DNA from: a virus
Taxonomy: Duplodnaviria; Heunggongvirae; Uroviricota; Caudoviricetes
Direction: 5' to 3' (one strand)
Virus record (IMG/VR): IMGVR_UViG_3300044294_000233
DNA length: 10,678 bases
Below, in pieces: positions 1-10,678 of this stretch. The position numbers and the translations under genes are program-made. The notes beneath the pieces were generated by a model. The model searched no databases, had not been told where the DNA came from, and saw only the letters and a list, made by a program, of their open reading frames with translations. Numbering within the stretch: position 1 is the first letter of the stretch; every line of letters starts with the position of its first letter.

Positions 1-272
1 CCGAGGTAGCCGTCGAAGTAGATCTTCACCTTCGGCTGCTCGTTCTCGGTCAGCCACTTCACGAACTCGGTCGTCGTGATTTTCTTCCCGTCGAGCTTGA
101 TCTTCGCGCTGCTGATGTTGTAAACGTCTTTGCTCTTTTCGAGCGTGATCTTGACGAACCACGGGCGGTTGCCGGCCGGCATGAACTGGATCGTCTCCAG
201 AACGCCCTCGACCGGCTTCGCCTCTTCGCCGGCCCCGACCCCCAACGCCACCGACAGGATCATTGCGAACAT
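1..272 (-). CDS. Hypothetical secreted protein, partial (runs off the window edge)
   Basis: My translation: MFAMILSVALGVGAGEEAKPVEGVLETIQFMPAGNRPWFVKITLEKSKDVYNISSAKIKLDGKK..., open to base 1. SD GAGGA upstream, GC-rich third positions, hydrophobic signal-peptide-like N-terminus. Confidence 0.8.
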   Translation of the reverse strand, partial: MFAMILSVALGVGAGEEAKPVEGVLETIQFMPAGNRPWFVKITLEKSKDVYNISSAKIKLDGKKITTTEFVKWLTENEQPKVKIYFDGYL

Positions 273-454
273 GGTTTGTCCTCTTCTTCCGCCATCGGGA
301 GTTGACAGTTGCACGCGGGCCAGCCCCGCATCAACACGACACCCAAACGACAGACGTTGTTGAACGTAGCGAAAACCAAGATCAAGATCAAGAAGAAAAA
401 GAATCCCTGACCCAACGGACTCCAGTGCGCGATCATGTCGAGAATCTTGTCCAT
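260..454 (-). CDS. Small hypothetical membrane protein (64 aa)
   Basis: One hydrophobic segment (FFFFLILILVFATF) followed by RGWP. Overlaps the start of the downstream gene by 13 nt. Confidence 0.7.
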   Translation of the reverse strand: MDKILDMIAHWSPLGQGFFFFLILILVFATFNNVCRLGVVLMRGWPACNCQLPMAEEEDKPCSQ

Positions 455-522
455 TGCGTTCCCACCCGTGGTAAAAGTTCAACGGCAACTAATTATACCA
501 GGGCGGCACAGATAGATATTGC

Positions 523-1233
523 ATGAACGGTTTCCGAGAATTCTTCAACTACCAAGACCTGATCAGCGACCTGGGGGATGCGGGTGCGGAAGACATCGGC
601 GGCATTCACGAGTTCCAGATCAACCCCGCCGGCCGCAAGAAAATACTAATCGTCGGCGGCGTTCACGGCGACGAGGAGTCGGGTCCGCGTGGGGTCGTGG
701 CCTACGCACGGGGCAAGCCCGATCCCAAAAACCACCTGATCTTCATACCCTGCGCGAACGCACACGGGTTCGACAAAGGGGTTCGGACCAACGCCGACCG
801 ACGCGACATTAACCGGCACTTCCACCCCAAAAAGCAAACCAAAGAATCCGAAGCGGTCTGGAAGCGTGTTTTGAAACACGAACCCGATTTCGTCGTCAGT
901 TTGCACGAGGTCGATTACAAAACCGCCTTCATCTACTGCCAGTCCAGCGGCAAAAAGTGTGACCTCCTGCCGCTGGCGAAAAAACTGGTCGGGGAAATAC
1001 AGAAGGAGTTCCCGGTCCACAAGGGCAAATTGAATGACGGACCCTTCAAGAACCGTTGCAGCGGGAGCAGAAACGGAGTCGTCTCCTGCAAACAGACCTC
1101 TCTCGACACGCTCGAAGATCAACTGCTCAAAGAAGGCATACCGTCGTTGACTACCGAGTTACCTTCGGGAGCAAGCCGCGCCAAGAAAATCGAAGTGACC
1201 GTCAAAATGCTCGAAGTAATCGGGCAATGGTAA
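523..1233 (+). CDS. M14-family zinc peptidase (carboxypeptidase / succinylglutamate desuccinylase-aspartoacylase-like)
   Basis: Motifs in the expected order: GGVHGDEESG (HxxE zinc ligands), IPCANAHG, RTNADRRDINRHF, SLHE (third zinc ligand) and TTELP (putative catalytic Glu). Confidence 0.85.
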   Translation: MNGFREFFNYQDLISDLGDAGAEDIGGIHEFQINPAGRKKILIVGGVHGDEESGPRGVVAYARGKPDPKNHLIFIPCANAHGFDKGVRTNADRRDINRHFHPKKQTKESEAVWKRVLKHEPDFVVSLHEVDYKTAFIYCQSSGKKCDLLPLAKKLVGEIQKEFPVHKGKLNDGPFKNRCSGSRNGVVSCKQTSLDTLEDQLLKEGIPSLTTELPSGASRAKKIEVTVKMLEVIGQW

Positions 1234-1275
1234 ACAATGAAGGCCAGACGTTTCTTCACGTCTGGCCTTCATTGT
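1234..1275. terminator. Perfect 18-bp inverted repeat between convergent genes, probable bidirectional terminator
   Basis: ACAATGAAGGCCAGACGT (1234-1251), loop TTCTTC, ACGTCTGGCCTTCATTGT (1258-1275). Starts directly after the peptidase TAA. No classic U-tract. Confidence 0.7.
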
Positions 1276-1286
1276 AGCGGTAGCCG

Positions 1287-1661
1287 TTAAGACGAAGAGG
1301 GCGGGAGCAACGACAAGTGTATCGAGTTCGTCCTGATTTCGAGGGAACCGCCAGCAGGCACGAGGATGCCCTGGCCTCCCAAGCTCTGCCACATGACTTC
1401 CGTCATGCCGTCCAGCCAGATGCTGAACCCGTCTATCATGGTCGCCACGGCACAAGGGTGAGAGATCACCTCCTCAAAGGGGTAAACGGCCTTGATGAAC
1501 GCACGCTCGCCGCTACCGCTGTCTACCCAAAAACTAACAGTCAACCGTGACTTCAAGTCCTTGAGTAGTGTTCCAATCGGGAAAACTACGGCGTCGTTGT
1601 GCCAAACGCCTTTGTACGTTTCCGCCTCACGCAACCACTTCTTCTGTAACCACTGGTTCAT
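1287..1661 (-). CDS. Hypothetical protein (124 aa)
   Basis: MNQWLQKKWLREAETYKGVWHND...; ATG at 1661 chosen because of the SD AAGGA. Overlaps the 3' end of the upstream gene. Confidence 0.7.
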   Translation of the reverse strand: MNQWLQKKWLREAETYKGVWHNDAVVFPIGTLLKDLKSRLTVSFWVDSGSGERAFIKAVYPFEEVISHPCAVATMIDGFSIWLDGMTEVMWQSLGGQGILVPAGGSLEIRTNSIHLSLLPPSSS

Positions 1662-2067
1662 TTTCTTCCTTCGGATGCTTCCTCGGATTCCCCAACCCCA
1701 CCTCGCGTTCCGGCCCGCACTCATCGAACAACGGCCAGAACTTCGGGTCTTTCGGATACGCCGCACCCTGCGGCCTCATCTTCCTCACCCGGCAGCAGAA
1801 CAGACTCGTCGCGTCACACACACCCACCACGTCGTCAACCTTCTTGCAGTCCTCTACCGCTCGCTCCAGTTCCGCCACGTTCTCAGGGGTAATCTTCTCC
1901 AGATCCGCACTCCCCCAATAGAAGAGGTCGTTGCACATCGCGAACATCGTCACCGGCGCGTACTCGCCGTCCACCCGCCACCACAACTCGCTCCCGTCCG
2001 GGCCGTCGAAACCGTCGTAAACCGCCAACACCCGCCGGACGAACGCCAAGATCTCAGAATCGTTCAT
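1627..2067 (-). CDS. Hypothetical phage protein (146 aa, CNDLFYWGSAD...MRPQGAAY...CGPER motifs)
   Basis: SD GAGGA before ATG 2067 and strong codon bias. The motifs resemble an uncharacterised phage family recalled from memory, not searched. Confidence 0.8.
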   Translation of the reverse strand: MNDSEILAFVRRVLAVYDGFDGPDGSELWWRVDGEYAPVTMFAMCNDLFYWGSADLEKITPENVAELERAVEDCKKVDDVVGVCDATSLFCCRVRKMRPQGAAYPKDPKFWPLFDECGPEREVGLGNPRKHPKEENEPVVTEEVVA

Positions 2068-2077
2068 CTTGAAGTCC

Positions 2078-2203
2078 TCAGAAACACATCGCGATTGCGA
2101 CACCCGCACCGATCAAAGTCAAAAGGCCGACAGCAACCATGATCGCACAGTTGCAGCCGCAGCCCTGAAACGGATTGTTGCGTTGAGCAAAGAGTGGGTT
2201 CAT
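2078..2203 (-). CDS. Small hypothetical membrane peptide (41 aa)
   Basis: MNPLFAQRNNPFQGCGCNCAIMVAVGLLTLIGAGVAIAMCF. Fills the gap between two genes and has a C-terminal hydrophobic helix. No clear SD. Confidence 0.5.
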   Translation of the reverse strand: MNPLFAQRNNPFQGCGCNCAIMVAVGLLTLIGAGVAIAMCF

Positions 2204-2240
2204 GTGAAAATAATAGCCGCACCTGGGGCGAGGGCCAAAT

Positions 2241-2678
2241 TCATTTCGACAAATTGCTTTTTACTGCGTCGGCGATTTGAAGGTAAGTTTCAAGCCCGTG
2301 ATTCGAGATGGCAGTGTTTAACGCATAAAGAATGTAGCGGACGTTTTCTCGCAAGTAGCCTTTGCTGTTGTCTATTCTGTCCAGGCTCGCCACGAAGGGT
2401 GCTGCATCGGAAAAAGGAATCTTCGACAAAGCACAGCAATCATTTTGAATCCGAAGTAGGTTCTCCAGAAATTCAATGCTTAAATCGAAATCGAGATGCT
2501 TTTTCTCGGCGCGTTTTTTGGAGTGGACGTAACTGACGTAAGCCCTCTTGCTAGACAGCTTGTTTAGCCAAGCGACATTTTCTAGCCTTCGGCATTTCTT
2601 GCATCGTCTGCCATTGTGTTTCTTCCCGCGATAGAAGTGTTCGTCGCCTTTGTCTTCTTTGCATTTGGTGCAGATCAT
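2241..2678 (-). CDS. HNH (His-Me finger) endonuclease-like protein with N-terminal CxxC...CxxC zinc finger
   Basis: CTKC...CKKC, then CALSKIPF and SLDRIDNSKGYLRENV...N, typical of phage free-standing HNH endonucleases. Visibly lower GC than its neighbours. Confidence 0.8.
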   Translation of the reverse strand: MICTKCKEDKGDEHFYRGKKHNGRRCKKCRRLENVAWLNKLSSKRAYVSYVHSKKRAEKKHLDFDLSIEFLENLLRIQNDCCALSKIPFSDAAPFVASLDRIDNSKGYLRENVRYILYALNTAISNHGLETYLQIADAVKSNLSK

Positions 2679-2916
2679 TTAACGCCCCCAGAGTTCAGAT
2701 ATTCTATCGTGAAAACCCTGGAGAATTGCGTTATGCTGGTCGGCGGGATTTTTTCGCGGCTCTTGTTTCCAAAAGGTTCGACCCTGACGCCGGGGGCCGA
2801 AAAACCTGGGCGGGATTTTTTTGTGACACGCTAATAAGAAAACAAGGCCGTAGAGGTATGGGGACCGCCCCCGAACGGGAACCATCGTCAGACTTTTTGC
2901 TTTTGAATTTCGACAT
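2679..2916 (-). other. Ambiguous AT-rich segment with two overlapping ORFs (2731-2916 and 2679-2885); coding status unclear
   Basis: Neither ORF shows the codon bias of the region. The 2679 stop abuts the HNH start (TAAATG). GGCGGGATTTTTT occurs twice. Confidence 0.25.
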
Positions 2917-2959
2917 TCATTAAAATGTTACAGCGTCCTGTTCATAGCGTTGTACCTTT

Positions 2960-2995
2960 GTATCCACCACACACATAGTAGTGTGTGGTGGATAC
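2960..2995. repeat. Perfect 15-bp inverted repeat without a U-tract
   Basis: GTATCCACCACACAC (2960-2974), loop ATAGTA, GTGTGTGGTGGATAC (2981-2995). Lies 13 nt downstream of the 3009 stop codon. Confidence 0.85.
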
Positions 2996-3008
2996 TATCC
3001 AACTGTTG

Positions 3009-3350
3009 TCATTGCATCAGCAATGCTAACTGGCGCATGTATCGCTCGCTCTGTAGTACGACCTTGAGTGATAGTAGCTGCTGCTTGGTGAGTGGTCGGC
3101 CGCTGTCCTTCTGATCCCTGAGCGAGTGTAGGTAGCGTGTGTCGTGGTCCTCGATGCCGAAAGGACCGGGCAGTTCGGTAGCGAGATCCTCGGCGTTGCT
3201 GTCAGCCAGCACAAGCGTGTCGAACATGCGTTCCACTTCGTCTAGCTGCGAGGCTTTGAGCTTGGGCAGTCGCTGCGCTAGGTCGGCGGTTCGTGCGGCG
3301 AGGTGGGGAAGGTTGGTCTTCCCGTTCGCCTTAGCTTCGTTGATGTCCAT
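3009..3350 (-). CDS. Hypothetical protein (113 aa) starting MDINEAKAN
   Basis: SD AAGGAG and the first nine codons lie inside the 127-bp repeat. The body uses more A/T-ending codons (CTA, TTA, GTA) than neighbouring genes. Confidence 0.75.
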   Translation of the reverse strand: MDINEAKANGKTNLPHLAARTADLAQRLPKLKASQLDEVERMFDTLVLADSNAEDLATELPGPFGIEDHDTRYLHSLRDQKDSGRPLTKQQLLSLKVVLQSERYMRQLALLMQ

Positions 3351-3449
3351 TGCGATCTCCTTGCACAGCCCTAGAAGGGCGTTGAAACGAAAGAAGCCCG
3401 GAAGGGCGATGGGTCGCCGATCCGGGCTTGGAAGCGATCCTATGCGATT
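3323..3449. repeat. 127-bp exact direct repeat, copy 1
   Basis: Identical base for base to 4457-4583 by manual comparison. Confidence 0.95.
3385..3429 (-). terminator. Intrinsic terminator-like hairpin inside repeat copy 1
   Basis: Minus strand: AAGCCCGGA-TC-GGCGA-CCCA-TCGCC-CT-TCCGGGCTT followed by CTTTCGTTT. Confidence 0.65.
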
Positions 3450-3968
3450 TCAGACGGTAGCGGGTTGGAACAGGGCGAGGAAGTTCTGGTAGTCGCCGTT
3501 GTCCGGGTCGGTCAGCTTGGTCGTCATGCGGTCGGTGTCGTTGGTCAGGGCGATGGCGTCTTGCCAGAGGTCGTTGTTGTTCTCGCTGGTCACGGTGGCG
3601 ATGCGGATGTTCTCGCCGTGCTTCGCGAGGCGAACCCGGTACTTGTAGGTGTTCACCCGGCTGATTTCGATCTCCGGGGCGAGCGCCTTCCGAGCGAGTT
3701 CGGCCGTCAGCATCCCGGTGGCGGCGTAGTAGTTGATGTCCGTCTCACGCCACGGTTCGAGTTCGCAGGTATCGACGTTGCGGCCGTGGATCGGGCAGGC
3801 GTCGTTCTGGCCGTTGCACCGATGGTCCGGGCATTCCATCTTGTCGCCCGTCTTCGGGTCGATGTAGTGGAGTTTGGCGAGCTTGCGCCGGCCGTGTTCG
3901 ATGAAGCCGATGACGACCGCGTAGCGGCTGCTGGCCGGGATGCTGACGATGTCGTTGAGGCTGACCAT
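3450..3968 (-). CDS. Hypothetical protein (172 aa) with a possible Zn-binding CPDHRC...CPIH cluster
   Basis: Start reassigned to ATG 3968 (SD AAGGTG; MVSLNDIVSIP). The TGA abuts repeat copy 1 with no gap. Confidence 0.8.
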   Translation of the reverse strand: MVSLNDIVSIPASSRYAVVIGFIEHGRRKLAKLHYIDPKTGDKMECPDHRCNGQNDACPIHGRNVDTCELEPWRETDINYYAATGMLTAELARKALAPEIEISRVNTYKYRVRLAKHGENIRIATVTSENNNDLWQDAIALTNDTDRMTTKLTDPDNGDYQNFLALFQPATV

Positions 3969-3987
3969 GATCACCTTCGGTTGAGAA

Positions 3988-4055
3988 GTAGAGGCGGGGC
4001 GGCGGGCGTACCTGCCGTTACCCCGACAGACCCTGCTGCCGGACCCCGCCTCTAC
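3988..4055. repeat. 12-bp perfect inverted repeat enclosing a 44-nt GC-rich segment in the leader of the 172-aa gene
   Basis: GTAGAGGCGGGG (3988-3999) and CCCCGCCTCTAC (4044-4055). One arm includes most of the TGTAG box. Confidence 0.8.
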
Positions 4056-4087
4056 ACGTCGTTCGTCTTCTTGTCTCCAAAATTGTG
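4052..4087 (-). promoter_or_regulatory. Recurrent element, non-palindromic-spacer type
   Basis: Minus strand: CACAATTTTGGAGAC-AAGAAGACGAACGACG(16)-TGTAG. Confidence 0.7.
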
Positions 4088-4106
4088 CGGTGAATCCGCC
4101 GCACAA
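4079..4106 (-). terminator. Intrinsic terminator overlapping the upstream box of the element
   Basis: Minus strand: TTGTGCGG-CGGATTCA-CCGCACAA-TTTT. Confidence 0.6.
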
Positions 4107-4172
4107 CGCAAGGTTGGTTCCGTGGTCAGGCACCCCGTTCGGCGTGTCCACGGCTACGCTGAAGCCGCTGCG

Positions 4173-4196
4173 TCATATGAAGCCGGAAGTGTACAT
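4173..4196 (-). CDS. Mini-ORF MYTSGFI (7 aa)
   Basis: ATG TAC ACT TCC GGC TTC ATA TGA, with SD GGAG 6 nt upstream. Confidence 0.35.
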   Translation of the reverse strand: MYTSGFI

Positions 4197-4274
4197 GTTC
4201 TGCTCCGTGCGGGTGGCGAGCCGGTTTAGCGACTGCGGCTCAGGTCGTGCTGGTCACGTCAGCATGGGCCGGGG

Positions 4275-4304
4275 CTATATGAAGCCTGTCGGGTATTCTC
4301 GCAT
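4275..4304 (-). CDS. Mini-ORF MREYPTGFI (9 aa)
   Basis: ATG CGA GAA TAC CCG ACA GGC TTC ATA TAG, with SD GAGGAG 10 nt upstream. Confidence 0.35.
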   Translation of the reverse strand: MREYPTGFI

Positions 4305-4361
4305 CGGGGGCTATCTCCTCGCGCGGAAGTAGCTCGCAGCTACTCCTGCGCGGTTGTTGTT

Positions 4362-4484
4362 TCACTTGCTGTCGGTGACTTCGGCTTTGACCACTTCGAC
4401 TTTCATCACGCCGCTGCCGAGCGTGTCGTTGATCGCCTCATCGACCGCTTCGCCCGCGTTCGCCTTAGCTTCGTTGATGTCCAT
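4362..4484 (-). CDS. Small hypothetical protein (40 aa) starting MDINEAKAN
   Basis: Same SD and first nine codons as 3009-3350, supplied by repeat copy 2, then AGEAVDEAINDTLGSGVMKVEVVKAEVTDSK. Confidence 0.7.
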   Translation of the reverse strand: MDINEAKANAGEAVDEAINDTLGSGVMKVEVVKAEVTDSK

Positions 4485-4583
4485 TGCGATCTCCTTGCAC
4501 AGCCCTAGAAGGGCGTTGAAACGAAAGAAGCCCGGAAGGGCGATGGGTCGCCGATCCGGGCTTGGAAGCGATCCTATGCGATT
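4457..4583. repeat. 127-bp exact direct repeat, copy 2
   Basis: Identical to 3323-3449; offset 1134 bp. Confidence 0.95.
4519..4563 (-). terminator. Intrinsic terminator-like hairpin inside repeat copy 2
   Basis: Same hairpin and U-rich tail as 3385-3429. Confidence 0.65.
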
Positions 4584-4631
4584 GTCGTGATCGGCCACAG
4601 CTTCGTTGCCGGCCTTGACGACCTCGAAGTT

Positions 4632-4814
4632 CTAGATGTTCTCTTCGAGCCACTTGAGGAAGTCCGCGCCGTTGCCCCACTGGGCTTCGATCATCGTGTA
4701 GACACGCACGCCCATGCGGAACGCTCGCGGCGTGTCCAACTCACGCAGCAAGTTCGCCATCAGGCTGTACTCGCCGTCCATCCAAGCCAGCGCGAGCTGT
4801 TCTGCCATCAGCAT
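4632..4814 (-). CDS. Hypothetical protein (60 aa)
   Basis: SD GGAGGT before ATG 4814 (MLMAEQLALAW...WLEENI), ending in TAG. Confidence 0.75.
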   Translation of the reverse strand: MLMAEQLALAWMDGEYSLMANLLRELDTPRAFRMGVRVYTMIEAQWGNGADFLKWLEENI

Positions 4815-4836
4815 GACAACCTCCAATTCGGGTGGG

Positions 4837-4882
4837 GGAGACAACCCTAAACGCTCGGTTTAGGGTTGTCTCCGGTTTTGCG
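4837..4882 (-). promoter_or_regulatory. Recurrent element, hairpin type, 16-bp perfect stem
   Basis: Plus strand: GGAGACAACCCTAAAC-GCTCG-GTTTAGGGTTGTCTCC-GGTTTTGCG. Starts 0 nt after the TGA of 4883-5362. Confidence 0.85.
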
Positions 4883-5362
4883 TCAGTTTTTGTTGAGGTC
4901 AAAGTTCCGTTCGATGGTGTAGCGGTCGTGACCGAACGGCTCGAACGCGGCCTTCAGGCGAGCTTCGGCAGCCTTGAACCCTTCGATGGCAGCCGCGAGT
5001 TCGTCAATGGAGGCTTGGTTGCTGAGGACGGCGGCGCGGGCGATGTTCCGCTTGACGGCCGCGTCGAGGTGAGCCGGGTTGTACTCCTCGAAGAACTTCG
5101 CGTCAACGACGATGTTCTTGAGGGCGTAGGCGATGATCATGTCCGTTTTCTGGTCGCCGTTCTGGAAGCTGACGTAGGTCATGCTGGCGCGGGCGTGCGT
5201 CGTGACCTCGAAGCCGAGCGTTTCCGACATCTTCTTGAGGTAGGGCGCGGTCAGCCGCTTGCCGTCGTTGGCCTTGAAGTAGTCGAGAACGGCCTGCGGG
5301 CGTTCGGTGTGTTCGGTCGCGTAGAACACCGTGTTGAAGATCGTTTCGGAGGTCGTCGGCAT
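4883..5362 (-). CDS. Hypothetical protein (159 aa)
   Basis: SD GGAG and strong codon bias. Bounded by an element on each side. Confidence 0.85.
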   Translation of the reverse strand: MPTTSETIFNTVFYATEHTERPQAVLDYFKANDGKRLTAPYLKKMSETLGFEVTTHARASMTYVSFQNGDQKTDMIIAYALKNIVVDAKFFEEYNPAHLDAAVKRNIARAAVLSNQASIDELAAAIEGFKAAEARLKAAFEPFGHDRYTIERNFDLNKN

Positions 5363-5386
5363 CGCAAGCTCCAGTTCGGGATGGGC

Positions 5387-5431
5387 GAGACAACCCTACA
5401 CACTCGGCGTAGGGTTGTCTCCGGTTTTGCG
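5387..5431 (-). promoter_or_regulatory. Recurrent element, hairpin type, 13-bp stem
   Basis: GAGACAACCCTAC-ACACTCGGC-GTAGGGTTGTCTC-CGGTTTTGCG. Starts 1 nt after the upstream TGA. Confidence 0.85.
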
Positions 5432-5432
5432 T

Positions 5433-5660
5433 TCAGGAAATTGCGGGTTCGGGTGCGGCAACGGGCGAGGGCGCGGTGACCGAGTCGTACAGGTGCCGCA
5501 GGGCGATGCGGAGAACCTGACTGGCGTTCTTCTCGCCGTAGTGTTGTTTCATGTCCGCGAGCATCGCCTGCTCGTCGGTGGTGAGCCGCAGCCCGCGAGC
5601 TTGCCCATAGATGCCGTCGCCGGGCGTTGCGGCGGGACCGGAGGTGATGACGTTTTCCAT
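5433..5660 (-). CDS. Ribbon-helix-helix (CopG/Arc/MetJ-like) DNA-binding protein (75 aa)
   Basis: GLRLTTDEQAMLADMKQHYGEKNASQVLRIALRHLY fits the strand-helix-turn-SxxxRxAL pattern. SD AGGA. Confidence 0.65.
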   Translation of the reverse strand: MENVITSGPAATPGDGIYGQARGLRLTTDEQAMLADMKQHYGEKNASQVLRIALRHLYDSVTAPSPVAAPEPAIS

Positions 5661-5685
5661 AGTCCTGTGGGTTCGAGGTGGGGGT

Positions 5686-5862
5686 TCAGTAACCGAGGCA
5701 CGCGAGCATCGTGTCTTCGTCGTTCAGCGCGGCGTCGAGGTCGGCCGGGTTGCACTTCAGGATGTGGCACATTTCCAGTCGAACGGCCGGGCCGAGGTTG
5801 CCGAAGAGTTGCAGGTTCGCCATCGCGTTCGCGGCGGCGTTAACGATGTCCGTCGTGGTCAT
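5686..5862 (-). CDS. Hypothetical protein (58 aa), not in the ORF track
   Basis: MTTTDIVNAAANAMANLQLFGNLGPAVRLEMCHILKCNPADLDAALNDEDTMLACLGY; SD GAGGTG. Confidence 0.8.
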   Translation of the reverse strand: MTTTDIVNAAANAMANLQLFGNLGPAVRLEMCHILKCNPADLDAALNDEDTMLACLGY

Positions 5863-5883
5863 TCTGCACCTCGAATGGTTGGG

Positions 5884-5929
5884 GGAGACAACCCTACAAG
5901 GGCGGTGTAGGGTTGTCTCCGGTTTTGCG
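5884..5929 (-). promoter_or_regulatory. Recurrent element, hairpin type, 15-bp perfect stem
   Basis: GGAGACAACCCTACA-AGGGCGG-TGTAGGGTTGTCTCC-GGTTTTGCG. Starts 2 nt after the upstream TGA. Confidence 0.85.
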
Positions 5930-5931
5930 CA

Positions 5932-6042
5932 TCACCAACCGCGTTGTTTGCGGAGTTCGTCCGCTTCGGCCTTCCGCCGCTTCAGGTCGGTGACTTGCCG
6001 TGTGAGTACGAGTACGGTAATGCCGATGTTGCACTTGGTCAC
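5932..6042 (-). CDS. Small hypothetical protein (36 aa)
   Basis: GTG start overlaps the upstream stop (GTGA); SD AAGGA. MTKCNIGITVLVLTRQVTDLKRRKAEADELRKQRGW. Confidence 0.55.
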   Translation of the reverse strand: MTKCNIGITVLVLTRQVTDLKRRKAEADELRKQRGW

Positions 6043-6245
6043 GATTGTTCCTTGTTGAAGGGTTTGCCTTTGATCTTGGTCACGTTGTCGTCGGTGGCGA
6101 GGCCGGGCGTGCCGTGAGCGCCACCCATGTTCAGCACCCACCCACCTTCGCCGCTCGGCATCACGGCCTTGCCCGTCTTCTCTTGGCCGAAGCGGTTCTT
6201 GATGGTGACGCGGTCGCCGGCCTTGATGAGCGTGCGAATCTTCAT
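6039..6245 (-). CDS. Hypothetical phage protein (68 aa, IKAGDRVTI...GWVLNMGGAHGTP)
   Basis: SD GGAG before ATG 6245. The pattern suggests a small beta-rich fold (inference). Confidence 0.85.
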   Translation of the reverse strand: MKIRTLIKAGDRVTIKNRFGQEKTGKAVMPSGEGGWVLNMGGAHGTPGLATDDNVTKIKGKPFNKEQS

Positions 6246-6273
6246 CGCGTTCTCCAGTAGCGGGTGATGGGCT

Positions 6274-6316
6274 GACAACCCTACAAGGGCGGTGTAGAGT
6301 TGTCTCCGGTTTTGCG
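6274..6316 (-). promoter_or_regulatory. Recurrent element, hairpin type, 12-bp stem with one mismatch
   Basis: GACAACCCTACA-AGGGCGG-TGTAGAGTTGTC-TCCGGTTTTGCG. Loop identical to the 5884 copy; starts 2 nt after the upstream TGA. Confidence 0.85.
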
Positions 6317-6318
6317 CC

Positions 6319-6561
6319 TCAGTTCCCGACCCAAGTTCCGGGTTCCTTCATCGCCCGTTGCAGCATCGCCCACTCTTGCGGCATCAGGTCGGCCGCGAGA
6401 TCCAACACCGCGCCGAGGGTGAGCGGGCGGTGAAACACCTTGCCGTCCTTGTCCTCGAACGCCCAGTACCAGAGTCGGCCGCTGCCGCCCGGCTCACACA
6501 CGTCTTGCAGGTTGACCAAGCACTTCGTGAACATCGTGGCACCTTGAGGTTGTTGCGTCAC
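6319..6561 (-). CDS. Hypothetical protein (80 aa, or 71 aa from the internal ATG of MFTKC)
   Basis: GTGA overlap with the upstream stop. The alternative ATG has SD AAGGTG. Confidence 0.75.
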   Translation of the reverse strand: MTQQPQGATMFTKCLVNLQDVCEPGGSGRLWYWAFEDKDGKVFHRPLTLGAVLDLAADLMPQEWAMLQRAMKEPGTWVGN

Positions 6562-6764
6562 ACTTCCACGTCATCGAAGCTCAACACCGCCTCGAACCCA
6601 TCGGGGAGCGAAACCGTGACCTCGCGTTCCGCTTGGTTGACCGACAGCACTTGTAGCCGGTGCCACCGGGGGAACTGCGTTTCGATCTCCGCGCCCGTGT
6701 CGGGGTTGGTCGCCTCAACGAAGAACATGATGTTCTTCGTGCGGACAGAGTCGCCGGCCTTCAT
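6558..6764 (-). CDS. Hypothetical protein (68 aa)
   Basis: SD GAGGA; MKAGDSVRTK...VLSFDDVEV. Confidence 0.8.
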   Translation of the reverse strand: MKAGDSVRTKNIMFFVEATNPDTGAEIETQFPRWHRLQVLSVNQAEREVTVSLPDGFEAVLSFDDVEV

Positions 6765-6771
6765 GTCGTCC

Positions 6772-7056
6772 TCACTTCTGGATGTAGTAGGTGGGGTAAT
6801 AGCCGCACTCGTAGCTCGCGTTGTAGTGCTTCCAGTTGTTGAACATCAAGTCCCACGCGGTCGCCTCGATGCTCCCCTTCCAGAGCGTTTCGTGCGTGCG
6901 GTACATCTCGGCCTTCTCCAAGTATTCCTTGCCGTAGACGAGGGCCGCGCTGCTGAAGGGGCCGTCCGGGGCGAGCTTGCAGGGGCAGAGGAAGATGGCT
7001 TCGTTCTTGGCGAACCGCTTCTTGGCCTCGGCCTTGCTGATCTTGACGAACGGCAT
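6772..7056 (-). CDS. Hypothetical phage protein (94 aa, CPCKL...FNNWKHYNASYECGYYPTYY)
   Basis: Start reassigned to ATG 7056 (SD GGAG), because the longer ORF-track start runs through the element. Confidence 0.8.
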   Translation of the reverse strand: MPFVKISKAEAKKRFAKNEAIFLCPCKLAPDGPFSSAALVYGKEYLEKAEMYRTHETLWKGSIEATAWDLMFNNWKHYNASYECGYYPTYYIQK

Positions 7057-7082
7057 CGCGTTGCTCCGAGTGCGAAATGGGC

Positions 7083-7127
7083 GAGACAACCCTACACGCA
7101 CGGCATAGGGTTGTCTTCGGTTTTGCG
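7083..7127 (-). promoter_or_regulatory. Recurrent element, hairpin type, 11-bp stem plus G-T
   Basis: GAGACAACCCTA-CACGCACGGCA-TAGGGTTGTCTT-CGGTTTTGCG. Starts 0 nt after the upstream TGA. Confidence 0.85.
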
Positions 7128-7370
7128 TCAGTCTTTCTTTTGGCAACTGGCGACGGTCGCCAAGCCGCGCCGCTCTGCGATGTACTTTGCCGTTTCGCCG
7201 TGGCCCGCGAACTCAAAATGCACGTCTTCGTTGACCACAGACGCCACAACCAAATCGTAACCGCGAGAGGTGAAGAACATCACGATGGCGTCTAGGCTGT
7301 CGTATACGCCGTGAATGACCGTCGATTCGATCTTGTTTTTGTTCCACAACTTGAGAATCCAGACGTACAT
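7128..7370 (-). CDS. Hypothetical protein (80 aa)
   Basis: ATG 3 nt after the upstream stop; the TGA abuts the element. Confidence 0.7.
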   Translation of the reverse strand: MYVWILKLWNKNKIESTVIHGVYDSLDAIVMFFTSRGYDLVVASVVNEDVHFEFAGHGETAKYIAERRGLATVASCQKKD

Positions 7371-7373
7371 GGG

Positions 7374-7661
7374 TCACATGCTTTCGGTAATGGGTTGCTC
7401 TTTGCCGTCCTTCATCTTCTTGTAGAGGATGATGGGGTTCGCGGTGCCTTCCTTCCAGATGATGCGGCCGAGGCCGTCAACGCCGGTGTCCGGGGGAACG
7501 AGGTACACGCTGTAGTTCCCGAACTTCTCGCTGCTCGGCGCGTTCTTCTTGGCGTTGGCGATGGCTTGCTTCTCGGTGTCGGCCTTGCCGAAGCAGAACG
7601 GCCCGATCACCAAGAACTTGTAGTCCACGTTCGCACGCTTTACCATCTTCTTCGCGGGCAT
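7374..7661 (-). CDS. Hypothetical protein (95 aa)
   Basis: SD GGAG and typical codon bias. Confidence 0.8.
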   Translation of the reverse strand: MPAKKMVKRANVDYKFLVIGPFCFGKADTEKQAIANAKKNAPSSEKFGNYSVYLVPPDTGVDGLGRIIWKEGTANPIILYKKMKDGKEQPITESM

Positions 7662-7679
7662 GTCGCTCTCCGGTTGGGG

Positions 7680-7705
7680 GACAACCCGGCGCGAACCGGG
7701 TTGTC
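7680..7705. promoter_or_regulatory. Hairpin-only variant of the element (10-bp perfect stem, boxes absent)
   Basis: GACAACCCGG-CGCGAA-CCGGGTTGTC. Keeps the GACAACCC/GGGTTGTC arms, lacks CGCAAAACCGGA and TGTAG. Confidence 0.7.
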
Positions 7706-7715
7706 GGGGTTGGGG

Positions 7716-7883
7716 TCAAGCTTTCGCGGCGTCGATTCGCTTCGTTACCCGGCTCACTTCGGCGGTCGCGTGCCGAATCTCGTTTTCGAGGTTCAGCTTC
7801 ATCCGCTTCTCCAACTCCTCGAAGCTCGGCACGGTGTAGCCGGTCAGTTCGTAGTTGTGGCGGTAGTTGTCGCCCCGGTTCAC
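7716..7883 (-). CDS. Hypothetical protein (55 aa from GTG 7883; possibly longer from ATG 7906 with a frameshift)
   Basis: (HYEVK)VNRGDNYRHNYELTGYTVPSFEELEKRMKLNLENEIRHATAEVSRVTKRIDAAKA with strong codon bias. The SD-preceded ATG 7906 is out of frame (MDPITKSR*). Confidence 0.65.
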   Translation of the reverse strand: MNRGDNYRHNYELTGYTVPSFEELEKRMKLNLENEIRHATAEVSRVTKRIDAAKA

Positions 7884-7907
7884 CTTGACTTCGTAATGGG
7901 GTCCATG

Positions 7908-8081
7908 TTACTCCTTCGTGGCCGCGTTGAACCGCGCGGCCCGCGTGTTGAGGCGTTTGGTGCGGCGGTCGCCGTGTTTGCCGCCGCCGCTGCGGTGCTG
8001 CGTGTGGCCGGTCGGCACGTTCTTGGGGGTGGAAACCGTGAACTTGATTTCTTTGCTCTTGGGGGCGTGAACGACGTGCAT
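7908..8081 (-). CDS. Small basic hypothetical protein (57 aa), not in the ORF track
   Basis: MHVVHAPKSKEIKFTVSTPKNVPTGHTQHRSGGGKHGDRRTKRLNTRAARFNAATKE; SD GGAG. Confidence 0.8.
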   Translation of the reverse strand: MHVVHAPKSKEIKFTVSTPKNVPTGHTQHRSGGGKHGDRRTKRLNTRAARFNAATKE

Positions 8082-8105
8082 GTTAAGCTCCAGTGGGTTA
8101 CAAGC

Positions 8106-8141
8106 CTACACGCACGTCGTTCGCGAGTCTCCGAAATTGCG
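8106..8141 (-). promoter_or_regulatory. Recurrent element, non-palindromic-spacer type
   Basis: Minus strand: CGCAATTTCGGAGAC-TCGCGAACGACGTGCG(16)-TGTAG. Starts 1 nt after a TGA at 8143-8145. Confidence 0.8.
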
Positions 8142-8142
8142 C

Positions 8143-8320
8143 TCATTTCAGCGGGGCTTCCACGATGGTCAGAACGTGGTCCGCGCCGTCGTTGCACTCC
8201 GAGACGAACAGGTTCCTGATCCGCCTTGTTGCGGTGACGGTCGGCCACCGCGATCAGGAGCTTCCCGTAATCGCCTTCTGCGGTCAGCCGGCCGCAGACG
8301 CTGCAACACGCCGCCTTCAT
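8143..8320 (-). pseudogene. Small CxxC protein with an apparent +1 frameshift (about 58 aa if corrected)
   Basis: Begins MKAACCSVCGRLTAEGDYGKLLIAV (ATGA overlap, SD). Codon bias moves to the +1 frame (RIRNLFVSECNDGADHVLTIVEAPLK*), whose stop abuts the element. Confidence 0.6.
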
Positions 8321-8511
8321 CGCCTTCTCCCCGAACGTTGGCCAATCGGCCTGTCGGCGTGGTCGTACCAGCGCCAACAGAACTCGATCTCTTCTTGCTT
8401 GGTCCTCGGAAACCAGTCCCCGCGACTGGCCTCCAACCGCATTTCCCAGTCCTCACGAGCGTCTCGCCGCTCGCCTTCGTCCCAGTCGCGTTTGATCTCT
8501 TCCCACGTCAT
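8317..8511 (-). CDS. Hypothetical Trp/Arg/Glu-rich protein (64 aa)
   Basis: SD GAGGA; its stop overlaps the next ATG. Confidence 0.75.
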   Translation of the reverse strand: MTWEEIKRDWDEGERRDAREDWEMRLEASRGDWFPRTKQEEIEFCWRWYDHADRPIGQRSGRRR

Positions 8512-8520
8512 TCGAGATCC

Positions 8521-8910
8521 TCACAGTGCTGCGAAGAGTTGTGGAACCCGCTTGCCATCGATCTCCTTCGTACCCATGATCAGCAGCCGGCACTGGTGAA
8601 CCGCTTCGCCTTCGTGACCCTCGTCTTTGCGGACGAAGTGTCCCGCCTTGTACGGGTTGTAGGTCACCGGGGTGACTGCGTCGAGGAACTCCAGACTCGG
8701 CTCGAAGCCGGCGATCTCGCCGCATGCGAAAGCGTGAACGTTCTTCCGCTTCTCGGCAATCACCCGCTGCCGCGCCCGCTCGTTGACCTTGAACGTTACA
8801 CCCTTGAGGAGAACGAAGGTCTTGAGATCCTGCTTGTTCTCCACAAGCCCCGTCTGGGGGTTCTTGATGGACCAGCCGCGTTTGTGCAGGTTGAAGTAGA
8901 TCAGTTTCAT
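8521..8910 (-). CDS. Hypothetical phage protein (129 aa, YFNLHK...RQRVIAEKRKNVHAF...YNPYK)
   Basis: Start reassigned to ATG 8910 (ATGA overlap with the 8907 stop). The motif set resembles a stand-alone phage family recalled from memory. Confidence 0.8.
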   Translation of the reverse strand: MKLIYFNLHKRGWSIKNPQTGLVENKQDLKTFVLLKGVTFKVNERARQRVIAEKRKNVHAFACGEIAGFEPSLEFLDAVTPVTYNPYKAGHFVRKDEGHEGEAVHQCRLLIMGTKEIDGKRVPQLFAAL

Positions 8911-9144
8911 TTTCGCTTCGCCTTCCTTCTCATGTTGACGCAGGTCGGGCAACGCACCTTGTTTGTGACCAGCGAGGAAGCTCCAGCCGGCTTCCTCGAA
9001 GTGGGCTTGAGCTTCCGGGCCGAACATGCCCGGCTCTCGCGTGTCCTCGCGGTTGTAGTCGGCACACTCTGTACAGTGGCCGCAGACGACGTGCGCCCGC
9101 AGGGTGATTCTGATGCCGCCGTTTTCGAGCAGTTCGGGTGACAT
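8907..9144 (-). pseudogene. Zn-ribbon-like protein (CGHC...GW...CPTC) with an apparent +1 frameshift (about 78 aa if corrected)
   Basis: Frame 0 gives MSPELL...CGHCTEC...EEAGWSF. The +1 frame gives VTNKVRCPTCVNMRRKAKRK* and ends in an ATGA overlap with the next gene. Confidence 0.65.
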
Positions 9145-9159
9145 AGGTAGCTCCTAGTG

Positions 9160-9201
9160 CCACAAGACGCAATCTCGGTTGTCTCCGAGATTGCGTCTTG
9201 T
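9160..9201 (-). promoter_or_regulatory. Recurrent element variant inside a different 17-bp perfect hairpin
   Basis: Minus strand: CGCAATCTCGGAGAC-N16-TGTGG. Plus strand: ACAAGACGCAATCTCGG (9162-9178), loop TTGTCT, CCGAGATTGCGTCTTGT (9185-9201). Confidence 0.75.
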
Positions 9202-9207
9202 TTTCGA

Positions 9208-9933
9208 TCAGAAGGGGATGGCCGGGTCGAGGGGAATCCGCTTGCCGGCCGGGATGATACCCTTCGGGGCGGCTTCGACAACCGGCGCGTCTTCCGGTTC
9301 GCCCATCCAGCAGAGCAGCATGGCCCCGTTCATCGTCCGCTTCTTGCCCCAGTAGCAGAAGCACCCGCACGCCTGCGTGATGAACGAGCCGTCCGGCTTG
9401 ACCGCGCCCTTGAGGTTCGCGGTGAGGGCGTCGGCCTGAGCCTTGCTCAACCACGTCATCGCGAACTCGTCGTCGTGCTTCTCGAACTGGACGCGGTTCT
9501 GTTCCATCGCCCGGCGGATGAGCGAGGCGGCGAAATCGTCGGCCTTCTGTTGGGCCGTCTCCGCGTCGGCGTGCATGTCCGCGACTTCGTCCCGCGTCAT
9601 CGGGGCGGCTTCTTCGGGTTGCGGGACGAAGCCGCAGAAGGTGAGCAGGTAGTAGGTGCGGCCTTTCGACTCGCTGTAGATGTCCTTGACGAACGCGCCG
9701 AACTTCTGGTCGCCGGTGCCGTGGGTGATGACGCCCGCGTCACCGATCAGGTTGCCGAGGAACTCGGCCTGCTTCTCGGAGATGAAGATTTCGGCGGTGA
9801 CGGCGCGGCCCATGAACCGGCGAACCGCTTCGGCCTTGTCGCCGCGCGGGGCGTACTTCACGCCCTGAATCTTGTCCTTGTTGCGGCCGATGATGTCGAA
9901 GGCCAGCGAAGCGGCGGTGTGTTGGGTGGCCAT
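9208..9933 (-). CDS. Hypothetical protein (241 aa) with a possible internal duplication
   Basis: Start reassigned to ATG 9933 (SD GGAG). FISEKQAEFL and WLSKAQADAL look like two copies of one motif. Confidence 0.85.
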   Translation of the reverse strand: MATQHTAASLAFDIIGRNKDKIQGVKYAPRGDKAEAVRRFMGRAVTAEIFISEKQAEFLGNLIGDAGVITHGTGDQKFGAFVKDIYSESKGRTYYLLTFCGFVPQPEEAAPMTRDEVADMHADAETAQQKADDFAASLIRRAMEQNRVQFEKHDDEFAMTWLSKAQADALTANLKGAVKPDGSFITQACGCFCYWGKKRTMNGAMLLCWMGEPEDAPVVEAAPKGIIPAGKRIPLDPAIPF

Positions 9934-9967
9934 CGTCGTGTCTCCGAAGGGTGATGGGTTGACACCA

Positions 9968-10003
9968 CTACACACCGCCGCGTTCGCAGTCTCCGAAATT
10001 GCG
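9968..10003 (-). promoter_or_regulatory. Recurrent element, non-palindromic-spacer type
   Basis: Minus strand: CGCAATTTCGGAGAC-TGCGAACGCGGCGGTG(16)-TGTAG. Starts 0 nt after the TAG at 10004-10006. Confidence 0.8.
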
Positions 10004-10201
10004 CTAACTTTTCTGGAGCGTGGCAATCCACTGCTCCAGAGCCTTCTTCCCGCTCGTCGCCCGGATGGAGTGGGCTTCGGTCGGGTCGCTCGACTTCGTG
10101 CCTCTGACGACGTACCAGAGGCGATTAAAGCTGTTCTCGAACGCCTTGTAAAGAACACCGTCAATCGTGACGGTGCCTTTGCTGATCTTGCCGATTGTCA
10201 C
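10004..10201 (-). CDS. Hypothetical protein (65 aa)
   Basis: GTGA overlap with the upstream stop, SD GGAG, TAG stop abutting the element. Confidence 0.75.
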   Translation of the reverse strand: MTIGKISKGTVTIDGVLYKAFENSFNRLWYVVRGTKSSDPTEAHSIRATSGKKALEQWIATLQKS

Positions 10202-10584
10202 TGCCCGTCTCCCTTGAGGGTTTGCTTGTCGAGGGCGAAGTCGGCCGCTTGCGCGGCGGTTGCCAACTGGTCGTTGGTGCGGCGGAACATCTCGGCGGCG
10301 TAGGCGAGCATTGCCGCCTTGATCGCGCTGCCGAAATCCTTGTACTCGTTGCCGTCATCCTCGCCGTTGTGGTCGTACACGAGGTAGACGTAGCCCGGAA
10401 CGAACCGCTTGGAGATCACCTGTTGCGCCGGCCGAAGGTGCTTGCCGATGGACAAGCCGCACCCGTCGATGAGGATGTACGCTTCTTGGGCGGTGTTCTG
10501 CCCTACGTCGAGGATGACGGGCGGCGTGTTCTTGAACGCCGCGAAGTAGGTCGAAACCGTCGTTGCGTCGTCGCTCGTGAACAT
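10198..10584 (-). CDS. Hypothetical protein (128 aa)
   Basis: ATG in a TGATG overlap with the upstream stop; SD GAGGGT. Confidence 0.8.
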   Translation of the reverse strand: MFTSDDATTVSTYFAAFKNTPPVILDVGQNTAQEAYILIDGCGLSIGKHLRPAQQVISKRFVPGYVYLVYDHNGEDDGNEYKDFGSAIKAAMLAYAAEMFRRTNDQLATAAQAADFALDKQTLKGDGQ

Positions 10585-10678
10585 CACTTACCCTCGTACT
10601 GCTTGATGAGGTCGTCGGCCAGCAACACCAGAGACAGCAAGCTGTCCCACTTCAGGAAGATCGTCGCTTCGGTGTGGG
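10584..10678 (-). CDS. C-terminal fragment of a hypothetical protein (partial)
   Basis: ...HTEATIFLKWDSLLSLVLLADDLIKQYEGK*, with TGA at 10584-10586 and typical codon bias. Confidence 0.7.
   Translation of the reverse strand, partial: HTEATIFLKWDSLLSLVLLADDLIKQYEGK

Follow-up and report, generated by a model that had tools for sequence, protein, structure and literature searches.

Probable ectopic copying of a 127-nt gene-junction unit, and a deletion junction between its two copies, in an uncultured huge phage

The segment joining a 172-aa gene to a 113-aa gene in this phage was probably copied once, 1134 bp upstream of its native position, and the resulting direct repeats permit the module between them to be looped out. 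We put the probability of this reading at roughly 65%. The locus is a case of ordinary phage genome shuffling, caught in progress. The window analyzed is a stretch of 10,678 nt from the 125,807-bp virus record IMGVR_UViG_3300044294_000233, and its features that bear on this reading are as follows.

3009-3350, minus strand: 113-aa gene, all-helical, the native owner of the MDINEAKAN start
3323-3449, minus strand: repeat copy 1, native, with 84%, 74% and 67% identity to the corresponding spacer of the related loci L013, L014 and L017
3450-3968, minus strand: 172-aa gene with a Cys/His-rich N-terminal domain
3969-4361, minus strand: conserved leader of the 172-aa gene, aligned across four lineages
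about 4052-4085, minus strand: two-box element in the leader
4173-4196 and 4275-4304, minus strand: twin mini-ORFs in the leader, their peptides kept through synonymous codon changes
4362-4484, minus strand: 40-aa chimeric ORF, in which 31 lineage-specific codons follow nine from the 113-aa gene
4457-4583, minus strand: repeat copy 2, apparently ectopic and derived, 100% identical to copy 1, with no counterpart here in any relative
4584-4631, minus strand: 48-nt spacer between the stop codon of the 60-aa gene and copy 2
4632-4814, minus strand: 60-aa ORFan gene, a transplanted second copy whose native locus lies elsewhere

The 127-nt unit and its native position

The two copies are identical at 127 of 127 nt with a spacing of 1134, as stated in the original prediction, and its description of their contents is likewise borne out. 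On the minus strand each copy reads, in order, through a hairpin, a small GCCCT/AGGGC hairpin, the Shine-Dalgarno (SD) motif AAGGAG and the start of MDINEAKAN. The repeat ends after the ATG, eight further codons and 1 nt. The first base of copy 1 directly follows the TGA of the 172-aa gene. This copy spans the intergenic spacer in full, 99 nt from the 172-aa gene to the 113-aa gene, and then runs 28 nt into the 113-aa gene. The motif ATCGC occurs four times per copy (0.17 expected); only one of the four occurrences is kept in the relatives. The signals are located as follows.

3394-3429 and 4528-4563, minus strand: 36-nt terminator-like hairpin (-26 kcal/mol) with a T-rich tail behind it
4518-4527, minus strand: T-rich tail in copy 2
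3368-3380 and 4502-4514, minus strand: small GCCCT/AGGGC hairpin
3357-3362 and 4491-4496, minus strand: SD motif AAGGAG
4482-4484, minus strand: ATG of copy 2, with 25 nt more within the repeat

Judged from the sequence, the 36-nt hairpin, its T-rich tail, AAGGAG and the ATG would fit a layout of stem-loop, SD and start codon in which the hairpin is terminator-like. Its stem is conserved in four lineages, where one pair shows compensatory change. When 2700-5000 was scanned with the consensus of a sigma-70-like promoter (-35, N17, -10), neither strand gave a match, and the phage's own two-box element is absent from the unit.

The unit is the sole long exact dispersed repeat in the 125,807-bp record, where it has two copies only; a blastn-short search of the record for further or near copies returned nothing beyond chance matches of 9-19 nt. 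The boundaries are abrupt. On both sides, the 300-nt flanks of the two copies are no more similar than shuffled sequence, and a test for residual similarity past the repeat ends found none. A 72% in-frame match (23/32 nt) between 4594-4625 and the start region of the unit was dropped, as chance repeats of this kind are common in the window.

The suggestion that the unit is a portable expression cassette capturing new reading frames is not supported. Among viral and metagenome contigs, the conserved-hairpin pattern matches only at the 172/113 junction, and these scans gave no other gene partners of the unit. The proposed search for other MDINEAKAN genes found no third such start in the record. 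An N-terminal address tag common to many proteins was also considered and dropped, because MDINEAKAN occurs only twice, on identical DNA. A metagenome scan added one further locus, whose context is the already known 172/113 one. Exact and degenerate pattern scans of viral contigs, for the hairpin and separately for the leader core, gave no match; related loci sought in viral contigs by the 172-aa and 113-aa proteins gave none confirmed; and blastn of 2900-4900 against GenBank phages returned no match.

The relatives indicate which copy is native. L013, L014/L023 and L017 share, as one uninterrupted syntenic run, the leader, the 172-aa gene, a repeat-like spacer and the 113-aa gene, and the counterparts of the 113-aa gene (112-117 aa) have homologous N-termini, that of L013 being MDIDQAKAN. 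Copy 1 is thus native, since the related lineages keep both this gene order and a homologous 113-aa N-terminus. It follows from the same synteny that the DNA between the repeats is ancestral and that only the upstream 127-nt copy is new. No second copy of the unit occurs within these loci as fetched (4-6 kb on each side). Copy 2 appears to be a one-off ectopic copy, made in this lineage and placed in a variable slot beside the transplanted 60-aa gene. A pre-duplication allele of this lineage was sought and not found.

The module between the repeats is well conserved. Homologues of the 172-aa protein stand at the same position with 64-78% identity, and its family profile matched 67 cluster representatives (E ≤ 0.001); it has no match in Pfam, PHROGs or PDB. 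The 113-aa protein has an AlphaFold model with a pLDDT of 94, in which helix 1 spans residues 3-30. Searches with both proteins of Pfam, PHROGs, the ESM Atlas, AlphaFold models and PDB folds assigned no function. The leader aligns more tightly across the four lineages than the flanking genes do, and it also holds several hairpins, with 14 predicted pairs showing compensatory change. It has no family match in Rfam, and the whole window gave nothing credible there. Elements of the two-box/hairpin family also occur elsewhere in the window, at 4837-4894 and other positions.

The variable slot and the chimeric ORF

The slot is bounded by a two-box element on one side and the conserved leader on the other; its content is unrelated among the relatives, all of it ending at the same TGA. 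In this lineage the slot is a patchwork of the transplanted 60-aa gene, 48 nt, the 127-nt copy and 92 nt. Homologues of the 60-aa gene (77-97% identity) sit among other neighboring genes, both in relatives and within the same samples (L024-L027, L025), and more distant homologues are likewise in the context of the L025 type. The L025 copy is 97.5% identical to the present one, and the homology between them spans only 4833-4633, ending on the left at the element and on the right at the stop codon. No source of the 48-nt spacer or of the tail of the 40-aa ORF was found in the record, the relatives or viral contigs. An interrupted ancestral ORF, in which the spacer would be joined to the tail without the unit, was also looked for and not found. 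A gene for an HNH endonuclease, specific to this lineage, is present 0.7 kb downstream.

The 40-aa ORF is a chimera created by the paste of copy 2, and it is probably a by-product of that event. No homologue of it was found. Its TGA sits at the start of the conserved leader. Its frame is open further upstream, to a GTG (giving 78 aa, the form chosen by gene callers on some contigs) and then to the TAG of the 60-aa gene.

We envisage the following course of events. The native 172/113 junction, comprising the terminator-like hairpin, the small hairpin, the SD and the nine codons that open the 113-aa gene, would have been the template for one extra unit, pasted 1134 bp upstream into a slot that differs in every relative. 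The patchwork nature of the slot makes illegitimate or template-switching repair a likelier route than a mobile element. The pasted unit would have placed a ribosome site and an ATG ahead of the 92-nt stretch, thereby giving rise to the chimeric ORF. The identical copies would then act as direct repeats bracketing the leader and the 172-aa gene, and the general homologous recombination of the phage could loop this module out.

An alternative is that copy 2 was retained by selection, to terminate transcription after the 60-aa gene and to restore translation up to the conserved TGA of the leader. In L014 and L017, unrelated small ORFs (37 aa and 42 aa) end at the same aligned TGA, the chimera uses the one frame that reaches it, and the duplication stands on at least two distinguishable haplotypes, that of this contig and that of L011. 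However, L013 has no small ORF at this position, an in-frame fusion is expected by chance in one case out of three, a single lineage gives no measurable divergence or conservation, and the existence of a deletion allele argues that the arrangement is unstable. We therefore regard selection for the duplication as doubtful.

Contigs and recombination products

Contigs from other assemblies bear on both the duplication and its fate. L010/L018 (sample 3300045005) is 100% identical to the window through both copies, and L011 (sample 3300045421) includes copy 2 together with the beginning of copy 1. L020 (JGI sample 3300045431) joins window positions 4882-4457 to 3449-2539, so that the exact 1134-bp deletion junction is present as a contig in another sample. 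It has a single private SNP, at 4859, and, being only 1210 bp long, it could itself be a mis-threaded path. The original prediction, in which a deletion takes out the 172-aa gene together with the mini-ORF region and the 40-aa ORF and leaves an intact junction, is supported by this contig. We infer an excised 1134-bp circle. Recombinants between the two copies of the 60-aa gene are seen in L011 and at contig ends at 4671 and 4629/4755, and they show recombination on short homologies to be active in this population.

The repeat length calls for care in reading these contigs. L010 starts at 4755 and L021, from the same sample, ends at 4629; their overlap of exactly 127 nt indicates that the assembler used k = 127. 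The repeat length thus equals k, an unexplained coincidence, and the contigs do not fix the copy number. In a k = 127 graph the module loops from a single vertex back to itself, and the number of passes per molecule is the choice of the assembler. Contigs of 1261 bp (1134 + 127) with the 127-mer at both ends (e.g., L012) occur in two samples and begin exactly at the graph vertex; they do not demonstrate free circles, since an unresolved loop gives the same contigs. A Logan contig assembled with k = 31 (L019, from five runs) starts 30 nt, that is k - 1, inside the 3' end of copy 1. The reads must therefore hold two continuations at exactly that base, which confirms the 3' boundary.

Integration of a 1134-bp circle was one of the two origins offered in the original prediction. 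The circle, made up of the unit, the 40-aa tail, the leader and the 172-aa gene, would on this view have recombined, through the unit, into a genome with the order 60-aa gene, unit, 113-aa gene. A genome of exactly this recipient form is seen (L020), the 1261-bp contigs are compatible with a circle, and such a route is known from the mini-circles of the promoter-early stem-loop (PeSL) cassettes of T4-like phages (PMC2839356). The genes supposed to be inserted are, however, ancestral, the leader, 172-aa gene, spacer and 113-aa gene being contiguous in all four related lineages. The L020 form lacks these ancestral genes and is therefore the derived state. Moreover, the new junction of unit and tail would have to be present in the circle beforehand, so that integration can only be the reverse of the deletion, and the origin of the second copy is left unexplained. 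This route is accordingly judged improbable. Site-specific integration with duplication of an att site calls for a recombinase gene and for inserted DNA that the relatives lack; here the DNA between the repeats is syntenic in relatives, and no match to the tyrosine or serine recombinases (PF00589, PF00239) was found in the 126-kb record, which amounts to 25% of the genome. Similarly improbable, in our estimate, is the extension in which the leader and the 172-aa gene form a naturally cycling cassette, leaving as a 1134-bp circle, re-entering, keeping a mix of carriers and non-carriers of the 172-aa gene in the population, and passing this gene, along with its leader and terminator, to co-infecting relatives that share the 172/113 spacer.

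It might also be supposed that the copies never lie on one molecule and that a mis-threaded walk through the k = 127 de Bruijn graph mixed strains or a small circle, as the repeat length of exactly k, the loop left unplaced in two samples and the several recombinant haplotypes in the samples would allow; but this is very unlikely, given the independent assemblies, with the same walk in at least three further contigs or samples, and the k = 31 assembler breaking exactly at the 3' boundary in five runs, while all (k+1)-mers of a contig come from reads, which places the four junctions of the 127-mer in the samples, the inside of the loop, bordered at both ends by the 127-mer, is one unbranched edge (L012), and, by reasoning, a graph cannot stretch a repeat shorter than k up to k.

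For users of metagenome assemblies the locus is a practical illustration of a repeat whose length is exactly k, in which the contig alone cannot give the copy number and neighboring contigs (the loop, the skip path and the k = 31 break) may be read as evidence.

Comparison with known systems

Under the preferred reading, that the native junction unit was copied once upstream, nothing at this locus would surprise a phage geneticist. Two steps of shuffling may be followed at base-pair resolution in an uncultured huge phage. In the first, an ectopic copy of a regulatory junction would have led to a new small chimeric ORF; in the second, the new direct repeats would have been used for a deletion, contigs of both alleles being present in natural samples.

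Integron cassettes, which combine an attC hairpin with a promoterless ORF and are excised as circles, resemble the locus in that a hairpin repeat flanks a small, potentially excisable module. In contrast to them, no integrase was found in the 126 kb, the repeat is a plain identity of 127 nt including coding sequence rather than an imperfect palindrome like attC, and the module of leader and 172-aa gene is ancestral at this site in the relatives. Templated patch insertions, formed by template switching or illegitimate recombination during break repair, are like the patchwork at this one site, where short pieces from nearby and distant loci (the 127-nt unit and the 60-aa gene) adjoin the pieces lacking a source, although no junction microhomology is definable here and the likeness is an interpretation of the arrangement.

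The closest known process is the shuffling mediated by PeSL cassettes in T4-type phages, for which mini-circles are known (Arbiol et al. 2010, PMC2839356; Comeau et al. 2014, PMC4122927). As here, a PeSL is a short intergenic unit made up of a stem-loop terminator (terminator-like in the present case), an SD and the start codon of the next gene. Its surroundings are small variable genes, and the phage has packaging genes of the T4-like kind; the unit is present as direct repeats on either side of a gene module, which can be lost when they recombine, and for this a general recombination system suffices. The 127-nt repeat is not itself a PeSL, however. It has no sigma-70-like promoter in or near it, it has two copies only whereas PeSLs form a dispersed family of many copies concentrated in hyperplastic regions, it is confined in relatives to one conserved gene junction, and it runs 28 nt into coding sequence and so yields a chimeric ORF. 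The two-box/hairpin elements (4837-4894 and others) are the better PeSL analogue in the window. The PeSL picture may also be extended: the repeat that drives the exchange need not belong to a promoter family, and a one-off copy of a segment with terminator, ribosome site and start codon suffices.

The 127-nt unit and its native copy

The stretches 3323-3449 (copy 1) and 4457-4583 (copy 2) are identical across 127 nt at a spacing of 1134 nt, as originally noted. A search for more copies returned only these two in the 125,807-bp IMG/VR record, in which the unit is the sole long exact dispersed repeat. The record, of which the window is bases 45-10722 on the reverse strand, has a completeness of about 25% (CheckV). 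Its gene products include a T4-type large terminase, a T4-type portal with an intein, and proteins of the baseplate and tail, and it represents part of the genome of a huge tailed phage. The intein splicing domain is found inside the portal gene (record G000:C1:98732-101290; L007:18732-20000). The genes of interest are on the minus strand of the window, at the end of a small-gene array in which each gene has a repeated two-box/hairpin element upstream. The 300-nt flanks on both sides of both copies resemble one another no more than shuffled sequence does, and both boundaries of the repeat are therefore sharp.

Features of the unit
Unit start: minus strand, the base right after the TGA of the 172-aa gene
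Large hairpin: minus strand, 36 nt, outer stem 9 bp, inner stem 5 bp in the fold, -26 kcal/mol, T-rich tail
Small hairpin: minus strand, GCCCT/AGGGC, 5 bp
Translation start: minus strand, SD AAGGAG, then ATG plus 25 nt

Contigs from four related lineages were reached by way of the exact proteins and of homologues of these; in them the 172-aa protein is 78% (L013), 69% (L014 and L023) and 64% (L017) identical. Each of these lineages has a spacer homologous to the unit after the 172-aa gene, and then a 112-117-aa gene, the spacer being 84%, 74% and 67% identical to the unit in L013, L014 and L017, respectively. The large hairpin is retained, with an invariant outer stem and one compensatory change in the inner stem, and so, for the most part, are the second stem and the SD. 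The N-termini of the 113-aa family are alignable (MDIDQAKANG... in L013; M-x4-A-x2-N-x2-TNLP in all), and in the model of the 113-aa protein (pLDDT 94) the first helix comprises residues 3-30. Because spacer, hairpin and N-termini are homologous in the relatives and the N-terminus forms part of this helix, copy 1 is the native copy and MDINEAKAN belongs to the 113-aa gene. A second copy is absent from all relatives within the loci read.

The 113-aa and 40-aa frames are unrelated beyond MDINEAKAN, and no relatives of the 40-aa ORF were found; the simplest view is that it is a by-product. Copy 2 may be retained for a putative transcription end after the 60-aa gene and a putative restoration of translation up to the conserved TGA. 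The TAG of the 60-aa gene, the entire unit and the 40-aa ORF share a single open frame (4484-4634, minus strand), and the start of the 113-aa gene also falls in the frame of the TGA that ends the 172-aa gene; both may be put down to chance in a GC-rich sequence.

The 172-aa protein belongs to an uncharacterised family, the profile of which is matched by 67 cluster representatives (E ≤ 0.001). The domain at its N-terminus, about 95 residues long and with conserved C46, C58 and H61, often occurs alone, in many family proteins of about 100 aa. None of the members tested has a Pfam family, and neither the 172-aa nor the 113-aa protein has a match in Pfam, PHROGs or solved structures.

The conserved leader and the variable slot

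Across all four lineages, the 393 nt that separate the stop of the 40-aa ORF from the start of the 172-aa gene form a tighter alignment than the genes themselves.

Features of the leader
3969-4361, minus strand: leader of the 172-aa gene, conserved in four lineages, tighter than the flanking genes
4275-4304, minus strand: mini-ORF MREYP(T/S)GFI, conserved at the peptide level
4173-4196, minus strand: mini-ORF MYTSGFI, conserved at the peptide level

The mini-ORF peptides are kept despite synonymous changes (Ser TCC to AGT/AGC, Arg CGA to AGA, stop TGA to TAA), and RNAalifold gives several hairpins with compensatory change in 14 pairs. No Rfam family matches the leader, which, judged from these patterns, resembles a translated regulatory leader of an undescribed type. 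The relatives also share the 159-aa gene upstream and the 160-aa gene located further downstream. Hence the material enclosed by the repeats is ancestral at this position and syntenic in four lineages, which argues strongly against integration of a 1134-bp circle, one of two proposed sources, as the origin of the arrangement. The other, a portable expression cassette, is not supported either; the unit is not a dispersed family in the record or in pattern scans of viral and metagenome contigs.

The part that varies among lineages is the slot from the last two-box element to the leader.

Slot content by contig
L013: nothing
L014: 155-aa gene and 42-aa ORF
L017: 154-aa gene and 37-aa ORF
This phage: 60-aa gene, 48 nt, unit copy 2, 92 nt

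The small ORFs of the slot are mutually unrelated and end at the same aligned TGA. Homologues of the 60-aa gene (77-97% identity) all occur in another gene context (L024-L027), in the samples behind L013 and L015 and in one JGI sample shared with this phage. L025 matches at 97.5%, limited to 4833-4633, a stretch that begins within the upstream element, in its 3' part, and ends with the stop codon. At 4632-4833, then, is a second copy of a gene that both relatives and the same samples carry in another place. The native copy is preceded by repeats of a CATAGCGTTGTACC motif within a low-GC stretch that has few ORFs. In the slot, the 60-aa gene and the 127-nt unit are thus both copies of sequences with a native home elsewhere; no source of the 48-nt and 92-nt pieces was found in the record, relatives or viral contigs. 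The pattern suggests that this hyperplastic slot would have been built by a single illegitimate, template-switching repair event or a small number of them; no pre-event allele was found.

Just downstream of the locus, behind an AT-rich island (2679-3008, 48% GC), is an endonuclease gene.

2241-2678, minus strand: HNH endonuclease gene, 145 aa (phrog_3322, E = 1e-23, HNH / endonuclease VII-type phage endonucleases)

The gene is lineage-specific, with no tblastn match in the loci of the three relatives; the genes of similar size at the same position in relatives (148 aa in L014, 143 aa in L013) are not homologous to it. It probably encodes a free-standing homing endonuclease, and could have supplied the breaks for the slot event, although nothing ties it to that event.

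Recombination products and the assembly graph

The junction of the predicted 1134-bp deletion is seen in contig L020 (sample 3300045431, 1210 bp), in which 4882-4457 is fused directly to 3449-2539, giving the order 60-aa gene, 48-nt spacer, one unit, 113-aa gene. L020 and the window disagree at a single base, 4859, and L020 is therefore a distinguishable haplotype. The population also contains recombinants between the two 60-aa gene copies with crossovers inside the gene; L011, for example, has an L025-type upstream region and window sequence from 4797 onward, and the ends of L022 and L021 are exactly one 127-mer past the last differing base. Exchanges across homologies of 100-200 nt are therefore frequent enough here for the assemblies to capture them. 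The 126-kb record (about 25% of the genome) has no gene for a tyrosine or serine recombinase, and general recombination is the simplest agent. Thus recombination between the copies, as the original prediction had it, is supported, in contrast to its two accounts of their origin.

It is very improbable that the duplication is an assembly artefact. The samples were assembled at k = 127, as shown by the exact 127-nt overlap of two contigs of sample 3300045005 (L010 start, 4755; L021 end, 4629), so that the repeat is exactly one graph vertex and the 1134-bp stretch a self-loop on it. The number of loop passes per contig is chosen by the assembler, and coincidence is the sole explanation offered for a repeat length of exactly k. 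However, all (k+1)-mers of the contigs derive from reads, and hence all four unit junctions exist; a single unbranched edge, bounded on each side by the 127-mer, makes up the interior of the loop (L012, 1261 = 1134 + 127), and the same walk recurs in other samples (L010 and L018, 100% identical; L011). Moreover, L019 (k = 31 assembler, five runs) begins 2 nt before the 113-aa ATG, a point k-1 = 30 nt in from the unit's 3' end, as expected of a branch at exactly base 3323. The 1261-bp contig, present in two samples, starts exactly at the vertex and so looks like an unresolved loop, which alone is no proof of a free circle.

Comparison with PeSL cassettes

In T4-type phages, repeated PeSL units of promoter, stem-loop, SD and start codon flank ORFans and delete them via recombination, and the resulting mini-circles have been detected by inverse PCR (PMC2839356; PMC4122927). 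The process here is of the PeSL-mediated modular shuffling type, and the unit likewise has a stem-loop, SD and start codon, but it has no promoter, forms no dispersed family and reaches 28 nt into coding sequence. The pair thus behaves like a PeSL pair, yet is not a PeSL. In this phage group the two-box/hairpin elements are the closer counterpart: those at 4833-4894 and related ones coincide with mosaic boundaries between haplotypes, and elements of neighbouring genes also share the SD and start region (L017:2883-2966 and 3418-3499, 84 nt at 89% identity). The arrangement is a fresh example of already known phage genome plasticity, with the unusual bonus that substrate and deletion product are both visible in natural samples.

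Follow-up and report, generated by a model that had tools for sequence, protein, structure and literature searches.

The window analysed here, a stretch of 10,678 nt at the end of a 126-kb fragment from an uncultured phage of roughly 500 kb, raises the question of what is signalled by two short boxes that recur in front of one group of small genes after another. Huge phages carry hundreds of small genes without known function, and how these are transcribed and exchanged is, to our knowledge, almost wholly unknown.

A pattern search with CGCAAWWYCGGAGAC-N16-TGTAG returned exactly nine matches in the window, all on the minus strand: 4052-4088, 4847-4883, 5396-5432, 5894-5930, 6281-6317, 7092-7128, 8106-8142, 9160-9196 and 9968-10004. 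The number expected by chance is 0, and 200 dinucleotide shuffles of the window gave no match. Minus is the gene strand, as indicated by matches of 8521-9144 to PF25735 and of 2241-2678 to phage endonuclease families. The original prediction had described nine copies in one orientation, an exact 16-nt spacer, and seven copies starting 0-2 nt past the upstream stop codon; the pattern search and a check of positions uphold each point, with a 16-nt spacer in 9/9 window copies and a stop-abutting start in 7/9. The two exceptions are the copies at 9196, set 12 nt from the stop, and at 4088, preceded by 275 nt of non-coding sequence. Among the predicted start positions, 4052, 8106, 9160 and 9968 stand, and those at 4837, 5387, 5884, 6274 and 7083 take in the right arm of a hairpin. 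A Shine-Dalgarno (SD) sequence does follow each element, and the modules hold one to four small genes rather than the one to three first proposed.

A motif scan beyond the window extended the array. It runs past the window end and continues for 15 kb on other contigs of the same phage. A 27.9-kb reconstruction from these contigs contains 22 copies, all on the gene strand, and two further copies lie upstream of it, giving at least 24 in total. The spacer is exactly 16 nt in 23 of 24 copies. The motif is absent from the rest of the 126-kb fragment, and two diverged relatives retain the element. Within the array region, genes inside one module overlap or almost touch, and the elements are the main intergenic spaces, making up about half of the intergenic DNA. 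This is a hyperplastic ORFan region, in which 17 of the 20 ORFs searched against PHROG have no PHROG or Pfam family. One protein encoded within the array has an L5 gp82-like domain, and an endonuclease VII/HNH-like gene lies 1.4 kb past the last element.

Each element has the same order: an A-rich stretch covering the final codons and the stop of the gene upstream, box 1 (CGCAA-WWY-CGGAGAC), the 16-nt spacer, and box 2 (TGTAG, usually continued as GGTTGTC), followed by about 30-40 nt with the SD and start codon. The start lies 15-83 nt after TGTAG, typically 31-42 nt. Information content is highest in the boxes, the spacer sequences vary, and the wording GCAAAACCGGAGAC...TGTAG is consistent across the copies of this phage. 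The second, -10-like box is rich in G, an unusual composition for a region that has to melt.

The nine window elements, all on the minus strand, head distinct modules. E9 (9968-10004) has two boxes without a hairpin (z +0.3) and heads gene C (9208-9933). E8 (9160-9201), with the box 2 variant TGTGG, carries a different, 17-bp hairpin built on box 1 (inverted repeat I15, z -8.7) and precedes genes D (8521-9144), E (8317-8511) and the frameshifted F (about 8143-8320). E7 (8106-8142) has no hairpin of its own, and its spacer pairs with sequence around the start codon of G (inverted repeat I19); its module comprises G (7908-8081), the remnant H (7716-7907), I (7374-7661) and J (7128-7370). Between H and I, a hairpin-only intergenic element without boxes (7676-7712) is retained in the relative L075. 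E6 (7083-7128), with a 14-bp hairpin, heads K (6772-7056), L (6558-6764) and M (6319-6534). E5 (6274-6317), also with a hairpin, heads N (6039-6245) and O (5932-6042), and gene M lies within a split box 1 just upstream. Hairpins are likewise present in E4 (5884-5930), heading P (5686-5862) and Q (5433-5660), in E3 (5387-5432), heading R (4883-5362), and in E2 (4837-4883), which has the box 2 variant TTTAG and heads S (4632-4814) and the chimeric T' (4362-4484). E1 (4052-4088), with the box 1 variant CACAA and no hairpin, lies 83 nt upstream of gene U (3450-3968). The non-coding stretch between T' and E1 (4089-4364) is conserved and is a candidate structured RNA: its proposed structure has 69 pairs, 10 of them compensatory, across 3 lineages, and it matches no Rfam family.

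The hairpin varies between copies. It is present in 17/22 copies, 15 of these 17 having z <= -2, and absent from 5/22, in which boxes and spacing are nevertheless intact. The five window copies from 4847 to 7092 form perfect 14-bp hairpins with both boxes inside the arms; the 9160 copy forms a different one, and those at 4052, 8106 and 9968 form none. Arms lying over both boxes are the commonest arrangement, with variants on box 1 (E8), around box 2 (EXT 5312, L062 3522) and upstream of box 1 (L075, after the AAA gene). Base pairing has been maintained through sequence change: 15 cells have changed on both sides, where shuffles gave 6.3 +/- 2.0 (0 of 500), and the paired share of cells is 74%, falling to 37-52% when the partners are slid.

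One role for such a hairpin would be intrinsic (rho-independent) termination, for which a G+C-rich hairpin with a U-tract behind it on the transcribed strand is the hallmark. The 3' side of the hairpin on the gene strand has no U-tract and is C-rich instead; a hairpin followed by GGTTTTGCG reads on the antisense strand only. As canonical terminators are used nearby in the same region (the D3 repeat, I12), the element is not merely a terminator.

A broader possibility is that the element acts in RNA only, marking points on a single long early transcript where the RNA is processed, stabilised or terminated and where an RNase or RNA-binding protein cuts or binds, with no promoter involved. RNase III sites between T7 early genes and ribozyme sites between phage genes are comparable cases. 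The location directly after stop codons and the strong covarying hairpins in 17/22 copies would agree with this reading, as would the boxless hairpin variant at 7676-7712, which is also intergenic. Set against it are the five hairpin-less copies, which keep both boxes at exact spacing; the boxes are paired in hairpin copies and single-stranded in the others, which is hard to square with one RNA-level reader. Against the covariance models of Rfam 15, all known self-cleaving ribozymes included, no family matched the element at E <= 1, and only two chance-level matches (E 0.12 and 0.53) were seen, far under the gathering scores. Together with the missing U-tract on the gene strand, this makes an RNA-only element quite unlikely. 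Burial of both boxes in the stem argues against recognition as single-stranded RNA, and retention of boxes and spacing with or without the hairpin argues for recognition on double-stranded DNA. The evidence thus favours a promoter with an added stem-loop, recognised as duplex DNA.

If the element is a promoter, it does not resemble the standard type. At the elements, a consensus scan (TTGACA-N17-TATAAT) of the gene strand gave nothing of the sigma-70 type. Forced to fit, the best reading is GAGACA-N17-TAGGGT, with matches at 4/6 and 3/6 positions against an E. coli-type consensus, from which that of the host may differ. This forced reading is close to the TTGACN / TAGNNT of high-G+C bacteria, and the elements could be ordinary early promoters for the primary sigma of the host, with a non-E. 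coli consensus and no phage factor. With a 17-nt spacer, the hairpin copies match the -35 in GACA and the -10 in T, A and T; the would-be A-11 is invariant in 28 copies from two lineages and is kept in the TA(T/C)AG box of L075; A/T stretches lie where UP-element subsites would be; and small ORFans in arrays are as a rule early genes transcribed by the host polymerase. The would-be T-7, however, is not conserved and covaries with its hairpin partner, the conserved CGCAA and the G before GAGAC are left unexplained, and the boxes change in all copies at once between close lineages. On these grounds the host primary sigma is an unlikely reader.

The box and spacer geometry, GAGAC/TGTAG around a rigid 16-nt spacer, resembles ECF-type promoters. 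The B. subtilis SigW promoter, TGAAAC-N16-CGTA, is an example. The type has AAC in its -35 and CGT in its -10 box. The likeness lies in a short -35 ending in AC, a rigid spacer of 16-17 nt and a short -10 containing G and T (GAGAC-N16-TGTA here). The conserved upstream CGCAA, in contrast, is not an ECF feature, and searches of the 126-kb fragment, of its extension and of G001, the nearest complete relative (IMGVR_UViG_3300049215_000771), turned up no gene for an ECF sigma. A promoter for a non-sigma-70 factor that also marks a cassette boundary, as originally predicted, fits the invariant spacing with or without the hairpin, the site between stop and SD, the single orientation, the confinement to a block of small ORFans, and the gene junctions described below. 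The phage sigma factor or RNA polymerase sought along with it was not found: no sigma, activator or RNA polymerase gene was recognised in the known 140 kb of this phage (genome ~25% known).

Oriented sites at gene ends could also block or modulate transcription by binding a phage DNA-binding regulator, again without any promoter. Stoperators, the model for such an arrangement, are single 13-bp sites. The oriented examples in mycobacteriophage L5 are reportedly those of Brown et al. in 1997. With its boxes separated by 16 nt and at a roughly constant distance from SD and start, the present element has the geometry of a promoter rather than of such single sites, and no repressor-like gene was recognised in the known sequence. 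A regulator-binding site is therefore very unlikely, even with many copies facing one direction over or abutting stop codons and with the L5 gp82-like protein encoded among them.

The huge phage G001, which encodes two sigma-like genes, offers a comparison. It has about 20 copies of a two-box-plus-hairpin element in one 15-kb array of small genes. They follow stop codons immediately, on the gene strand; their boxes are TTTCCGAACC and GGTCTTCC, the hairpin between the boxes covaries, and the start lies about 45 nt downstream. Copies without the hairpin keep the boxes and their 15-nt spacing. The two phages thus share the post-stop site, the strand, two boxes at fixed spacing, the covarying hairpin and hairpin-less copies, and differ in wording and spacer (TTTCCGAACC/GGTCTTCC and 15 nt in G001; GGAGAC/TGTAG and 16 nt here). 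G001 contains no homologues of the window genes. Ordinary sigma-70-type promoters in G001 form a class apart from its stop-abutting two-box elements, a further point against reading by the host primary sigma.

The element also bears on gene gain and loss. The two diverged relatives, L062 (79-93% nucleotide identity) and L075 (68% amino acid identity in the R protein), have GAGAC-N16-T..AG at the same positions, and within each the box changes are common to all copies: GCACTTCGAGAGAC...TGTAG throughout L062 and ...TA(T/C)AG in L075. Both differ from this phage in gene content, and several of the junctions, but not all, lie in or at elements. Six differences from L062 were resolved to the base. 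For J, for M and for the E4-P-Q unit, which L062 lacks, one or more of the junctions fall in or at an element: gene J ends at E6, and gene M sits inside split box 1. The S/T' insertion has its left junction at an element, and two of the six differences have no element junction. The insertion of S falls just behind E2; together with its SD (4632-4830), S duplicates, at 99.5% identity, a gene some 21 kb upstream, the identity beginning between box 2 and the SD and stopping at the stop codon. Nearby, 4457-4583 is a perfect 127-bp direct repeat (D3) of 3323-3449, which holds a canonical terminator, an SD and the first 9 codons of gene V. In L075, a 1.7-kb block of three modules flanked by elements is missing. 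Three rearrangements are unrelated to elements: O was fused through ACTC microhomology within genes, L062 carries a 94-aa gene, and H is truncated. The predicted role as a recombination boundary is compatible with several gains and losses, seen against two relatives and in one internal duplicate, and does not account for rearrangements inside genes. Some junctions at elements are expected without any special role, since viable gain or loss of whole modules needs intergenic sites and elements are about half of the intergenic DNA.

Integrons are one precedent for such arrays. They consist of promoterless cassettes behind a single Pc promoter, with attC sites that are imperfect, bulged palindromes at the cassette 3' end. 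The original prediction likened the array to an integron, and the hairpins could be attC-like folded sites of a recombinase-driven gene-capture system: hairpin-forming repeats lie between small unrelated genes, gene content at the repeats differs between relatives, and S was copied as a bare ORF. Other observations do not support the comparison. No IntI-type tyrosine recombinase (PF00589) was found in the 126-kb fragment or among the gene calls of the upstream 14.5 kb (genome ~25% known). Junctions vary in position, some being in box 1, others elsewhere within the element or in the gap from box 2 to the SD; certain rearrangements are internal to genes, away from any element; and the repeat is 5' of the genes it heads, with a promoter-like signal on every module. 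Identification as attC cassettes was rejected, the palindromes being perfect 14-mers without the bulged attC design and absent from five of 22 copies. Integron-like capture is accordingly highly improbable. With no integrase found and with variable junction positions, gene shuffling here looks like homologous exchange of the PeSL type.

PeSLs (promoter-early stem-loops) are known from the T4-type phages RB49/phi1, T4/PST and KVP40/nt-1 (Arbiol et al. 2010, PMC2839356; Comeau et al. 2014, PMC4122927). They comprise a stop codon, an AT-rich stretch, -35 and -10 boxes, a stem-loop in variable positions, an SD, ORFans and indel end points (PMC2839356). The likeness noted in the original prediction is nearly point for point, and the motif is better described as a variant of this known kind than as an undescribed system. 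Both are repeated intergenic cassettes (60-90 nt in PeSLs) running from an upstream stop through an A/T-rich stretch and two boxes to SD and start, with a stem-loop that lies over the boxes or between them, and in some copies at another place. Both are concentrated among small ORFans. PeSLs lie at end points of insertion, deletion and replacement between relatives, as do several of the elements here. The sigma-70-like promoter part is not found here: PeSLs have the sigma-70 consensus or close to it, whereas this element has GGAGAC and TGTAG around a rigid 16-nt spacer, and its hairpin is a long perfect palindrome without a U-tract. Its carrier is an unrelated, roughly 500-kb uncultured phage. 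Measured promoter and terminator activity and excised mini-circles are further features of PeSLs.

Taken together, these comparisons suggest that the element is probably a compact PeSL-type transcription cassette, a putative promoter read by a non-standard factor. The two boxes would be its -35-like and -10-like parts, read on duplex DNA by host RNA polymerase with a specificity factor of non-standard type; a sigma or activator encoded by the phage is the likeliest candidate, an alternative sigma of the host a less likely one. Every such promoter would govern one module, with one to four small accessory genes. In most copies a 14-bp palindrome appears to have formed from the spacer and its flanks, with the boxes in its arms. 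Transcripts begun at the element would lack the left arm. RNA reading through from the module upstream would form the complete hairpin immediately behind the stop codon, and this could lead to attenuation, stabilisation or processing of the read-through RNA. As ~24 similar cassettes of 60-80 nt in one orientation within about 22 kb, the elements may also serve as homology for recombination and gene conversion, leading to gain, loss and duplication of whole modules and to concerted change of the boxes.

A bolder version, possible but on balance doubtful, is that the boxes are read by a sigma or activator of the huge-phage lineage itself, co-evolving with them. In that case the cassette would work as a portable expression plug, private to the lineage, that turns on any ORF captured, and the palindrome, possibly as a cruciform, would be a preferred exchange point, the whole forming a dedicated system by which huge phages capture and express accessory genes.

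For annotation, the element marks true gene starts and reveals the remnants H, F and T'. One class of at least 24 near-identical signals divides a 22-kb accessory region into modules of one to four genes, and a related phage has its own, differently worded version beside ordinary sigma-70-type promoters. Should the reader of the boxes be a factor encoded by the phage, the boxes would offer a handle for the temporal classing of genes in uncultured huge phages and for finding the factor itself. The elements also indicate that the PeSL way of shuffling accessory genes is not limited to T4-like phages.

The degenerate two-box pattern returns exactly nine minus-strand matches, at 4052, 4837, 5387, 5884, 6274, 7083, 8106, 9160 and 9968 (elements E1 to E9, respectively), and none in 200 shuffles. 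The spacer is exactly 16 nt in all nine window copies and seven of these begin 0-2 nt past a stop codon, in agreement with the original prediction. The array is truncated by the contig end, and the same proteins are present on other contigs. Two JGI contigs that match the window perfectly over its full length lengthen the array by 14.5 kb; the resulting 27.9-kb reconstruction (EXT) contains 22 element copies, each of them on the gene strand, and another short contig contributes two more. Across these 24 copies the spacer is 16 nt in 23 and 15 nt in one. The consensus is an A-rich stretch followed by gCGCAA-aac-CGGAGAC, 16 nt, and TGTAG-gG.TGTc, with the highest information content in the two boxes. 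After each element, an SD and ATG pair follows on the minus strand; the distance from TGTAG to the next start is 15-83 nt (mostly 31-42 nt), and genes within one module overlap or almost touch.

The phage is present in JGI samples 3300045004, 3300045005, 3300045010 and 3300045015 and in runs SRR35359074, SRR35364242 and SRR35386001. Several short-read contigs (L065, L067 and L069) terminate, at EXT 12226 and 19867, inside element copies that have 35 identical bases in common (EXT 12181 and E3). Such endings result from assembly across the repeat and also show the likeness of distant copies. One Logan contig carries a 67-bp difference, which is located within a gene.

The window corresponds to bases 45-10722, reverse strand, of a 125,807-bp IMG/VR virus record with a CheckV completeness of 25%. 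The structural genes of this 126-kb fragment are collinear with those of a complete 532,729-bp record, G001, at 40-85% protein identity; by this sequence comparison we identify the fragment as a piece of a very large phage. Between 1287 and 10678, every real gene is on the minus strand. A scan of the whole fragment located the motif in the array copies and nowhere else in the 126-kb fragment, the rest of which contains no other high-copy motif. An exact-pattern scan of IMG/VR found no further record, and the same scan of metagenome contigs found three single, unrelated-looking hits, each without a second copy and treated here as chance. A related-locus search for relatives of a 241-aa array protein returned none; the motif is absent from loci retrieved via the neighbouring ADP-ribosylglycohydrolase gene, and G001 contains neither the motif nor homologues of the window's genes.

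Two diverged relatives do carry the element: L062, with 79-93% DNA identity to the window's phage, and L075, in which the protein of gene R (4883-5362) is 68% identical. Both retain it at the same positions. Within each lineage, box changes are common to all copies, such that box 1 reads GCACTTCGAGAGAC in L062 and box 2 reads TA(T/C)AG in L075. Such concerted change implies that the copies often convert one another or that they have evolved together with their reader.

Many copies are also palindromic. The five window copies E2-E6 form perfect 14-bp hairpins, with a left arm that begins with the GAGAC of box 1 and a right arm that begins with the TGTAG of box 2. E8 has a different hairpin built on box 1, and E9, E7 and E1 have none. 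In the reconstruction, a hairpin is present in 17 of the 22 copies (z <= -2 in 15). When covariation was tested in 28 copies from two lineages, 15 cells had changed on both sides versus 6.3 +/- 2.0 in shuffles (0 of 500), and pairing was 74% versus 37-52% with the partners slid. The hairpin covariation in these copies is real. In L075 even box 2 takes part, its third position (T or C) varying in step with the partner base. C-rich sequence, and no U-tract, comes after the hairpin, and canonical terminators are used elsewhere in the region. At E7 (8066-8125), the start-codon region of gene G is complementary to the spacer and box 2 (18 nt, 89%). The start of G could therefore be masked in read-through RNA but not in RNA begun at E7, an arrangement that resembles that of T4 lysozyme. 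An endonuclease VII/HNH-like gene (145 aa; 2241-2678, minus strand) matches phage endonuclease families (PHROG E 1e-23) and has no hit in Pfam; it is located 1.4 kb past the last element and adjoins this array of cruciform-capable palindromes.

The likeness to the promoter-early stem-loops (PeSLs) of T4-type phages is borne out structurally. PeSLs begin at a stop codon and continue with an AT-rich stretch, -35/-10 boxes, a stem-loop that lies over the boxes, between them or at another site, and an SD before the start; they occur upstream of ORFans in hyperplastic regions and also at indel end points (PMC2839356; PMC4122927). The element agrees with this description in every structural respect, including a hairpin position that differs between copies, except that it lacks the sigma-70 consensus that defines PeSLs and belongs to a different phage family. 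The element is accordingly filed here as one that would work like a PeSL and is not a member in the strict sense.

The proposal that breakpoints fall at the element holds for several junctions. The E4-P-Q unit (P, 5686-5862; Q, 5433-5660) is missing from L062, where a single element combines the upstream flank of E4 with the downstream flank of E3 and retains a relic of the AAAACCGG form beside its own box 1. A split box 1 encloses gene M (6319-6534), which has CGCAA on either side; E6 is the exact end point of gene J, absent from L062; and the insertion of S and T' is immediately behind the E2 boxes. Gene S (60 aa; window 4632-4830) is duplicated about 21 kb upstream (L078 58-253) at 99.5% identity, with one mismatch in about 200 nt. 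This identity starts between box 2 and the SD and stops at the stop codon, and the two copies stand behind elements of different subtypes. Where this phage has three modules, running from E6 to Q, L075 has a single element, and the contents of the slot behind R are different in each of the three lineages.

Other changes fall away from elements and speak against a special role. O (36 aa; 5932-6042) is an in-frame fusion of two L062 genes through a 1.35-kb deletion at ACTC microhomology, and an inserted 94-aa gene in L062 has no element with it. H (7716-7907) is a C-terminal remnant of a 192-aa L075 protein. A direct repeat (3323-3449 and 4457-4583), perfect over 127 bp, is not an element; it carries the opening nine codons of gene V together with an SD and a canonical terminator, and the second copy, which L062 lacks, gives rise to a chimeric 40-aa ORF (4362-4484). 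Two more genes, like H and O, are decayed or remodelled: F (8143-8320) requires a frameshift, and D (8521-9144, minus strand; PF25735 match, E 2e-24) joins in frame a 78-aa N-terminal extension and an L5 gp82-like domain, which L075 has on its own. Only junctions between genes leave these intact, and roughly half of the DNA between genes is element sequence, so the enrichment of elements at junctions is suggestive and unproven. Integron-like capture fared less well: junction positions vary within the element, and the search for a recombinase found no integrase in the 126-kb fragment. This combination points to exchange at the elements that would be homologous or microhomology-driven, as in PeSLs, rather than site-specific.

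Several further features were observed along the region. A non-coding stretch of roughly 275 nt (4089-4364, minus strand), upstream of E1 and gene U (3450-3968), is kept in three lineages (L062 3574-3862; L075 11196-11500). Its predicted fold has 69 pairs, 10 with compensatory changes, and matches no Rfam family; as the L062 counterpart lies directly behind an element, the stretch could be a structured RNA that is transcribed, or else a long leader. Scans for Rfam families and tRNAs proved negative. L (6558-6764) and N (6039-6245) are small paralogues with a common KAGDxVxxKN start. Upstream of the array, L078 250-480 contains a terminator and then three tandem repeats of a roughly 95-100-nt unit. 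The 18-mer GTTCATAGCGTTGTACCT from this unit recurs inverted at window 2941-2958 (plus strand), where it adjoins a 15-bp hairpin at 2960-2995.

The boxes and their exact spacing are kept in base-paired and unpaired copies alike. Recognition on duplex DNA would be unaffected by the difference in pairing, whereas recognition as single-stranded RNA could not accommodate it. Two short boxes, a rigid 16-nt gap, a single orientation, a position about 35 nt ahead of an SD and start, and A/T stretches located where UP subsites would be most likely represent promoter geometry. The wording is, as predicted, not sigma-70-like. A forced sigma-70 reading, GAGACA-N17-TAGGGT, matches only 4/6 and 3/6, and its would-be T-7 tracks the hairpin partner rather than being fixed. 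On inspection, sigma-32 (CCCCAT) and sigma-54 readings were ruled out by spacing, as was a small-ORF reading of box 1, in which GGAG has no start codon. The GAGAC-N16-TGTA form resembles that of ECF-type promoters.

As for the anticipated phage factor, the known 140 kb contains no sigma factor, polymerase or recognisable regulator; searches of the 126-kb fragment for sigma regions 2 and 4 returned only HTH hits in a LAGLIDADG endonuclease. G001 encodes a 322-aa RpoD/RpoS-like sigma factor, whose gene follows a near-consensus sigma-70 promoter (TTGAGT-N17-TATAAT), and a 179-aa protein limited to sigma region 2. Its weak candidates yielded no ECF sigma, and no multisubunit RNA polymerase was detected by a search that is blind to divergent two-barrel polymerases.

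G001 has 17 canonical sigma-70-type promoters (CTTTACAACC ... TAnnAT) and a separate class of about 20 elements directly after stop codons, TTTCCGAACC-N15-GGTCTTCC, the two classes lying at about 62-158 kb, 389-475 kb and 215-230 kb (L027-L053). The stop-abutting elements have a covarying hairpin between the boxes, and hairpin-less copies retain boxes and spacing; motifs of the G001 type are absent from the window's phage. Together, these signals show that host-type promoters are joined, in this phage group, by a second promoter-like class whose wording is specific to the lineage. Given this second class, the commonness of the sigma family on contigs of huge-phage size and the sigma-70 homologues encoded by huge phages (PMC7162821), the favoured reading is that the element is a promoter that would be read with a phage-supplied factor.
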